Source: a bacterium
Lineage (GTDB): Bacteria > Planctomycetota > JAFGQW01
Length of the DNA stretch: 64,000 bases
Direction: 5' to 3'
NCBI GenBank assembly: GCA_030426805.1
Contig: JAUHXU010000003.1
Span: 1,027,220-1,091,219, forward strand
Positions 1 through 64,000 of this stretch are shown piece by piece. The notes under the pieces were generated by a model, which had not been told where the DNA came from, searched no databases, and worked only from the letters and a program-made list of their open reading frames with translations. Every line of letters starts with the position of its first letter. The first letter of the stretch is position 1. The position numbers and the translations under genes are program-made.

Positions 1-1
1 C

Positions 2-1207
2 GAGGCGGCGGCCGACTTCTTTCGCCAGCACTTCAACGTCAGTGCGCGCAAGGCGCCGCAGATGTATTACGTCGCGACCTACGAGCGCGACGTGATCCGC
101 GGCCTCGCGCTCGACTACTTCGGGAACATGCTGCGCGAGAGCGCGAAGCATCCGGCGATGCTCTACTACCTCGACAACGCGTTGTCGCGTCGGCCGCCGA
201 CCAAGCACGACCTGAAGGTCGTCGCGCGCCAGGTCCGGCAGAAGACGAAGTCGAAGCGGCGCGCGCGGGAGAGCGTCGAGATCGCGAAGCAGCGCGGGCT
301 CAACGAGAACTACGCCCGCGAACTGCTCGAGCTGCACACGCTCGGCGTGGACAATCAATACAAGCAGCGCGACGTCGTCAACGTCGCGAAGGCGCTGACC
401 GGGTGGACGGTGCGGGTCGACCGCAAGAAATACGTCGGCTTCACGTTCCGCGAGGACATGCACATCGAGGGGCCGAAGACGGTCCTGACGACGAAGTTCC
501 CCGCCTACAAGAAGGACGCGGTGCGGCAGGGCGAGGGAATCCTCGTGATGCTCGCGCGGCACCCGGGGACCGCGCGGTTCGTCGCGTGGAAGCTCTGCCG
601 CCACTTCGTGCACGACGAGCCGACCGACGACATGGTCGAGCGGATCGCCGAGGTCTACCGGCGGACCGACGGCCACCTGCCGGAGATCTACCGGGCGATT
701 TACGACGACCCCGAGTTTTTCGCGGCGCGATCGGTCGGGTCGAAGTTCAAACGGCCGTTCGAGTTCGTCGTCAGTGCGGTGCGCGTGGTCGGGGCGGACG
801 TGACGAGCACCGCCGGATTGCGCGGGAGCCTCCGCGAGATGAGCGAGCCGCTCTACGAGTGCGAGGACCCGACCGGCTACTACGACCAGGCCGAGGCGTG
901 GAGCGACCCGGGCGTGATGTCGTACCGGTGGCGCTTCGCGATTCGGCTCGCGCGCAATCAGGTCAAGGGCGTGAAGTTGCCGCAGGACTTCTTCGACCGC
1001 CACCTGAGCGAGGCGGAGTCGCCGGCCGGATGGAAGCGCGCGATGGTCGCGGCGATCGTCCCGGGCGGTGTCGGGGCGCGCACGTCGTCGGCGCTGGACG
1101 AGGTGATTGCGGCACACCTGAAGAAGCACAAGAAGCCGAAGCGCGTCGAGCTGGGGCGGCTGCTGCTCGCGCTGCTCCTCGGTTCGCCGGAGTTTCAGCG
1201 CCAGTGA
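2..1207 (+). CDS. DUF1800 family protein (5' end cut by window edge)
   Basis: The frame is open from nt 2 (EAAADFFRQHFNVSARK...) into the 62..1207 ORF. Motifs HPAMLYYLDN, ENYARELLELHTLGVD and ALTGWTV are typical of DUF1800. The usual DUF1501 partner gene follows. Confidence 0.85.
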   Translation, partial: EAAADFFRQHFNVSARKAPQMYYVATYERDVIRGLALDYFGNMLRESAKHPAMLYYLDNALSRRPPTKHDLKVVARQVRQKTKSKRRARESVEIAKQRGLNENYARELLELHTLGVDNQYKQRDVVNVAKALTGWTVRVDRKKYVGFTFREDMHIEGPKTVLTTKFPAYKKDAVRQGEGILVMLARHPGTARFVAWKLCRHFVHDEPTDDMVERIAEVYRRTDGHLPEIYRAIYDDPEFFAARSVGSKFKRPFEFVVSAVRVVGADVTSTAGLRGSLREMSEPLYECEDPTGYYDQAEAWSDPGVMSYRWRFAIRLARNQVKGVKLPQDFFDRHLSEAESPAGWKRAMVAAIVPGGVGARTSSALDEVIAAHLKKHKKPKRVELGRLLLALLLGSPEFQRQ

Positions 1208-1253
1208 GGCCAGTGCCAGTGAGGCCAGCGCTTGTGAGGCCAGCATTGTGAGG
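1204..1253. repeat. 15-bp tandem repeat (GTGAGGCCAG + 5-nt spacer), 3 full copies plus a partial one
   Basis: GTGAGGCCAG starts at 1204, 1219 and 1234, and GTGAGG starts at 1248. The repeat spans the DUF1800 stop codon and ends 9 nt before the DUF1501 ATG. Confidence 0.8.
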
Positions 1254-1261
1254 ATCGAACG

Positions 1262-2548
1262 ATGAACGACATCGAACGCCGTCGGTTTCTGAAGGTGTCC
1301 GGCGGGGGCGTGCTCGCGTTTCTCGCGTCGCCGATGCTCGGGACGCGGCGCGCGTTCGGCCTCGACGGCGAGGTGCGACCGACGCTCGTGACGATCTACT
1401 TGCGCGGCGGGCTCGATCAGCTGAACACGATCGTGCCCTACATGGACAAGCGCTACTACAAGATCCGCCCGACGATCGCGATCCCGCGCGACGCGGACGA
1501 GGAGGAGCCGGGCGTGATCCGGCTCGATCGTCGCTGGGGGATGCACCCGGCGCTCGCGCCGCTGGAGCCGTTCTTCCGCGAGGGGCGCGTCGCGCCGGTG
1601 ATCAACGTCGGCTCGCACCACCCGACGCGCAGCCACTTCGACGCCCAAGACTTCATGGAGTACGGCGCGCCCGGGGATCGGACCGTCAAGAGCGGGTGGC
1701 TCAACCGCTACCTCGCCGCGACGGCGAGCGATGCCGATCGCGGCCGACTGCGCGCGCTCGCGATGCAGGGGCTGTTGCCGCGGTCGTTGCGCGGCGGGTA
1801 TCCGGTGCTCGCGGTCCCGAACGACGTGAAGAAGAAGTCCAACGACAAGGTGATCGACCTGTTCAAGGACCTCTACGGGTGCGAGGCGCCGATGGTGAAG
1901 GAGGCGATGCGCCCCGGAGCCGGCGGCGGCGAGCGGCGTGGTGACGACCCGGTCGTCGTGACGGGGCGCGACACGATCGAGACGCTCGAACGGTTCAAGA
2001 AGATCGTGCGCGACCCGAAGACGAAGAACTCGCAGGTGAAGTATCCGCGTGGGCGCGTCGCCGAGCGGCTGCGCAACGTCGCGCAGGTGATCCGCGCCGG
2101 CGCGGGACTCGAGGTCGCGGCGCTCGACATCGGTGGGTGGGACCACCACACGAACGAGGGCGGCACCGACGGGCTCCTCGCGCGCATGCTCGGCGATCTC
2201 GGCGGGAGTCTCGCCGCGTTCATGACCGACCTCGGGCCGGCGCTCGACCGCACGCTGATCCTCGTGCAGTCGGAGTTCGGCCGCACGTGCGCGGAGAACG
2301 GCAACCGCGGCACCGACCACGGTCACGGCGGCATGTTCCTCGTGATGGGCGGCAAGGTCCGCGGCGGCAAGGTCTACGGCAAGTGGACCGGCCTCAGCGA
2401 GAACCGCATGTATCAGGGCCGCGACCTCCAGGTCACGACCGACTTCCGCGACGTCTTCGCCGAGATCCTCACCAAACACATGGGCTTCGAGCCCCCCAAG
2501 GACTTCTTCCCCGACCACAAACCCGCCCGCCCCCTGGGGCTGTTGTAG
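1262..2548 (+). CDS. DUF1501 domain protein (sulfatase-like fold) with twin-arginine signal
   Basis: N-terminus MNDIERRRFLKVSGGGVLAFLASP carries a Tat motif. Conserved GGWDHHTNEG, SEFGRT and GTDHGHGG motifs are present. GAGGA lies upstream of the ATG. Confidence 0.9.
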   Translation: MNDIERRRFLKVSGGGVLAFLASPMLGTRRAFGLDGEVRPTLVTIYLRGGLDQLNTIVPYMDKRYYKIRPTIAIPRDADEEEPGVIRLDRRWGMHPALAPLEPFFREGRVAPVINVGSHHPTRSHFDAQDFMEYGAPGDRTVKSGWLNRYLAATASDADRGRLRALAMQGLLPRSLRGGYPVLAVPNDVKKKSNDKVIDLFKDLYGCEAPMVKEAMRPGAGGGERRGDDPVVVTGRDTIETLERFKKIVRDPKTKNSQVKYPRGRVAERLRNVAQVIRAGAGLEVAALDIGGWDHHTNEGGTDGLLARMLGDLGGSLAAFMTDLGPALDRTLILVQSEFGRTCAENGNRGTDHGHGGMFLVMGGKVRGGKVYGKWTGLSENRMYQGRDLQVTTDFRDVFAEILTKHMGFEPPKDFFPDHKPARPLGLL

Positions 2549-2555
2549 TCGGGGC

Positions 2556-2745
2556 GCGTGAGTGCGCTTCAGTGCGTTTCGCGCCGTGCATCTGCACCCA
2601 TTTCGCCGAACGCTGCGCTTCGCGGGGGGATCGTGCACCAATCGCGCGGTCGAAGAGCCCGAATCCCGTCGTTTCGGTGCATCGTGGGGCTGCGAAACGC
2701 ACGGATCGCGAAGAACGGTGCACGACTTCGCCGCGAAGCGCACGC
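2556..2745. repeat. Cluster of REP-like GC-rich hairpins on the 3' side of RAYT-like gene 1
   Basis: Tandem AGTGCG(C/T)TTC 10-mers at 2561-2580. GTGCA-TC-TGCAC at 2586-2597. Composite hairpin GTGC-ACGA-CTTCG-CCG-CGAAG-C-GCAC at 2718-2743. The GCGAAGCGCAC motif is the reverse complement of a motif at 3672-3682. Confidence 0.6.
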
Positions 2746-3564
2746 TTAGGGCCCACGCAAGCGAGGGTCGCTGAGGCACATGCGGCCCGCGTGGAGCGCG
2801 CGCCGGTCTACCCCGACGTTGGCCCGTCGCCGGACGGTCCACCGACTGACCGACAGAACGTCGGCGAGTCTGTCGATCCGGTCGTGTCCCTGGTCCAGGG
2901 CGAGTGCGATGAACAGGTCGCGAACCGGCCCCGGTGCTCGGGCGGCGCGGGGGAGGCTTCGGTATGCCGACGCGGCAGCTCCTGCAATCGTCGTGAAATC
3001 GAACTGCCGATCCGCGCGGGGTCCGACTGGCACCGGTAACGGCGTGCCGTCGATCGAGACCGACGTGTCCCGACTGACGTAGTGGTGATACCTGGCCAGA
3101 AAATCGGCGGGTCGCCAGCCGAGTGCATGGCGCAACCTCGGCGCATCGACCCATACGCGCGCGGTCGCACCGATCACATCACGGTGCGTCGACCACACGG
3201 GTTCGATCGGATCGAGCGCCGTGTGTTCGCGATTCCGGTTCAGCGCAACGTAGCGAACAGCGCGCTCCAGCATCAGCTGGTTTCGGATTGGAATAGGGTC
3301 TGGCGATCGTCGCCAGTAACGGGACTCGAAGCCAAAGACCCGAACGTAGTTGGCCAGGATGCGGCCGAGTGCCTGGCGTGTGGCGCGCATGTCGGCGACC
3401 GGTGTCACGATGTGGACGTGGTCGCGCATCAGATGCACTCCGAGCGCGCGCGGAAACTGGCGTTCGAGAGCGGCCCACATCCACGTCGCCCGTTCGGGGA
3501 GCAGCAGGGAGTCGTCGGCATCGCGTTGCTTCGCGGTCAGGTGATACAACTTCGTGCGTGGCAT
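2746..3564 (-). CDS. HUH/Y1 (IS200/RAYT-like) tyrosine-transposase-family protein with C-terminal HTH-like tail
   Basis: 272-aa ORF at the 3' end of a spurious 1431-aa open frame, with ATG at 3564-3562. Motifs LMRDHVHIV (HUH), RAVRYVALNRN (Tyr helix) and WSTHRDV are present. It is a paralog of 17966-18817. Confidence 0.75.
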   Translation of the reverse strand: MPRTKLYHLTAKQRDADDSLLLPERATWMWAALERQFPRALGVHLMRDHVHIVTPVADMRATRQALGRILANYVRVFGFESRYWRRSPDPIPIRNQLMLERAVRYVALNRNREHTALDPIEPVWSTHRDVIGATARVWVDAPRLRHALGWRPADFLARYHHYVSRDTSVSIDGTPLPVPVGPRADRQFDFTTIAGAAASAYRSLPRAARAPGPVRDLFIALALDQGHDRIDRLADVLSVSRWTVRRRANVGVDRRALHAGRMCLSDPRLRGP

Positions 3565-3651
3565 GCGGAAGTGGTCGGCGCCGAGCGCCGGAAGTTTCGA
3601 ACGGCTTCCGAAAAGCGAGCGATTCGATGCTCTTGCTTGGCGGGCCGGATC

Positions 3652-3751
3652 TGCACCGATTCTCGTGATGGGTGCGCTTCGCACGGCGTTGTTGCACCGG
3701 AGGTGCGTGGTTGGCCGGGTTTTCCGGGTGTCACGGTGCAACATCGCACCG
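3652..3751. repeat. Cluster of REP-like hairpins with GCACC/GGTGC stems on the 5' side of RAYT-like gene 1
   Basis: GCACC-N13-GGTGC at 3653-3675. GTGCG-CTT-CGCAC at 3672-3684. GCACC-GGA-GGTGC at 3694-3706. CGGTGC-N6-GCACCG at 3734-3751. Confidence 0.6.
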
Positions 3752-3848
3752 CCAAGCGCGCGCATGCCGCTTGCGCGGTGCAGAATCGGCGCGCCAAACG
3801 CATGCAACGCAACACGGCCGATCCCGGGGCCGAGATTGCGGGGCTGGG

Positions 3849-5474
3849 TCAGAGGTCGCGGCTGATGGGGGAGCGGTCGGTGACGCGGAGGCGGTGGGTG
3901 CCGGGGGTGAGGGGGCCGATGCCGTCGTGGTGGCGGTTGCCGCGGAGGACGAGGCCGGCGGGGGCGAGGAACTCGACTTCGCCGTTGTCGTCGACGGGGC
4001 CGCCGACGTGGAGGTTGTCGGGGATCTGGAAGTGGATCGTGTGCGGCGGGCGGTGTGGGGTGCCGTCGGCGCGGACGCACTGGACCGTGACGCGGGCACC
4101 CGGTTTGAACGCGAGCCGATCGGTGCCATCGCCTTGCCAGGTCATCGTGCCGGTGAACACGTGATCGCGGGCGGTCGCGAAGATGCGCCACGTGCCGAGC
4201 GGCATGTCGATCCGGCGTTGGCCCGGCGCGAGCACGAACCGGATCGGCCGTTCGGCGCGGATCGTCACCGGCACGTCGTCCGGGATCCCGACGAGTTCGA
4301 GCGTTCGGCGCGCGACGCGATCGCGGCCGATCGGGATGCGCGTCGTGCCGGATGCGGGCAGCGCGAGCGATATGTCGACGCTCCTGAACGGCGGCGCGGG
4401 GCGTGCCACCGTCGCGCGGAGCGTCACACGTCCCGCGGCCGTGCCGACGCCGTGGATCCGAAACGGCCTGCCGATGGCGACTTCGACCGAGGCCGTCTGC
4501 TTCGTGTCGCCGCGTTCGATCGTGATCGCGACGTCCGCGGACCTGGCGTGCCGGATGCAGTCCGCCGCCTCGACGATCGCGGTGAGCTGGCCGCGCGCTG
4601 GCGCGAGCGCGCCGATGTTCGTCGTGCCCTGGGCGCCGACCGTCACGCGCGTCATCGCGAGGTAGACCTCGTCGCGGCCGCGTTGCCAGTGCGCGCGAAC
4701 CGCGTAGCGCGCCGGCGCGACGCCCTCGAAGCGGAACGCGCCGTCGTCCCCTGCGGTCGCGTGGAAGAGCGCGACGTCTTTCGCACATAGCCGAACCTTC
4801 GCACCCCTCGGCGCGTGGCCGATGACCGTCGTGCCCATTACCCGCTTGGACGGGAGCCTGCCGGTGAAGCGGATTTCGGTCACCTCGGCGGCCATGCACT
4901 GGTCGAGCACGTCGATCACGGCCCGATGCGGCACCGTCGGTTCCGGCGCGATCTCGACCGTCAACGTTCGGGTGCCCAGCATGCGCTGTCGGTCCTTGAT
5001 CCACGTGAGCAGCCGCTTCCTCGCACCCGGCATCGGACCGACCCATGCGTCGTTGAACGTGCAGAGCACTTCTTTGCCGTGCGAGCGCAGCGCGATCGTC
5101 ACGCGCGGCGAAAACGGCGGTGCGGTGGCCTTGCTCTCCCGGAGCGCACGACGCGCGAGCGCCGGCGCATCGATCGACGCGATCGTCCCGTCGGCCTCGA
5201 CGACCAGCGTGCACGCGGCGTCGAGGAGCGGCCGGACTTCGGCGAGGAACTCGGCCGTGGGCTTCGCCGTATCGCGATCGGGCCCCGAGCGGCGCACGCG
5301 CACGACCCGTGCGTCGACCGTCATCCGGCCGTCCTCGACCGCACGCACGTGCCACCGCGTGTCGACCGTCCAGCGCTGTCCGTCGATCGTGACGTCCGCT
5401 GCGTGCCAGCGAACGGCACCCTGTGCCCCGATCGCACTCGCGAACAGAATCAGCGCTGCGGCTATTCGGGGCAT
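3849..5474 (-). CDS. Secreted hypothetical protein with an ExbD-like segment and carboxypeptidase-regulatory-like beta-sandwich repeats
   Basis: ATG at 5474 gives the signal peptide MPRIAAALILFASAIGAQG. AVIDVLDQCMAAEVTEIRFTG resembles ExbD/TolR. GDDGAFRFEGVAPARYAVRA resembles CarboxypepD_reg. The upstream 118 codons of the track ORF look non-coding. Confidence 0.7.
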   Translation of the reverse strand: MPRIAAALILFASAIGAQGAVRWHAADVTIDGQRWTVDTRWHVRAVEDGRMTVDARVVRVRRSGPDRDTAKPTAEFLAEVRPLLDAACTLVVEADGTIASIDAPALARRALRESKATAPPFSPRVTIALRSHGKEVLCTFNDAWVGPMPGARKRLLTWIKDRQRMLGTRTLTVEIAPEPTVPHRAVIDVLDQCMAAEVTEIRFTGRLPSKRVMGTTVIGHAPRGAKVRLCAKDVALFHATAGDDGAFRFEGVAPARYAVRAHWQRGRDEVYLAMTRVTVGAQGTTNIGALAPARGQLTAIVEAADCIRHARSADVAITIERGDTKQTASVEVAIGRPFRIHGVGTAAGRVTLRATVARPAPPFRSVDISLALPASGTTRIPIGRDRVARRTLELVGIPDDVPVTIRAERPIRFVLAPGQRRIDMPLGTWRIFATARDHVFTGTMTWQGDGTDRLAFKPGARVTVQCVRADGTPHRPPHTIHFQIPDNLHVGGPVDDNGEVEFLAPAGLVLRGNRHHDGIGPLTPGTHRLRVTDRSPISRDL

Positions 5475-5523
5475 CGACGTTCCTCCGCTCGCAATGAACG
5501 GTCGCCATGATACCGTATCGGCG

Positions 5524-7026
5524 ATGTCCTCGCCCACGCCGCCGCACCTGTTGTCGAAGTCGCGATTCGTCGCCGGAACGCAGTGTCGCAAGCTGCTGTG
5601 GTGGAAGGTGCACGAACCGGACGCGCGGGAGCTGGAGCCGGACGTCGTGCTGCAGGACCGATTCGACCAAGGCCGCCACGTCGGCGAGGTCGCGCGCGAC
5701 CAGTTCCCCGACGGCGTGCTGATCGAGGCCGAGGGGCAAAGCCTCGACGACCGGATCGCCGCGACCCGCGGTGCGCTCGACGACGGCGCCCGCGTCGTGT
5801 TCGAGGCGAGCTTCCGCCACGACGACACGTTCGTCGCGGTCGACGTCCTCGAGCGGCTGCCCGGCGGCTACCGGCTGATCGAGGTGAAGTCGTCGACGTC
5901 GGTGAAGGACGAGCACGTGTGGGACGCCGCCGTGCAACTCCACGTGCTGCGCGGCGCCGGCCTCTCGGTGCACCGCGTCGAGATCATGCACCTGTCGCGC
6001 GCGCACCGCAATCCCGACGAGGGCGCGCTGTTCGAGCGCACCGACGTCACCGAGCGCGTCGAGCCCTACGCGTCGTCGGTCGTCCCGGGCGAGGTCACGC
6101 AGCAACTCGCGGTGCTCGCCGGCCCCTGCCCGGACGCGCCGATCGGCCTGTCGTGCCACGAGCCGCGCGCGTGCCCGTTCCTCGAGCGCTGCTGGCCCGA
6201 CGACCCGCGCCACATCCGCCACCTCTACAACGTCGGCCCGAAGAAGACCGCCGACTACATGCGCGAGGGCATCCACCGGATCGACGACCTGCCCGCCGAT
6301 CGCAAGCTCCCCGCCGCGGCCCGCCGCCAACTCCGCGCGACCACGGCGGGGCGCATCGTCGTCGAGCCCGGCCTCGGCGGTGCGCTCGCCGACTTCACCG
6401 GGCGCATCGGCTTCCTCGACTTCGAGACCGTCAACCGAGCGATCCCGGTGTGGCCGGGCCTCGGACCGTGGAACGCGGCGACCGCGCAGTTCAGCTACCA
6501 CGAGCGATCGCCCGACGGCGCACTGACGCACGCCGAATACCTCGCCGAGGGGCCGCACGATCCGCGCCCCGAACTCGCCGAGCGCCTCGTCGAAGCCACG
6601 GCCGACGCCGACCGCATCGCGACCTACTCCGGCTACGAGAAGCGCTGCATCCGCGAACTCGCCGCCGCGATCCCGCGCCTCGCGATCGCGCTCACCGCGC
6701 TCGAAGCCAAGCTCTTCGACCTGCTGCCGGTCGTGCGCAATCACGTCTATCACCCCGAGTTCCGCGGCAGCTTCTCGATCAAGTACGTGCTCAGCCCGCT
6801 CGTCCCCGACCTGAGCTACAACGACCTCGTCATCGTCGACGGCCTGACCGCGTCGGTCGAGATCGCGCGGCTCCTGTTCGTCGCGCACAAGATCCCCGAA
6901 GCCGAGCGCGACCGCATCCGCACCGACCTGCTCGCGTACTGCGAGCGCGACACCGAGGCGATGGTGCGCCTGCACGAATCGCTGTGCACGCTCGCCGCAG
7001 CCGATGGAAGAGGAGACGCCGGATGA
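5524..7026 (+). CDS. DUF2779-type protein: Cas4-like PD-(D/E)XK nuclease fused to a DEDD-like exonuclease
   Basis: ATG at 5524 (MSSPTPPHLLSKSRF). ExK motif in YRLIEVKSS. Cys cluster C..SCHEPRACPFLERC. IGFLDFETV and YCERDTEAM are exonuclease-like motifs. Confidence 0.8.
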   Translation: MSSPTPPHLLSKSRFVAGTQCRKLLWWKVHEPDARELEPDVVLQDRFDQGRHVGEVARDQFPDGVLIEAEGQSLDDRIAATRGALDDGARVVFEASFRHDDTFVAVDVLERLPGGYRLIEVKSSTSVKDEHVWDAAVQLHVLRGAGLSVHRVEIMHLSRAHRNPDEGALFERTDVTERVEPYASSVVPGEVTQQLAVLAGPCPDAPIGLSCHEPRACPFLERCWPDDPRHIRHLYNVGPKKTADYMREGIHRIDDLPADRKLPAAARRQLRATTAGRIVVEPGLGGALADFTGRIGFLDFETVNRAIPVWPGLGPWNAATAQFSYHERSPDGALTHAEYLAEGPHDPRPELAERLVEATADADRIATYSGYEKRCIRELAAAIPRLAIALTALEAKLFDLLPVVRNHVYHPEFRGSFSIKYVLSPLVPDLSYNDLVIVDGLTASVEIARLLFVAHKIPEAERDRIRTDLLAYCERDTEAMVRLHESLCTLAAADGRGDAG

Positions 7027-7547
7027 TCCGCCTCGCAGCACTCGTATGGCTCGTGCTCGCGAGCGCGCTGGTCGCGCAGAGCACGCCCGAACGCGTCGAG
7101 CCGTCGACGCTGCCCGCGATCGACGGCACCGTGCTCTGCCCCGTGAGCGGCACCCGTCACCGCTCGACCGACCACGCGGTGCGCTATCGCGGCCGCGTCC
7201 ACTTCATGGGCGACGCCGCGTGCGCCCGCGCCTTCCTCGACGACCCCGGCCGCTTCGCCGCGAAGGTCGAGCCGCGCGGCCTGTTCCACGCGACCGACGC
7301 CGGCCTGCGCTCGAACGCGGTCTGGATCGCGGGCCTCCTCGTCGTGCTCGCGCTCGTCGCCGGCGCGTTCATCGCGTTCGTCGTCGTGCGCAAACGGCGG
7401 CGTGAGGAACCGACCACGCACCCGCCCGCCGCGTGCGCCGGCTGCGGCGCATCGTTGCATCCGACCGCCGCCCGCTGCGCCCGCTGCGGCGCAACGCGCG
7501 AGCCGTCGGGCGAGAGCGACGTCGTCCGGCTGGGCGGTGCGCGATGA
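7023..7547 (+). CDS. YHS/TRASH-like domain membrane protein with C-terminal zinc-ribbon
   Basis: Signal MIRLAALVWLVLASALVA. VLCPVSG...VRYRGRVHFMGDAACARAF is YHS-like. There is one TM helix. CAGCG..CARCG is a ribbon. It has ATGA overlaps with both neighbours. Confidence 0.7.
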   Translation: MIRLAALVWLVLASALVAQSTPERVEPSTLPAIDGTVLCPVSGTRHRSTDHAVRYRGRVHFMGDAACARAFLDDPGRFAAKVEPRGLFHATDAGLRSNAVWIAGLLVVLALVAGAFIAFVVVRKRRREEPTTHPPAACAGCGASLHPTAARCARCGATREPSGESDVVRLGGAR

Positions 7548-9805
7548 TCGGCAACGTGCGGCGATTCATCGACGGCATCCTCGCGTCCGGCACCGGCGAG
7601 TCCCGCCGCCCGACGTTCGATGCGAACAACGAGTCCAACGTCCCCGGCATGTTCGTGATCGGCGACCTCGCCGGCGCGCCGGTGATCAAGATGGCGATGG
7701 ACCAGGGCTTCTCGGTGATCGAGCACATCGCCGGCTTGCCCGACGGCAAGGGCGACGATCCGGCGATGCTCGACGTCGTGATCGTCGGCGCCGGTGCCGC
7801 GGGGCTCAACGCCGCGCTGCAAGCGAAGGCACGCGGCCTCTCCTACGTCGTGCTCGAGAAGGAGAAGGTCGCGAACACGATCGAGAACTTCCCCGAGGGC
7901 AAGTACGTCTACGCCGAACCCGACACCGTGCCGCCGAAGGGCAAGCTGTGGCTCGACGGCGCGACGAAGGAAGAGCTCCTCGAGCGCTGGCACGCGATCA
8001 TCCGCGACAACGACCTCGACGTTCGCACCGAGGAGCCGGTCGACGCGATCGCGAAGCGCGACGGCGGCTTCGAGGTCCGCAGCGCGAACGAGACGTATCG
8101 CGCGCGCCGGATCGTCATCGCGGTCGGCCAGCGCGGCAACCCGCGCAAACTCGGCGTTCCCGGCGAGGAGCGCGAAGGGGTCTACCACCGCCTCTACGGA
8201 CCACGCCAATACGAGGGCGAGACGATCGTCGTCGTCGGCGGCGGCAACAGCGCGATCGAGGCGGCGCTGACGCTCGCGGAACGCAACAAGGTCACGCTCA
8301 GCTACCGCGGCGACGCGTTCAAGCGCGTGTTCAAGGACAACGAGCGCAAGCTCGACGCTGCAGTCGAGGCCGGCGCGATCGAGGTCGTGTTCGAGTCGAA
8401 CGTGACGTCGTTCGGCGACGGCATCTACGAACTCGAGCGCAACGGCTCGGTCGAGACCCGCGACTACGACCACGCGTTCGTGCTGATCGGCGCGGAACTG
8501 CCGGTGAAGTTCCTCCGCGCGATCGGCATCCGGCTCGAGAACGAGTGGCACGGCAACTTCTGGCGCGCGACCGGGCTCGCCGCGGCGACGCTCGTCGCCG
8601 TGTGGCTCGTGCACCGGCTGCTCGGCGCACCGACCGGCGTGCAGTGGCTGCCGCTCGGCACGCTTGCGGCCGGGACCGGCGCACTCGTCGCGCTCGGCTT
8701 CCGCGGGGATCGCTACGCGTGGCTCGGCGTGTCGTTCCTCGCGTGGTTCACGATCTACGGCGCGAAGACCGGCGACGGCGCCGAGTTCTGGCCGTTCACC
8801 GGCTGGGGCTACGCGACGCTGAGCTTCCTCGACCGCCCGTGGGCGTTCTGGTACACCGTGCTCTACACCGCGCTGATGACGATCTTCGGCGTGCAAGCCG
8901 TCCGACGCTGGGGGTTCGACAAGCGCGACACGTTCCAGATCTGGCGCTTCGTGTCGCTGCTCTCGTTCCAGTGGATCTTCTTCTTCGTGATCCCGGAGTT
9001 CCTGTTCCAGTACGCGGTCGAGTATCGCTGGGTGGGCGAGCGGATCGCGACCGACCCGGCATTCGCCGGCCAGGCGTGGCGCAGCTACGGGCTGATCTAC
9101 GCGTGGCCGCTCTTCTTCTACACGTTCTTCTACGACCCGCACTGGGTGTGGGTCGTGTGGGGCGTGTTCCTGACGTTCGTGCTGATCCCGATCTTCGTGC
9201 TGTTCCACGGCAAGCGCTACTGCTCGTGGATCTGCGGCTGCGGCGGGCTGGCCGAGACGTTCGGCGACCGGTGGCGGCACCTCGCACCGAAGGGCAAGAC
9301 CGCGGTCCGTCTCGAATCGATGAACCTGTGGGTGCTCGTCGCCGCGACCGCGATCACCGCCGGCGTGCTGCTCAAGGACGTCATGGCCCTGATCGCCGGC
9401 CCGGCCGACGTCGCGCTCGGCGTCTACAAGGTGCTCGTCGACGTGTGGCTCGTCGGGATCCTGCCGGTCACGCTCTACCCGTTCCTCGGCGGCAAGGTGT
9501 GGTGCCGCTACTGGTGCCCGCTCGCGAAGTTGATGGGGCTGATCAGCGCGTGGGTCGGCAAGTTCCGGATCCGCGCGAACGACAAGTGCATCGCGTGCGG
9601 CGAGTGCACGCGCTACTGCCAGGTCGGCATCGACGTGATGAGCTACGCGCTCAAAGAGGACACGCTGACGAACGCGAACTCGTCGTGCATCGGCTGCGGG
9701 ATCTGCGTGACCGCGTGCCCGATGGACGTGCTCTCGTTCGGGCCGGATCCCGAATCGGGACGCGAAGCGGGAAAGTCCGACGCGGTCGGTCGGCAAATGA
9801 CCTAA
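7544..9805 (+). CDS. FAD/NAD(P)-dependent oxidoreductase fused to a polytopic 4Fe-4S (NapH/CcoG-like) membrane domain and a 2x[4Fe-4S] ferredoxin domain
   Basis: VVIVGAGAAGLNAA and IVVVGGGNSAIE are dinucleotide-binding motifs. CSWICGCGGLAE is present. CIACGECTRYCQ and CIGCGICVTACP are ferredoxin motifs. The ATG at 7544 overlaps the upstream stop. Confidence 0.8.
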   Translation: MIGNVRRFIDGILASGTGESRRPTFDANNESNVPGMFVIGDLAGAPVIKMAMDQGFSVIEHIAGLPDGKGDDPAMLDVVIVGAGAAGLNAALQAKARGLSYVVLEKEKVANTIENFPEGKYVYAEPDTVPPKGKLWLDGATKEELLERWHAIIRDNDLDVRTEEPVDAIAKRDGGFEVRSANETYRARRIVIAVGQRGNPRKLGVPGEEREGVYHRLYGPRQYEGETIVVVGGGNSAIEAALTLAERNKVTLSYRGDAFKRVFKDNERKLDAAVEAGAIEVVFESNVTSFGDGIYELERNGSVETRDYDHAFVLIGAELPVKFLRAIGIRLENEWHGNFWRATGLAAATLVAVWLVHRLLGAPTGVQWLPLGTLAAGTGALVALGFRGDRYAWLGVSFLAWFTIYGAKTGDGAEFWPFTGWGYATLSFLDRPWAFWYTVLYTALMTIFGVQAVRRWGFDKRDTFQIWRFVSLLSFQWIFFFVIPEFLFQYAVEYRWVGERIATDPAFAGQAWRSYGLIYAWPLFFYTFFYDPHWVWVVWGVFLTFVLIPIFVLFHGKRYCSWICGCGGLAETFGDRWRHLAPKGKTAVRLESMNLWVLVAATAITAGVLLKDVMALIAGPADVALGVYKVLVDVWLVGILPVTLYPFLGGKVWCRYWCPLAKLMGLISAWVGKFRIRANDKCIACGECTRYCQVGIDVMSYALKEDTLTNANSSCIGCGICVTACPMDVLSFGPDPESGREAGKSDAVGRQMT

Positions 9806-9872
9806 CGAGGCGGCGGATCGCGATTTGGCGGTCAAGCACCGCCCGCGTCCGGTCGATTCTCTCAGTAGGTTT

Positions 9873-11834
9873 ATGTGCCCTCAAAAAATTGACTCTGCGG
9901 CGACGCCGTCGTCTGAACGCGCAAAGGCCCCGTCCGTGCTCGCGGTGGCGCTCGAACCGGCGGTCCGCGGCATCCTGGAGCGCCAGATGAGCGCGGTGGG
10001 GCTGCACCCCGGCGCGGTCGACGAGGTCGGGACCCTCGACGAGGCGGTGGCGCGCGACCGCGCGTTCGACGTCGTCGTCGCCGACCTCGACCGATGCGGT
10101 GCACGGACGACGGACGCGGCGCACGCGCTGCTCGGCGCCTACCCGGACGCGCTGCTGCTCGCGATCACCGTCGACCCGGCGGCCGTCGGGCCGTTCCCCG
10201 AGACCGAGCGCGTCTTCTGCGTGACCCCCGACCGGCTCGAGTCGTTCGTCCTGTGGGACACCGTGTGCGACGTGCTCCGCTTCGTCGGGTTCTCGAAGGC
10301 GGTGCGACCCGGCGAGCCGTCGGACACGAGCGAGTTCCGCAAGCTGCTCGAAGCGAGCGCGGACGGGATCGTGATCGTCTCCGGCACCGGCGCGGTTCGC
10401 TACGTGAACCCGCGTGCCCACGGCATCCTCGGCGACACCGACGTCGACGTCGTCGGGCGCGTGCTCGCGACGACGGGCAACAGCGGCGGCACGACCGAAC
10501 TCGAACTCGAGGCGGGGCGCGTCGTCGAGGTCCTCACCGCGACGACGACGTGGGAGCAGCAGCCGGCCTTCATCGCGTCGATCCGCGACGCGACCGCGCG
10601 CAAGCGCACCGAGACCGAGCTGCGCCAGCTCAACCGGCACCTGCAGAAGCTCGCGCACACCGACGCGTTGACCGGGGCGCTGAACCGTCGCGGGCTCGCG
10701 ACCGTCCTCGCGGCCGACCTGTCGGCGAAGCTGCGCACCGCGATCCTGCTCGACCTCGACGACTTCAAGCGCGTCAACGAGGCGCACGGGCACAGCGTCG
10801 GCGACACCGTCCTGGCCGAGGTCGGGCGTGCGATCCGCGATGCGCTGCGCCCGAGCGACCACGTCGCCCGCATCGGCGGCGACGAGTTCCTCGTGCTGAT
10901 CGAGGGCGCCGAGGAGATCGCGGGCACGCGCGCGGCGGAGCGGATTCGCCTCGTCGTCGGGTCGGTGTCGGTGCAGGTCGGCGACGCGTCGGTGCGGCCG
11001 ACCGCGAGCGTCGGCGTGTCGATCCTGCCGACGGGGCCGCGCGCGATCGACGCGATCCTCGAACGCACGCAGGCCACCCTCGCGACCGGCAAGTCCGGGG
11101 GGAAGAACCGGGTCGGGACCGAGGGTGCGCGCAGCGTGATCGCGGAGGTCGTGTCGCGACTGTATCGCGGCGAGGGCATCACCGCGGTCGCGCAGCCGAT
11201 CGTCGACGTGCAGACCGACGCGGTCGTCGGGCACGAGTTGCTGAGCCGCGGCCCCGAGGGCGTGTCCGCGATGCCGCGCGAGCTGTTCCGGCTCAGCAGC
11301 GAGCACGGGATCCTGCGCAGCGTCGACCTGTCGTGCCTCGCGAAGTGTGTCGAGCGGGCCGGCACGATGCCCGGCGACCTCGTCTACCACGTGAACCTCT
11401 ACGGCTCGACGATGCTGAAGACCCCGGTCGACGACCTCGTCCGCATTCTGGACGTCGCGGACGGCGACGCCCGGCGCTACTGCATCGAGGTGTGCGGTGC
11501 GCTCGCGAGCGGCGATCTGTCGCTGCTCGCCGAGCGGGTCGAGCGCATCCGTGCGCGCGGCGTCGCGATCGCGATCGACCTCGAGCCGGAGCGCACGCCG
11601 ATCGACGTCGTGCTGACCCTCGCGCCGGACTTCGTCAAGATCGACCGGCGCTTCACGGTCGCGGCGGCCGCGAATCCCGCGCGCCGTGCGATGCTCGCGC
11701 GACTCGTCGCGATCCTGCGCGACGTCGGCTGCGAACCGATCGCCGAGGGGATCGAGTCCGATGCGGAGCGCGCGGTAGTCGCCGACCTCGGCGTCCGGCA
11801 CGCGCAGGGCTTCTTGTGGGGACGCCCCGCCTGA
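9873..11834 (+). CDS. Receiver-like/PAS/GGDEF/EAL signalling protein
   Basis: RIGGDEFLVL is preceded by an RPSD I-site. EAL-domain motifs GHELLSR, VKIDRRF, AEGIES and QGFLWGRP are present. The PAS-like segment is LLEASADGIVIVSGTGAVRYVNP. An alternative TTG start lies at 9825. Confidence 0.85.
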   Translation: MCPQKIDSAATPSSERAKAPSVLAVALEPAVRGILERQMSAVGLHPGAVDEVGTLDEAVARDRAFDVVVADLDRCGARTTDAAHALLGAYPDALLLAITVDPAAVGPFPETERVFCVTPDRLESFVLWDTVCDVLRFVGFSKAVRPGEPSDTSEFRKLLEASADGIVIVSGTGAVRYVNPRAHGILGDTDVDVVGRVLATTGNSGGTTELELEAGRVVEVLTATTTWEQQPAFIASIRDATARKRTETELRQLNRHLQKLAHTDALTGALNRRGLATVLAADLSAKLRTAILLDLDDFKRVNEAHGHSVGDTVLAEVGRAIRDALRPSDHVARIGGDEFLVLIEGAEEIAGTRAAERIRLVVGSVSVQVGDASVRPTASVGVSILPTGPRAIDAILERTQATLATGKSGGKNRVGTEGARSVIAEVVSRLYRGEGITAVAQPIVDVQTDAVVGHELLSRGPEGVSAMPRELFRLSSEHGILRSVDLSCLAKCVERAGTMPGDLVYHVNLYGSTMLKTPVDDLVRILDVADGDARRYCIEVCGALASGDLSLLAERVERIRARGVAIAIDLEPERTPIDVVLTLAPDFVKIDRRFTVAAAANPARRAMLARLVAILRDVGCEPIAEGIESDAERAVVADLGVRHAQGFLWGRPA

Positions 11835-11854
11835 GCGCGTCCACCCGGGGTAGA

Positions 11855-13192
11855 ATGCGGGGGATGGTTCCCGCACCACTTCGCATCGCGCTCGTCGCGT
11901 TGCTCGTCCCGCTGTTTGCCACGCCTGCCGTGGCCGGCGATCGCGACCCGTCCGCCATCGCGACGTTCCCGAAGCCCGCGACGCTCGATGCGTTGCTCGC
12001 GTTGCCGCCGGAGCGCGTCGACCTCGCCTGGGCGGCGCTGCTCGTCGAGCGTGGACTCGCGCGCGTCGACCGCGAACAGGCGACGTCGATCGTCGACGGG
12101 ATCGCTCGGGGGCTCGCGCCGCGCATCGGTGCGCTGTCCCCGCGGCGCCAGTTGCGGCGCATCGCGTGGACCGTGTTCCGCCGCGAGGGGTTCACGACCC
12201 GCGGCGTCGGCGCGAGTGGGCGGGCGCACTCGTTCGCGAGCACGCTCGCGACACGACGCGGCGTCTGCTACGGGCTGAGCATCCTCGTCGCGGCGGTCGC
12301 GCAGCGGCTGCGGCTGCCGGTGGCACTCGTCGAGGTGCCGGGGCACGTCTACGTGCGTTACGACGACGGCGAGGATCGCTTCAACATCGAGACGACCCGG
12401 CGCGGGGTCGTCCTCGCCGACGACTACTACCGCAAGCAGTACGGTCTGTCGAAGCCCGGCTACGAGCGCGTGCTGACCCGGCACCAGGCGGTCGCGCTCT
12501 TCCTCGTGCAGACCGCTGGTGCGCTCTACGAGATCGGCGACGAGCGCAACGGCAAGGCCGCGCTCGATCGCGCGATCACGGTCGACGGCGTCGCGCCCCG
12601 CGCGTGGTACAAGCTCGGCGTCGTGCGCAGCGCGGGCGGCGATTCCGAGGCGGCGTGCAAGTGCTTCGCGCGGTCGCTGGCGCTCCGGTCGGACGACCCG
12701 GTCGTGTGGGGCGCCAAGGGCGGGCTACTCGTCGACGCCGGACGGAACGTGGAGGCCGACGCTGCGTTCGAGGCGATGCTCGGCGTGCGCGCCGAGTCGT
12801 CGGCGGTGTGGCGGAGTTGCGCCCATTCGCTGCTGATCGACGGCCGGTTCGGCCCGGCGGCGGCGTGCTTCGAGCGCGTCGTGCGCGCCGACGAGGGGCG
12901 TGCGCGGCGCGGGGTGCCGCTCTTGCGTGCGGTGCGCCAGGCGTGTGCGACCGCGCCGTCGGCGACCGCGGACCGGCTCGCGGCGGCGGCGGCGCTCTAT
13001 GCGCTCGGCGAGCTGGCGGGCGTGCGGCGAGTGCTCGCGTCGACCGAGGACGTCACGGCCGCGCGCGCGGTGCTCGCGCGACTCGCGAGCGACGACGACG
13101 CGCGCCGCTTCATCGAGATCGCCGGCGCGTTCTTGCCGGCTACTTCCGCTTCGGACGATCGAGGTCCATCAGGAGCGGGTCGACGCCCTTGA
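11855..13192 (+). CDS. Transglutaminase-like (SirB1/Transglut_core2-type) + TPR protein, secreted
   Basis: Signal VPAPLRIALVALLVPLFATPAVAG. RRGVCYGLSILVAAVAQRLRLPVALVEVPGHVYVRY. TPR-like repeats follow. An alternative ATG lies at 11864. The 3' end overlaps the convergent gene by 53 nt. Confidence 0.7.
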   Translation: MRGMVPAPLRIALVALLVPLFATPAVAGDRDPSAIATFPKPATLDALLALPPERVDLAWAALLVERGLARVDREQATSIVDGIARGLAPRIGALSPRRQLRRIAWTVFRREGFTTRGVGASGRAHSFASTLATRRGVCYGLSILVAAVAQRLRLPVALVEVPGHVYVRYDDGEDRFNIETTRRGVVLADDYYRKQYGLSKPGYERVLTRHQAVALFLVQTAGALYEIGDERNGKAALDRAITVDGVAPRAWYKLGVVRSAGGDSEAACKCFARSLALRSDDPVVWGAKGGLLVDAGRNVEADAAFEAMLGVRAESSAVWRSCAHSLLIDGRFGPAAACFERVVRADEGRARRGVPLLRAVRQACATAPSATADRLAAAAALYALGELAGVRRVLASTEDVTAARAVLARLASDDDARRFIEIAGAFLPATSASDDRGPSGAGRRP

Positions 13193-13622
13193 GCGTCGTG
13201 CCGTCCTTCGTGCGTGCCGTCGGCGCGGCCGGATGGCGCGGGATCGAGTCGGCCTTGATCAGCAGCAACTCGGTGCGGAGCGCGGCGAGCCGGTCGGCGA
13301 TCATCTTGCGGGCACCGCGGTCGGTCTGATCGAGTGACTGTTTGAGCCCGATCTTCGCCTGCTCGATCAGCATCGCGAACTGACCGACCTTCGCGCGATA
13401 CGCTTGCTCGAACTTGCGCTGCTCGTTGCGGATCGCCTCCAGCTGGCGCGTCAGCTCCGTCACGACCGCTTCGTTGTCGGCCTTGTGGCGCAGCTCCATC
13501 GACTCGATCGTCCGGCGCGCGTTCGCGAGCTCCTGACGTGCGATGCGGAGGTCTTCACCGAGCGAGGCGTTGGATGCGCAGCTCCCCATGAAGAGCGCGA
13601 TCCCGATCACGACGAATCTCAT
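13140..13622 (-). CDS. Coiled-coil lipoprotein, hypothetical
   Basis: MRFVVIGIALFMGSC is a lipobox-like signal. The rest is a long helical or coiled-coil sequence. GGAAGG lies 8 nt upstream of the ATG at 13622. Confidence 0.65.
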   Translation of the reverse strand: MRFVVIGIALFMGSCASNASLGEDLRIARQELANARRTIESMELRHKADNEAVVTELTRQLEAIRNEQRKFEQAYRAKVGQFAMLIEQAKIGLKQSLDQTDRGARKMIADRLAALRTELLLIKADSIPRHPAAPTARTKDGTTLKGVDPLLMDLDRPKRK

Positions 13623-13686
13623 CACTCACCTTCCATCCGTGGCGGACCGTCCATGCTACCATGCGATCCGCTGTTCGTGATGGGCC

Positions 13687-14805
13687 GTGCGTGAGGCTAC
13701 TCAGATCGAGAAACCGACCCCCCGTTCCCGACGCATCGCGCGCCGTCTCGTCGTGGTATTGCTCCTCCTCGTCGGGGCCCACTGGCTTGCGGTCACCGCA
13801 CTGACGACCTACGACGGGTGGCGCATCGCCCGGTTCAAGGAGGCGAGCGGCTCGCCGAATCTGCTGCATTTCGCTCGCGGCCGGCTCACCATGTCCTGGA
13901 CCGAAAACGGCTGGGGCCACTGCATTGCAGCGCTGTCCTGCCTGACCGAGGCGACGACCGAGCAGCGGGCGTGGACCGCGGAAGCGGTGGCCGTGCGGGA
14001 GCGCGAACTCGACGCTGCGAGCCGGTCGCTCGAGGCAGCGCGCGCCGTCGGGCGTGCGTGCCCGGTCGTGCGCCGCGAAGACGACTTCCCGGGCTGGCTG
14101 GCCGAACTGCACCAGTTCGCCACGATCTCTGCCGAGTCCGCACGCGCTGCACTCCGCAGGGGTGACGTCGCGCTGGCGGAGCGCCGACTCGACGACGCGT
14201 GGTTCCTGTGCGACCACGCGACAACGCCGCCGAGCTCGGTGCTCATCATCGTGCGCGACACGAGCGAGGCGATGTTCTGTGAGGTGATCGCCGATCACTT
14301 GCAGCGTTGGTCGCCGGCGTTCTTGGACGCGTGCACGACGCATCTCTCGTGGGATTGGAAGACGACGCTCTTCGACGGCCTTCGGGGCGACGTCTACTAT
14401 CAGGCTGCATGGTGGGATCGCGAGTCGCCTCGGCGCGGGTCGCTCGGGTTCTCACCGACCGGACTCGCGGTCGCGTATGAACGGCATCGCCAACTGAGCG
14501 CCGCGCTCGACGCGATCGACGACCCGTTCGCCGCGCCGACCCTGCCGCGTGTGGGGTGGCAGCGCGCGGTGTTCGGCCCTGGGGGCACGTCGGCGATCGG
14601 CTACTACGCGAGACAGCGCGCCGCGAACCGGGCGGTCGTCCGCGAGGCGATTCGGCTCGAGCGCGCGCGTCGCGAGACCGGCACGGTCCCGGCGCCGACG
14701 ACGAAGGTCGGTGGATTCACGATCGCGTCGAAGCAGACGCCGGCCGGCATCGAGCTGACCACGCCGGACGCGAAGCCGTCGATCAAGGTCCTCGTGAAGC
14801 CGTAG
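13687..14805 (+). CDS. Membrane-anchored hypothetical protein
   Basis: GTG start. N-terminal TM RLVVVLLLLVGAHWLAVTAL. The frame has coding-like GC3, but I recognise no family. Confidence 0.55.
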   Translation: MREATQIEKPTPRSRRIARRLVVVLLLLVGAHWLAVTALTTYDGWRIARFKEASGSPNLLHFARGRLTMSWTENGWGHCIAALSCLTEATTEQRAWTAEAVAVRERELDAASRSLEAARAVGRACPVVRREDDFPGWLAELHQFATISAESARAALRRGDVALAERRLDDAWFLCDHATTPPSSVLIIVRDTSEAMFCEVIADHLQRWSPAFLDACTTHLSWDWKTTLFDGLRGDVYYQAAWWDRESPRRGSLGFSPTGLAVAYERHRQLSAALDAIDDPFAAPTLPRVGWQRAVFGPGGTSAIGYYARQRAANRAVVREAIRLERARRETGTVPAPTTKVGGFTIASKQTPAGIELTTPDAKPSIKVLVKP

Positions 14806-14890
14806 CGTCGCCGCCCTTCTTCCCGCGCATGTCGCGCGTTACAATCCGCCCCGGAGTCCGGGCGGAGCGTCCGGCGGGAAGGAAGGTCCG

Positions 14891-17869
14891 ATGGTCTCGC
14901 TGCCCACGGTAGATCTCGAGGTCGGCGCGACGGCGCACGGCTTCGAGGTGGTCGCGATCGATCCGGTGCCGGAGATCCGCTCGGTCGCGGTCCGGCTCGA
15001 ACACGCGGCGACCGGCGCGCGCGTGCTGCACCTCGTCAACGACGACGCGGAGAACCTGTTCTCCGTCGCGTTTCCGACCCCGCCGAGCGACGACACCGGC
15101 GTGCCGCACATCCTCGAGCACATGGTGCTCGCCGGGTCGAAGCGCTTCCCGGTGCGCGACCCGTTCTTCGAGATGTGCAAGTCGTCGATGGCGACGTTCA
15201 TCAACGCGATGACCGCGTGGGACTGCACCTACTACCCGGTGACGAGCAACGTGCGGCAGGACCTCGCGAACCTCGCCGAGGTCTACTTCGATGCGGTGTT
15301 CCATCCGCTGCTCACCGAGGACACGTTCAAGCGCGAGGGGCACCACCTCGCGCCGCGCGACCCGGCCGACCCGACCGGCGCACTGACCGTGACCGGCATC
15401 GTCTACAACGAGATGAAGGGCGCGTTCTCGGACCCCGAGTCGCGGCTCTACCGGATCGTCGGGCGGGCGCTCTTCCCGGACACGATCTACGCGCACGAGT
15501 CGGGCGGCGACCCGGAGTCGATCCCGGACCTGACCTACGCCGACCTCAAGCGCTTCCACGCGACGTGGTATCACCCGAGCAACGCCTACTTCGTGCTCTA
15601 CGGCGACGTGCCGACCGAGGAGCACCTTGCGTTTCTCGACGAGCGGCTCGCGGGCTTCTCGCGCCAGACGGTGACGCCCGGCATCGCGCCCCAGCCGCGC
15701 TGGACCGCGCCGCGTCGGATCGACGAGACGTATGCGATCGGGCGCGACGAGTCGGCGGCGGAGAAGACGTTCGTCGTGATGAACTGGCTCGTCGGCGATG
15801 CGACGGATCCGTTCGACACGATGGCGGACTACATCCTCGGGCAGCTGCTGCACGGGCACGAAGGGTCGCCGCTCAAGCGTGCGGTGATCGCGTCGGAGCT
15901 CGGGCAGGACATCTGCTTCGCCGGGTTCGGCGGCGTCGGGCTCGAGTCGAACTTCCTGTTCGGGATCAAGGGGAGCGAGCCGGACCGCGTGGATGCGTTC
16001 GAGGCGCTCGTCCTCGACACGATGCGCGAGCTGGCGTCGAAGCCGTTTCCGGCGGAGGACGTCGAGGCGGCGCTGCAGCAGGCGTCGTATCACCACCTCG
16101 AGATCTCGCAGCAGTATCCGCTCGGCTGCATGAACGCCGTGCTCGGCGCGTGGATCTACGGGCGCTCGGCGCTGACGTTCCTCGACAGCAGCGAGCAGCT
16201 CGACGCGGTGCGCGCCGCGTGGGAGCGCGACCCGATGTTCTTCGGCGAACGGCTGCGCGCGCGCGTGATCGACAATCCGCATCGCGTGACCGTCGTGATG
16301 GCGCCGGATGCCGCGTGGCAAGCGCGCCAGGACGTCGCGTTCGAGGAGCGCATGGCGAACGAGCGCACCGCGATCGACGATGCGGCGGCGGTCGCGATCG
16401 CCGAGGAGGCCGCGCGGTTGCAGGCGCTCGCGGGCACGCCGAACACGCCCGAGCAACTCGCGACGCTACCCCAGTTGGCGGTCGCCGACCTGCCGCCGGA
16501 GCCCGACTACGTGCACGCGCGCACGGTCGACCTCGGGCACGGGGCGACGCTGCTCCGCGGCGACGTGTTCACCAACGGCGTGAACTACCTGCGGCTGAGT
16601 TTCGACCTCGCGGGGATCGACGAAGCGCTCGTGCCGTGGATCACCTACTACGCCGAGGCGGTGCGCAAGATGGGCGCGGCCGGGCTCGGCTTCGAGGCGG
16701 TCGCGCGGCGCAAGGCGGAGTCCACCGGCGAGTTCGGGTGCGCGGCGTCGATCGGCGGGCACCTCGTGGACGCGGATGCGACGGTGATCGAACTCGTGCT
16801 GTCGATCAAGACGCTCGACCGCACCGTGGACCGCGCGCTAGGCGTGCTGCACGACGTGCTGTTCTCGGTGGATCCGCGCGACCGCGACCGGTTGCGCGAG
16901 ATCGTCGTGCAGAAGCTCGCGCGCTATCGGAGCGCGTTCGTCGACAACGGGAGCGCCACCGCGGCGATCCACGCGGGGCGGTTCCACGACGCGGCGGGGG
17001 CGCTCAGCCACGCGCTCTACGGGCTGCCGCAGCTCGAGCGGTGCGAGCGGATCCACGGCGGGTTCGACGCAGCGTTCGACGAGGTGGTCGAGCGGGTCGA
17101 GGCAGTGCGGTCGTTCGTGCTGACGAGCGGTCGGCTCGTCGCGAGCTTCAACGGGTCCGACGCGGCCGGCGCGACGGTGGAGCGGGCGCTGCGCGAATGG
17201 GCCGGTGCGATGGCGCACGCGCCGGTCCCTGCTTCGCGGCCGACGGCGCCGGCGATCGCGGTGCCGCCGCGCGACGGGCTCGCCGGGGCGATGCAGGTCG
17301 CCTACTGCGCGGCGTTGCTGCCCGCGCCGCACGCGGCGCACCCGGACGCGATGGCGTGTGCGGTCGGCGCGCACATGCTGAACATGGACTACCTGATCAA
17401 CGAGGTGCGCTTCAAGGGCAACGCCTACGGTGCGTGGTGTCGCTACAGCGGCACGGGGCAGAGCGTCGCGCTCGGGTCGTATCGCGATCCGCACGTCGCG
17501 CGGACGCTCGGCGTGTTCGACGGGCTCGAGGCGTTCGTGCGCGGGGCGCCGTGGACGCAGGACGACGTGGACCGCGCGATCATCGGGATCGCGAAGCGCT
17601 ACGTGATGCCGATCCGGCCGAACTACGCGACCGGCGCGGCGCTGCAGCAGTATCGGCTCGGGGACTCGCCCGAGCTGCGGGCGCGCTACTACGCGGCGTT
17701 GCGCGCGGTGCGGGTGGACGACGTGCGGCGCGCGTGGGTCGCGCTGCTCGAGGCGGGCCGTGACCGCACGGCGGTGTGCGTCGTGTCGAGTCGTGAGAAG
17801 CTCGAGGCGGCGAACGAGGCGCTCGGGGATCGCGCGCTCGCGGTCGTCGACATCCTGGAGAGCGCGTAG
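14891..17869 (+). CDS. M16C metallopeptidase (presequence-protease/PreP-like)
   Basis: HILEH zinc motif within VPHILEHMVLAGSKRFPVRDPFFEM...FINAMTAWDCTYYP. The size is 992 aa. GGAAGG lies upstream of the ATG. Confidence 0.9.
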   Translation: MVSLPTVDLEVGATAHGFEVVAIDPVPEIRSVAVRLEHAATGARVLHLVNDDAENLFSVAFPTPPSDDTGVPHILEHMVLAGSKRFPVRDPFFEMCKSSMATFINAMTAWDCTYYPVTSNVRQDLANLAEVYFDAVFHPLLTEDTFKREGHHLAPRDPADPTGALTVTGIVYNEMKGAFSDPESRLYRIVGRALFPDTIYAHESGGDPESIPDLTYADLKRFHATWYHPSNAYFVLYGDVPTEEHLAFLDERLAGFSRQTVTPGIAPQPRWTAPRRIDETYAIGRDESAAEKTFVVMNWLVGDATDPFDTMADYILGQLLHGHEGSPLKRAVIASELGQDICFAGFGGVGLESNFLFGIKGSEPDRVDAFEALVLDTMRELASKPFPAEDVEAALQQASYHHLEISQQYPLGCMNAVLGAWIYGRSALTFLDSSEQLDAVRAAWERDPMFFGERLRARVIDNPHRVTVVMAPDAAWQARQDVAFEERMANERTAIDDAAAVAIAEEAARLQALAGTPNTPEQLATLPQLAVADLPPEPDYVHARTVDLGHGATLLRGDVFTNGVNYLRLSFDLAGIDEALVPWITYYAEAVRKMGAAGLGFEAVARRKAESTGEFGCAASIGGHLVDADATVIELVLSIKTLDRTVDRALGVLHDVLFSVDPRDRDRLREIVVQKLARYRSAFVDNGSATAAIHAGRFHDAAGALSHALYGLPQLERCERIHGGFDAAFDEVVERVEAVRSFVLTSGRLVASFNGSDAAGATVERALREWAGAMAHAPVPASRPTAPAIAVPPRDGLAGAMQVAYCAALLPAPHAAHPDAMACAVGAHMLNMDYLINEVRFKGNAYGAWCRYSGTGQSVALGSYRDPHVARTLGVFDGLEAFVRGAPWTQDDVDRAIIGIAKRYVMPIRPNYATGAALQQYRLGDSPELRARYYAALRAVRVDDVRRAWVALLEAGRDRTAVCVVSSREKLEAANEALGDRALAVVDILESA

Positions 17870-17940
17870 GTTCACGATCGGTGAACTTCAGGGGCTGAGC
17901 ACGAGTGCTGCGGGCCCAGAGTTCATCGATTGTGAACTGT
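17868..17940. repeat. 73-bp REP-like unit (three hairpins), left copy flanking RAYT-like gene 2
   Basis: GTTCAC-GATCG-GTGAAC at 17870-17886. AGCAC-GA-GTGCT at 17898-17909. AGTTCA-N7-TGAACT at 17920-17938. It is a direct repeat of 18787-18859. Confidence 0.8.
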
Positions 17941-17965
17941 GCAACCCGTGCCCGACTATGAGGGC

Positions 17966-18817
17966 ATGGGATGTGTCGCGTATCACCTCGCCTTTCGAGC
18001 GCGCCCGGGGGTGGACATCACCGTGGGCGAGCCCGCGGCGCGACTCTGGGGCGCCTTGCGGCGAGCGTTTCCCGATGCGTTCGCAGCGGCGTTGATGCCC
18101 GATCACGGTCACATCGCGCTGCCCGTGGCTCCGCCGGAGCGTCTCGTCAAGCGACTTCGCGCCGTCCTCGCGCGCCACACGACGCGATGCGGCGCGCACC
18201 CGGGCGACTGGTGGCGGGGCGTGGGCGAGCCGAAGCCGATCGCCTCCCGCGACAAGCTCAGGCGGCAGATGCGCTACATCCACCTCAACCCGACGCGAGG
18301 CGACCTCAGCGAGGACGTGCCGGACTGGCTCTGGACGACGCATCGCGATGTGCTGGGGGCGGTCATCGACCCTTGGTTGGTGCCGGAGCGCTTGGCCCCC
18401 CGCGTCGGGTGGTGGATCGAAGGGTTCTCCGAGCGCTTTCACTGCTTCGTGTCGTCGGATTGGTCGGTGAGCCCGAGTGGCACGCCGTTCCCGACGCCGG
18501 CACCACCGCGCGAGACGCCGATCGTGTTCATCGACGATGTGCTCGCGGCGACGGCGGTTGCGGCTCGAACGACGGTGGATGCGGTGCGGCAGCGAACGGT
18601 GTTGCGTCACGCGTTCATCCGCGCCGCGCACCACCAGGGGTGGCGGCACGTGCGCACGTTGGCGAAGCAGGCGGGCGTGAGCCCGAGCATGGCGCACCGC
18701 GTCCTGCGGACGCCGCCCGATGAGCGCGCCGCACGAAACGTCGCCGCGGTGCTGCTCTGCCTCGGCGACGAGCGCTTGTGTGCTCGAAGTTCACGATCAG
18801 TGAACTCTGAGGCCTGA
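17966..18817 (+). CDS. HUH/Y1 (RAYT/IS200-like) family protein with DnaA-C-like HTH tail
   Basis: AYHLAFRARPG, LMPDHGHIAL (HUH position reads H-G-H), MRYIHLNPTRGDL, WTTHRDVLGAV. The C-terminal segment LRHAFIRAAHHQGWRHVRTLAKQAGVSPSMAHRVL is HTH-like. An alternative GTG start lies at 17939. Confidence 0.75.
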   Translation: MGCVAYHLAFRARPGVDITVGEPAARLWGALRRAFPDAFAAALMPDHGHIALPVAPPERLVKRLRAVLARHTTRCGAHPGDWWRGVGEPKPIASRDKLRRQMRYIHLNPTRGDLSEDVPDWLWTTHRDVLGAVIDPWLVPERLAPRVGWWIEGFSERFHCFVSSDWSVSPSGTPFPTPAPPRETPIVFIDDVLAATAVAARTTVDAVRQRTVLRHAFIRAAHHQGWRHVRTLAKQAGVSPSMAHRVLRTPPDERAARNVAAVLLCLGDERLCARSSRSVNSEA

Positions 18818-18859
18818 GCACTCGTGCTGAGGGCCCAAAGTTCATCGATTGTGAACTAC
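18787..18859. repeat. 73-bp REP-like unit, right copy
   Basis: GTTCAC-GATCA-GTGAAC at 18789-18805. AGCAC-TC-GTGCT at 18817-18828. AGTTCA-N7-TGAACT at 18839-18857. By eye there are about 11 mismatches over 71 nt versus the left copy, mostly in loops. It overlaps the stop codons of the RAYT-like gene and of acs. Confidence 0.8.
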
Positions 18860-20811
18860 GGCTTGTTGGCGATGAGCGCTTCCACGACGCTGGGGTCTGC
18901 CAGCGTGCTCACATCGCCGACGTCGTCGGTCTCGCCGGCGGCGATCTTGCGGAGGATGCGGCGCATGATCTTGCCGGAGCGCGTCTTGGGGACGCCGCAG
19001 TTGGCCCAGTGGATCACGTCGGGCGCGGCGATCGGGCCGATCTCCTTGCGCACGTGGGCGACGAGTTCGGCGCGCAGGTCGTCGGACGGCTCGAGGCCGG
19101 CGTTGAGCGTGACGTAGGCGTAGATCCCCGTGCCCTTGATCTCGTGCGGGAAGCCCACGACCGCCGCTTCCGCCACGGCCTTGTGCAGCACGAGCGCGCT
19201 CTCGACTTCGGCGGTGCCCATGCGGTGGCCGGAGACGTTCAGCACGTCGTCGACGCGGCCGGTGATCCAGTAGTAGCCGTCGGCGTCGCGCCGGCAGCCG
19301 TCGCCGGTGAAGTACTTGCCGGGGAAGCGCGCGAAGTAGGTCTCCTTGAAGCGCTCGTGGTGGCCGTAGACGGTGCGCATCATGCCGGGCCACGGCGTCG
19401 CGAGGCACAGGTTGCCGCGGGCTTCGCCTTCGAGGACGTTGCCGTCGTCGTCGACGAGGACGGGTTTGACGCCGAAGAACGGGAGCGTCGCGGAGCCGGG
19501 CTTGAGCGGCGTCGCACCCGGGAGCGGCGTGATCAGGATGCCGCCGGTCTCGGTCTGCCACCACGTGTCGACGATCGGGCAGCGACCGTCGCCGACGACT
19601 TCGTGATACCAGCGCCACGCCTCGGGGTTGATCGGCTCGCCGACGGTGCCGAGCAGGCGCAGCGACGAGCGCTTGCGCGACGTGACGAAGTCGTCGCCCT
19701 GCGCGGCGAGGGCGCGAATCGCGGTGGGCGCGGTGTAGAAGAGCGTGACGTCGTACTTGTCCACGACGTCCCAGAAGCGACCGGCGTCGGGGTAGGTCGG
19801 GATGCCCTCGAACATGATCGACGTCGCGCCGTTGGCGAGCGGGCCGTAGACGATGTAGCTGTGGCCGGTGACCCAACCGATGTCGGCGGTGCACCAGTAG
19901 ACGTCGTCGTCGTGGTGGTCGAACACGTATTTGAACGTGTGGGCGGCGTAGACCATGTAGCCGGCGGTCGTGTGCAGCACGCCCTTGGGTTTGCCGGTCG
20001 AGCCCGACGTGTAGAGGATGAACAGCGGGTCCTCGGCGTCCATCCACTCGGGCGCGCAGTCGGCGGACGCGTCGGCCATCGCGTCGTGCCACCAGACGTC
20101 GCGGTCGGGCGCGATCGTGCACTGCACGGCGCCGTCGGTGCGGTTGAGCACGTAGCAGCGCCGGATCGGGGCGCCGCGCGACTCGGACAGGCGCATCGCC
20201 TCGTCGGCGTTCTCCTTTAGCGGGACGGGCTTCTTGCCGCGGAACGTGCCGTCGGCGGTGACGAGCACGCTGCACGCGGAGTCGACGATGCGGTCGGCGA
20301 GCGAGTCCGCGCTGAAGCCGCCGAACACGATCGAGTGCACCGCGCCGATCCGGGCACACGCGAGCATCGCGATCGCGAGCTCCGGCACCATCGGCATGTA
20401 GATCGAGACGCGGTCGCCCTTCTGCACGCCGTCGGCCTTGAGGACGTTCGCGAACTTGCACACCTCGGCGTGCAGCTCGCGGTAGGTGAGCGCCGAGTCC
20501 TCGCCGGGCTCGTTGCCCTCCCAGCGGATCGCGATCTTGTCGCCGCGCGCGTCGAGGTGTCGGTCGAGCGTGTTGACAGTGATGTTCGTGCGCGCGCCGT
20601 CGAACCAGCGGATCGAGACGTCGCGGTCGAAGTCGTAGTCGCACACCGTGTCCCAGGCTTGCTCCCACACGAACTCGGTCGCCACTTCGGCCCAGTAGCT
20701 CTCGGGATCCTCGATCGAGCGTTCGTATTCGGCGCGGTAGTCGTCGAGGCTCGTCACCCGCGCGTGCTTCGCGAACTCGGCAGGCGGGTTGTAGATGCGG
20801 TCGTCGCTCAT
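18856..20811 (-). CDS. acs: Acetyl-CoA synthetase (acetate--CoA ligase)
   Basis: 651 aa with full-length Acs signatures: [72 protein letters not shown] lies upstream of the ATG. Confidence 0.97.
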
Positions 20812-20920
20812 CGTGGTCGTGCTCCTCCAGCGGTCGGTGCGGGCTCGATTATAGCGGCGGGGCGACCACTCTGGCAGCGGGGCACTGCATGACGCGATGC
20901 GCTCTGGGCCGAGTGAAGCG

Positions 20921-21445
20921 TTAGAACGGCGACGAGCGGGGCTTCGGCTTCTTCGGCGGTTCGACCGGTGTGCCTTTGATCGCGACGGTGAGCGTCGGAT
21001 GGGCGTCGTCGTTCGTGTGCAGTTCGAGCGTCGCGGCGATCGCGGGTGCGGCCCAGCCGGCTTTGAGCGCGACCGTCACGCGTTGCTGGCCGTCGCCGAG
21101 CGGTGCGATCGACGCGGTCGCGAGGTGCGACGGCGTGATCGTCGCGCGGGTGATCGTGAAGCCGTCGGTCGATGCGCGGACGTCGACGGCGCGCGAGACG
21201 ATGCGTCCGTGTGGCACGGTGCCGAAGTCGATCGCCGCGGGCGTGATCGTCGGGGCCGGTGTCGTCTCGGGGGCATCGTCCGTCGCGGGGGGCGTCGTCA
21301 CCGCCGGCGTGTCGGGCTTCGGTGCATCCGTCTTCGCGGCGGGCGGGGTGCCGCCGTTCGGGGCGGGCGGCGTCGGGTCGTCGCCACACGCGGTGAGGCA
21401 AAGCGAGAGCGCGGCGATCACCGCGGCGCACGAGCGCGTTCGCAT
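20921..21445 (-). CDS. Lipoprotein with Pro/Thr-rich linker and Ig-like beta-sandwich domain (DUF1573-like?)
   Basis: The ATG at 21445 gives [21 protein letters not shown] (lipobox). A PT-rich linker follows, then [18 protein letters not shown]. The 79 upstream codons in the track ORF were rejected. Confidence 0.65.
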
Positions 21446-21580
21446 GTCCGACTCCTGTTCCAAACGACCGGGCCGTCGAGTGTAGCACGGGCGTCGGTTG
21501 GCCGCGGGGGCGATCTGCGGTAGGCTGTGCGGCGTCGCGGAGTGGGACGGGGCCCGGGGCCGCAACGAGGAGCAGGGCGG

Positions 21581-22087
21581 ATGAGATCGTGGTTCGGCCG
21601 AAAGCGTGTCGAGGTCCCGCCGTCGCCGGTGGCGCCGAAGCGCCCGGAGCCGGTGCGCGAGGACATCGGGCCACCCGCCCATCCCGACGGCCGCTACCGC
21701 GTCGTGTTCCTGTGCTTCGCGAACGCGTGCCGCAGCCAGATGGCGGAGGCGTTCGCGCGGGAGCTGGGCAAGGACGTGCTGGTCGCGTCCAGCGCCGGCG
21801 TGGAGCCGCTCGGCTACGTGCCCGACGAGGTCGGCGACGCGATGGCCGAGGCGGGGCTCAGCGTCGAGGGCCAGGCGTCCAAGGCGCTGAGCGATCTCGA
21901 GGGCGAACAGATCGACCTGATCGTGGATCTCGCCGGCGTCGTCGAGCCGCGCCCCGGCGGCATCCCGGTGTGGCAGCGCCGCGTCGTCGACCCCTTCGGC
22001 CGCGGCAAGGCCGCGTTCCGGATGACGCGCGACGTCGTGCGCGTCGAGGTCGAGGGCGTCGTGCGCGCGCTCGCGGCGTCGCGTTAG
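21581..22087 (+). CDS. Low-molecular-weight phosphotyrosine phosphatase / ArsC-type family protein
   Basis: CX5R(S) P-loop in VVFLCFANACRSQMAEAF. A conserved Asp region is present in VVDPFG. There is an N-terminal extension of about 40 aa and the start is uncertain. Confidence 0.75.
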   Translation: MRSWFGRKRVEVPPSPVAPKRPEPVREDIGPPAHPDGRYRVVFLCFANACRSQMAEAFARELGKDVLVASSAGVEPLGYVPDEVGDAMAEAGLSVEGQASKALSDLEGEQIDLIVDLAGVVEPRPGGIPVWQRRVVDPFGRGKAAFRMTRDVVRVEVEGVVRALAASR

Positions 22088-22091
22088 GCGC

Positions 22092-22787
22092 TCACTTCAG
22101 CCAGCGTTGCCGACGCATCGCGCGGGTGCCGAACTCGCCGGCGTTCTGCTTGCGCGAGAACGCGGCGACGGCCATCGCGATCAGGAGCGCGTAGGTCGCG
22201 CCGAAGATCGTCCAGAAGACCGCGCGGGGCAGTGGGTGGTGGGAGGCCATTGCGCGGACGAAGCCGCCGGGCGTGTGCGAGTCGGGGTAGTGGATCCAGA
22301 TCTTCACGAACCAGCCGGCCGCGACGAGCAGGAAGATCCACGCGTAGTTGCGGCGGAAGCGACGGAGGATCGCGCGGGTGCGGCTGATCTTGAAGCTCGG
22401 CTGCAGCAGGTCTTCGGCCATCACGTGCTTCCAGTCGCCCTGCGGGATGGGCGTCTCGTGGAGCATCGTCGGCATGATGAAGTGCGCCTCGAGCATCCGG
22501 ACGCGGGCGCGGAAGGCGTCGTAGTAGCGGTAGCGGCGCGCCTCGATGTTCAGCAGCAGCAGGCAGAGCAGGTTCGCGAACAGAAACGTCAGGTGCGTGT
22601 TCGTCGGCGAGCCGAGCGCGAACGTGATCATCGCGGTCGTGCCGAGCACGGCCCAGTTCGTCGTCACGTCGAGCCGCTGCCGCCAGATCATGATCCGCCC
22701 CAGCTCGCCGCGATAGAAGTGCACCATCACCGCGTAGTAGTCCTTGGACTCGACGGGGGGCGGCGTTTGCGGGGCGGGGTCGGGCAT
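22092..22787 (-). CDS. DUF2270 family membrane protein
   Basis: YYAVMVHFYRGELGRIMIWRQRLDVTTNWAV and IEARRYRYYDAFRARVRMLE are characteristic of DUF2270. It has 4 predicted TM segments. Confidence 0.8.
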   Translation of the reverse strand: MPDPAPQTPPPVESKDYYAVMVHFYRGELGRIMIWRQRLDVTTNWAVLGTTAMITFALGSPTNTHLTFLFANLLCLLLLNIEARRYRYYDAFRARVRMLEAHFIMPTMLHETPIPQGDWKHVMAEDLLQPSFKISRTRAILRRFRRNYAWIFLLVAAGWFVKIWIHYPDSHTPGGFVRAMASHHPLPRAVFWTIFGATYALLIAMAVAAFSRKQNAGEFGTRAMRRQRWLK

Positions 22788-22845
22788 CGTCAGGAGGTAT
22801 AGAGGGTCGCCGGGAGAAAATCGCCGGCGGGGGCTCGACAGGCTC

Positions 22846-22874
22846 GTCTTACAAGTGTAAGACTACACCTGTAG
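22846..22874. promoter_or_regulatory. Two adjacent TACA-N2-TGTA dyads (BlaI/MecI-type operator candidates)
   Basis: GTCTTACA-AG-TGTAAGAC at 22846-22863 has perfect 8-bp arms. CTACA-CC-TGTAG follows at 22863-22874. Next come GGAG (22874-22877) and the blaI-like ATG at 22885. Confidence 0.65.
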
Positions 22875-22884
22875 GAGATGAGCG

Positions 22885-23271
22885 ATGACCGAGCCTCGAC
22901 ACAAACTGAGCAGCCTGCAGCTCGCCGTGATGCGGGCGGTATGGGACCGCGGCGAGGCCACCGCGCAGGAGGTCCACGCGGCGCTCGCCCCCGCACGGCG
23001 ACTCGCGCCGGCGACCGTCGCGACGATCCTGACCCGCCTCGAGAAGCGCGGCCTCCTCAGCCACCGGACCGAAGGCCGCCAATACGTGTTCCAGCCGGTC
23101 GCGTCGCGCGACGAGGTGCGGCAATCGATGGTGGGGCAACTGGTCGACGACCTGTTTCGCGGCGACCCGGCCGACCTCGTGCACCATCTGCTCGCCCGCG
23201 ATGAACTCGGTCCTGACGAGCGCGCGAAGCTGCGCGCGTTGCTCGATCGCACAGAGGAGGACGACGCGTGA
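22885..23271 (+). CDS. BlaI/MecI/CopY family transcriptional repressor
   Basis: Winged-helix segment LSSLQLAVMRAVWDRGEATAQEVHAAL...ATVATILTRLEKRGLLSHRTEGRQYVFQPV. A GTGA overlap links it to the downstream M56 gene. Confidence 0.9.
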   Translation: MTEPRHKLSSLQLAVMRAVWDRGEATAQEVHAALAPARRLAPATVATILTRLEKRGLLSHRTEGRQYVFQPVASRDEVRQSMVGQLVDDLFRGDPADLVHHLLARDELGPDERAKLRALLDRTEEDDA

Positions 23272-24497
23272 CCGCCCTCGGTGCGTGGGCGATCACCTAC
23301 GCGATGCACAGCACGCTGCTCGTCGGGGCGATCGTCGTGCTCGATCGCGCGTTCGGCGCACGGCTCGCGTTGGACGCGCGCGAACGGCTGCTGCGGGCGT
23401 CGCTCGTCGTCGCGTTGATCACGCCGTGCGTTCCGTGCGGGAGCGCGTGGGTGCCGGTCGGCGATGGTGCGGCGCTCGCGATGCACGGCCCGTCGCGCGT
23501 CGAAGCCGGCGGCGGCAGCGGCGCCGCGCCGGCGGTTGCTCCCGCGGACCCCGCGCCGGCGTGGCTCGCCGGCATCGGGATCGCCTGGCTCGTGGGCGCG
23601 GCGTTCGGGGTCGGTCGCCTCGCGTGGCGGCTGCGCGCGCTCCGCGTGCGACTCGGCAGTCGCGCGTTGGTCGCGGGCGGACGCGCGCACGACGCGCTCG
23701 CGCGGCTCTCCGCCGACACCGGCACCGCGCGCGGTGTGCGCCTCACGACCGCGGTCGACCTCGCGTCGCCGATCGTCCTTCGCGGCGGGGAGATCTGCGT
23801 GCCGCGCGATCTGCTCGACGTGCTGCCCGCGCCCGAACTCGAAGCGATGCTCGCCCACGAACTCGCGCACGTCGCGCGTCGTGATGCGTGGTGGCTCGTC
23901 GCCGCCCACGCGGTCGAGGCGGCGTTCTTCTTTCAGCCGCTGCATCGCGCCGCGCGGCGCGCGCTCTACTCGGTGCAGGAGCTCCGCGCCGACGACTGGG
24001 CCGTGCGTGCGACCGGCGAGCGACTCGCCCTCGCGCGGTGCCTCGGTCGGCTCGTGGACCGCGTCGTGCCGGGCGCCGCGCTCGTGCCGGCGATGGCGAT
24101 CGCGCGCGGCGGTGTGCTCGCTCGCGTGACCCGGCTCGTGCGTCCGGACGATGGGCGCGCGCTGCCGCGCGGGTGGGCGCCGAGTGTCGTCGCGGGGATC
24201 GCGATCGCGGTCGCGCTGCTCGCGCCGCGCGTGTCGGCGTCGGCGGGGGCGCCTGCGCCGCTGCGACCGGGCGAGGCGCGGCTCACGTTCGAGCACGACG
24301 GCGACGTCTTCGCGGTGCACTGGCGACCGGGCCGGCTCCGCTACACGCTCAACGGCGCCGCCGCCCCGCCGGATCGTGTCGTCGTCGATGGCGACACCGC
24401 GTGGCTCCGCGATCGCGACGGCGTCGACGTCGGCGTGGTTCGCGCCGGTGCGCACGGTGCGTCCGTCTCGTCCGTGCCGCCTCCTCGCCGCGAATGA
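23268..24497 (+). CDS. BlaR1/MecR1-like M56 family peptidase (membrane sensor-protease)
   Basis: HExxH in MLAHELAHVARRDAWW. N-terminal TM helices are present. It is coupled to the BlaI-like gene. Confidence 0.85.
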   Translation: MTALGAWAITYAMHSTLLVGAIVVLDRAFGARLALDARERLLRASLVVALITPCVPCGSAWVPVGDGAALAMHGPSRVEAGGGSGAAPAVAPADPAPAWLAGIGIAWLVGAAFGVGRLAWRLRALRVRLGSRALVAGGRAHDALARLSADTGTARGVRLTTAVDLASPIVLRGGEICVPRDLLDVLPAPELEAMLAHELAHVARRDAWWLVAAHAVEAAFFFQPLHRAARRALYSVQELRADDWAVRATGERLALARCLGRLVDRVVPGAALVPAMAIARGGVLARVTRLVRPDDGRALPRGWAPSVVAGIAIAVALLAPRVSASAGAPAPLRPGEARLTFEHDGDVFAVHWRPGRLRYTLNGAAAPPDRVVVDGDTAWLRDRDGVDVGVVRAGAHGASVSSVPPPRRE

Positions 24498-24589
24498 CCG
24501 CTGAGCGGCCAAAACGACGGGTTGAACAGTTCATCGCCGCTGAATGACCGCTCTCCGGTCATTCGCGCGGTGTCACGAAAGGAAGCATC

Positions 24590-25822
24590 ATGATCAACCG
24601 CGCATGGATTGCGTACGTAGCGTTCTGCGTCGCGTCGGCGCCGCTCGCGGCGCAGCAAGCGCCGGCCGTCGGCGCGCCCGCACCCGAACTCGCGCTCGAG
24701 GAGCTGTTGCAAGCGCCGCCCGGTGCGGCCGCGACGCTCGAGCGGCTTCGCGGGAAGGTCGTCGTGCTCGAGTTCTGGGCGACGTGGTGCGGCCCGTGCG
24801 TCGGCGTGGGGCGCGAGCACCTGAACGAACTCGCGCACGCGCTGCGCGACGAGCCGGTGCAGTTCATCGCGATCACGGACCAGAAGAAGCCGCTGATCGC
24901 GCGGTTCCTCGAGAAGTTCCCGATGAACGCGTGGGTGGGTCTCGACCTCGACGGGTCGACGCTGCGCGACTACGGGGTGCGCGCGCGGCCGGCGACGTTC
25001 GTGATCGACCGCGATGGGAAGCTCGTCGCGCGAACGTATCCCACCTACCTCGAGGCGAAGCACGTGCGCGAGGTCCTCGCCGGCAAGCCGACGACCGTGC
25101 GGCCGTTCGAGGGGAGCGGCGAGGCGAAGGACGCGGCGACGGCGGCGGTCGACGCACCGAAGGATCGGTTGACCGAGTTCTGGGCGCGCACCGACCGACT
25201 CGCGCTGCCGCTGCCGGCGTTCGAGATCGTGATCCACCCGCTCCCCGAGTGGCGGGGCGGGCGTTCGCACGGGCACACCGCAAACTGGTCGGCGGGGATC
25301 GGCGTGCGGCTTCGGCGCGCGCTCGCGATTGTCGCCGAGGTGCGCGTGGAGCAGGTCGACGGTCCGAAGGCGCTGCTCGAGCGACGGCTCGCGTTCAAGG
25401 CGCGGTGCCCCGACGGGACGAAGCCGACGGTCGTGCGCGACGCGTTCTTCCGCGCGGCCGAGCGCGTCTACGGCGTGCGCATCGCGGTCGAGAAGCGGTC
25501 GATCCCGGTCTACGTGCTGCGCAAGACGACCGACACCGACGCGAAGCTCGTCGCCGCGGTCGAGCGGACCGGCAGCACGAACGCGACGCGCGGCCGGGTC
25601 GTCGCGCTCGGTGCCCCGTGGTTCGCGTTGCGCAACATCATCGCTGGCGAACTGAAGCGCAACATCATCGACGAGACCGGCATCGCGGCCACCGCCTACT
25701 TCGACTACGAACTCACGTGGGACCCCGAGACGCCCGGCGCGTTCATCGCCGCGGTGCGGGAGCAGCTCGGGTTGGAGCTGAAGGAAGAGCAGCGCGCGAT
25801 GGACGTGGTGGTCGTGCGGTAG
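24590..25822 (+). CDS. Secreted thioredoxin-like (TlpA/redoxin) domain fused to a TIGR03435-type C-terminal domain
   Basis: Signal MINRAWIAYVAFCVASAPLAA. LEFWATWCGPC is a CxxC motif. The C-terminal part ends in EQLGLELKEEQRAMDVVVV, typical of TIGR03435. Confidence 0.75.
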   Translation: MINRAWIAYVAFCVASAPLAAQQAPAVGAPAPELALEELLQAPPGAAATLERLRGKVVVLEFWATWCGPCVGVGREHLNELAHALRDEPVQFIAITDQKKPLIARFLEKFPMNAWVGLDLDGSTLRDYGVRARPATFVIDRDGKLVARTYPTYLEAKHVREVLAGKPTTVRPFEGSGEAKDAATAAVDAPKDRLTEFWARTDRLALPLPAFEIVIHPLPEWRGGRSHGHTANWSAGIGVRLRRALAIVAEVRVEQVDGPKALLERRLAFKARCPDGTKPTVVRDAFFRAAERVYGVRIAVEKRSIPVYVLRKTTDTDAKLVAAVERTGSTNATRGRVVALGAPWFALRNIIAGELKRNIIDETGIAATAYFDYELTWDPETPGAFIAAVREQLGLELKEEQRAMDVVVVR

Positions 25823-25828
25823 GGTTTG

Positions 25829-26614
25829 CTACTCGATGCCGACTTCGTCGAGCGTGTCGACGGTCACGACCTGATCGAGCCAGTGGGTGAGTCGGTCCAC
25901 GTCGTCGGTGCGCTCGATCGTCGTGCGGATGGCCTCCGGCAGCGCGCCGAAGCGGCGCTCGAGCAGACGCAGCAGCATGGCGCGTGAGGTTTCCAGCGTG
26001 GCGATCGACTGGCCCTCTGCCTGGCCTTCGGCTCTGCCTTCGTCGCGGAACTTGTCGGCGATGGTTCTGCGCATGGTGCGGAGCTCCTTTCTCCGGACGT
26101 CGGTAGCGACCGACTCGATGATGGTGTGTTCGAGCGTCGCGTGCTCGTCGGGATCTCGGTCATGGTACACGAGGGCGAGCGTGAACGACAAGAAGTCGAG
26201 CCAGCGGGCGCGGAGAGCGTCGGGCATCGCTTCGAGGCGGCGGATCGTGTCGGCGAGGATGTCGCGGAATGCAGCCGGCGGCGCGCGGCGCGCGTCGAAA
26301 AGACGCAGGACCGGGCCGAGCCAGCCGCTGCGTGCGAGAAGCTCGCCGCTGGTGGCGTAGACCCAGCACCAGGTCGTCGCGCCGTCGTCGTGCAGCAGCG
26401 GTGCGCGCACGACGAAGTCCGCGGCCAGGTGGCGGAAGTCGTGCTTGATGAAGGTCTCGCTGCGGTTCTCGATCCGGTCGGGGTCGATGCGTTCGGCAAG
26501 GTCGACACCGGCGAGGAGCAGCATCTCGCGCAGGTTGTGGCCGTCCTCGAGCAGCTTCTTCACGCCGTTCTCGTGGAAGTGGCGGACGTAGCGGGTCAGG
26601 CGATCGTTCGACAT
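25829..26614 (-). CDS. DUF4351-domain protein (Rpn/PD-(D/E)XK putative-transposase-like family)
   Basis: ATG at 26614 (MSNDRLTRYVRHF). The C-terminus LLRLLERRFGALPEAIRTTIERTDDVDRLTHWLDQVVTVDTLDEVGIE is DUF4351-like. The N-terminal nuclease motif is not clearly recognisable. The upstream 46 codons of the track ORF lie in the repeat element. Confidence 0.65.
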   Translation of the reverse strand: MSNDRLTRYVRHFHENGVKKLLEDGHNLREMLLLAGVDLAERIDPDRIENRSETFIKHDFRHLAADFVVRAPLLHDDGATTWCWVYATSGELLARSGWLGPVLRLFDARRAPPAAFRDILADTIRRLEAMPDALRARWLDFLSFTLALVYHDRDPDEHATLEHTIIESVATDVRRKELRTMRRTIADKFRDEGRAEGQAEGQSIATLETSRAMLLRLLERRFGALPEAIRTTIERTDDVDRLTHWLDQVVTVDTLDEVGIE

Positions 26615-26690
26615 GCCCCTTGCAGTCGGAGCGGGGCGGGGAAAGTCGCGGGGAAATCTGCCGGCAACGCGCGGCCGCGGCACTCTGCAC

Positions 26691-26845
26691 GAGTGGATCC
26701 GTAAGCCGATATCGTCGCACTTTCCGGCCGAAACGCGACGCTTGCCGCCCACGGATGCATCCCTGAAGCAATAGCGTCGCGTTTGGCGACGATATCGGCT
26801 TACGGATCGTCGAGCGCTTACTCGATGCCGACTTCGCCGAGCGTG
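26691..26845. repeat. 155-bp repeat, copy A: MITE-like palindromic element plus the first ~30 nt of a DUF4351 gene 3' end
   Basis: Perfect 23-bp inverted arms GATCCGTAAGCCGATATCGTCGC (26696-26718) and its reverse complement (26786-26808). Inner 11-bp arms AAACGCGACGC (26731-26741) and GCGTCGCGTTT (26774-26784). About 94% identical by eye to 29605-29759. Confidence 0.85.
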
Positions 26846-27453
26846 TCGACGGTCACGACCTGATCGAGCCAGTGGGTCAGCTGGTCCACGTCGTCGGTGC
26901 GCTCGATCGTCGCGCGGATGGCCTCGGGGAGTGCGCCGAAGCGGCGTTCGAGCAGGCGCAGCAGCATGGCGCGTGAGGTTTCGAGGGTGGCGATCGACCG
27001 GCCCTCGTCGCGGATCGCGTCGGCGATGCTCTTGAGCATGGCGCGGAGTTCCCTTCGGTTGTCATCATTCGATAGCGCGGCGATGATCGTGTGCTCCAGG
27101 CTCGCGCGTTCAGCGGGCGCCCGACTGTGGAACACAAGCGAGATCGTGTAGGCCATGAAGTCGAGCCAGCGCTCCCGTTGCTCCTCCGGCATCGCTTCCA
27201 GGTCGCGGACGACAGTCCCAAGCGTTGCGCGGAAACGCTCCGCAGGGTCGTACTTGGCCGCAGTGAGTACGAGAACGTGGCCGAGCCAACCTCCGTCACG
27301 GCGGAGCTTCTCCGGCGAGGTGGCCTGTAAGTTGAACACCACAGGCTCGACGAGCGGTGTTCCCGCGGGATGCCCCGAATCCTCGCGTCGTGAATCCTGC
27401 GGATCGCCGTGTCGCATCGGTTCGCCTCCGTTCGGCAAGATCTCGGTCATCAT
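26818..27453 (-). pseudogene. N-terminally truncated paralog of the DUF4351/Rpn-like gene (may still be expressed)
   Basis: It is homologous to 25829-26614 only from about GWLGHVLVL onward. The last ~190 nt are about 92% identical at DNA level. The N-terminal ~100 aa of the full copy are missing. Confidence 0.5.
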
Positions 27454-27801
27454 AGCCGAGTGGGTTGAAGCGGGGGTAGAGTCGCAAGCGGGGGCGCCGG
27501 ATCACGTTGGTTGGCCCGATGCCGCGTGGCGGCAGCTCGCGCTGGCGACGATCCTCTCGCGCGAGGACGAAGACGTCGTGGATCGGGCGACCGCAGCGAT
27601 TCGGGTGGGTGCGGAGCGGATGGCTGCGTCGGCCGCGCAGCAGAAGCTCGCGGATGCCGCGCCGCACTTCGCGGGCGACGGCACCGCGGCACGCCAAGCG
27701 CGCACCAACGCGCTCGAGTGCATCGACGCCGCACCCCGGGACTGGGGAATCCTCCGGCAACGCATCGAGGCGCTTCGGCTGAAGTAGGCGCGTGGCCGCG
27801 G

Positions 27802-27829
27802 CCGGCTCATTTTGAGCCGGGAGATTTTC
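27802..27829 (+). terminator. Intrinsic-terminator-like hairpin after an orphan coding-like frame
   Basis: CCGGCTC-ATTTT-GAGCCGG at 27802-27820 is followed by GAGATTTTC. It lies 15 nt after the TAG at 27785-27787. Confidence 0.4.
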
Positions 27830-28073
27830 ACGGAATCCCCTCTCAGCCTTCGCGAGATCCGGATAGGGTAGTCGCTGATGGGATTGCGGGGCGCGCTGGT
27901 GCGCGCGGCCCGCGAGGCACGGGGTGGTGCGGCGCGTCCGCGATGTCAGCGGTAGGCGTTTCCCGTACGGAGAGAGCTCGACGTCCATGTGACGAGGCAG
28001 ACGTCACGGGATAACGAGCAGTGGTGCAGACGGACTCCGTCCGTCTCGTGTGGGCGCTGGTAGTCGCTTTCCG

Positions 28074-29582
28074 ATGCTGACGTATCTCTGCGCATTCCTC
28101 GGGTGCTGCGTCGCGACGCTCGTGTGGACGCCGATCGTGATCCGGATCGGCAACCACTTCCGCGTGCTCGACCATCCCGGCCTTCGGCGAATCCACAAGT
28201 CGCCGGTGCCGCGCTTGGGCGGGCTCGCGATCGCGGTGCCGATCCTCGCGTTCGCGGTGATCGTGTGCTTGCTCGACAACCAGATCGGCGAGCGCTTTCA
28301 GGCGGTGTCGGTCGAGATGGTCGCGATCCTCGGCGGCTCGCTCGCGATGTTCCTCGTGGGGCTCACCGATGATCTGCGCGGCATGCGCGCGCGGCATAAG
28401 CTCGTCGCGCAACTCATCGCCGCGACGACCATGTGTGCGCTCGGCGTGCGGCTCGACGGCCTGCGTATCGACGGCGTGGGCGCGATCTCGTTCGGACTTG
28501 CCGCGTGGCCGCTGACAATCATCTGGATCGTCGGCATCACGAACGCGGTGAACCTGATCGACGGGCTGGACGGGCTCGCGGCCGGGATCGCAGCGATCAC
28601 GATCGGCACGGTCGGCGTGATCGCGCTGAACCTCGGGCAGCCGGTGATGGCCACGCTGATGCTGATCTGCCTCGGCTCGCTGATCGGCTTCCTCGTCTTC
28701 AACTTCAACCCGGCGCGGATCTTCCTCGGCGATTCGGGGACGTATTTCCTCGGCTTCCTGCTCGCGACGAGCAGCCTGACGACGTCGGTGAAGACCGGCG
28801 CGGTCGTGGGACTCACGCTGCCGTTGCTCGCGCTCGGCATCCCGCTGTTCGACACGCTGTTCGCGATGCTCCGCCGCGCGCTGGACGGCCGACCGCTATT
28901 CGCGCCGGATCGCGGGCACATCCACCACCGGCTGATCGACCTCGGACTGCACCAGCGCAGGGCGGTCGTGCTGCTCTACCTGGCGACGAGCTTCATCGTC
29001 GGTTTCGGGATGTTCATGCTGCTCACGCGTGGGCCCGCGACGCTGATCATCTTCGGCTGCCTCGTCGTCCTCCTGGTCGGCATGTTCCGCTTCTTCGGCG
29101 CGGTGCGGCTGCGCGAGACACTCGCCGGCATCCAGAAGCGGCGCGGCGCGCTGCGCGAGATCGGCGAGGAGAAAGAGGTCTTCCAGGAGAGCGATCTCCG
29201 GCTGCGCGAGGCGGCGTCGTTCGACGAGTGGTGGGACGGCCTGTGCGGCGCGGCGAGTGAGTTGGGCTTTGCAGCGCTCACCGTCGTCGCGTCGGGTGAC
29301 AGCGGCGTGGACGAGCGCACGTGGTCGGTGGACAGCGATCGAGCGGTCGCCGGACCGCGCTCCGCGCTCGTGATCCCGGTCGACGCTGCACGATGGGGTG
29401 TAACGCTCGAAGTGCGCGCCTCGGTCCCGGTCGGCGAGTCGATCGAATCGGCGGGGAGACGGATGGCCGTCTTCGGGCGACTGCTCGAGCGCTCGTCGCG
29501 TGCCTTCGATGCGTGGCCGGAAGATGCCAGCCGCTCGTCGATGGGCGGCAGCGCGCTGTCGGGATCGACCGGCGGGGCGTAG
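28074..29582 (+). CDS. WecA/MraY-family (GT4) polyprenyl-phosphate N-acetylhexosamine-1-phosphate transferase with a ~170-aa C-terminal extension
   Basis: VLDHPGLRRIHKSPVPRLGGLA, GLTDDLRG, NAVNLIDGLDGLAAG, IFLGDSGTYFLGF, GHIHHRL. The ATG at 28074 is preferred over the GTG at 28050. Confidence 0.85.
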   Translation: MLTYLCAFLGCCVATLVWTPIVIRIGNHFRVLDHPGLRRIHKSPVPRLGGLAIAVPILAFAVIVCLLDNQIGERFQAVSVEMVAILGGSLAMFLVGLTDDLRGMRARHKLVAQLIAATTMCALGVRLDGLRIDGVGAISFGLAAWPLTIIWIVGITNAVNLIDGLDGLAAGIAAITIGTVGVIALNLGQPVMATLMLICLGSLIGFLVFNFNPARIFLGDSGTYFLGFLLATSSLTTSVKTGAVVGLTLPLLALGIPLFDTLFAMLRRALDGRPLFAPDRGHIHHRLIDLGLHQRRAVVLLYLATSFIVGFGMFMLLTRGPATLIIFGCLVVLLVGMFRFFGAVRLRETLAGIQKRRGALREIGEEKEVFQESDLRLREAASFDEWWDGLCGAASELGFAALTVVASGDSGVDERTWSVDSDRAVAGPRSALVIPVDAARWGVTLEVRASVPVGESIESAGRRMAVFGRLLERSSRAFDAWPEDASRSSMGGSALSGSTGGA

Positions 29583-29604
29583 GGGCGCGCCTCGGCGGCT
29601 GTGC

Positions 29605-29759
29605 GAGTGGATCCGTAAGCCGATATCGTCGCACTTTCCGGCCGAAACGCGACGTTTGCCGCCCACGGATGCACCCCCGAAGCAATAGCGTCGCGTTTGG
29701 CGACGATCTCCGCTTACGGATCGTCGAAAGCCTACTCGATGCCGACTTCGTCGAGCGTG
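29605..29759. repeat. 155-bp repeat, copy B (right arm decayed by 2 mismatches)
   Basis: Arms at 29610-29632 and 29700-29722. I count 9 mismatches by eye to copy A. It ends in a relic of the DUF4351 gene 3' end. Confidence 0.85.
29732..29759 (-). pseudogene. Relic of the last ~8 codons (..TLDEVGIE*) of a DUF4351/Rpn-like gene
   Basis: CTACTCGATGCCGACTTCGTCGAGCGTG matches the 3' ends at 25829 and 26818. Homology stops after 28 nt. Confidence 0.55.
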
Positions 29760-29842
29760 CCGCGCACCCGTCGGGGTGAGGTAGGCTGGAAGCGAGCAGA
29801 GGTGGCCGTCAGCTTCCGGTGTTCGCCTGATTGGAGCCAGTC

Positions 29843-30313
29843 ATGAATCAGGGTGTGTGCCTGACAATCGTCGTCGGGCTTCTCGCGTACACCGGTGTCT
29901 TGAAGAGGCACCTGCGCGATCATCTGAGTGGATCGTCGAGACGGGTTGTGCTCGTTGAACTGTGGGCACTCATCGCCATCGACTTGGCTCTCCTCCTGAC
30001 CGGTCTCATGATTTTGCCGCGCGTGCTCACGCCAAACACGCTTCCGGCGTGGCTCACCTTCCGTGAGTCAACCGCATCGACTGCCTTCGCATGCTCGTGC
30101 GCCTCCCTGGCGCTACTTCACGTCGGCCACCTGATCTGGGTGGAGCTCTCAAAGCTCCTCGATCGACCACCTTTGGCTGCGGCCGGGTGCCTTGTTGTCA
30201 TCGGATTGAGTACGTGGGGTGCTGGGCTCGTGGTCTCGTTTGACCCCGGGCTGACCATCATGATCGGGATGGTCATCGCAGTCGCGGTTCTTGCTGTGGC
30301 GACCAAGCGCTGA
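29843..30313 (+). CDS. Small polytopic (about 4 TM) membrane protein, hypothetical
   Basis: The ATG at 29843 is preceded by GGAG (29833-29836). Hydrophobic segments: CLTIVVGLLAYTGV, LVELWALIAIDLALLLTGLMIL, AFACSCASLALLHVGHLIWV, GCLVVIGLSTWGAGLVV, IMIGMVIAVAVLAVA. The TTG at 29831 is an alternative start. Confidence 0.6.
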   Translation: MNQGVCLTIVVGLLAYTGVLKRHLRDHLSGSSRRVVLVELWALIAIDLALLLTGLMILPRVLTPNTLPAWLTFRESTASTAFACSCASLALLHVGHLIWVELSKLLDRPPLAAAGCLVVIGLSTWGAGLVVSFDPGLTIMIGMVIAVAVLAVATKR

Positions 30314-30363
30314 GCGGCGTGAGCCGGACCGCGTGAGGCCGGTCTCAACCGGCGAAGTGCAGC

Positions 30364-33171
30364 GTGAGCTGGGCCACCGCTTTTGATAGGATGACGCGAC
30401 GAGGGTTGGCGCGCCGGATGAGCACAGAGCGTTCTGGAACGATTACCGACGGCCCGTACATCAGCGCGGGGCCGGGTGACTCCACAGTTGCACGCGAACT
30501 CGCCGCAGTGATTCGCGACGAGTTGCGCTTGGAGTCGCGGCGTGGAGGCGGACCCGACGCCGGTGCCCCCCGAGTGTTACAGGAGCACATGCAGAAGTGC
30601 ATGCAGAAGTGCCCGGTCTTTGTGTTCCTCGCGCCTCAGGGCCACCCGGAAGCTACTCAGCTTTGCGAACTCAAGGCGTTCTCGGACATAAGTGAGCAAA
30701 CCGGCGCGTCGATGGTCCTGGTGAATGCGGGGGCTTGGGACGACCTCCCGCCGATCGCCATCGAGCACCTGGGGGTAGATCGGGGCGGTTCAAAGCGCGA
30801 CTGGATGGCGCGCGTGGTGGATCGCGTGCGCCGCATCTTGGCGCGCGGTGCGCCGGGGTTGAGCGTATCCGTGCAGCTTGCAGCCAGCGCGCTGATCACG
30901 GAACCGCGGGTAGGGACTCGATTCTTCGCGAAGCAGGCGCAGGAGCGGATCGTGCGGCTGGGCCTGCGCTGGGTCGGAGCTGACTACTGCACACTCCTCG
31001 TTCCTCGGTCGGACTATCTCGACTGCGTTGCTCAGGAATGCGTGGATGAGAGCCTTGTCCTACACGGGAGCGGGGAGAGGATTCGAACGGACAGTGGGCG
31101 AGAGGGGATCATCAGCGCGGCGATCGAGTCGGGCGAACCGGTCGTCGTGCGCAATGTACGGGAAGGCCGGTTTAGGTCGAGGTACATCGAGTGCTACCGT
31201 GGAACGGCATCGGAGCTCGTCGTGCCGGTTCGCGTCCCCGCCGGCGTCTTCGAACCACCGGTGAGCATCGCAGCGCTGAACTTCGAGAGTCAGAAGGAGG
31301 CGCACTTCGACCCCTACCGCGTTGCCCAGGCAGAATTGCTCGCGAGCCACGTGTCGCTTGCGTACTCGCAGTCCGCCCAGCAGGTCGGCCTCCTGGAGCA
31401 TCGCGCCATTGCAGCGCTCGATCAGCCCTTGCGTGCGATTCGCGACTCCCTGTCGTCGGGCTCCGACCAGTCGGGGTACACGCACATGCTCGATCTCGCG
31501 CTGGTGCAGGGCGTCCTGCGCGAGATGAGTGCGGACGGCGAACTCGTGGTTGCGCTCGTACGAGGCAACCTCGTCATGGGCCTCAGAGGAAGAACGGCCC
31601 GCCTTGACCGCGCCTGGCTGGGAACCGAGGTCGCATGCACGAATCGCGAGATGAGCTTCTTCTCGGTGGATCGTCGTCGGTCGGTGCGTCACGGGATCAA
31701 GTGGCTCAGTGAGCGCGCTGTGGGCGTTGTTCCGGTCCGTAGCCCGGGTGCGCAGCCTCTAGCCGCACTTGTTATTGGCTACCCTCGTGATGCGGCAGAG
31801 GTAGCGGACGACACGTTGCTCCTCGCCACGCACCTGGCCGACCAAGCTTCCCGCGCCCATGCACGTTGCGAGGGCGTGCCGTCGTATCCGGATTCGTATC
31901 GCGTCGCCGACGAGGTTCCGCGTCTCACGCTGAACCTGGAGGATGCCTTCATGCAGCAACACCTGGTCGACTATACGGACCACGTCCGTAGGCACTCCGC
32001 TATCGCGCTGGAGGAGGAGAGGGGCTCTCTCTACGAACTGCTTCCGACCCTGATCACGAGGGAAGGGTGGCCAGCATTCAACCCGAACCAGCAGATCCTC
32101 AGCGACGACGTCAATCAAGTCGTGGCTCCACCACGGAAGTATGCTCCCGAGCGGTTGCGTTGGCTGATTCGTGAGCTCGGCAACCCCGCGAACTCCGTTG
32201 AGCCGGCCGACATGGCTTTCATTGTCATCGGCGACAGCACGACGGACATCGATATGGCGAAGAACCTCGACAAGGCGGGAGTGAGTGTGCGCGCCTTCAT
32301 TCGCCAGCAGGGGGACAGCAAGATCCCATACATCCACAAGTGTCGTAGCTGGGCTGAAGTGACGGAGCGGGTACGAGACTACGTGTGTGAGCCGCCGGGC
32401 GGGCGGCCCGTTGGCCGAGTGCGGTATGTGCTTGTGGACATGGACGGTACATTGATCGTGCCGTCAGGAATCAGCATGAGCACGACGGCCGACGAACCGG
32501 TGGCTTGGGAGGACGATCGTGAGCGTGGCCTGGTTCGCGCCACCGCGCGGTATGTAGAGCACCTGAAGGATCGCATGGACAGGTCCGGCAACCATGAGGT
32601 TGCTGCAACCGAGCTACTTGGGCGCATCAAGGGGTTGTACCGCTTGGGCAGTCGCTTTCCGCCGTTCAGGAGTGCCGGCGACTCCGAGTACTGGGCGTTC
32701 GCCGTGCTGCTGGTGATCACGGGCCTCCTCGACGAAGAGGACGGATTCGGCGACCACCCCGGCACGAATCTCGAGGCCGACCCAGAGGAGATCCGCTCCT
32801 GGATCGACTTCGCGCGGAGACAGTTGCCGAACTTCGAGGAGTCGGGCGCGAGCGAGTCGATTCGCGAGCGGCTCACGGATCACATCCGGCTCGTCGAGCA
32901 GCGCGCCCAAGAGCGGCTTTACTCCATCGTGCCGGAGTTTCGGCGTGCGCAGGCGGCCGTGTTTGAGGAGTTCGTCGAACAGGGAACCTTCGGCCTCAAC
33001 CGACACGTCGTCGAAGCGATCAATCTATGCGCCGATGCGCAGTGGGCGCCGATTGGCTACACCGACCTTCCCGCCGCGACGTTCGGCCTGATTCTGGACC
33101 CGTCGTTCAAGACCTGGCCACAGAGCGCATCCGCATTGGTCTATCGAAAGGTCGGGCTCAAGACGGAGTAG
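30364..33171 (+). CDS. 935-aa multidomain protein: N-terminal TIR/flavodoxin-like segment, GAF-like domain(s), C-terminal HAD-like region
   Basis: Numbering from the GTG at 30364. The aa 31-125 segment (YISAGPGDSTVARELAAVIRDEL...CPVFVFLAPQG...CELKAF...MVLVNAG) is TIR-like. The aa ~200-335 segment is GAF-like (GADYCTLLVP...GIISAAIESGEPVVVRNV...ASELVVPVRV...ALNFES). IGDSTTDIDMAKNLDKAG lies at aa 622-639 and YVLVDMDGTLIV at aa 688-699. Alternative ATG starts lie at 30391 and 30418. Confidence 0.7.
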   Translation: MSWATAFDRMTRRGLARRMSTERSGTITDGPYISAGPGDSTVARELAAVIRDELRLESRRGGGPDAGAPRVLQEHMQKCMQKCPVFVFLAPQGHPEATQLCELKAFSDISEQTGASMVLVNAGAWDDLPPIAIEHLGVDRGGSKRDWMARVVDRVRRILARGAPGLSVSVQLAASALITEPRVGTRFFAKQAQERIVRLGLRWVGADYCTLLVPRSDYLDCVAQECVDESLVLHGSGERIRTDSGREGIISAAIESGEPVVVRNVREGRFRSRYIECYRGTASELVVPVRVPAGVFEPPVSIAALNFESQKEAHFDPYRVAQAELLASHVSLAYSQSAQQVGLLEHRAIAALDQPLRAIRDSLSSGSDQSGYTHMLDLALVQGVLREMSADGELVVALVRGNLVMGLRGRTARLDRAWLGTEVACTNREMSFFSVDRRRSVRHGIKWLSERAVGVVPVRSPGAQPLAALVIGYPRDAAEVADDTLLLATHLADQASRAHARCEGVPSYPDSYRVADEVPRLTLNLEDAFMQQHLVDYTDHVRRHSAIALEEERGSLYELLPTLITREGWPAFNPNQQILSDDVNQVVAPPRKYAPERLRWLIRELGNPANSVEPADMAFIVIGDSTTDIDMAKNLDKAGVSVRAFIRQQGDSKIPYIHKCRSWAEVTERVRDYVCEPPGGRPVGRVRYVLVDMDGTLIVPSGISMSTTADEPVAWEDDRERGLVRATARYVEHLKDRMDRSGNHEVAATELLGRIKGLYRLGSRFPPFRSAGDSEYWAFAVLLVITGLLDEEDGFGDHPGTNLEADPEEIRSWIDFARRQLPNFEESGASESIRERLTDHIRLVEQRAQERLYSIVPEFRRAQAAVFEEFVEQGTFGLNRHVVEAINLCADAQWAPIGYTDLPAATFGLILDPSFKTWPQSASALVYRKVGLKTE

Positions 33172-33173
33172 GC

Positions 33174-33980
33174 ATGGCGAGACGAAGCTGGGAGGAGCAC
33201 TACGAAGACGCCGGGGACGACGTTCATTATGGCGGCTACGCAGAGGTTCGGAGAGTACGTCGGAAGAGCGACGGCCGCGTGTTTGCCCTGAAGGTCGGGT
33301 TTGAGCGCAGCGAGGAGCAGAAGGAGCGAAACCGGCGAGAGCACCGAATCCTCGATCGGCTGGCTGCCGCGGCTGCGGACCAGAAGCAGGCTAACGCGCT
33401 CTTGCTTCCTGTGGACGCGTGTAAGGAAGGCCTGTGGATGGTGCTCCCGTGGGCAGGTGAGTCGCTCAGGGCGTACAGTCGGACGAGAAAGCACACAGGT
33501 GCGTGGAAACCGATCGACCAGCGCGAGGTGCTGGACTTGCTCGACAACTGCGCGCAGGGACTCGGGCTCGCGCATGAGCATGGGATTGTTCATCGTGACG
33601 TCTCGTGGCAGAACGTGCTGCGTATCTCGGACCGACCGGGTGTGCGGTGGATCGTCTGCGACTGGGGCGTTGCCTTGGATCGTGAGATCGCATTACCACC
33701 GATGACAAGAGTTGCGGTCGGCACCGATGGATTCGTGTCTCCCCAGCAACAGCATGACGCGCATGATGCCAAGGCCGCTGATGACGTCTTTGGTCTGGGG
33801 CGCGTCGCATACTACGCGCTTAGCGGACGCAGGCTCGACACCGGTGCACCGGGGCTGTCCGGCGACCTCGGGCGGCTCGGGACGCTGGTCCGGGCGATGG
33901 TCGAACCGGATCGGAAACACCGCATTCAGAGCATGACAACCGTTCGTGCGAGAGCGCGGAAACTGCGGGGCGGTGCATGA
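33174..33980 (+). CDS. Atypical Hanks-type protein kinase-like protein (268 aa)
   Basis: YGGYAEVRRV (G-loop-like), VFALK, GIVHRDVSWQNVL (HRD kept, catalytic-loop Lys replaced by Ser), DWG in place of DFG, no APE. GGAG lies 5 nt upstream. The gap to the upstream gene is 2 nt. Confidence 0.75.
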   Translation: MARRSWEEHYEDAGDDVHYGGYAEVRRVRRKSDGRVFALKVGFERSEEQKERNRREHRILDRLAAAAADQKQANALLLPVDACKEGLWMVLPWAGESLRAYSRTRKHTGAWKPIDQREVLDLLDNCAQGLGLAHEHGIVHRDVSWQNVLRISDRPGVRWIVCDWGVALDREIALPPMTRVAVGTDGFVSPQQQHDAHDAKAADDVFGLGRVAYYALSGRRLDTGAPGLSGDLGRLGTLVRAMVEPDRKHRIQSMTTVRARARKLRGGA

Positions 33981-34918
33981 ACATGAGGCTGCCGCTGATC
34001 GACCGGTTTTGGCCGAGTGTTGTGTATCGGTTGACCGGCCGTATCCCCTGGGATCGACTTCCGGGCGCCGACTTTGGGCCGGACGGACGGTTCCGGATCG
34101 TGTCGGTGATCGGTTCGGGTGGGTCCGGTCGCGTGTTTCGGGCGGTCGACTCGCACGACAACACGACGATTGCGCTCAAGATGGTCCGCGGCGATGCACG
34201 TCGCGGCACCCTCAACCAGAACCGTGTCTGCAGGGAGGCCAATATCTTCGGCCGCCTCTCCCACGAGAACATCGCAGTGGCACGTTCGATGGGGTGGGAC
34301 GTCGTACTTGGTCGCATTCTCGTCATCTACACGGAGTCCGAGTTCATCCCCGGATACGATCTCGAGCAACTCCTGCGCTCCAGCCGCGGCTCCTTGGACC
34401 TCAGTCTGGTCGCGCGGATTGCGCTTCAGGTTTGCTGCGCACTTGAGTATGTTCACGCCGAAGGTGTCATACACCGGGATCTGAAGCCGACGAACATCAT
34501 GATCCGCGTCGATCCGAACGACGGGTCGCAGGTCGTGAAGATCATCGACTTCGGCATCGCGCGGCACCTCGAGCAGCATTCCGGGCTGACTCGCCCTGGC
34601 GAGTGGGTCGGATCGCCCGGCTACTCGGCCCCCGAGCAACTCCGAGGAGAGTCGATCGACGAACGCGCGGATGTGTTCTCTTTCGGCGCCGTCCTCTACG
34701 AGCTGATCACGGGTCGCCACGCGTTTGACGGAAGTTCAGCAAGAGAGATCAACCGGGCAGTACGGGCTTCGAGAATGCGGCCGATCCGCGACGTTCGCGC
34801 CGGGGTTCCGCCGCAAGTCGAGCAGCTCGTCGAGAAGATGCTCGATCCGGATCGCGAGAAGCGTCCGTCGCTCGAAGAGGTGCGAAGCTGCTTGCAGACC
34901 AGCCTGCTTCGCCCGTAG
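33977..34918 (+). CDS. Canonical Hanks-type Ser/Thr protein kinase (313 aa, no extra domains)
   Basis: GSGGSGRVF, IALKMV, HRDLKPTNIM, IIDFGIA, GSPGYSAPE, DVFSFGAVLYELITG. An ATGA overlap links it to the preceding kinase-like gene. Confidence 0.9.
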   Translation: MNMRLPLIDRFWPSVVYRLTGRIPWDRLPGADFGPDGRFRIVSVIGSGGSGRVFRAVDSHDNTTIALKMVRGDARRGTLNQNRVCREANIFGRLSHENIAVARSMGWDVVLGRILVIYTESEFIPGYDLEQLLRSSRGSLDLSLVARIALQVCCALEYVHAEGVIHRDLKPTNIMIRVDPNDGSQVVKIIDFGIARHLEQHSGLTRPGEWVGSPGYSAPEQLRGESIDERADVFSFGAVLYELITGRHAFDGSSAREINRAVRASRMRPIRDVRAGVPPQVEQLVEKMLDPDREKRPSLEEVRSCLQTSLLRP

Positions 34919-34955
34919 GGCCGTGGCGACACCGGTAACATCGCGCGGAACCTGC

Positions 34956-36176
34956 CTATTTTGCGACACGCTCCAGGATTGCCGTCATCCGGCGCGCGAG
35001 GGTCGCTCGCGCGTAGCGGGGTGCGGCGTCCAGCGCCTGTTGTCGTAGCTCGGCGAGCCGAGCAGGCTGGGCGCACAGCTCCGTCACCGTGTCCGCCAGT
35101 GCTTGCGGGTCTTCGGGGGGGATGCACACGCCGGAGACGGTCTGCTCGACGATGCGCGTGGCTTCGCCGGTGGGGAGGCTCATCAGGATCGGGACGCCCA
35201 TGCCCATCGCCTCGAAGATCTTGGATGGGATGACGGTAGCGAAGAGGGGCGTGTCGCGGAGCGGCACGATCGTCAGGTCGCAGAGGCTCCACAGGCCGGG
35301 CATGCGTTCCTTGGGCTGGCGGGGAATCAGGCGGACATTCGTCAGGTTGCGCTCGGCGACGATCGACTCGACGCGCGCGCGCTCGGCGCCGGAGCCGGCG
35401 AAGAAGAACGCGATGTCGTCGCGCTCGCGCAGTAGTTCGGCGCCGGCGAGCACCTTATCGAGCGCGTGCGCCATCCCGTGCGTGCCCATGTAGCCCACGG
35501 TGAACTTGCCTTCGAGGTCGAACTCACGGGCCAGATCGGCATCGCGCTCGCGTGGGCCGTAGCGGGCGAGGTCCACGCCGTTGACGACGACGTGGATCTT
35601 GTCGCCGGGGATGCCGCGTTCGATCAGCTCGTCGCGAAACGAGTGCGTCACCGACACGATCGCCTTCGCCCGCCGGTAGAGGAACATTTCGATCCACTCG
35701 AGGATGAGGATCAGGAGGCTCTTCTTCATCGCGCCGACCGCGGTGATCGACGCGGGCCACAGGTCGCGCAACTCGAACACGAACGGCCGCCACTTCGCGA
35801 CCGACAGCGCCCAGCCACCGATCGCGCAGAAGAACTGTGGCGAGGTCGCCACCACGACGTCGGGTCGCCGCTCGAAGAGCCCCGCGAAGAACCCGGCGAC
35901 CATGAAGCTCATGTAGTCGAGCGTGCGCTTCACGAATCCCTCGTTCGCGGTGATGTAGGTCTTCACACGCACGACGCGGATGCCGTCGATCGTCTCCACC
36001 TGGCGCAGGCGGTTTCGGTAGCCGTCGAAGAGCTTGCCGTCGGGGAAGTTCGGCGCGCAGGTGACGACCGTGACCTCGTGGCCGTCGGCGATCCACTGGC
36101 GCGCGTGCTCGATCAGGCGCGTCGCCGGCGCGTTCACTTCCGGCGGGAAGTTGTCGGAGAGGAAGAGGATCCGCAT
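34956..36176 (-). CDS. GT4-family glycosyltransferase, WcaI-like
   Basis: MRILFLSDNFPPEVNAPATRLIEHARQW...VVTCAPNFPDG, and PSKIFEAMGMGVPIL. A TGATG overlap links it to the upstream heparinase-like gene. Confidence 0.85.
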   Translation of the reverse strand: MRILFLSDNFPPEVNAPATRLIEHARQWIADGHEVTVVTCAPNFPDGKLFDGYRNRLRQVETIDGIRVVRVKTYITANEGFVKRTLDYMSFMVAGFFAGLFERRPDVVVATSPQFFCAIGGWALSVAKWRPFVFELRDLWPASITAVGAMKKSLLILILEWIEMFLYRRAKAIVSVTHSFRDELIERGIPGDKIHVVVNGVDLARYGPRERDADLAREFDLEGKFTVGYMGTHGMAHALDKVLAGAELLRERDDIAFFFAGSGAERARVESIVAERNLTNVRLIPRQPKERMPGLWSLCDLTIVPLRDTPLFATVIPSKIFEAMGMGVPILMSLPTGEATRIVEQTVSGVCIPPEDPQALADTVTELCAQPARLAELRQQALDAAPRYARATLARRMTAILERVAK

Positions 36177-37792
36177 CAGCGTTCGTCCCACGCGAACGTC
36201 GTCATGATCTTGTCACCGGCGAACGCGATCTCGATCACGCGGTTGTCGACGGAGTGGCCGAAGCGCGGGTGCCAGGTGCTCGGGAGCACACGGCACGTCG
36301 ATGCGCCCTCGGCGCGCCAACGAATCGCTGCTTCGCCCACCCGAATCGCGCCGCTGCGCTCGTCGTCGATCGTGACCGCGCAGTCCGGGTGGACGTGGAA
36401 GCGGGCAACCGCGGTGTCGAACGAGCGTTCGATGCGATCGATCACGCGGAGCATGCCAGGCTCCAGGTCACACCAGCGGCGGTGGATCGGACTGCCGGCG
36501 AGTCGCTCGTAGCCGTCGTGCGCGGCCTTGACGGTCGTGGGCGTGACCTCGACGTCGCGCGGTATCGCGCGTCGCGCGCACCGAAAGCCGGCCCACACTT
36601 CCGAGGAGTCGGCGTCGTCGATCGTCACCGTGTTGTGCGCCGCCGTCCCGCGCTGGCGTGCGCGCTCCGGACTCACCCCGTAGGTCGACGTGCCCGTGTT
36701 CACGAGCACCCGCCGCTCGTCGAGCGAGAACTCGAAGCTCAGCGTGTCGGCGTGGGCGTGGCCGGGTTGGTAGGTCGGACCGACCTCGCCGACGTCGACG
36801 ATCGCGACTGCCCTCGGCACCTCGATCCGCGCGTATCCGGTATCGGCCAGCCAATGGGTGGCCGGGGCCGTGTCGACGCCGACGGACTCGGCGTAGGCGT
36901 GGATTGCGGCCGGCGCCGGCGCGATTCCGAATGCGGCGTCGTTGAAGAACGAGATCTCGCCGTCGGGGTGGGTCATCGCGGTAAGCCACCCACGCGCGCG
37001 TTCGGCGACCTCACGCCACAGCGTCACGTCCTTGGGGTCGTGGAGGTCGGGATACAAGGCTGCCAGCTGGACGAGGTCCACGAGGTCCTCGAGCAGGATC
37101 GAGTGATACATCGGACTGCGTTCGAAGTGACCGCCGTCGGTGAGGAATTGCTCGGGGATCTCGTTGCGGAGCAGCGCCGTGCCCAGGCGGCGCCACTCGT
37201 CTGCGCGCGGACCGACGAGGAACGAGCCGGCGAAGACGAGCGCCTTCGCGTTCGCCCAGAGGTGGTTGGCGAGGAGGTGATACTCGAGGCGTCGGGAGAG
37301 CCAGTCGGCTTGGGTCGCGAGGCTGTCCGTGGCGCCGTCGGGAAGCGTGTTTCCCGCGAGCGCCCACTTCACCCAGTTTACGATCCGCAGCGACGTCGGG
37401 TAGGGCTCCCAGCCGTTGCCGCGCGGCGCGGGGTTCTCGGCGATCCATCGTGTGATGAGCGCTTCGTGCCACGCGTGGCGTGAGGTGGCACCGTCGGCAA
37501 CGAGATCGTCGAAGTAGTGGGCGTTGTAGAGCCAGAGCTTGGGCCAGTCGCTTCGGTTCCAGTCCGCTCGCGTGGCGATGTCTCGCTCGACGTCGAGGAA
37601 GCGGAACGTGGTAGCACCCGTCAGCGTCGGTGTGCGAGCGCACGATTGCCACTTCGAGACGGCCGATCGACGCGTCATTCCCGATACGACACGCGCGCGT
37701 GGTTTGAACGCTCGGAACCGCACGCGCCAGATGAGCTGGCCGGGTCGTAGCGGTCGCAGGGTGTGCCAGAGGCGCCGGGTTCGGGAGAGCAT
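36176..37792 (-). CDS. Heparinase II/III-family protein
   Basis: ATG at 37792 (MLSRTRRLWHTLRPLRPGQL). YNAHYFDDL, WEPYPTSLRIVNWVKW, LANHLWANAKAL, GGHFERSPMYH, GHAHADTLSFE. The 140 upstream codons of the track ORF were rejected. Confidence 0.85.
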   Translation of the reverse strand: MLSRTRRLWHTLRPLRPGQLIWRVRFRAFKPRARVVSGMTRRSAVSKWQSCARTPTLTGATTFRFLDVERDIATRADWNRSDWPKLWLYNAHYFDDLVADGATSRHAWHEALITRWIAENPAPRGNGWEPYPTSLRIVNWVKWALAGNTLPDGATDSLATQADWLSRRLEYHLLANHLWANAKALVFAGSFLVGPRADEWRRLGTALLRNEIPEQFLTDGGHFERSPMYHSILLEDLVDLVQLAALYPDLHDPKDVTLWREVAERARGWLTAMTHPDGEISFFNDAAFGIAPAPAAIHAYAESVGVDTAPATHWLADTGYARIEVPRAVAIVDVGEVGPTYQPGHAHADTLSFEFSLDERRVLVNTGTSTYGVSPERARQRGTAAHNTVTIDDADSSEVWAGFRCARRAIPRDVEVTPTTVKAAHDGYERLAGSPIHRRWCDLEPGMLRVIDRIERSFDTAVARFHVHPDCAVTIDDERSGAIRVGEAAIRWRAEGASTCRVLPSTWHPRFGHSVDNRVIEIAFAGDKIMTTFAWDER

Positions 37793-37955
37793 CGAGACCG
37801 GACCACACGAAAAGGACTCAGGATCTTGTCTGGCACCGCCGTACGCGTAGGATAAGCAAAGAGATGGGTGCGAAACAAGGCGACGATTCCTCGCCCAGCG
37901 ACCCGGCGCACGATTGTCATCCGGCCACTTCGAGATCCCGAGAGCCCACCGTCCG

Positions 37956-40079
37956 ATGAAGCAAGTGTTGCAGAACCTCCGCAACGGCGAGACGTCGTTG
38001 ACCACGGTTCCGGTGCCCGGGGTTTCGCGCAAGGGTGTGCTCGTGCAGACGCGGCGCACGCTGATCTCGGCGGGCACCGAGAAAATGCTCGTCGAGTTCG
38101 GGCAGGCGTCGTTCATCGGCAAGGCGCGCGCGCAGCCCGAGAAAGTGAAGCAGGTCCTCGACAAGATCCGTACCGACGGTTTGCTGCCCACTCTCGAGAC
38201 GGTCTTCAGCAAGTTGAACGAGCCGCTGCCGCTCGGCTACTGCAACGCAGGCGTCGTGGCCGAGGTCGGGGCAGACGTGCATGGGCTGAGCGTGGGCGAT
38301 CGCGTGATCTCCAACGGTGCGCACGCGGAGTTCGTGAGCGTCCCGGAGATGCTGTGCGCGAAGATCCCCGACGGGGTGACCGACGAGCAAGCAGCGTTCA
38401 CCGTGCTCGCGAGCATCGGGTTGCAGGGTGTGCGACTGGTCGCACCGACGCTGGGCGAGACGGTCGTCGTGTTCGGGGCCGGGTTGATCGGGCTGCTCAC
38501 CGTGCAGCTTCTGCTCGCGAACGGGTGTCGCGTTGTCGCGATCGACATCAACGAAAAGCGACTCGCATTGGCGAGGGCGTTCGGTGCCGAGACGATCAAC
38601 GGGGCCGCGAGCGCCGATCCGGTGACCGGGGTCATGTCCATCACCGGTGGCCAGGGCGCCGATGCGGTGTTGATCACCGCCTCCACAAAGTCGAGCGACT
38701 TGATGCACCAGGCCGCGCAGATGTCGCGACGGCGCGGGCGAATCGTGCTCGTCGGTGTGGTCGGGCTGGAGCTGCTCCGGAGCGACTTCTACGAGAAAGA
38801 GCTGACGTTTCAGGTGTCGTGCTCCTACGGGCCGGGGCGGTACGACGACCGCTACGAGCAGCAGGGGCAGGACTATCCGCTCGGCTTCGTCCGTTGGACG
38901 GAACAGCGGAACTTCGAGGCCGTGCTGCAGATGCTCGCGACGAAGCGGCTCGACGTGGACTCGCTCGTGACGGACCGGTTCCCGTTCGACCGTGCGCAGG
39001 AAGCGTACGCGAAGGTGCAGTCGGACAAGTCGGCGCTGGGCGTCGTCCTCGAGTACTCCGACGCGCCCGAGCGCGCGGACACGATCGAGATCGCGACCGG
39101 GCCGAAGAAGGTCGTGACCGGGAAACCGGTCGTCGCGTTGATCGGCGCCGGGAGCTTTGCGCGGTCGGTCCTCGGCCCAGGGCTCGCGAAGTGCGACGCG
39201 CGGCTCAAGTACGTTACGGCGCGCACGAATGCTGCAGCGGCGCAGCACCTCGCGACGAAGTGCGGCTTCGAGATCGCGACGACGAACCTCGACCAGGTGC
39301 TGGACGACCCCGAGGTGGACGTCGTGTTCATCGCGACGCGCCACGATACTCACGCGCCGCTCACGATCCGTGCGATGGAGGCCGGCAAGCACGTCTTCTG
39401 CGAGAAGCCGATGGCGATCAACGAGGAGCAACTCGCCGAGGTCGTCGCGTGCTGCGAGAAGCACCCCGAGCTGCACTACATGGTGGGCTTCAATCGTCGA
39501 TACAGCCCCCACACGAAGTTCGTCGAGAAGCTACTCGAAGGCCGCCGCGAACCGCTCGCGATGCAGTACACGATCAACGCCGGCGCGATCCCGAAAGACA
39601 CTTGGTACCAGGATCCGGCAACCGGTGGCGGCCGCATCATCGGCGAGGCCTGCCACTTCATCGACCTCCTCGCCTACTTCGCCAAGAGCCCGATCACGAC
39701 GGTGAAGTCGGTCATGATGGGCGAAGGCGTCGAGGTCCGCGATGACAAGATGTGCATCATCCTCGGGTTTGAGGATGGGTCGATCGGCTCGGTGAACTAC
39801 TTTGCGAACGGGGCGAAGTCGTACCCGAAGGAGCGGGTGGAGGTGTACAGCGAGGGTCGGGTGATTGTGATTGATAACTTCAAAGCAGCACGTTGCTTTG
39901 GTGCTTCGCGTTCGAGCCGGCGAACAGCGAACCTGGACAAGGGGCACGTGCGCATGATCCGAGAGCTAATGACGGCAATCTCGAGTGAGGGGCCTTGGTT
40001 GGGAACCGGCCAGCTTGAGAATGTCACGACAGTTAGCCTACTCGCGAAGCAAGTTGATCCGCTCAACGGCGCGGAGTGA
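37956..40079 (+). CDS. Bi-domain oxidoreductase (zinc-type alcohol dehydrogenase-like + Gfo/Idh/MocA)
   Basis: ATG at 37956. GYCNAGVVAEVG and VVVFGAGLIGLL belong to the MDR part. VALIGAGSFAR and EKPMAINEEQL belong to the Gfo/Idh/MocA part. Its usual partner is the heparinase II/III gene. The last ~80 codons are low-GC. Confidence 0.85.
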   Translation: MKQVLQNLRNGETSLTTVPVPGVSRKGVLVQTRRTLISAGTEKMLVEFGQASFIGKARAQPEKVKQVLDKIRTDGLLPTLETVFSKLNEPLPLGYCNAGVVAEVGADVHGLSVGDRVISNGAHAEFVSVPEMLCAKIPDGVTDEQAAFTVLASIGLQGVRLVAPTLGETVVVFGAGLIGLLTVQLLLANGCRVVAIDINEKRLALARAFGAETINGAASADPVTGVMSITGGQGADAVLITASTKSSDLMHQAAQMSRRRGRIVLVGVVGLELLRSDFYEKELTFQVSCSYGPGRYDDRYEQQGQDYPLGFVRWTEQRNFEAVLQMLATKRLDVDSLVTDRFPFDRAQEAYAKVQSDKSALGVVLEYSDAPERADTIEIATGPKKVVTGKPVVALIGAGSFARSVLGPGLAKCDARLKYVTARTNAAAAQHLATKCGFEIATTNLDQVLDDPEVDVVFIATRHDTHAPLTIRAMEAGKHVFCEKPMAINEEQLAEVVACCEKHPELHYMVGFNRRYSPHTKFVEKLLEGRREPLAMQYTINAGAIPKDTWYQDPATGGGRIIGEACHFIDLLAYFAKSPITTVKSVMMGEGVEVRDDKMCIILGFEDGSIGSVNYFANGAKSYPKERVEVYSEGRVIVIDNFKAARCFGASRSSRRTANLDKGHVRMIRELMTAISSEGPWLGTGQLENVTTVSLLAKQVDPLNGAE

Positions 40080-41732
40080 CCCTGCGTAGTTGCTCGCGAG
40101 CACGTGATCCGCAAGAAACGACCAGAAGGTCTCCCGTCCGGCGAAACGCGCTGCGAAGTACTGACGGTCGAATGCTCCGAACCAACGCAGAGGGTGCTCG
40201 TCGTATAGCCTTCGTCGTTTCCAAGGGTCGTACAGTCGCCGACTAACGCTACGAAGAGCGGGTCGTTTCAGCAAGAAACCACGGACCTGCCCTATCAGCC
40301 CACTCCGTTCAGTGCTCCGTGCGAGGCGCAGGGGTTCCGCTGCGACCTGCGCGTACTCGCTCACCGCTACGCGCGTGTACAGCGCAGTGTCTATCCGCTC
40401 TGCGCACGGGATCTGAGCCCAGAGATCGACGAAGCTTCGATCAAAGAGGGGTAGCCACCAGTCAAGTCCGTAGTACTCGTAGGCTCGCACCGAGTTTACG
40501 ATGAACTTCGCTTGCCTCTCTCGCAAGTCCCAATCGTCGTGGTTGGCTATCGCTTGTATCTCTGTTATTTCGTCGTTCCACGCGACCTGCTCGCGCAGAC
40601 GATCGCAGAAAGCACTCCAGGCCGCATCGGAGCATCTCTCATGGGGCCACAGTTTCGCATGTCGATTCAGGAGGAGGCGCAGGAGCGCCGTCGAGGACGT
40701 CTGCTTCGTGCCTAGTAGTGGGCGCAAGATATGGCTGCCTGCTATGAAGTCCCCTGAGTGGCCTGGTGCCATCACCGCGTTCTGCTGGATGATGCCAGTC
40801 TTGATTAGGTGCTGAACCGCAATGGCGTCTTGTACATGTGGCAGTGAAACACCTTGGTGCATGTGCGAAAGGAGTGCATCGGTCCCGGTTGAGTTGATCC
40901 ACTGCGACCACATTTCGGGAGAGTAGCGAACGAAGTGCCATGGAGTCGCGAGAGCCCGAGCCACACGACAACTTACGGTCGCTTCGGCGCTGCTCTGTGT
41001 GCCGTATGTGAAACCCAAGGTGTTTGCAATGCCTGCGCGGCGCAGCATCGCGAGAATCAGCCGGGAGTCGAGGCCGCCGCTTAGAGGCACGACGATCTGC
41101 CGCCCATCCGCGTAACGGATGAGACGATCTACCGATCCGCGGATGACCTCGCGCAACCGTTCTTCGCGCTCAGCGCGCGTAGGCGGTACGGAGGCCTCGA
41201 GGCTGGGACGAAACTCAACATAACGGTGACGCTGCACGCCGCGTCTTACGTCGACATCCGCAACGTGGCCGGCAGGTACTTGCGAGACGAGAGGGTCCAT
41301 CGTGTCAGGACCGGTCACGTAGCCGCACAATAGGAACCCCACAGTCGCGGACTCGGATGGGGACGCTGCTCGGCTCTCTGGTCGGGCGCCGTCCCAATCT
41401 GCCGATACGATCATGTCTTGATCAACGTTGCCGATGAACAGCGGAATCGTGCGAACATGATCGACCGCGACCCAACAGCGCGACTTGGAGCGTCTGACGA
41501 TGATCGCGAAAGAACCGTTCAGCTGGCGAATGAACGACACAAATCCGTCGAATGAAGTCGAGGCGTGATTCGCGGCCGCCGCCAACTGCTTGGCACGGAG
41601 GAGGCCGTCGGGGCCGAAGGCCGCTCCTCGAGCGCTTGCTTGCTCGTGATTTACCCACGCATCGTTCTTCGAGAGTCGTACGATCACAACGCCCACGTCT
41701 TGCTTGCGACTATCTCGCATGGCCTGCTCCAC
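40038..41732 (-). CDS. Asparagine-synthase-family (WbpG-like) amidotransferase lacking the N-terminal Cys nucleophile
   Basis: PP-loop VPLSGGLDSRLILAMLRRAG. No MCG start. It overlaps the convergent oxidoreductase 3' end by 42 nt. Confidence 0.8.
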   Translation of the reverse strand: MEQAMRDSRKQDVGVVIVRLSKNDAWVNHEQASARGAAFGPDGLLRAKQLAAAANHASTSFDGFVSFIRQLNGSFAIIVRRSKSRCWVAVDHVRTIPLFIGNVDQDMIVSADWDGARPESRAASPSESATVGFLLCGYVTGPDTMDPLVSQVPAGHVADVDVRRGVQRHRYVEFRPSLEASVPPTRAEREERLREVIRGSVDRLIRYADGRQIVVPLSGGLDSRLILAMLRRAGIANTLGFTYGTQSSAEATVSCRVARALATPWHFVRYSPEMWSQWINSTGTDALLSHMHQGVSLPHVQDAIAVQHLIKTGIIQQNAVMAPGHSGDFIAGSHILRPLLGTKQTSSTALLRLLLNRHAKLWPHERCSDAAWSAFCDRLREQVAWNDEITEIQAIANHDDWDLRERQAKFIVNSVRAYEYYGLDWWLPLFDRSFVDLWAQIPCAERIDTALYTRVAVSEYAQVAAEPLRLARSTERSGLIGQVRGFLLKRPALRSVSRRLYDPWKRRRLYDEHPLRWFGAFDRQYFAARFAGRETFWSFLADHVLASNYAGSLRAVERINLLRE

Positions 41733-43023
41733 TCACTTGATCGCCGGGTGATGCGAAGATGACGCGCGGGTGCTGCGTGAGTCGGCCGGGCGAACCAAGT
41801 CGCCCTCCATGGTCTGGCTTGGGCTTCAGCACGGAGTCGGGTGTCTGTGCGCTCAGGATGCCACAGCAAAACCACCACACTGCTGAAACCTGAAAGGAGC
41901 CGATGAGGATATTCGGCTCGAACATGGATAGGGCTACCCCCGCGCCCACTGTCACGATCGGGAGGCCGCGCTCACGGCTTCGTTGGGTGTGGAGCAGCGT
42001 TCGCATACGCCGAACGAGCAGCAGGACGATGAGCAACAGAAACGACAGGGGGTAGGCGACTCCAAACTCAAGTCCCGTGCGAAGCCAAACGTTGTGGACG
42101 TCCGCGTAGATAAAGCCGTGATCGCGAAGATCGACCTGATCGACTCCATAGCCGAGCGCGGGGCGCTCTATGAGCATTTCAAGGGCCACCGCGTAGCCAG
42201 TCGTGCGGCCGGCACTCCACGCATCGATGTTGTAGCTGTCCCAGCCACCTTCCAGTCGCTCAAGACGCAGGGTTTCCGGCGAGAACGCGACTACGGCAGC
42301 TAGTATTGACAAGGCCGAGACGATCGAGATAACGAACCACCGCCGCGTGCTTCGAGTCCAAGCTCCAGCGGCCAAGCCGGCTGTGGCGACGACGATCCCA
42401 GCGCGACCAGCGCATGCGACGCAACCGGAAAGGAGGAGGAGGCCCAGGACAGCAGGCAGGTATGTGGTGCCGCGGCGAAGAAAGTAGACACCAGGCAGCA
42501 ATAAAGCAATCGCGTTTGACCAACCGGTTCGGCCGGCACCGAAGCCTGTCTGGTACAGCTGAAGTTCGGGCCGAAAGGGCGATCGCCAGTCAGGGTGGCC
42601 GCTGTACCACTGCGCTAGTTGCACGAGAACTCCAGCACTCATCACAATCGCCGCCGTTGCTAGAGCACGATCGAGCTGGTCTCGACCAGTGCTGGCGACC
42701 CAGAACCCGGCCCAAGCGAACAGAAACCCAAAGAGGACATCGATCGTGGCCTCCGCCGCAGCGGCGCCTGATTCTGCCTGAAGATATCCTGGAGAACCGA
42801 TCACGAGTAGAGCGATCAGCCCGGCCGGCCCAAACGGTCCACGGGGTAGGCGGATGCACCCGTGCGCCTTCCGATACACATGTGCCGCCAGTCCGATCGC
42901 TGCCGCCGCCCACACGTACTTGACTGACCGCCAGCCAGCATCCGACATCAGGGGGATCCAGTAGAACGGTGCCGCGCCGAGATAGGCGCCAACTACGATC
43001 GTCTGGACGTGCCGTGTGTTCAT
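41710..43023 (-). CDS. O-antigen polymerase/ligase-family (Wzy_C) membrane protein
   Basis: About 10 hydrophobic segments. It carries the ADVHNVWLRTGLEFGVAYPLSFLLL motif. GC is low. Confidence 0.75.
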   Translation of the reverse strand: MNTRHVQTIVVGAYLGAAPFYWIPLMSDAGWRSVKYVWAAAAIGLAAHVYRKAHGCIRLPRGPFGPAGLIALLVIGSPGYLQAESGAAAAEATIDVLFGFLFAWAGFWVASTGRDQLDRALATAAIVMSAGVLVQLAQWYSGHPDWRSPFRPELQLYQTGFGAGRTGWSNAIALLLPGVYFLRRGTTYLPAVLGLLLLSGCVACAGRAGIVVATAGLAAGAWTRSTRRWFVISIVSALSILAAVVAFSPETLRLERLEGGWDSYNIDAWSAGRTTGYAVALEMLIERPALGYGVDQVDLRDHGFIYADVHNVWLRTGLEFGVAYPLSFLLLIVLLLVRRMRTLLHTQRSRERGLPIVTVGAGVALSMFEPNILIGSFQVSAVWWFCCGILSAQTPDSVLKPKPDHGGRLGSPGRLTQHPRVIFASPGDQVSGAGHAR

Positions 43024-43276
43024 CGAGACACTACTTCGCGTGGTAGCCTACCACCGGTGTAGCAGAAGCTCAGGGACTCAGAGCGCGCGCTCGTGATCCT
43101 GAGGAAACGGGCCGACTCAGTCAAGCGGGCAACTCCGTGTCGTGGAGCTGGGCCAGTTTGATACTCGCGAGCGTTTGTGAAAGAGGGACCAGAGCTGTGA
43201 GATTCGTCTGGCGCGGCTCCGGGGCCGGTGTGGTATATCGAACGGGAACGGAACCTCGGCAGCCCGCACGGCACGC

Positions 43277-44911
43277 GTGAGTGCAGCCGCAGAGTTACGT
43301 GTGAGCCAGTGTGTGTTCCCGGGGACGACGAGGTGTGATGTGCGAGAGAGAGTCGAGGGCTTGCGACTGTCCGGACTACTCGCTGTCGCGCTCGGCCTGT
43401 TGACGTTGTTCATGAAGGTGGCTGGTCTCGGTCGGGACATGGTGATCGCACGATGCTTCGGAGCGTCTGAGGAGACCGACGCTTTCTATCTCGTGTTTCC
43501 CATCGTATCCGCTCTGGGCCTGGGACTCTATGCTGCCGTCCCAAACGTATTCGTACCGGTCTTTCAGCGCGAGACGCGTGCGGGGATGGCGCAGTCCATC
43601 GCAGGCTGGCTGGGGCTGACTCTCCTCACGGCCATGCTGCTTCTTGCCGTTCTGGCCACATGCGCAGCTGACGCGAGCGCTGTCTTCCTCCTCGGTGAAA
43701 GTCGCGGTGCTGATGCCGTATCGATACTGCGGACGATGGCGTGGGCCTTGCCCTGGTTTTCGGTCACCGCCATCGTCGCGGCGCGCGCACGCGCGGTGGG
43801 TCGGCTGCTCGTGGTGCGGTCAGTCTCAGCCGCACTGCCGGTGGCTACGTTGGTTTTCGTAGCGGCCTGGCACGAGGCTCAAGGGATCGAAGCGGCGGCT
43901 CTCGGTGTGGTCGTTGGCGCGGCCACGCAGGCCGTTGTTTGCCTCGTTTGGGCGCACCGATGCGGGCTTGGCTTCTCATTTCATCGAGTGGATAGCCGCG
44001 CCCTGATGCGCGCGATCTTGAGCCTCATGTGCCTGGTGGGCTTGGGCTCGACCGGCGGCGTTGTCGGCGTCTGGGCGGAACGTCATGTGGCCGCTTGGTT
44101 GCCCGCAGGTGACGTGACGAGTGTGGGATATGCCCAACGTGTCGGGATGGTGCCTGTCGGACTTCTGACGGGCTCCATTGTTGCCATTACACTCTCCAAG
44201 CTACCGAGGCTCTGGGCAGGGAGCAGACTCGAGGACGTTCTTGAGATCGTGGGCGCCGCCACCAGAACTAGTGTTTTCGTCGTGTTGGCGTTTGCCGTGC
44301 CGGTCGCGGCTGCCGGTGGCTTGGTCTTTGAAGTGCTCTTTGCGAACGGCAACGTGAACGCGCCAGCACCGGAGGCGCTGTCGACTTTCTTCTTGCTGTG
44401 GATGCCGTTCTTGATCGCGACCGCCGTCCGAAGCGTGGTCGTGACGGCGCTACTGGCCCGGGGCGCTGTTCGCGCGATTACGTGGATTGGGCTGCTTCGA
44501 GTCGCTAGCGTCACTCTGATTGTGGCCCCCGTGACGAGTCTCTTGGGGTCAGTGGGATTTGTTGTAGGTCTGGGACTTGTCGAATTCCTCGTTACCGCGG
44601 TGACACTGCGCTGGTTGTGCCGTGCTATGCGCGCACCCATGTTCGCAACGCTGCGTCCTCTATTCTCGCTGCTCGCGCTGGGCCTCTTGGCGCTAGTTCC
44701 ATCATACGTACTGACCGCCAGTTGCGAAGCGCTCAGATTAGAAGGTCTCACAGTGTCGATCATCTCCGCGTGTCTTGCGCTCGCTACGTTCGTAGGTCTG
44801 TGCGCCGTGACGAAGGTCATGGTCACGCGCACCTCAGGAGACGGGCCGGGAACCCAAGCGAGCATGATGCCAATGGTCCGACGCTTACGGCGAATCAGAA
44901 AACGTCGTTAG
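43277..44911 (+). CDS. MurJ/MviN-like MOP-superfamily flippase
   Basis: LTLFMKVAGLGRDMVIARCFGASEETDAFYLVF resembles the MurJ N-terminus. The protein is polytopic. The start is uncertain (GTG 43277, GTG 43340 or TTG 43361). Confidence 0.75.
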   Translation: MSAAAELRVSQCVFPGTTRCDVRERVEGLRLSGLLAVALGLLTLFMKVAGLGRDMVIARCFGASEETDAFYLVFPIVSALGLGLYAAVPNVFVPVFQRETRAGMAQSIAGWLGLTLLTAMLLLAVLATCAADASAVFLLGESRGADAVSILRTMAWALPWFSVTAIVAARARAVGRLLVVRSVSAALPVATLVFVAAWHEAQGIEAAALGVVVGAATQAVVCLVWAHRCGLGFSFHRVDSRALMRAILSLMCLVGLGSTGGVVGVWAERHVAAWLPAGDVTSVGYAQRVGMVPVGLLTGSIVAITLSKLPRLWAGSRLEDVLEIVGAATRTSVFVVLAFAVPVAAAGGLVFEVLFANGNVNAPAPEALSTFFLLWMPFLIATAVRSVVVTALLARGAVRAITWIGLLRVASVTLIVAPVTSLLGSVGFVVGLGLVEFLVTAVTLRWLCRAMRAPMFATLRPLFSLLALGLLALVPSYVLTASCEALRLEGLTVSIISACLALATFVGLCAVTKVMVTRTSGDGPGTQASMMPMVRRLRRIRKRR

Positions 44912-46101
44912 GCCTCCCGCGAGGTCATGCGCTTGCGATGCGCATGACGAACCGCCTCTGCTATCGACGACACATAACGGGAAATGCCAGCTGAGTCGCG
45001 GACGTGTGCACGTCCCTGTCGGCCCATTGTCGAAAGATCGTACTTGCCATTAATAACATCGGCGATGCAGTTCGTGAGCCATGTCTCATACTCAGCATCC
45101 GGCGGGCGCTCATAGCGCAGCCCCGTACGCCCCGGGATGACGAGGTCGACTTCGCTACCGTCGCCTTGCCCACAAATCACGGGAGTGCCATGAGCGAGGG
45201 ACTCGCTGACTGCGAGGCCTCCGAGCCCGGGCAAGACAAAGACGTCGGCGGCTCGAAAATAGGAGCCGACTTGATCGTGCACGGCACCAAGAAACCTCAC
45301 CTCCCTGTTTTCGCGGTGGAGGCTTCGGTTTAGCACTTCAAGCCGCGGGCGGTCGGGGCCATCGCCGATAACGAGTAGCGTGGCGTGCCGGTCAGACGGC
45401 GCGCGAGCGAAGCAGCGGATCAGAAGGTCGACTTTCTTTTGTGGCTGTAGCGCGCCAACGAACAACAAGATAGGCGGAGTCAAGCCGGCCCGAAGCGCCT
45501 CACCGCGCTCCGCATACTCAGCGTCGTTTTCGTCTATCTCGTCCGTGTCAATGCAGTTGAGGGCCACAAAAATGTCGTTCGGATCGCATTCCGTCCGCTC
45601 GAAGTAGTGTCGCGCGACCGAGCTGTAGCCGAGCAAGGCGTCTGCTCGGCGCTCGAGCGTCGCTACCAGACGGCGGAAGAGCTTCCCCGGAAACGAATAG
45701 CGGCGGCCGGGTATTTCGCCGAGGCTCCACCAGACAATAGAATAGCCGAGCCGTGAGCGTAGGCGAAAGACAACGAGATTATTAAGGAGGTTGCTTCCGC
45801 CCTCGGCTAGTATCACGTCGGGCCGCAGCTGTTCCAATGTGCGGCCAAGCTCCGGCCAAAAGAGCAGGTGGGCCGCGTTCCCCGTAAGGCGGGTCGCGAC
45901 CACACGGGTTCGCATCTCGATTCGGCGGAAGCCTGTTGCAGACGTGGTGGATTGGAGCTTCGTGCCGGGCACGTCTTCACCGTGGAGGACGATCAACTCG
46001 AGTCCCGGGTGCTTGGCAAGTCGCTCAAAGACAGGAACACGCCATGCTTGGCAGACGCGATAGGTTACGACGACACGAAGAGCGTCTTTCGTGGTCGTCA
46101 T
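44908..46101 (-). CDS. GT4-family glycosyltransferase
   Basis: The ATG at 46101 has an ATGA overlap with the upstream acetyltransferase stop. LLFVGALQPQKKVDLL, VLPGLGGLAVSESLAHGTPVI. An alternative ATG lies at 46119. Confidence 0.8.
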   Translation of the reverse strand: MTTTKDALRVVVTYRVCQAWRVPVFERLAKHPGLELIVLHGEDVPGTKLQSTTSATGFRRIEMRTRVVATRLTGNAAHLLFWPELGRTLEQLRPDVILAEGGSNLLNNLVVFRLRSRLGYSIVWWSLGEIPGRRYSFPGKLFRRLVATLERRADALLGYSSVARHYFERTECDPNDIFVALNCIDTDEIDENDAEYAERGEALRAGLTPPILLFVGALQPQKKVDLLIRCFARAPSDRHATLLVIGDGPDRPRLEVLNRSLHRENREVRFLGAVHDQVGSYFRAADVFVLPGLGGLAVSESLAHGTPVICGQGDGSEVDLVIPGRTGLRYERPPDAEYETWLTNCIADVINGKYDLSTMGRQGRAHVRDSAGISRYVSSIAEAVRHAHRKRMTSREA

Positions 46102-46556
46102 GCCTCCCTCCCACGCCATGAGATTACTGACGCAGGCGTCCCGCCTACAATGGCACCCTCTTCCACGTTCCTTGTAACGACTGCGCCGGCAGCTACCACA
46201 GCGTGCGATGCGATGGTGATGCCGTGCATGATGATCGCGCCGTATCCAAGCCACACGTCGTCCCCGATGACTGTCGTGCGCAGCACGTCCCGGCCAGCGT
46301 CTCGAATTGTTGACGGGATACTCGGTATGCGGTGATCCCCACCAACAAATGCCACACGTGGGCCGATGAGAACGTCGTCCCCGATCTGGACGTTGGCCCC
46401 GAGCCAGCACTCGGGACCGACGTAACAGCGCCGCCCCAAGGCGATGTCATTCTTACGCGAGATGTGCACGCTGAGCGCAACGCGTGTCCCCGTGCCGAGC
46501 GATACGCTGTAAATCGGGACACGCGACAGGAGATGGGCGCGGAGGGTGCCGATCAT
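46098..46556 (-). CDS. Hexapeptide-repeat (LbH) acetyltransferase
   Basis: ATG at 46556 (MIGTLRAHLL). Hexapeptide repeats include IGDDVLIGPRVAFVGG and VIGDDVWLGYGAIIMHGITIASHAVVAAGAVV. Confidence 0.8.
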   Translation of the reverse strand: MIGTLRAHLLSRVPIYSVSLGTGTRVALSVHISRKNDIALGRRCYVGPECWLGANVQIGDDVLIGPRVAFVGGDHRIPSIPSTIRDAGRDVLRTTVIGDDVWLGYGAIIMHGITIASHAVVAAGAVVTRNVEEGAIVGGTPASVISWRGREA

Positions 46557-46704
46557 GAGCTGCGGGCTTCGCACGACTCGTCCTGGGTAGGGCGTAGGGT
46601 GGGTAGAGCGCGGTCGTCCGAGTCTATCGCGCCTTTGTCTTAAAGTCAACGTTCTGGTAGCATCATGAGAGCTTGTTGGTACGGTCCTGAGAGGTGCGCG
46701 CACC

Positions 46705-47637
46705 GTGAGAGAGATTTCGTTCAGGCCGATAATCCTCGTCGGCACAGCGCGATCGGGTACGACGATGTTGGCGACGCTCTTCAAGGAGCTCCCCGGGATC
46801 GCCGTATGGCATGAACCGCGGACGCTATGGAACTACGCGGATCCTTCGAGGCGGCACGATCGATTTCTCGAAGAGGATGCAGATTTGGGAGTGTGCAGCT
46901 ACATAAGGCGGCGCTTTGAGGGTTACGCGAGGAGCCGAAACGCGTCCGTCTTGTTCGAGAAGACGCCGGTGAATGTCCTTCGCGTGCCATACGTCGCCCG
47001 GATCTTCCCGGAGGCCACGTTCGTGCACGTGGTTCGCCATCCGTTGGCGGTCGCTGTGTCTGCGAGCAGGGTGTGGAGCTGGAAGCCGGGCATGGCACGG
47101 CTGGTCCGCCGGGTAAGGGAGACGCCGACAAGTCAGTTGCATCATTATTTTGAGCGGTTTGTTCGCGAGGTTCTGGTGGAACGCTTTGTGGGGGCGAGTC
47201 CGCGGCGAGTATGGGGTCTTCGGTATCCTGGGTACGAGGAGGATTTGGAGGCGGTTTCGACCGTCGCATTCGCGGGAATACAGTGGTTGCACGCGGTGGC
47301 CACCGCGAGGAATGATCTTCGCGACCTCGAAGGAGATCGAGTTATTGCACTCCGGTACGAGGATTTACTCGCGAGCCCGAGTGCGATCCTGACTGAACTC
47401 CTCGGTCGCCTGCGCATTGATGCGTCGGATGGGCAAGTGCGACGCGCAGCGGGGTTAATCCAGTCGAGTAGGGCTCAGCACTGGAGCCTCGCGCCGTCGG
47501 AGGATGCTAGGGAGATTCTGGCGCACGTTGAGGTGGAGGCCAAGCGATGGGGGTATTTGGAGGAGGGGGTTGGAGAGGCGACGGAGGGCGGTTTGCTGGG
47601 GAGCCGCCAGCTACCGCGGCGTGGAAAGCTCCGATAG
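46705..47637 (+). CDS. Sulfotransferase family protein
   Basis: PAPS-binding P-loop in IILVGTARSGTTMLATLF. RHPLAVAVS is present. The start is GTG. Confidence 0.75.
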   Translation: MREISFRPIILVGTARSGTTMLATLFKELPGIAVWHEPRTLWNYADPSRRHDRFLEEDADLGVCSYIRRRFEGYARSRNASVLFEKTPVNVLRVPYVARIFPEATFVHVVRHPLAVAVSASRVWSWKPGMARLVRRVRETPTSQLHHYFERFVREVLVERFVGASPRRVWGLRYPGYEEDLEAVSTVAFAGIQWLHAVATARNDLRDLEGDRVIALRYEDLLASPSAILTELLGRLRIDASDGQVRRAAGLIQSSRAQHWSLAPSEDAREILAHVEVEAKRWGYLEEGVGEATEGGLLGSRQLPRRGKLR

Positions 47638-50070
47638 GAGCTTCGCGGCGTCCGTCGAGTCAGGGTGAAGTCTAAGACAAACTTGTGCCTGGCGCTTGGC
47701 GTCGTCTCGTCGACCAAGTTTGACATAGATCCTTGCTAGGCGAAGTCGCCACATGATGTGGTCGTAGCGCGCGTCTATCGCACGGCGCAGGAATGTGACC
47801 GCTTGCGGTAAATCACCAGTCTTTGCGCTGAAGCGGGCGAGGCGTGAAAGCAGTTCGGGAGACAGGTTGGGGTTCGTCGCGTTCTGGCTTACGAGACGGG
47901 CGACGCGTGAGCGGAGCGCGCGGGCTGCGGACGCTGGACGCTCGGCGAGCGAAGGGTGTGCCTCGAGGTGAACCAGGAAATCCAATTCACTCCCGGCGAG
48001 CTCTATCGCGAGTTCTGGTTGTTCGGCCTGCATGAGAGCTGCAGTAATCGGCTCGAACAGGTCGCGGTCCAACGCCAAGGCGCGTCGAAACTGCGTCAAT
48101 GCCGCATCGCTCCGCCCTTCGGTCAGGTGTAGTAGGCCGGCGACCAGGCAAACGGATGGATGAAACGGCGCCAGAGTCACGGCCTTGCGAATCAAAGTCG
48201 GGCCGGTTTCGCGCTCGAGGACCAGCCACTCTAGTTGCCCGGCCACACAGTAGGCGGGGCCATAGGTTGGGCAAACGCGGCGAGCCTCATGTAGATCAGA
48301 CGCGATGCGGCCGACGGCAGATCGAGAGGCCGCGGCCTGGGAGAGGTCCGCGACGTTCAGGAGGGCCCCGCTCGTCATGGATCGCAGTCGAAAGAGAGCC
48401 AGCCAATAACGATAATGCACGTTCGCCGGCTCAAGCTGATGGGCGGCTTGGGCGGAGGCGAGGAGGTCCGTGCGACGTTCGTTATCTGCGTTCCAGTCGT
48501 GTCGGTCCATCCAGGACTGCTTGGCCACCGCACTGGCCATGCTGGCCTCAGCGGACCAGGCGCAGCGTGCCGACCAGAGACTCCATGCGTGCACCAGCGC
48601 GACCATTGTTGCGATGACTACTTGCAACACGGGCCTTCTCGTGGATGAACCAGTGACGAGCTTGCGGGGCCCGCGCGCGCCAACAATAGCGCCGCACAAG
48701 ACCGCAACGAGGCAGTGGTTGGCGGAGAGGTGGAACCCGAAGTCGCCCAGGCTATGCGTGAGGGTCGCCAACAACGCGAAAGCACCACCGTAGGCTAACG
48801 CAGCGGTGTGCGGCGGACCTGTAAGGGCGCGCGACCATGCAACCGCGACGATGAGTGCAGCCGCGCCGAACATGAGAAGCCCGGCGAGTCCTGTTTCTTC
48901 GGCCAGTTGAGCGTACTCGTTCTCGGCGTACGCGAACAAGTTCGGGCTCTTGATCCGTCCGAACATCGGATAAACCACTTCGTGAGTGCCAAGGCCAGCC
49001 CCCACGATGGGGAACTGTGTCCATGCCATCAAGACACCCTTCGCGATGCCCCAGCGGCCGAGGTAGGACGATGCGTCCGCCAGTGTAGTCAATCGGCCAT
49101 AGACCGCGTCGAAGCCGACAAGCAGGACACACGAGAATGCGGCCATGGCTAGGCCAATCATGACCCACGCAGGCCCTTGTATTCGGCGTCGTATTGCCAT
49201 GAGGAGAGTCACAGCAGTGCCAGCAAACAGGAGGGAGAGGACGCCCCCGCGACTCAACGACAGAAAGACGGAGGTGGCTTGCAGGAGGATTCCAACCGCG
49301 AGGAGCCAGATCAGTCGCGCATTCGGGCTCGTGAGCCAAGTCCAGACGCTTGCAAGCGTCTTGGGTAACCCGCGTAGCCCCTCTTCGAGTCTCAGGAACA
49401 ACAGTGCAAGTGAGCATCCGGCGGTCAGGTTCATCCACATGCAGAAGTTGTTGCGGTTCACAAATGAGCCGCCTCGGGTCACGCCGTCAGTAGATGTTGT
49501 GATGAGCCAGAAGATCTTCTCTGTGCCGGTAACCACCTGAGCGATACCGACAACAGCGAGGCCGATTCCGAGCGTGGAGACAACGGTTAGGAAGCGCGTG
49601 AGGGACGGGCGACGTCGAACGATGTTGGTGCCGGCTGCGAATGCGGCCGCGAATACCAGTAGGAGTCGCAAGTCGTGTTTGGTGGAATGCGGGTAGAACG
49701 AAATCGTCGTCGTGTGCAGCGGATCGATGTCCCCGATCAGTTCCTTCTTCAGCGCCACGGTGTTGGGTGAGATCAGCGCGATCCAGTTGCTGGGCATCGG
49801 GATGATCTGGATGACCGCGAAGAGGATGAAGAGGCCGAGGGGCACGTAGGCCCACGTCCAGACCGGTTTGGCGTCGCGGTCGAACATGAACTTGGCGGTG
49901 AGCACGAGTGCGATCGCTGCACCGAGGCAGACGACGACGAACTCGCTCCACGCCTCCACGACGCCCATCGCGAGTGGGGAGAAGATCAGGAGCGCGTAGA
50001 TCAGCCCCTCGAGGACGAGGTCGAACTTGTTGCGCGGCTGGAAGATCTCGTCGACGGTGACCCCGGACAT
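47611..50070 (-). CDS. O-antigen-ligase-like (Wzy_C) membrane protein with C-terminal TPR region
   Basis: LSLSRGGVL and AYAENEYAQLAEETGLAGLLMF are Wzy_C motifs. The C-terminal ~350 aa are TPR-like. GC rises from about 55% to 68% toward its 5' end. Confidence 0.8.
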   Translation of the reverse strand: MSGVTVDEIFQPRNKFDLVLEGLIYALLIFSPLAMGVVEAWSEFVVVCLGAAIALVLTAKFMFDRDAKPVWTWAYVPLGLFILFAVIQIIPMPSNWIALISPNTVALKKELIGDIDPLHTTTISFYPHSTKHDLRLLLVFAAAFAAGTNIVRRRPSLTRFLTVVSTLGIGLAVVGIAQVVTGTEKIFWLITTSTDGVTRGGSFVNRNNFCMWMNLTAGCSLALLFLRLEEGLRGLPKTLASVWTWLTSPNARLIWLLAVGILLQATSVFLSLSRGGVLSLLFAGTAVTLLMAIRRRIQGPAWVMIGLAMAAFSCVLLVGFDAVYGRLTTLADASSYLGRWGIAKGVLMAWTQFPIVGAGLGTHEVVYPMFGRIKSPNLFAYAENEYAQLAEETGLAGLLMFGAAALIVAVAWSRALTGPPHTAALAYGGAFALLATLTHSLGDFGFHLSANHCLVAVLCGAIVGARGPRKLVTGSSTRRPVLQVVIATMVALVHAWSLWSARCAWSAEASMASAVAKQSWMDRHDWNADNERRTDLLASAQAAHQLEPANVHYRYWLALFRLRSMTSGALLNVADLSQAAASRSAVGRIASDLHEARRVCPTYGPAYCVAGQLEWLVLERETGPTLIRKAVTLAPFHPSVCLVAGLLHLTEGRSDAALTQFRRALALDRDLFEPITAALMQAEQPELAIELAGSELDFLVHLEAHPSLAERPASAARALRSRVARLVSQNATNPNLSPELLSRLARFSAKTGDLPQAVTFLRRAIDARYDHIMWRLRLARIYVKLGRRDDAKRQAQVCLRLHPDSTDAAKLLSELSTPR

Positions 50071-50076
50071 CGGCGG

Positions 50077-52386
50077 CTAGTCCGCTTGGGTCCGGGACGC
50101 GCGGCGGCGCCGCGACGATCGGCTGCGCTCCGGCGCTCCTTCGGCACCCTCACGGTCGTAGCGACCGTACGAACCGTAGGAGCCGTAGGCGCCGTAGTTC
50201 GAGTAGTAGCCGTAGTAGCCCTGGCCGCCCTTTGTGCGCGGGACGTCGTTGACGATCGTGCCGAGGATGTCCACGCCGACGCCGACGAGGGCTTCGCGTG
50301 TCAATTCGGTGACCTTGCGCGCCGACTTCTCGGCGCGGAGCACGACGATCGTCGCGTCGCAGAGGCGGCCGAGGATGCGCGAGTCCGCGACCGGCATGAC
50401 CGGCGGCGAATCGACGATGATGCGGTCGAAGCGTGCGGACAGCACCTGGAGCAGTTCGGCGAACTCAGGGCGGTTGATCAGCTCGGCCGGGTTGTCGACC
50501 GGGCGCAGGCACGGCATCAGCTTCAGCTCGGTGATCTCGGTGTCGTACATCAGGTCGTCCACGATCGCGCGACCGGCGATGACGTCGGTGATCGAGACGC
50601 GGTCGCCCTTCTCCTCGACCGGCCACACCTTGTGCTGGCTCGGTCGGCGCATGTCGAGGTCGATGAGGAGCACCCTGCGGCCGACCTGCGCCATCGCGAT
50701 CGCGACGTTGCACGCCACGGTGGTCTTGCCGTCGTTGCCGGTGGGCGACGTAAACAGGATCGTCTTCGCGTTCGGCGCGTTGAAGTCGATTGCGGTGCGC
50801 ACGGTGCGATACGCCTCGGCCGAGAGCGACTCCGGGCTCAGGTGGACGCGGCGGCCTGCTAGCGACGCGTTCTTCACGTCCTTCATGTGCGGCAGCACGC
50901 CGAGGACGGGCGCGCCGATGACCGACGCCATCTCCTCGCTGGAGCGCAGGCGGTGGTCCAGCTGGTCTTTCAGGAGCGCCAAGCCCGCGCCGAGTAGCAG
51001 GCCGATCAACAGCGCGGCCGCCATGATGCGCGTCGGGCGCGGCGCGACCGGCTTCTCGGGGATCTCTGCCGCATCGAGGCGGATGATCGCCAGCGCGCCC
51101 GTTTTCTCGCTGACGTTCAGCGCTTGGATCTTCTCGGTGAGCAGATCGGAGTACTTCTGCGCCCGCTCCAGCCGCGACTCGATCTGCTCCAGCTCGGCGT
51201 TCTTCGACGTCGCGCCGATCGCCTGCTCGCGGTTCGCCGCGAGTTTGACGCCGAGTTCGGCGAGGTTTGCCTTGGCCTCGTCACGCGCCACTCGGGCACG
51301 CTGCAGCGCGGTCTCGAACGTCTCGTCGACGAAGCTCGCGACCTGCTCGCGGTGCTCCTTCTCGAGGCGCTCCGATTCGGTGCGGAGCCGCTCGACGCGT
51401 GCCCGCGCGGCGCGCACCGACAGTGAGTCGCCGGTGTATTGCTCCTTCAGGATCGCGAGGCGCCCCTCGGCGTCTTCGAGATCGAAGCGGTGCTCGCGCG
51501 CGACCCGACGGTACTCGCGACGCATCGCCTCGATGTAGGCGTTCGCGTCGGGCGGCAGGAACGCGGCCCGGCCGCTCACTGCGGACTTCGCGACGGCCGC
51601 TAGTTGCTGGTGTTCCGACTCGGCGACCGCGAGCGCCAGTTCCGCGTCCAGGTGTGCGCGATGGAGTCCCGCGAGGTTCGCGAGCGCGAGGTTTTCGCCG
51701 CGGCTCTCGAGCAGCAGCTCCCCGGACGCGATTTTCAGGTCCGTCCGCTTCTGCTCGTCTTTCTCGATCTGTGCGTCGGACTCGGTCTTCTTCTCTTCGA
51801 GGATCTTCAGCAGTTCGCGTGCGGTGGTCTGCTTCTTCTCGAGGTGATATGCGTGATACGCATCGACCACCTCGTTGACGATCAGCGCCGCGTCGTTCGG
51901 ATACGGCGACCGCGCCGACACGCTCAGGATTTCGTCTCGCTTGCCCACGTCGACGTTGAGGCAATCGATGCGCAGGTGCGCGACCGGGTTCATCACGTCG
52001 CGGAACTCGCGCATCTCGCTGACCGGCAACCGCTTCACCGCGTCCTCGAGGATCGGTCGCGAACGGAACAGCTCGGCCTGCGTGTAGAGGTAGTTCCGCG
52101 ACTGCGTCATCCCGATCCCGATGTCGCCGCTGAACGCGGTCGGGGTTTCCTTTTCGACGTAGATCCGCGACGTCGCCTCGAAGATCGGCGTCGCGGTCGC
52201 CAGGTACCACACCCCGGCCACGAGCGCCACGACCGTGCAGATCAACACGATCCAGCGCCCATGCCAAATCACCTGCAGCAGGTTGGGCCCGTCGAACTCG
52301 GCATGCTCCACGTTCGGCCGGTAGATCGGCAGCTCGCTCGCGCTCGCACCGTTCGTGTATTCAACCGGGGGGCGTTCAGACGACAT
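50077..52386 (-). CDS. Polysaccharide co-polymerase / tyrosine autokinase (Wzc/GumC-like)
   Basis: It has an N-terminal Wzz-like region, a coiled coil and Walker A in FTSPTGNDGKTTVACNVA. The Tyr-rich tail is GYYGYYSNYGAYGSYGSYGRY. Confidence 0.9.
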   Translation of the reverse strand: MSSERPPVEYTNGASASELPIYRPNVEHAEFDGPNLLQVIWHGRWIVLICTVVALVAGVWYLATATPIFEATSRIYVEKETPTAFSGDIGIGMTQSRNYLYTQAELFRSRPILEDAVKRLPVSEMREFRDVMNPVAHLRIDCLNVDVGKRDEILSVSARSPYPNDAALIVNEVVDAYHAYHLEKKQTTARELLKILEEKKTESDAQIEKDEQKRTDLKIASGELLLESRGENLALANLAGLHRAHLDAELALAVAESEHQQLAAVAKSAVSGRAAFLPPDANAYIEAMRREYRRVAREHRFDLEDAEGRLAILKEQYTGDSLSVRAARARVERLRTESERLEKEHREQVASFVDETFETALQRARVARDEAKANLAELGVKLAANREQAIGATSKNAELEQIESRLERAQKYSDLLTEKIQALNVSEKTGALAIIRLDAAEIPEKPVAPRPTRIMAAALLIGLLLGAGLALLKDQLDHRLRSSEEMASVIGAPVLGVLPHMKDVKNASLAGRRVHLSPESLSAEAYRTVRTAIDFNAPNAKTILFTSPTGNDGKTTVACNVAIAMAQVGRRVLLIDLDMRRPSQHKVWPVEEKGDRVSITDVIAGRAIVDDLMYDTEITELKLMPCLRPVDNPAELINRPEFAELLQVLSARFDRIIVDSPPVMPVADSRILGRLCDATIVVLRAEKSARKVTELTREALVGVGVDILGTIVNDVPRTKGGQGYYGYYSNYGAYGSYGSYGRYDREGAEGAPERSRSSRRRRASRTQAD

Positions 52387-53537
52387 CAGTTGTCCCCCAG
52401 GTCGTAGGTGGCGCCGAAGAAGAGGCCACCGCGGAACAGACCGGAGATCAGACGCCGTGCTTCGGTGCGCGGCGTGCGGGCCGCGTGCAAGATGTCGCCG
52501 TTGCGAATCTCGACGCCGGCCGCACGGGTCATGCCCTCGGGGCCGTAGATGTTGTAGGTGGCCATTACGATCTCGCCGGACGCGTCCTGGCGGTAGACCT
52601 GCACGTAGTGCGGGTCGGAGACCGGATCGATGCCGCCCGCGAAGCCCAGCGCATGCAGCAACGAGTACTTCGCACCCGGCGGATACGCGTAGGTCCCGGG
52701 CTTCGTCACGAGCCCGACGAACGTGAACACCTGCGGGTCGAGCCCGATCACCTCGACGGTTGCGCCGTCGGTGAGGGGAAGGTCGGTGAACGGCAGGTTC
52801 ACGCCGGTGACCGGAAGCACGACCGGCGGGATGCGCTCGTCCGACGCCGTGCCGCGGTTGCGCACGCGCACGGCCGATGCGCCACCGGTGATGATCCCGC
52901 CCGCGCGAACCTGCGTGCCACCGATCCCGCCGGCCTTCATCAGCGCGCCGACCAGCGAGCGCTCGCGGCTCGTCAGCGCGTAGATGCCGGGGTTCTCGAC
53001 CGCGCCCATCACGGTGACGTGAACCACACTGTATTCGGTAACCTCGGCCACGACCGACGGGCGGTGGACAACGTACTTCGGGTGATATGCCGCAACCGCT
53101 GCCTGTTCGATCTCGCCGAGGGTCTTGCCCGCGGCCGGAATCTCGCCGACGACCGGCAGGGTGATCGTGCCTTGCTGGGTCACCCGGCAGCGGTGTATCA
53201 ACGAGCGCCGATCCTGGCTGAATTGCCGCGAGTCATCCGCCTGCGGCGACAGCGCCCGGATCACGTCCGGCATGTCCAGCGACAGGACATCATCCGCCGC
53301 CACCCGATAGGGCCCCGTCTCCAGCTTCGCGCTGGTCAACGCCTCGATATCAATCGTCGGCGTGTACGGCCCCGCCGCCTCGAACCGGGCGAACTCCTCC
53401 GGCGTGGACACCTTGACGCTCGAGCAGCTCGCGAGGGCGAGGGCCAGCGCGGCGAGCCCGAGGCCACCCCGGTTGCGCACCGTGTGCCATCGGTGGGCAA
53501 TTGAGTCACTGGAAGTAAGCATGAACCTCAATTTCAT
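52386..53537 (-). CDS. Polysaccharide export outer-membrane lipoprotein (Wza-like, Poly_export + SLBB)
   Basis: Lipobox LALALASCSS. YRVAADDVLSLDM and SLBB-like repeats are present. A TGATG overlap links it to the Wzc-like gene. An alternative GTG start lies at 53552. Confidence 0.85.
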   Translation of the reverse strand: MKLRFMLTSSDSIAHRWHTVRNRGGLGLAALALALASCSSVKVSTPEEFARFEAAGPYTPTIDIEALTSAKLETGPYRVAADDVLSLDMPDVIRALSPQADDSRQFSQDRRSLIHRCRVTQQGTITLPVVGEIPAAGKTLGEIEQAAVAAYHPKYVVHRPSVVAEVTEYSVVHVTVMGAVENPGIYALTSRERSLVGALMKAGGIGGTQVRAGGIITGGASAVRVRNRGTASDERIPPVVLPVTGVNLPFTDLPLTDGATVEVIGLDPQVFTFVGLVTKPGTYAYPPGAKYSLLHALGFAGGIDPVSDPHYVQVYRQDASGEIVMATYNIYGPEGMTRAAGVEIRNGDILHAARTPRTEARRLISGLFRGGLFFGATYDLGDN

Positions 53538-53662
53538 GTGCTCTTTGCACACGGTTCGTCACCCGAGAGCGATTCGGGGCTGGATCGCTCGTATGTCGGC
53601 CGCACCACGACCGGAACCGGTCCCATCTTGTCCGTCTTACCGTTGAATCGCACCCAAACCGA

Positions 53663-53698
53663 AAGAGCGCGTGCGACCGGAGGTCACCACGCGCTCTT
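53663..53698 (-). terminator. Hairpin with perfect 11-bp stem downstream of the small ORF 53749-54039
   Basis: AAGAGCGCGTG (53663-53673) pairs with CACGCGCTCTT (53688-53698) across a 14-nt loop. On the minus strand it is followed by TTCGGTTTGGG. Confidence 0.45.
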
Positions 53699-53748
53699 CA
53701 TTCTCCCGGATTCACGCTGTCGAACGCAAACCCTTTTTCAGGCAGTCC

Positions 53749-54039
53749 CTACAGCGTCGGGCTCGCCTTCGGCGGGCGTCCCGGAAGGAACACCGACGTG
53801 GGCTTCGGCCGGCTGCCCGGACGCGGGCGGACCTTGCCTGCGCGGAGCGGCTTGATCCGCTGCTTCTGCAGCGTGTAGGGGTTGAAGAAGAAGGCATCGT
53901 CCGTCGCCTGCTGCGGCGGCGGTGCCGGCACCGGGGCGGGCGTGCCCTCACTGGCGCCGACGAACGCAGCGAGGACGAGGGCGAACATGCCGCCTACGAT
54001 CACGCGCTTGCGCGTCAGTATCGAACGCAACTGACTCAT
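53749..54039 (-). CDS. Small single-TM, Pro-rich membrane protein, hypothetical
   Basis: The frame has high GC3. GGGGA lies 6 nt upstream of the ATG. The TM segment is VIVGGMFALVLAAFVGA. It sits at the head of the export-gene block. Confidence 0.55.
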   Translation of the reverse strand: MSQLRSILTRKRVIVGGMFALVLAAFVGASEGTPAPVPAPPPQQATDDAFFFNPYTLQKQRIKPLRAGKVRPRPGSRPKPTSVFLPGRPPKASPTL

Positions 54040-54683
54040 CTCGAATCCCCTGTCCGTTTCTCCTGATCACCCGGCACCGGTTCTCCGGCCGGTCCGCGCG
54101 ACGTCCCAGGTGTGTTGTCTTGCCCGGCCAACTCTCCGATGGCCTGGCGGCGCACCCATCACCCCGTGTCGGTGCGCAAACCCGTTTTGATCTGCTCCGG
54201 GAAGCTACACGACATCGCACCCCGGAGCCAAGGCAAAACCGCGAGATCCTCGAAAATCGCATCGCCTTCATCGGACCTTCAAGCCGCGTCGCGGGAGGCC
54301 GAATTCCACGCACGGCTCGGCTCGATTCGAGAATGTCGTGAAGATCCCGTAGGCGCGAGAAGACGTGATCGCCAGGCTCGATCCGAGACGGTCGTCGTAA
54401 GTGCTTGTCGATACGCGGATAGTCCCCGCGGCATCGGCCGGTTCGGGTGCTCGCTGGGACGTCGGGTCGGCCCGGACGCCCGAAAACGCCTGATTTCACC
54501 GCTTGCTCGCACCGCGGGATTCCCTTAGATTCTCGTGTCCTAGGCAATTCGACTCGATTGACGTCGCGCAAAAACGGGTGCGTGCAACCAGGGGGCATCC
54601 GCGGGGTGCTCGACATCATTCAGGCGCGCGTTCCCAACGAACGGGAACGTGCCTACGCATCGGGGAATGGAGAGACCAGGACC

Positions 54684-57470
54684 ATGTTCCGACTTCGCGC
54701 ATCACGGTTCGTAACGACCGTCGCGTGTGTCGCACTGTTCGCGAGTGCAGTGCCGGCCACCGACTGGTATGTGCGTCCGGACGGCAGCAACGCCAACGCG
54801 GGCACCGGCGCCACCGCGGCGCTCGCGTTCGCGACGATTCAACACGCCGTCGACACGGCCGTCTCCGGCGACACGATTCGCGTCGCCGCCGGCACCTACG
54901 TCGAGCAAGTCGTCATCCGCGACAAGAGCCTCGAGCTGTTCGGCGGCGTCGCGATGCCTGGCATTCCGGCCAGCACGACGACGATCCAAATGCCGGCGTC
55001 GCGTGCGATCGATGCGTCGAAGAAGCTCTCGAACACGATCGCCCCGATCGTGAACAGCTCGATCCAGGCGGACCCGTGCGTGTGGGTCGAAGACACGACG
55101 CCGTCCACGGCCGACGTCGAAGTCTACTTCTCGCGCTTCACGGTGGACGGCGCTTCGCTCGGCGACACCGCCGGCGGCCCCGCGTTCGTCGGCATCGTCT
55201 ACCGCGCGGCGCGCGGCGAGATCGTCTACTGCAACGTGAACAACTTCCAGGACCCGACGCCGAACGGCTTCCAGCGCGGCGCGGGCATCTGGATCGACGG
55301 CGATTCGTCCTTCGAGGGCGCGACGAACGTGCGCGTCTACCGCACGTCGACGTGCAACATCCAGAAGGGCCACCTGATCGCGAAGGTCGGCACCGCGAAC
55401 TTCGTCAACTGCACCTGCCGCGGCTACGGCCCGGTCGGCTTCATCTCGCAGAACGGCGTGCAGTTCTCGAGCAACGTCCGCGGCGGCCTGCACGGCTGCA
55501 ACATCTTCGGCTTCGAGTTCACCGGCGGGACGTTCTCGTCGTCCGGCGTGCTCGTCTTCGCGCCGACGCGTCGCCTCCGCATGACCGGCAACCACATCTC
55601 CGGGTGTGACGTCGGCATGAACATCGACGACGGCAGCGACTTCGGTCCGACGTCGCCGATCGGCACGAACTACGTCGAGGCGAACACGATCGAGGACTGC
55701 GCGTTCGTGAACCTCTTCACCGAGGCGCAGGGCACCGGCCTCTACCGCGGCAACCGCCTGCTCAACGCGCGGATCGCGGGTTCGCTCGCCGAGGACTTCG
55801 GTCCGTCGGTGGGCCCGAACACGTGGCGCCACAACATCTACGACGACATCGTCGTGCCGGGTCCCCGGCTCGTCGGCGGGTCGGCGAGCGTCAGCGACAG
55901 CGACGCGCGCGTCCAGCCGGCATCGTTCCAGGCGCCGGCGTCGATCGACACCGCGCAGAGCGATCCCACCGGCGTCGTCGCCCGCGACTTCAACGGCGAC
56001 GGCTACGTGGACGTCGCGTTCGTGAACAACACCGGCGACAACGTCCGCGTGTGGTACGGCAACGGCGCGGGCGCGTTCCCGCTCGGCCAGACCGTGTCGC
56101 TGCCCGGCGGCTCGGCGCCGACCGCGATCGCGACCGGCAACTTGAACGGCGACACCGCGCCCGACCTCGCGGTCGCGTGTGCGAACGGAACGGTCGTCAC
56201 CGTGCTGAACAACCTCGGCGGGGTCGCGTTCCCGGCCGCGGCGACCGCCGCGACGATCCTCGGCACCGGCATCTCGGCGAGCGAGTCGCCGTCGGCGATC
56301 GCCGTCGGTGACGTGGACGGTGCGAACCGCGACGACATCCTCGTGTCGCTCGCCGGCACCGCGCCGGCCGTCCTCGGCGGTGCGCGCCTGCTGACGAACA
56401 CGGGCACGGGCACGTCGTTCGTCGGGAGCGCGCCGTTCGGGCTGATCGGCTCGAGCCGCGGTTGCGCGCTCGGCGACATCGACCTCGACGGAGATCTCGA
56501 CGCGGTCGTGACCGACGCCGGGCTCAACGCGCCGACGTCGCTGTTGAACGTGCACACGTATCGCAACATCGCCGGCCTGTTCATCGCCGGCCCGGTGCTC
56601 ACCGGCGGCCTCGGCCCGCGCGGTGTGACGATCGACAACCTGGACGGCCTGGACGCGCCGGAGATCATCTGCGCGAACTTCGGCAACCCGCCGCTCGTCA
56701 CGGGCAGCGTCTCGGTGTTCCCGAACACGAGCACGCCGGCGGGCTTCTCGATCGCGCCGGCCGTGACGACGAACACCGACCAGGGCGCGCACGCGGTCGT
56801 CGCGGGCGACTTCCTCGGCGATCGCAACGACGGCCCGGTGCACCGCGACGTCGCGGTGATCAACCTGGTCGGCGGCACGATCACGCTGCTGCAGGACTGG
56901 CGCTCGCACAAGATCTCGTCGGGCTCGGGGGCGTTCGGACGCACCGCGACGATCACCGCCCCGTCGGCCCCGGCCGGCATCGCGCTCGCGGACCTGAACC
57001 GCGACGTGGCGGCCGACCTGGTCGTGTGTGACACGACGACCGACACGGTGGACTGGTATCGCGGGGACAACCACGCGGTGCTCGCCTACTTCGGCCAGGG
57101 CTGCCGTGGCGCCAACGGCGTTGCGCCGATCGTGCTGACCGAAGGTGGCCACGCGCTGCTGTCGAACCCCGACTTCGCGATCGCGATCGACAACGCTCGC
57201 CCGGGCGCGACCGCGTTCCTCGTCGGTTCGCTCGCGCGCGTGAACCCGGTGCCGGAGAACTGCGCGATCCTCGTGACGCTGATCAACGTGTTCTTCCCGA
57301 CGACTACGAACGGTTCCGGCTTCGCGAAGCTGCCGATTCCGTTGCCGGCCGGCCCGCCGGTGATCGTCGGGTTCAACATCTACTGGCAGTGGGGCGTGTT
57401 CGATCCGGGCGCTGAGTTCGCCGGAACGGCCGCGATCACGAACGCGATGCGGACCGTCCTCGGCCGCTGA
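54684..57470 (+). CDS. Secreted 928-aa protein: right-handed beta-helix (DUF1565/pectate-lyase-like) + FG-GAP/VCBS repeats
   Basis: ATG at 54684 with GGAGAG upstream. Signal FVTTVACVALFASAVPA. WYVRPDGSNANAGTG...TIQHAVD...GDTIRVAAGTY is present. There are repeated DFNGDGYVDV/GDIDLDGDLD motifs. Confidence 0.85.
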   Translation: MFRLRASRFVTTVACVALFASAVPATDWYVRPDGSNANAGTGATAALAFATIQHAVDTAVSGDTIRVAAGTYVEQVVIRDKSLELFGGVAMPGIPASTTTIQMPASRAIDASKKLSNTIAPIVNSSIQADPCVWVEDTTPSTADVEVYFSRFTVDGASLGDTAGGPAFVGIVYRAARGEIVYCNVNNFQDPTPNGFQRGAGIWIDGDSSFEGATNVRVYRTSTCNIQKGHLIAKVGTANFVNCTCRGYGPVGFISQNGVQFSSNVRGGLHGCNIFGFEFTGGTFSSSGVLVFAPTRRLRMTGNHISGCDVGMNIDDGSDFGPTSPIGTNYVEANTIEDCAFVNLFTEAQGTGLYRGNRLLNARIAGSLAEDFGPSVGPNTWRHNIYDDIVVPGPRLVGGSASVSDSDARVQPASFQAPASIDTAQSDPTGVVARDFNGDGYVDVAFVNNTGDNVRVWYGNGAGAFPLGQTVSLPGGSAPTAIATGNLNGDTAPDLAVACANGTVVTVLNNLGGVAFPAAATAATILGTGISASESPSAIAVGDVDGANRDDILVSLAGTAPAVLGGARLLTNTGTGTSFVGSAPFGLIGSSRGCALGDIDLDGDLDAVVTDAGLNAPTSLLNVHTYRNIAGLFIAGPVLTGGLGPRGVTIDNLDGLDAPEIICANFGNPPLVTGSVSVFPNTSTPAGFSIAPAVTTNTDQGAHAVVAGDFLGDRNDGPVHRDVAVINLVGGTITLLQDWRSHKISSGSGAFGRTATITAPSAPAGIALADLNRDVAADLVVCDTTTDTVDWYRGDNHAVLAYFGQGCRGANGVAPIVLTEGGHALLSNPDFAIAIDNARPGATAFLVGSLARVNPVPENCAILVTLINVFFPTTTNGSGFAKLPIPLPAGPPVIVGFNIYWQWGVFDPGAEFAGTAAITNAMRTVLGR

Positions 57471-57686
57471 TTCGGCCAACCCCGCATTCCGGAGCTGCGC
57501 GCCCGGTTCACCTCGGTGGACCGGGCGCGTCGCGTTGATGGGCGAATCGAGACGATCCCGAAACGCGACGCGCGGGGAGGCTTTGCGCCGGCCGCATGGT
57601 TCGGCTACGCTTCAAGTGCCATTGGAGAGTGCAATCGACTTGCGTCACGGGTGGGTGTCGCGAGAAGTTCGGAGGACATTGAGCAG

Positions 57687-59414
57687 ATGATTCGGGGACA
57701 CTTCGGCCGCCTCGTGTGCGGTTTCGTCACGTTGTGGATCGCGGCGGGATCCGTCGCCGCACAGGGCAACCAGCCGTTCTATCAAGTCAGCGGCGCATCG
57801 CCGGACGCGAAGATGGGCGTGAGCGTTGCGCGCGTGCCCGACATCGACGGCGATGGCAACGACGAGTTCGTCGCGGGTAGCCACCGCTTCGACGGCCCGA
57901 CCGGCGCGGACGTCGGTCGCGTGTCGGTCTACAGCGGCAAGACCGGACGCGTGCTCTGGCACTACCAGGGCGGGCAGGCCGGTGGGCTCCTCGGCCACAA
58001 CGTGTGGGGGATCGCCTCGACGGCGACGACCACCGGCACCGGCTGGATCGTCGCAGGCGCGTATCGCTACTCCTCGTTGATGACCGGCCCCGGTCGAAAC
58101 GGTCGCGTCGAGGTGCTCGACCACAACGGCAACTTCGTGTGGGGCCGGAACGGCACCAACCCGAGCGACGAGCTGAGCTACTCGCTCGGTTCGCTCGACT
58201 TGAACGGCGACGGTAACGACGACGTGATCGCCGGTGCGTGGAACTCCTCGTCGGGCACGTTCCTCGGTGGCGAGGTCTTCATCTTCGACGGCACCAACGG
58301 CAGCACGCTGCGCGCGCACCTTCCTGCGAACGCGCGTGAGCGCCTCGGCTCCGGCCTCGCCGGCGTCGGCAACATCGACGGCGACACGGTGCCGGACTAC
58401 GTGATCGGCGCGCTCGACGCACCGGGCGGCACGACCGCCGGCCCGGGCGCGGTCTACGTGATGGCCGGCGCGAGTGGCGCGACCCTCGCGACGCTGGTCG
58501 GGATGCCGGGCTCGGTGGACTTTGGCCACCACGTCACCGGCCTCGATGACCTGAACAACGACGGCTTCAACGAGTTCCTCGTCGGCGATCCGACGCACAA
58601 CAACGGACCGAACGTCGCGGCCGGCATGGTCTACGTCTACTCCGGTCAGGCGCCGTATCCGATCCTCACGACGATTCCCGGCCCGCTGGCCGGCGTGCGC
58701 TTCGGTCGGTTCGCGGCGCGCGTGCCGGACACGAACGGGGATACCGTCGACGAGTTCGCCGTCGGTGCGCCGCTCTACTCGGGGCTGAACCAGAACCTCG
58801 GCGCGGTCTTCCTCTACGACGGCGCGACGCAGACCCTGATCCGCCGGTACGACGGCCCGAGCGCGAACAGCCAGTTCGGCTTCGCGGTGTGCGGCCTCAA
58901 CGACGTCAACGACGACAACCGCGGCGACCTCGCGGTGGGCGCGTTCCAGTATCAGCTCCAGAACGTGCCGGGACCGTTCACGTTCTCGCGCGGCCGCACG
59001 CAGGTGTTCGTCGAGGAGACGCTGACCGCTTCGGCGTCCACGCTGTCGGTCTCGAACCCGCAGCCGATCAACTTCGCGATCGACGCCGGCACCCGACACG
59101 CCGGCCGCACGTATCAGCTGCTGTTCACCGCGAACGGCTTCCTGCCCGGGTTCCAGATCCCGGCGATCAACATGCACCTGCCGCTCAACCCGGGGCAGAT
59201 CTTCATCCTGTCGTTCAACATCTCGAACTCGCCGGTCTTCCAGAACGCGTTCGCGGTGACAAACGCGCAGGGTAAGGGACAAGCCACACTGAACGTGCCG
59301 CCGGGACTCCTCGCCGGCCAAGGCAACTCCGGCATCAACTTCCGCTTCGCCTACTACATGGTCGTCCGGCAGGACCACAGCTCGAACATGTGGCGCGTAG
59401 GCCTCGTGCCGTAG
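57687..59414 (+). CDS. Secreted FG-GAP (integrin-alpha-like) repeat protein
   Basis: ATG at 57687. Signal LVCGFVTLWIAAGSVAAQ. There are repeated DIDGDGNDEFVAG / DLNGDGNDDVIAG / DLNNDGFNEFLVG / DVNDDNRGDLAVG motifs. Confidence 0.85.
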   Translation: MIRGHFGRLVCGFVTLWIAAGSVAAQGNQPFYQVSGASPDAKMGVSVARVPDIDGDGNDEFVAGSHRFDGPTGADVGRVSVYSGKTGRVLWHYQGGQAGGLLGHNVWGIASTATTTGTGWIVAGAYRYSSLMTGPGRNGRVEVLDHNGNFVWGRNGTNPSDELSYSLGSLDLNGDGNDDVIAGAWNSSSGTFLGGEVFIFDGTNGSTLRAHLPANARERLGSGLAGVGNIDGDTVPDYVIGALDAPGGTTAGPGAVYVMAGASGATLATLVGMPGSVDFGHHVTGLDDLNNDGFNEFLVGDPTHNNGPNVAAGMVYVYSGQAPYPILTTIPGPLAGVRFGRFAARVPDTNGDTVDEFAVGAPLYSGLNQNLGAVFLYDGATQTLIRRYDGPSANSQFGFAVCGLNDVNDDNRGDLAVGAFQYQLQNVPGPFTFSRGRTQVFVEETLTASASTLSVSNPQPINFAIDAGTRHAGRTYQLLFTANGFLPGFQIPAINMHLPLNPGQIFILSFNISNSPVFQNAFAVTNAQGKGQATLNVPPGLLAGQGNSGINFRFAYYMVVRQDHSSNMWRVGLVP

Positions 59415-59430
59415 GAGTCGGGCAACCTGG

Positions 59431-59820
59431 CTACAGCAATTCGGCGAGCCGCAGCGGCGTGATGATCGTCACGACGCCGACGCGTGTGTCGAAGAGGTGC
59501 CCGAAGTCGCGCCGATCGCCGGTGACGAAGTAGTCGCTCCCGGAGCGGATCGCTGCGCACAGAAGCGGGACGTCCTTATCGTCGAGCTCCACGGGCAGTT
59601 GGAAGATCGACGATGGGACGATCTCGACCGCGCTGAGCAGTTCGTCGAAAGCGCTCACCCAGGCGGCCCGTTTGAGGGAGAGATTTCGCCGCGCCTCGGC
59701 GCGGGCAACGTCGGACGTGAGCAGCGTCGCTTGTTCAGCTGTTTGGGCGATGAGGCGTGCGAACGCGCTTCCCGGCTGACTCGCGGAGAATAGCACGTTC
59801 GCGTCGAGGAAGACGCGCAT
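59431..59820 (-). CDS. vapC: PIN-domain toxin
   Basis: MRVFLDANVLFSA (first acidic residue) and YFVTGDRRDF. It starts 3 nt after the antitoxin stop. Confidence 0.85.
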   Translation of the reverse strand: MRVFLDANVLFSASQPGSAFARLIAQTAEQATLLTSDVARAEARRNLSLKRAAWVSAFDELLSAVEIVPSSIFQLPVELDDKDVPLLCAAIRSGSDYFVTGDRRDFGHLFDTRVGVVTIITPLRLAELL

Positions 59821-59823
59821 GCG

Positions 59824-60054
59824 TCAGTCCCGTTCGCGCAGGAGTCGCTCGATCGCCGGGGCGTCGCTCGCGAACTCCTCGATTCTCTCCTCCGTGTAGA
59901 TCTCCACCGGAATGCTCACGGTGGGTCGAAGCAGGATCCCGTCAGGGGTCGTCTCCGCGACGAGCACCTCGCCCGCTTCCAGGCCTAGCGCCCGGCGTAG
60001 CTTCGCGGGGAGCGTGATCACGCCCCTGGCGTTCATCGTGATGTGTTCCTTCAT
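59824..60054 (-). CDS. vapB: AbrB/SpoVT-family antitoxin
   Basis: The NARGVITLPAKLRRALGLEAGEVLV swapped-hairpin motif is present. An alternative ATG lies at 60036. Confidence 0.8.
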   Translation of the reverse strand: MKEHITMNARGVITLPAKLRRALGLEAGEVLVAETTPDGILLRPTVSIPVEIYTEERIEEFASDAPAIERLLRERD

Positions 60055-60085
60055 GAGCCCGGCTCCGGGTGGTGGGTCTACAGCA

Positions 60086-60102
60086 ATACTGTATTACAGT
60101 AT
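60086..60102. promoter_or_regulatory. Perfect 17-bp palindrome upstream of vapB (candidate autoregulatory operator)
   Basis: ATACTGTA-T-TACAGTAT. On the minus strand a TATACT -10-like hexamer (60098-60103) overlaps one arm. Confidence 0.55.
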
Positions 60103-60154
60103 ATCGGGAATACGGCTGGCGGCAAGCGGTTGCTCGGGCGCGCCTATTGTCAAT

Positions 60155-60182
60155 GTCGAGAGCGGGTTACGTAGCTCTCGAC
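60155..60182 (-). terminator. Hairpin with 8-bp stem just downstream of the DUF4132 gene (no U-tract)
   Basis: GTCGAGAG (60155-60162) pairs with CTCTCGAC (60175-60182) across a 12-nt loop. It lies 13 nt after the stop at 60195. Confidence 0.35.
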
Positions 60183-60194
60183 GAACGGTGGCGA

Positions 60195-62639
60195 TCAGCC
60201 GATCTGGCTGAGGATCGTGCGGTCGGTGATCTTGGTGTCGGCGGCGAGGAGGAAGGCCTTGCTGAGGATCGTCGCCAGGGTGGCGTCTCCCTCGAAGGGG
60301 AGGAAGACGCGCTTGGAGGCGGCGGTCCCGGCGGCGGCGCCTCGGCCGGGGACGATGCACAGATACTGGTCGTTCGGCTCCATCAGGATGTTGGCGCTGC
60401 CGAGGTGGATCTTGTAGGTGCGCCGGTCGCCGCGGACGACGAGGAAGCGTTCGGTCAGCGTGCAGCGGTCGGCGATCTTGAGCGCCGGCACGAGCCCCTC
60501 GAGCACGGTGCGGCGCGTCTCGGCAGTGGCGGACAGCTCACCGAACGAGTAGGACGTCCAGTAGTCGCGGTAGCGTCCTTCGGGGCCGCCGTCTTCCCAC
60601 GCCGGGTCGTTGCCGACGCTCGCGACGCCGACGAACAGGTCGACGTCGCGGAGCACTTCGGTGAGCACGCGCGGCGGGACGTCGGCGATCGGCACCGGCT
60701 CGGCGCCGCGCTCCCCGCGGTGCCAGTGCGTGTCGGGGGCGGCGTCCGGGTCGGCGTCGCGGTAGAAGCGCACCTGGTCGGTGGCCACGTAGAGGTAGAT
60801 GCCGGACTCGCTGACGTCGGTCTCGTAGTCGTCGTTCGTCGGGTCGGTCCAGAACTCGGCGTGCAGACCGGCGCTCGGGATCGCGAGCGTCGCGGTGGAG
60901 TCCGGCGAATCCCACGCGCCGCGGAGCGCGTAGTGCCAGCCGCGCGCATCGCACAGCGCCTTGAACTGGTGCTGCTTCAGGATGTGCGACGCGAAGCGGT
61001 TCGAGTAGACGCGCGTCGTGCGCTCGGCATCGGTGAGCAGGTAGACCTCGCGGTGGGCCTGCTTGAACGGCTGGCGCACGCGGTGCTCGACGAGCCATGC
61101 GCGCCACGCGGCGACCTCGTCCGCGTCGTCGTCCATCGGGTGCCACAGCTCGACCTCGGCCTCGGGCCAGTCGATCGGGATCCCGTCGCGGTCGACGATG
61201 CGGCCGTCGTGCCACGCGCCGATCGCCTCGCGGTCGTCGCCGCGGAAGCGCCAGATCAGTCGGCGCGTGATCGTGCCGACGAGCGGGTGGTCCACGTAGC
61301 GTTCGCGCCACGTCGCGACCGGCCAGCGGCGCCGCGTGAGGAGCGTGGCTTCGATGCGGTGCGCCTGCGCGGTGACGAGCTTCTGGATGTCCTTCACGTC
61401 GGCGCGCAGCGACTTCAACGCGGCGGCGTGGTCGCGCTTGACCGCGGCGGGCACGGTCTTCTGGAGCTTCCCCGCGGCGGTGCGCCACGCGAGGTCGGTC
61501 GACGCGTTGCCGGTCACCGTCACGACGGCGACGTGTTCGCCGAGCGTGCGTTCGAGCCGGCCGACCGCCGCGAAGCCGTATTCGGGGACGCCGATCTCCT
61601 CGAGGTCGTCGCGCGACAGACCCGCAGCGTCCGCCGCCGCCGTGAGCGCTTTCTCGATGCTGTTCCTCGCGGTGCCGACCTTCACGCGCACGGCGAGCAC
61701 GCTGAGTTGCGCGACGCCCGAGAGCCCCTGCCGACCGAGCGCGAGGATCGCCGCGTTGCCGACCCGCACCGCGCGCGCACCGATCCCCGGGAGCTTCTTG
61801 AACGACGTGAGCGCCAGCGCGCCGAGTGCGCGGGCGACGTCGCGGTCTTCGGGCAGGTCGGCGCAGCACCACGCGAGCCCCTTCAGGACGTTGGCGTTCC
61901 GATCCAGCATCTGGCGCGACTCGTCCGCGGGGACGAGCGAGAACCAGCGGAGCACGCACTCGCGGAACCCGGGCGCCGCGCCGCGAAGCGTCGTCGCGGT
62001 GGCGCTCCACTTCGGCGTCGGTTTGCCCGCCTTCGCCCGCGCGACGTGATCGAGCAGGGCGGCCCATGCGGCCTTGGCGTCGGCGTCGAGGGCCGCGATG
62101 TCGGCGATCGCCGCGTCGGCCCACGCTTCGCCGGACTCGATTCGAGCGTCGGGGCCGTCGACGAGAGCCGTGATCCGCGCACGGAACTCGTCGATGCGCA
62201 CGTTGTCGTTGCAGTGCTGGCGGAGCGCTTGCCACGCCTTGCGTAGCGCCGAATCCCGCGTTGCCGCACCGTCGTTCTCGGCACGCGTGAGCAGCGTTGC
62301 GATCGCGGGGTATGCCTCGTCGCCGAATTCGGTGGTCGCAAACGCGAGGACCAGCGATTCCGTTTGGCGTGCGTCGAGCGGGGGGCCGTGTTCGACCAAC
62401 AGCGCGATCAGCCCATTGAGCAGCCTGCTCTCCAGCGCGCGGCCCTCCTCGAAGCATGCCGCGGCCCGCGGGAGCAGCGCATTCAGAAAGCGCAGTTTCG
62501 CTGCGGCGGGCTGGTTGCGGAGGCTCTGCCAGAGCGGGAGGTCGGACGATCGCGGCAATCGGCGGCCCCGGTCGCGGAAGGCCCAGTCGATCGCCCCGTC
62601 GATCAGCGCGTTCTCGGCCGCGAACGCGTCGTCGGTCAC
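60195..62639 (-). CDS. DUF4132 domain protein (MolR/YehI-like), 814 aa
   Basis: YVDHPLVGTITRRLIWRF, FKQAHREVYLLTDAE, and the C-terminal motif TYKIHLGSANILMEPNDQYLCIVP...LPFEGD...ILSKAFLLA. The GTG start lies 3 nt after the upstream stop. Confidence 0.85.
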   Translation of the reverse strand: MTDDAFAAENALIDGAIDWAFRDRGRRLPRSSDLPLWQSLRNQPAAAKLRFLNALLPRAAACFEEGRALESRLLNGLIALLVEHGPPLDARQTESLVLAFATTEFGDEAYPAIATLLTRAENDGAATRDSALRKAWQALRQHCNDNVRIDEFRARITALVDGPDARIESGEAWADAAIADIAALDADAKAAWAALLDHVARAKAGKPTPKWSATATTLRGAAPGFRECVLRWFSLVPADESRQMLDRNANVLKGLAWCCADLPEDRDVARALGALALTSFKKLPGIGARAVRVGNAAILALGRQGLSGVAQLSVLAVRVKVGTARNSIEKALTAAADAAGLSRDDLEEIGVPEYGFAAVGRLERTLGEHVAVVTVTGNASTDLAWRTAAGKLQKTVPAAVKRDHAAALKSLRADVKDIQKLVTAQAHRIEATLLTRRRWPVATWRERYVDHPLVGTITRRLIWRFRGDDREAIGAWHDGRIVDRDGIPIDWPEAEVELWHPMDDDADEVAAWRAWLVEHRVRQPFKQAHREVYLLTDAERTTRVYSNRFASHILKQHQFKALCDARGWHYALRGAWDSPDSTATLAIPSAGLHAEFWTDPTNDDYETDVSESGIYLYVATDQVRFYRDADPDAAPDTHWHRGERGAEPVPIADVPPRVLTEVLRDVDLFVGVASVGNDPAWEDGGPEGRYRDYWTSYSFGELSATAETRRTVLEGLVPALKIADRCTLTERFLVVRGDRRTYKIHLGSANILMEPNDQYLCIVPGRGAAAGTAASKRVFLPFEGDATLATILSKAFLLAADTKITDRTILSQIG

Positions 62640-62642
62640 CGC

Positions 62643-63008
62643 TTATCCCCCGACGAGCGGGACGAGCTTCAGGAACGACACGCGCGTGGACGGCGCGACG
62701 ACGATCTCGTCGGCGAGGTCGTCCACCTGGCGGTCGTCGACGAGGACGAGGAAGCGGTTGTCGCGAAACGCGTCGAGCGCGACCGCGAACTGCTCCTGCC
62801 AGTCGATCTGCTTCTTCGTCGTGTCGGCGGGCTCCACGAGCCGGAAGCGCGGCGTCACCGACCGCGCGTTGTGGTCCTTGACCTCCTGGAACACGCGACT
62901 GCGGATCAGCTCCTCGACCGTGATGCGCTCGGTCAGGAAGTCGAGCGTCAGCGCGTCGGTCTCCGCGCCGCCCGTCGTGCGGTCGGTCACCTGCAGTTGA
63001 TGGCTCAT
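62643..63008 (-). CDS. 121-aa hypothetical protein ending in Gly-Gly (beta-grasp/ubiquitin-like candidate)
   Basis: The ATG at 63008 has AAGGGA upstream. The C-terminus is DDRQVDDLADEIVVAPSTRVSFLKLVPLVGG followed directly by TAA, which resembles ThiS/MoaD-type tails. Confidence 0.65.
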   Translation of the reverse strand: MSHQLQVTDRTTGGAETDALTLDFLTERITVEELIRSRVFQEVKDHNARSVTPRFRLVEPADTTKKQIDWQEQFAVALDAFRDNRFLVLVDDRQVDDLADEIVVAPSTRVSFLKLVPLVGG

Positions 63009-63135
63009 CGGACGATTCCCTTCGCCGCCGATGCTCGCCGCTCGATCGCGTCTGCGCAAGGGGTCACACGCCAGACGCGCGCCAGGGCCGCGCCGGGGGT
63101 GGCCTCGACGCCGGATTCGCGTCATGATTCACGCC

Positions 63136-64000
63136 ATGAGCACCGCCCGCCCGAGAGTCCTGGTCACCGCCGCGCTGCCGTATGCGAACGGGCCGATCCA
63201 CTTCGGCCACATCGCCGGCAACAACCTGCCGGCCGACGTCTTCACGCGGTTTCAGCGGCTCAAGGGCGCCGACGTCCTGTCGATCTGCGGGACCGACGAG
63301 CACGGCGTCGCGATCACGATCGCGGCGAAGCGCGAGGGCACGACGCCCCAGGCGATCGTGGACCGCTACCACGGCGTCATCGCGCGGATCCTCGAGCGGA
63401 TGGACATCCGCTACGACAACTTCTCGCGCACGTCGCGCCCGATCAACCACGAGATGGCGCAGCGCTTCTTCACCGACCTGCTGGACGGCGGCTTCATCGA
63501 GGAGAAGGTCGAGAAGCAGCTCTACAGCGTGGCCGACGGGATGTTCCTCGCCGATCGCTACGTGCTCGGCACGTGCCCGAAGTGCGGCCACGAGAACGCG
63601 CGCGGCGACGAGTGCCCGAAGTGCGGCGCGTGGCTCGACCCGCTCACGCTGATCGAGCCGCGCTCGGCGCTGAGCGGCGACCGCCCCGAGGTGCGCGAGA
63701 CGAAGAACTGGTATCTGCGGCTGCAGGACTTCCAGCCGAAGCTCGAGGCGTGGATCGGCGCGAAGACCGGGTGGAAGGAGAACGTCCTGCGCTTCGTGCA
63801 GGCGATGTTCAAGGAGGGGCTGCGCGAGCGCGCGATCACGCGCGATCTCGAGTGGGGTGTGCAGGTCCCGGTCGACGGCGGCGACGGCAAGGTGCTCTAC
63901 GTCTGGTTCGACGCGCCGATCGGCTACATCTCGGCGTCGATCGAGTGGGCCGAGGCGCAGGGCGCGCCGGAGCGGTGGCGCGACTACTGGCAGTCCGACG
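63136..64000 (+). CDS. metG: Methionine--tRNA ligase (3' end beyond window)
   Basis: My own translation gives MSTARPRVLVTAALPYANGPIHFGHIAGN (HIGH-type motif), GTDEHG, zinc knuckles CPKCGHENARGDECPKCG, and YVWFDAPIGYIS. It is not in the ORF track because no stop falls in the window. An alternative ATG lies at 63124. Confidence 0.95.
   Translation, partial: MSTARPRVLVTAALPYANGPIHFGHIAGNNLPADVFTRFQRLKGADVLSICGTDEHGVAITIAAKREGTTPQAIVDRYHGVIARILERMDIRYDNFSRTSRPINHEMAQRFFTDLLDGGFIEEKVEKQLYSVADGMFLADRYVLGTCPKCGHENARGDECPKCGAWLDPLTLIEPRSALSGDRPEVRETKNWYLRLQDFQPKLEAWIGAKTGWKENVLRFVQAMFKEGLRERAITRDLEWGVQVPVDGGDGKVLYVWFDAPIGYISASIEWAEAQGAPERWRDYWQSD

Follow-up and report, generated by a model that had tools for sequence, protein, structure and literature searches.

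Described ubiquitin-like systems and DUF4132 proteins

To our knowledge, every characterised bacterial ubiquitin-like system (ThiS/MoaD, TtuB, the SAMPs, Bil and type II CBASS) needs an E1-type adenylating enzyme. The carriers ThiS, MoaD, CysO and TtuB and the modifiers of the SAMP and TtuB type are small stand-alone beta-grasp proteins whose flexible tail terminates in a free Gly-Gly (GG); the tail of MoaD enters MoaE and that of ThiS enters ThiG. Bacterial ubiquitin-like conjugation operons are defined by genes for E1, E2 and JAB/DUB proteins (PMC1779556, PMC11601603). The locus analysed here, which lies within a 64-kb stretch of Planctomycetota DNA (the window), resembles the Bil, type II CBASS (Cap2/Cap3) and other E1-E2-JAB operons in that a predicted ubiquitin-like beta-grasp protein is encoded in a compact operon whose context suggests a role in stress or conflict, but it consists of two genes only and lacks the E1, E2 and JAB/DUB genes. 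With the carriers and modifiers, the small protein has in common the stand-alone predicted fold and the flexible free-GG tail, although it shows no sequence similarity to ThiS, MoaD, CysO, TtuB or SAMPs and is about 50 residues longer than ThiS/MoaD-type carriers; it possesses a conserved long helix and an insert made of a loop and a helix. MoaD is its best structural match, and the MoaD and MoaE genes are adjacent, as the small gene is to that of its presumed binding partner; unlike in the ThiS/MoaD-type systems, the pair has no linked ThiF/MoeB/UbaA or biosynthetic genes and the partner has no known fold match. A widespread GG family with a predicted ubiquitin fold, tied to one partner and without a recognisable E1, E2 or protease, stands in contrast to these systems.

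The partner had been described as a YehI/MolR-like protein, a likeness that did not hold beyond one domain. E. coli YehI and MolR (YehH), from the yehF-yehQ cluster, share with the window protein the DUF4132 domain together with its QPFxQ..RE motif region, but YehI has neither DUF7737, nor the middle region, nor a GG partner, whereas the window protein runs 245 aa past DUF4132. YehK, the small neighbour of YehI, ends in ...NQEIE and is unrelated to the small protein of the window. The WGR, MoxR AAA+, DUF5682, VWA and SWIM genes of the yeh cluster are all absent at the window pair, and no WGR domain was detected with Pfam in the large protein. The molR gene appears in a list of genes regulated by LexA (PMC6590174), a parallel to the induction of the Deinococcus cassette by DNA damage.

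This cassette, the drA0165-drA0166 operon of Deinococcus radiodurans, is the only family member with experiments and corresponds to the window pair. DR_A0165 (134 aa, published as 'SEP068184') ends in ...RLTALAGG, with its stop codon 2 nt before the DUF4132-DUF7737 gene, and hhalign relates it to the small family of the window with 97% probability (E 1e-10). DR_A0166 (1,626 aa) is about 30% identical to the large protein of the window over the C-terminal module and keeps the cysteine corresponding to Cys761, but in it the short helical N-terminus gives way to a DUF5724 region. The window pair is therefore a cassette of the same type, with a homologous GG protein, adjacent and co-oriented genes, and the same Pfam architecture and coupling. 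The D. radiodurans operon is under DdrO/IrrE control, with induction by mitomycin C/DNA damage (PMC8533742), and is also upregulated by gamma rays and H2O2 (PMC9650054). DR_A0165 has been viewed as a Deinococcus-specific peptide without an RDRM, its beta-grasp fold, GG tail and wide distribution not being noted; the RDRM operator was confirmed here in two Deinococcus species. It had been stated that DUF4132 proteins have no established function, which is nearly true, except that data on expression and deletion have been published for this operon (PMC8533742, PMC9650054).

Layout of the two-gene locus

The small ORF ends in CTC GTC GGG GGA TAA, encoding a protein that terminates in ...KLVPLVGG, and the GGGGGA run sits 6 nt 5' of the start codon of the large gene, at the distance of a Shine-Dalgarno sequence (Table 1). 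The preliminary description had claimed a 121-aa ORF with a free GG end, a DUF4132 gene starting with GTG 3 nt beyond its stop, and a Shine-Dalgarno sequence made of the Gly-Gly codons themselves. All of this was confirmed by reading of the sequence and, as regards the last point, by codon use in related loci. When the small gene precedes the large one (63 loci), GGA serves as the penultimate Gly codon in 23 cases, generating GGAGG, compared to a background of 15%, and a run of the GGAGG/GGGGG type is present in 38. For the majority of 65 loci, the distance from stop to start falls between -4 and +10 nt. The GG end together with the gene coupling exceeds chance.

Table 1. Positions of the features of the two-gene locus in the window
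Feature	Positions	Strand	Basis
Small gene, 121-aa beta-grasp (ubiquitin-like fold) protein; ATG at 63008, TAA at 62645-62643	62643..63008	minus	ORF and sequence, homologues, AlphaFold2, Foldseek
Terminal Gly codons GGG GGA, doubling as Shine-Dalgarno-like GGGGGA	62646..62651	minus	sequence
Spacer GCG, 3 nt, from small-gene TAA to large-gene GTG	62640..62642	minus	sequence; translational coupling
Large gene, 814-aa partner; GTG at 62639-62637	60195..62639	minus	ORF, Pfam, homologues, AlphaFold2
Large protein aa 1-350, HEAT/ARM-like alpha-helical repeats	61590..62639	minus	model secondary structure, Foldseek
DUF4132 domain, aa 390-568	60936..61472	minus	Pfam PF13569, E 1.2e-50
Alpha/beta middle region, aa 569-705, conserved	60525..60935	minus	alignments
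DUF7737 domain, aa 706-813	60201..60524	minus	Pfam, E 6e-41; secondary structure; conservation
Cys761 codon (GCA on plus strand = TGC)	60357..60359	minus	sequence reading
His745 codon (HLGS motif)	60405..60407	minus	sequence reading; alignment
Divergent intergenic region between small gene and metG, 127 bp	63009..63135		presumed operon promoter site

A 160-aa version of the small ORF, starting at the ATG at 63125, receives no support from the homologues; all of them begin at the position of the Met at 63008, so that 121 aa is the correct length. Upstream, metG (Pfam tRNA-synt_1g, E 7e-107) begins at 63136 on the plus strand, and the intergenic region presumably carries the promoter of the operon. 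No SOS or RDRM operator could be recognised in this region, in contrast to the DNA-damage operator of Deinococcus.

The small protein, its Gly-Gly terminus and its linkage

The 121-aa protein gave no match in Pfam, NCBIfam, PADLOC or PDB sequences. It belongs to a large family without annotation (2,239 clusters at 50% identity), from which 582 homologues were found. The exact GG terminus is present in 119 of the 120 best homologues; among the best 149 representatives of clusters, 140 have it, and the non-GG cases of both sets are truncated or frameshifted. Essentially every intact member terminates in exact GG, confirming the conservation on which the initial proposal depended. Loci with the reverse gene order, the large gene first, also keep GG, which argues for a constraint on the protein and not on the ribosome-binding site alone. 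In a distant, Bacteroidota-type branch, the tail consists of G plus three residues with an aromatic at the end (LAGRMW, LSGRLW, LAGSIW). These extended tails are themselves conserved (pattern G[RST]x[WYF]), suggesting a non-covalent docking role for the tail.

The beta-grasp fold that had been guessed from the C-terminal strands was recovered in the AlphaFold2 model (pLDDT 84.4, pTM 0.77), with the order strand-strand-helix-(loop and helix insert)-strand-strand-strand-tail and a disordered, low-pLDDT GG tail. All 50 top matches of the model in a Foldseek search of the PDB were beta-grasp proteins. The best was MoaD (6jbz_B, E 1.8e-3, prob 0.98), followed among the top matches by FAT10, ubiquitin, ISG15, NEDD8 and SUMO, with staphylococcal superantigen-like/EapH1 proteins also leading the list; the scores are marginal for a beta-grasp assignment (E 1.8e-3 to 3e-2, TM 0.3-0.55). 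At the sequence level, hhalign of the family against Ub, NEDD8, SUMO1, MoaD and ThiS gave less than 1% probability with approximate reference sequences. The model thus predicts a previously unrecognised ubiquitin-like protein with a flexible ...LVPLVGG tail and a free carboxylate.

A predicted beta-grasp fold with free GG and MoaD as the best structural match would also suit a sulfur carrier, in which the GG would become a thiocarboxylate as in ThiS, MoaD, CysO and TtuB, a persulfide would sit on Cys761 of the large protein, and the latter would use the sulfur to thiolate some substrate, with activation maybe by a MoeB/ThiF-type enzyme encoded elsewhere. The conserved Cys tracks the free tail, as described below, and a historical genetic link in E. 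coli between the use of molybdate and molR, which encodes a DUF4132 protein, is consistent with this idea (Lee et al. 1990, as cited in PMC7824862 and PMC8533742). The D. radiodurans operon adjoins trxC and a YeeE/YedE gene and has modA, thiD and thiazole synthase no more than 5 kb away, and DR_A0165 binds the thioredoxin Trx1 in a pull-down (PMC9650054). Despite this, a sulfur carrier appears improbable to us, as conserved biosynthetic, rhodanese, cysteine desulfurase or E1-like neighbours were found in no phylum, the Deinococcus neighbours are not conserved elsewhere, moeA and moeB are not co-regulated with the Deinococcus operon (PMC8533742), and neither Pfam nor hhalign (with the approximate reference sequences) relates the family to ThiS or MoaD.

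In 67 of the 80 genomic loci compared, which come from some ten phyla (Planctomycetota, Verrucomicrobiota, Cyanobacteria, Acidobacteriota, Chloroflexota, Actinomycetota, Gammaproteobacteria, Armatimonadota, Deinococcota and Bacteroidota), the small gene adjoins a DUF4132-DUF7737 gene, mostly at 0-10 nt upstream of it and in some loci downstream. The recurrent linkage to DUF4132 genes anticipated in the preliminary description therefore exists across phyla, with the GG partner accompanying proteins that contain DUF7737 and not those of the YehI type. The reported absence of nearby E1, E2 and JAB genes also stood: none was found in the window around the pair, nor conserved in related loci, and comparison of about 160 such loci yielded no further gene family that is a conserved neighbour of the pair. 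A ThiF/MoeB/UbaA-type E1 linked to the pair was likewise absent from the window around it, which leaves room for an unlinked housekeeping E1. A GG protein of predicted ubiquitin fold beside a large partner, without known ubiquitin-type enzymes nearby, raises the possibility that the two form an undescribed ubiquitin-like system. The reading that we tentatively favour is that of a self-contained, co-translated two-protein ubiquitin-like module, in which the GG tail would work with the C-terminal module of the large protein, possibly covalently.

The large protein, Cys761 and possible roles of the pair

For the large protein, 391 close homologues and 584 relatives in species-representative genomes were found. 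With 814 aa it is not the giant protein that had been announced. In other members, a region of about 1200 aa (DUF5724) takes the place of its helical N-terminus. In the AlphaFold2 model (pLDDT 84.8), aa 1-350 are all helices, the first 170 aa or so being poorly conserved, and the whole-model Foldseek matches were repeat proteins of the HEAT/ARM/TPR type. Among very distant members, about 22 positions are occupied by invariant polar or charged residues. The DUF4132 domain has the invariant motif QPFKQxxRExYxxTxxE...SxR, and Q523, P524, F525, K526, Q527, R530, E531, Y533, E539, S546, R548 and W568 are invariant in both branches of the family. The middle region, which matched nothing in Pfam or the PDB, contains invariant E661, R664 and D667 (RDxDL motif). 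DUF7737 comprises a helix, five short strands and then helices, with the motifs YxxHLGS, Cys761 and LPFxxD; His745 is nearly invariant (at least 90%) in a diverse alignment of the large family, being replaced in only two or three of about 180 sequences tabulated. The protein thus combines a variable helical-repeat N-terminal region with a strongly conserved C-terminal module (DUF4132, middle region and DUF7737) that, judging from its sequence, appears enzyme-like.

Neither a motif for adenylation or nucleotide binding nor any signal of an E1, E2, JAB or peptidase emerged from searches of Pfam, NCBIfam, PADLOC and PDB profiles. The order helix/short strands/Cys/helices and the HLGSxN...YLC motif give DUF7737 a loose resemblance to E2 enzymes, but the Cys is missing from one whole branch, hhalign against six eukaryotic E2s gave 0.1% probability, DUF7737 had no match among PDB sequences, and none of 52 large-protein members matched Pfam UQ_con or Prok-E2.

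The residue at position 761 follows the type of tail. Where the partner ends in GG, Cys is found in 75 of 78 alignable large proteins (66/66 in the short branch and 9/12 in the long branch), the three exceptions carrying Phe, whereas it is found in none of 26 whose partner has a tail extended by three residues, and in one of 21 long-branch loci with room on both sides but no partner. In these last two groups the position is variable (A, N, S, H or F), a loss seen in only 5 of the 67 columns conserved in the GG class. On the tree, this pattern is mostly one deep split; the change between GG and extended tails is a single event, so the co-variation is not composed of independent replicates. For the idea, raised in the preliminary description, that the missing enzyme lies inside the large protein, the pattern is no more than suggestive.

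If the pair is such a module, the GG tail would insert into the C-terminal module of the large protein, and in the GG-ending branch, which includes the window, the GG carboxylate might be joined to Cys761 as a covalent acyl intermediate (thioester). In that case the large protein itself would replace the absent E1 and E2, with adenylation, thioester formation and transfer to a target as presumed steps and its helical repeats selecting the target or ligand, and in Deinococcus the module would be switched on by DNA damage. The strongest form of this proposal, which we regard as unlikely, is that the DUF4132-DUF7737 protein is a new enzyme, a single polypeptide without relationship to E1, E2 or E3, which would activate the GG terminus, carry its partner on Cys761 and transfer it to targets picked by the helical repeats. 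The pair would constitute a separately evolved minimal two-gene system for protein tagging in at least ten phyla, induced by DNA damage in Deinococcus. Covalent use of the tail would imply a new activation chemistry for ubiquitin-like proteins.

A non-covalent arrangement is also possible, though we find it somewhat doubtful. The two proteins would form an obligate heterodimer in which the beta-grasp protein is a regulatory or structural subunit whose tail plugs a pocket of the DUF4132-DUF7737 protein in the manner of MoaD with MoaE or ThiS with ThiG, without conjugation to other proteins, GG being kept as a small, flexible fit. Tight translational coupling would ensure 1:1 co-production, no activating enzyme is recognisable, and MoaD is the top Foldseek match. 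Moreover, the pair is still conserved in the Bacteroidota-type branch with its extended tail and without Cys761, indicating that a free GG carboxylate and the Cys are not needed for the ancestral partnership, and DR_A0165 with a tag at its C-terminus still retrieved partners in a pull-down (PMC9650054). Against a heterodimer of this kind, docking does not usually demand conservation as strict as the exact GG of more than 2,000 clusters and ten phyla, Cys761 is strictly kept only with a free tail, and the many invariant charged residues of the large protein are typical of catalysis. Such a GG tail held for non-covalent reasons would be a new case and also informative.

Type II toxin-antitoxin pairs typically have the small gene first and an overlapping or adjacent start. 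The order and spacing of the two genes fit this layout, a MazE/PIN pair adjoins them in the window, and some loci lie beside NACHT, SduA_C and UvrD genes or have a BrnT toxin as neighbour on plasmids. The small protein could restrain a toxic large effector and release it on infection or DNA damage, a scheme also compatible with the tandem large-gene paralogues in several loci, the variable N-terminus of the large protein and the DNA-damage induction in Deinococcus (PMC8533742). However, most neighbourhoods consist of housekeeping genes, the gene order is reversed in some loci, neither protein matches PADLOC, and a search of 50,697 phage genomes and 2.9 million viral contigs yielded no copies. 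In addition, deletion of DR_A0165 was harmless, increased H2O2 resistance and accelerated late growth with DR_A0166 expression unchanged, whereas its overexpression sensitised the cells (PMC9650054). These phenotypes fit an active cofactor better than an antidote, and a toxin-antitoxin or anti-phage pair seems very improbable.

The predicted two-protein module provides the first concrete functional lead for DUF4132, DUF7737 and DUF5724, and the Deinococcus 'small peptide' that affects oxidative-stress survival can be re-read as a predicted ubiquitin-like protein. Tractable hosts that carry the module include D. radiodurans, Streptomyces and Gimesia.

The gene pair and its recurrence

A second reading of the sequence confirmed the preliminary description of a 121-aa ORF that ends in Gly-Gly and is followed by a GTG start 3 nt past its stop codon, the spacer being GCG. 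Its proposal that the Gly-Gly codons make the Shine-Dalgarno sequence of the large gene was also borne out, as the codons GGG GGA (62651-62646) make up a run of GGGGGA located 6 nt 5' of this GTG. An alternative small ORF of 160 aa from 63125 was rejected for want of homologue support, the relatives all starting at the position of Met-63008. The small protein gave no match in Pfam, NCBIfam, PADLOC, PHROGs or the PDB sequences. The genes of the region are collected in the table.

Genes and domains of the pair and its surroundings in the window
Feature	Position	Strand	Basis or remark
Small gene, 121 aa	ATG at 63008 to TAA 62645-62643	minus	ORF read from sequence; C-terminal end ...VSFLKLVPLVGG
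Large gene, 814 aa	GTG at 62639, end at 60195	minus	ORF read from sequence
DUF4132	large protein aa 390-568		Pfam E 1e-50
DUF7737	large protein aa 706-813		Pfam E 6e-41
MazE/AbrB-type antitoxin, 76 aa	59824-60054	minus	Pfam; directly downstream of pair
PIN-domain toxin, 129 aa	59431-59820	minus	Pfam; after MazE/AbrB-type gene
Two FG-GAP/VCBS-repeat proteins, 1007 and 632 aa	54447-59414	plus	beyond toxin-antitoxin genes
metG (methionyl-tRNA synthetase)	63136-64000	plus	divergent from small gene

The small gene preceded a DUF4132+DUF7737 gene within 2-10 nt in five of five independent genomic contexts. For a broader sample, a scan with the large-protein profile (one genome per species) yielded 584 relatives, from which 80 loci of about ten phyla were fetched. 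In six-frame HMM searches, 67 of these 80 had the small gene adjacent to the large one, and contig ends cut several of the others, so that the recurrent linkage anticipated in the preliminary description was indeed found. Taking all loci together, the small gene preceded the large one in 65 cases, directly followed it in 6 and lay at a greater distance in 3, with stop-to-start distances mostly of -4 to +10 nt. Small genes placed downstream likewise end in LVGG; therefore, the Gly-Gly is constrained at the protein level, beyond any role in ribosome binding. Its codons are nonetheless exploited as a ribosome-binding site, the penultimate Gly codon being GGA in 23 of 63 upstream small genes compared to 15% in the large genes of the same genomes.

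The small and large genes are a two-gene cassette: clustering of all neighbouring ORFs revealed no third conserved gene and, as already described for the window, no E1, E2 or JAB gene accompanies the pair. Regarding the flanks in the window, the MazE/AbrB and PIN genes at 59431-60054 (minus strand) form a VapBC-like pair according to Pfam, and the FG-GAP/VCBS-repeat genes were not kept beside the pair in other loci. The metG gene also adjoins the DUF4132 cluster yehF-yehI of E. coli, but a meaningful linkage was rejected and the likeness looks like coincidence, since metG was absent from the surroundings of all other related loci. Two or three tandem paralogues of the large gene occur at nine loci (L017, L020, L030, L039, L056, L131, L134, L137 and L147), often with one small gene or none; one small protein could serve several large ones, or the paralogues could be diversifying.

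The description of the large protein as MolR/YehI-like did not hold. E. coli YehI carries DUF4132 without DUF7737, and its neighbour YehK ends in ...NQEIE and is unrelated to the small Gly-Gly protein; the yeh cluster also contains WGR, MoxR, DUF5682, VWA and SWIM genes, a layout found as well on a Bacillus plasmid. Therefore, the Gly-Gly partner belongs with proteins made of DUF4132, a middle region and DUF7737, and not with the MolR/YehI type. In a second, distant branch, sampled in plasmids and in metagenomes (the latter scanned with the C-terminus of the large protein), a DUF5724 region of about 1,200 aa replaces the short helical N-terminus.

Family and predicted fold of the small protein

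A search of 5.8 billion proteins retrieved 582 relatives of the small protein, typically of 131 aa, compared to which the window protein has a loop deletion of about 10 residues. Among the 120 best matches, 119 end exactly in Gly-Gly, 92 of them with KLVPLVGG. HMMER, run exhaustively over 1.84 billion representatives, produced 2,239 clusters at E<=1e-3, and 140 of the best 149 of these keep the Gly-Gly end, the remaining nine being truncated or frameshifted. The terminus is thus conserved in orthologues, and these comparisons point to a large, previously unannotated family that, among its best clusters, has lost the Gly-Gly end just in truncated or frameshifted copies. The sole apparent fusion of both proteins, a 969-aa family sequence (P0321), was discarded, as it arises from a frameshift in a large gene whose reading continues into the small gene behind it.

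The AlphaFold2 model of the small protein (pLDDT 84.4, pTM 0.77, from a 117-sequence alignment) shows two strands, a long conserved helix, an insert made of a disordered loop and a second helix, three strands and a low-confidence tail. Foldseek searches of the PDB retrieved beta-grasp proteins exclusively, with MoaD (E 1.8e-3, prob 0.98) together with FAT10, ubiquitin, ISG15, NEDD8, SUMO and staphylococcal SSL/EapH1 domains. E-values and TM-scores (0.3-0.55) were modest because of the loop and helix insert, and no sequence-level relation to ubiquitin, MoaD or ThiS was found. Therefore, the beta-grasp assignment, suspected beforehand from the C-terminal strands, rests on predicted structure and is coherent rather than proven. 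The small protein thus combines a predicted ubiquitin fold with a strictly conserved free Gly-Gly tail.

The large protein and the tail of its partner

In the AlphaFold2 model of the large protein (pLDDT 84.8), helical repeats occupy aa 1-350 and are followed by alpha/beta domains; conservation is poor before aa 170. Foldseek with the whole 814-aa model against PDB and BFVD gave HEAT/ARM-type repeat matches to the N-terminus only, and profile searches, even with a diverse 49-sequence profile, detected no PDB relative of the C-terminal 330 residues. Across both branches this C-terminal module has 23 invariant columns, about 18 of them polar, charged or aromatic (QPFKQxxRExY...E...SxR, W568, E661/R664/D667, R709, G737, LPFxxD and D806), Y742 and H745xGS being nearly invariant. 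The conserved columns suggest an active-site pattern, and the partner with which the small protein is obligately paired and co-translated carries a module that looks catalytic.

The DUF7737 motif KIHLGSxNILMxPNDQYLCIVP and the order of helices and strands look E2-like, but this reading was unsupported and is at most a structural possibility: comparison by hhalign with six E2s of eukaryotes gave a probability of 0.1%, no Pfam E2-family match was found in 52 members, and the cysteine at position 761 (Cys761, in DUF7737) is missing from one whole branch.

In the distant branch the small proteins have two kinds of tail, either Gly-Gly (Deinococcus-like and soil members) or three extra residues with an aromatic end (LAGRMW, LSGRLW, LAGSIW and LVGTYW in Bacteroidota and gut members); these extensions may be either cleaved off or a docking anchor. 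Extended tails are exemplified by L091 1419-1838, L095 1562-1987, L093 1684-2157 and many of the loci L112-L175, and the Bacteroidota and gut-metagenome proteins also include ends in LAGSTY and one in LTGGYF.

When the partner ends in Gly-Gly, Cys761 is present in 75 of 78 alignable large proteins (66/66 in the short, window-like branch and 9/12 in the long, DUF5724-bearing one), the three exceptions having Phe. These are the soil-metagenome loci L102, L104 and L106, with partners ending in …MLAGG. When the tail is extended by three residues, none of 26 large proteins has the cysteine, which is replaced by A, N, S or H, and it is present in one of 21 long-branch proteins that have no partner despite room on both sides. 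Of the 67 columns with at least 90% conservation in the Gly-Gly class, just five lose it in the extended class, and among these five C761 alone turned variable. As a neighbour-joining tree traces the tail change to what is essentially a single deep split, the co-variation was dropped as independent statistical proof and is taken as suggestive and unreplicated. The pattern suggests a constraint kept with a free Gly-Gly and relaxed otherwise.

Of four readings ranked, we tentatively place first, at less than an even chance, that the large protein would use the Gly-Gly carboxylate covalently, with Cys761 as the acyl acceptor. Ranked second by a small margin, as a serious if doubtful possibility, is a purely non-covalent complex in which the tail would sit in a pocket as in MoaD/MoaE; the conservation of the extended tails themselves and the absence of an adenylation signature argue for it. 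No publication was found that connects DUF4132, DUF7737 or DUF5724 with a ubiquitin-like protein as partner. Among ubiquitin-like proteins this is a new family, and its pairing adds a new variant to the Ubl systems of bacteria; only a demonstration of activation without an E1 would put it in a category of its own.

The Deinococcus member and DNA damage

The D. radiodurans operon drA0165-drA0166 is the same cassette. DR_A0165 has 134 aa, ends in ...RLTALAGG and matches the family profile with 97% probability, and drA0166, starting 2 nt past the drA0165 stop, encodes DUF5724+DUF4132+DUF7737. The operon has been assigned to the DdrO/IrrE radiation-desiccation regulon, and the DRA0166 protein is induced by mitomycin C (PMC8533742). 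DR_A0165, studied as 'small peptide SEP068184', goes up upon gamma irradiation and H2O2 treatment; the deletion mutant is viable and more H2O2-resistant with unchanged DR_A0166 expression, its overexpression sensitises the cells, and its pull-down contained many proteins, thioredoxin (Trx1) among them (PMC9650054). Thus, in this one species the small protein is damage-induced and has a gain-of-harm phenotype. Neither study mentions the ubiquitin-like fold or the Gly-Gly tail. DR_A0165 was taken to be Deinococcus-specific and RDRM-less (PMC9650054), and neither view holds on the present data: both D. radiodurans and D. psychrotolerans have the RDRM palindrome TTATGCTATTTACATAA about 80 nt 5' of the small gene (L089 554-570 and L096 1734-1750), in agreement with PMC8533742.

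That the pair is a toxin-antitoxin or defence system, the fourth reading, is very unlikely given these deletion data, the zero PADLOC matches and the failure to find the cassette in phages. A PHROG family with no assigned function, phrog_20839, matches the DUF4132 region (aa 284-568, E 1e-25), but tblastn with the large protein gave no match in 50,697 GenBank phage genomes or in IMG/VR; a phage origin was therefore rejected, and DUF4132 proteins of phages must have diverged considerably.

Elsewhere, E. coli molR is among the LexA-regulated genes (PMC6590174), and in D. deserti radiation induces a SWIM/MoxR operon (PMC4007540). A damage operator common to the phyla was rejected, as no SOS-box or RDRM-type motif recurred upstream; outside Deinococcus, the one find in 116 upstream regions was a perfect LexA box of the Gram-positive type, GAACATGTGTTC, which precedes the small gene of a Chloroflexota locus (L042, Ca. 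Leptofilum) by 36 nt.

A sulfur-carrier version of the pair ranked third and is unlikely; the sulfur, molybdate and thiamine genes near the D. radiodurans cassette are not kept at other loci. On chromosome II of this species (L089 1-506 and 6812-10915) the cassette adjoins YeeE/YedE and trxC genes, and modA, thiD and a thiazole synthase gene follow within a few kb; these neighbours are of note in view of the MoaD-like predicted fold and the reported Trx1 interaction.
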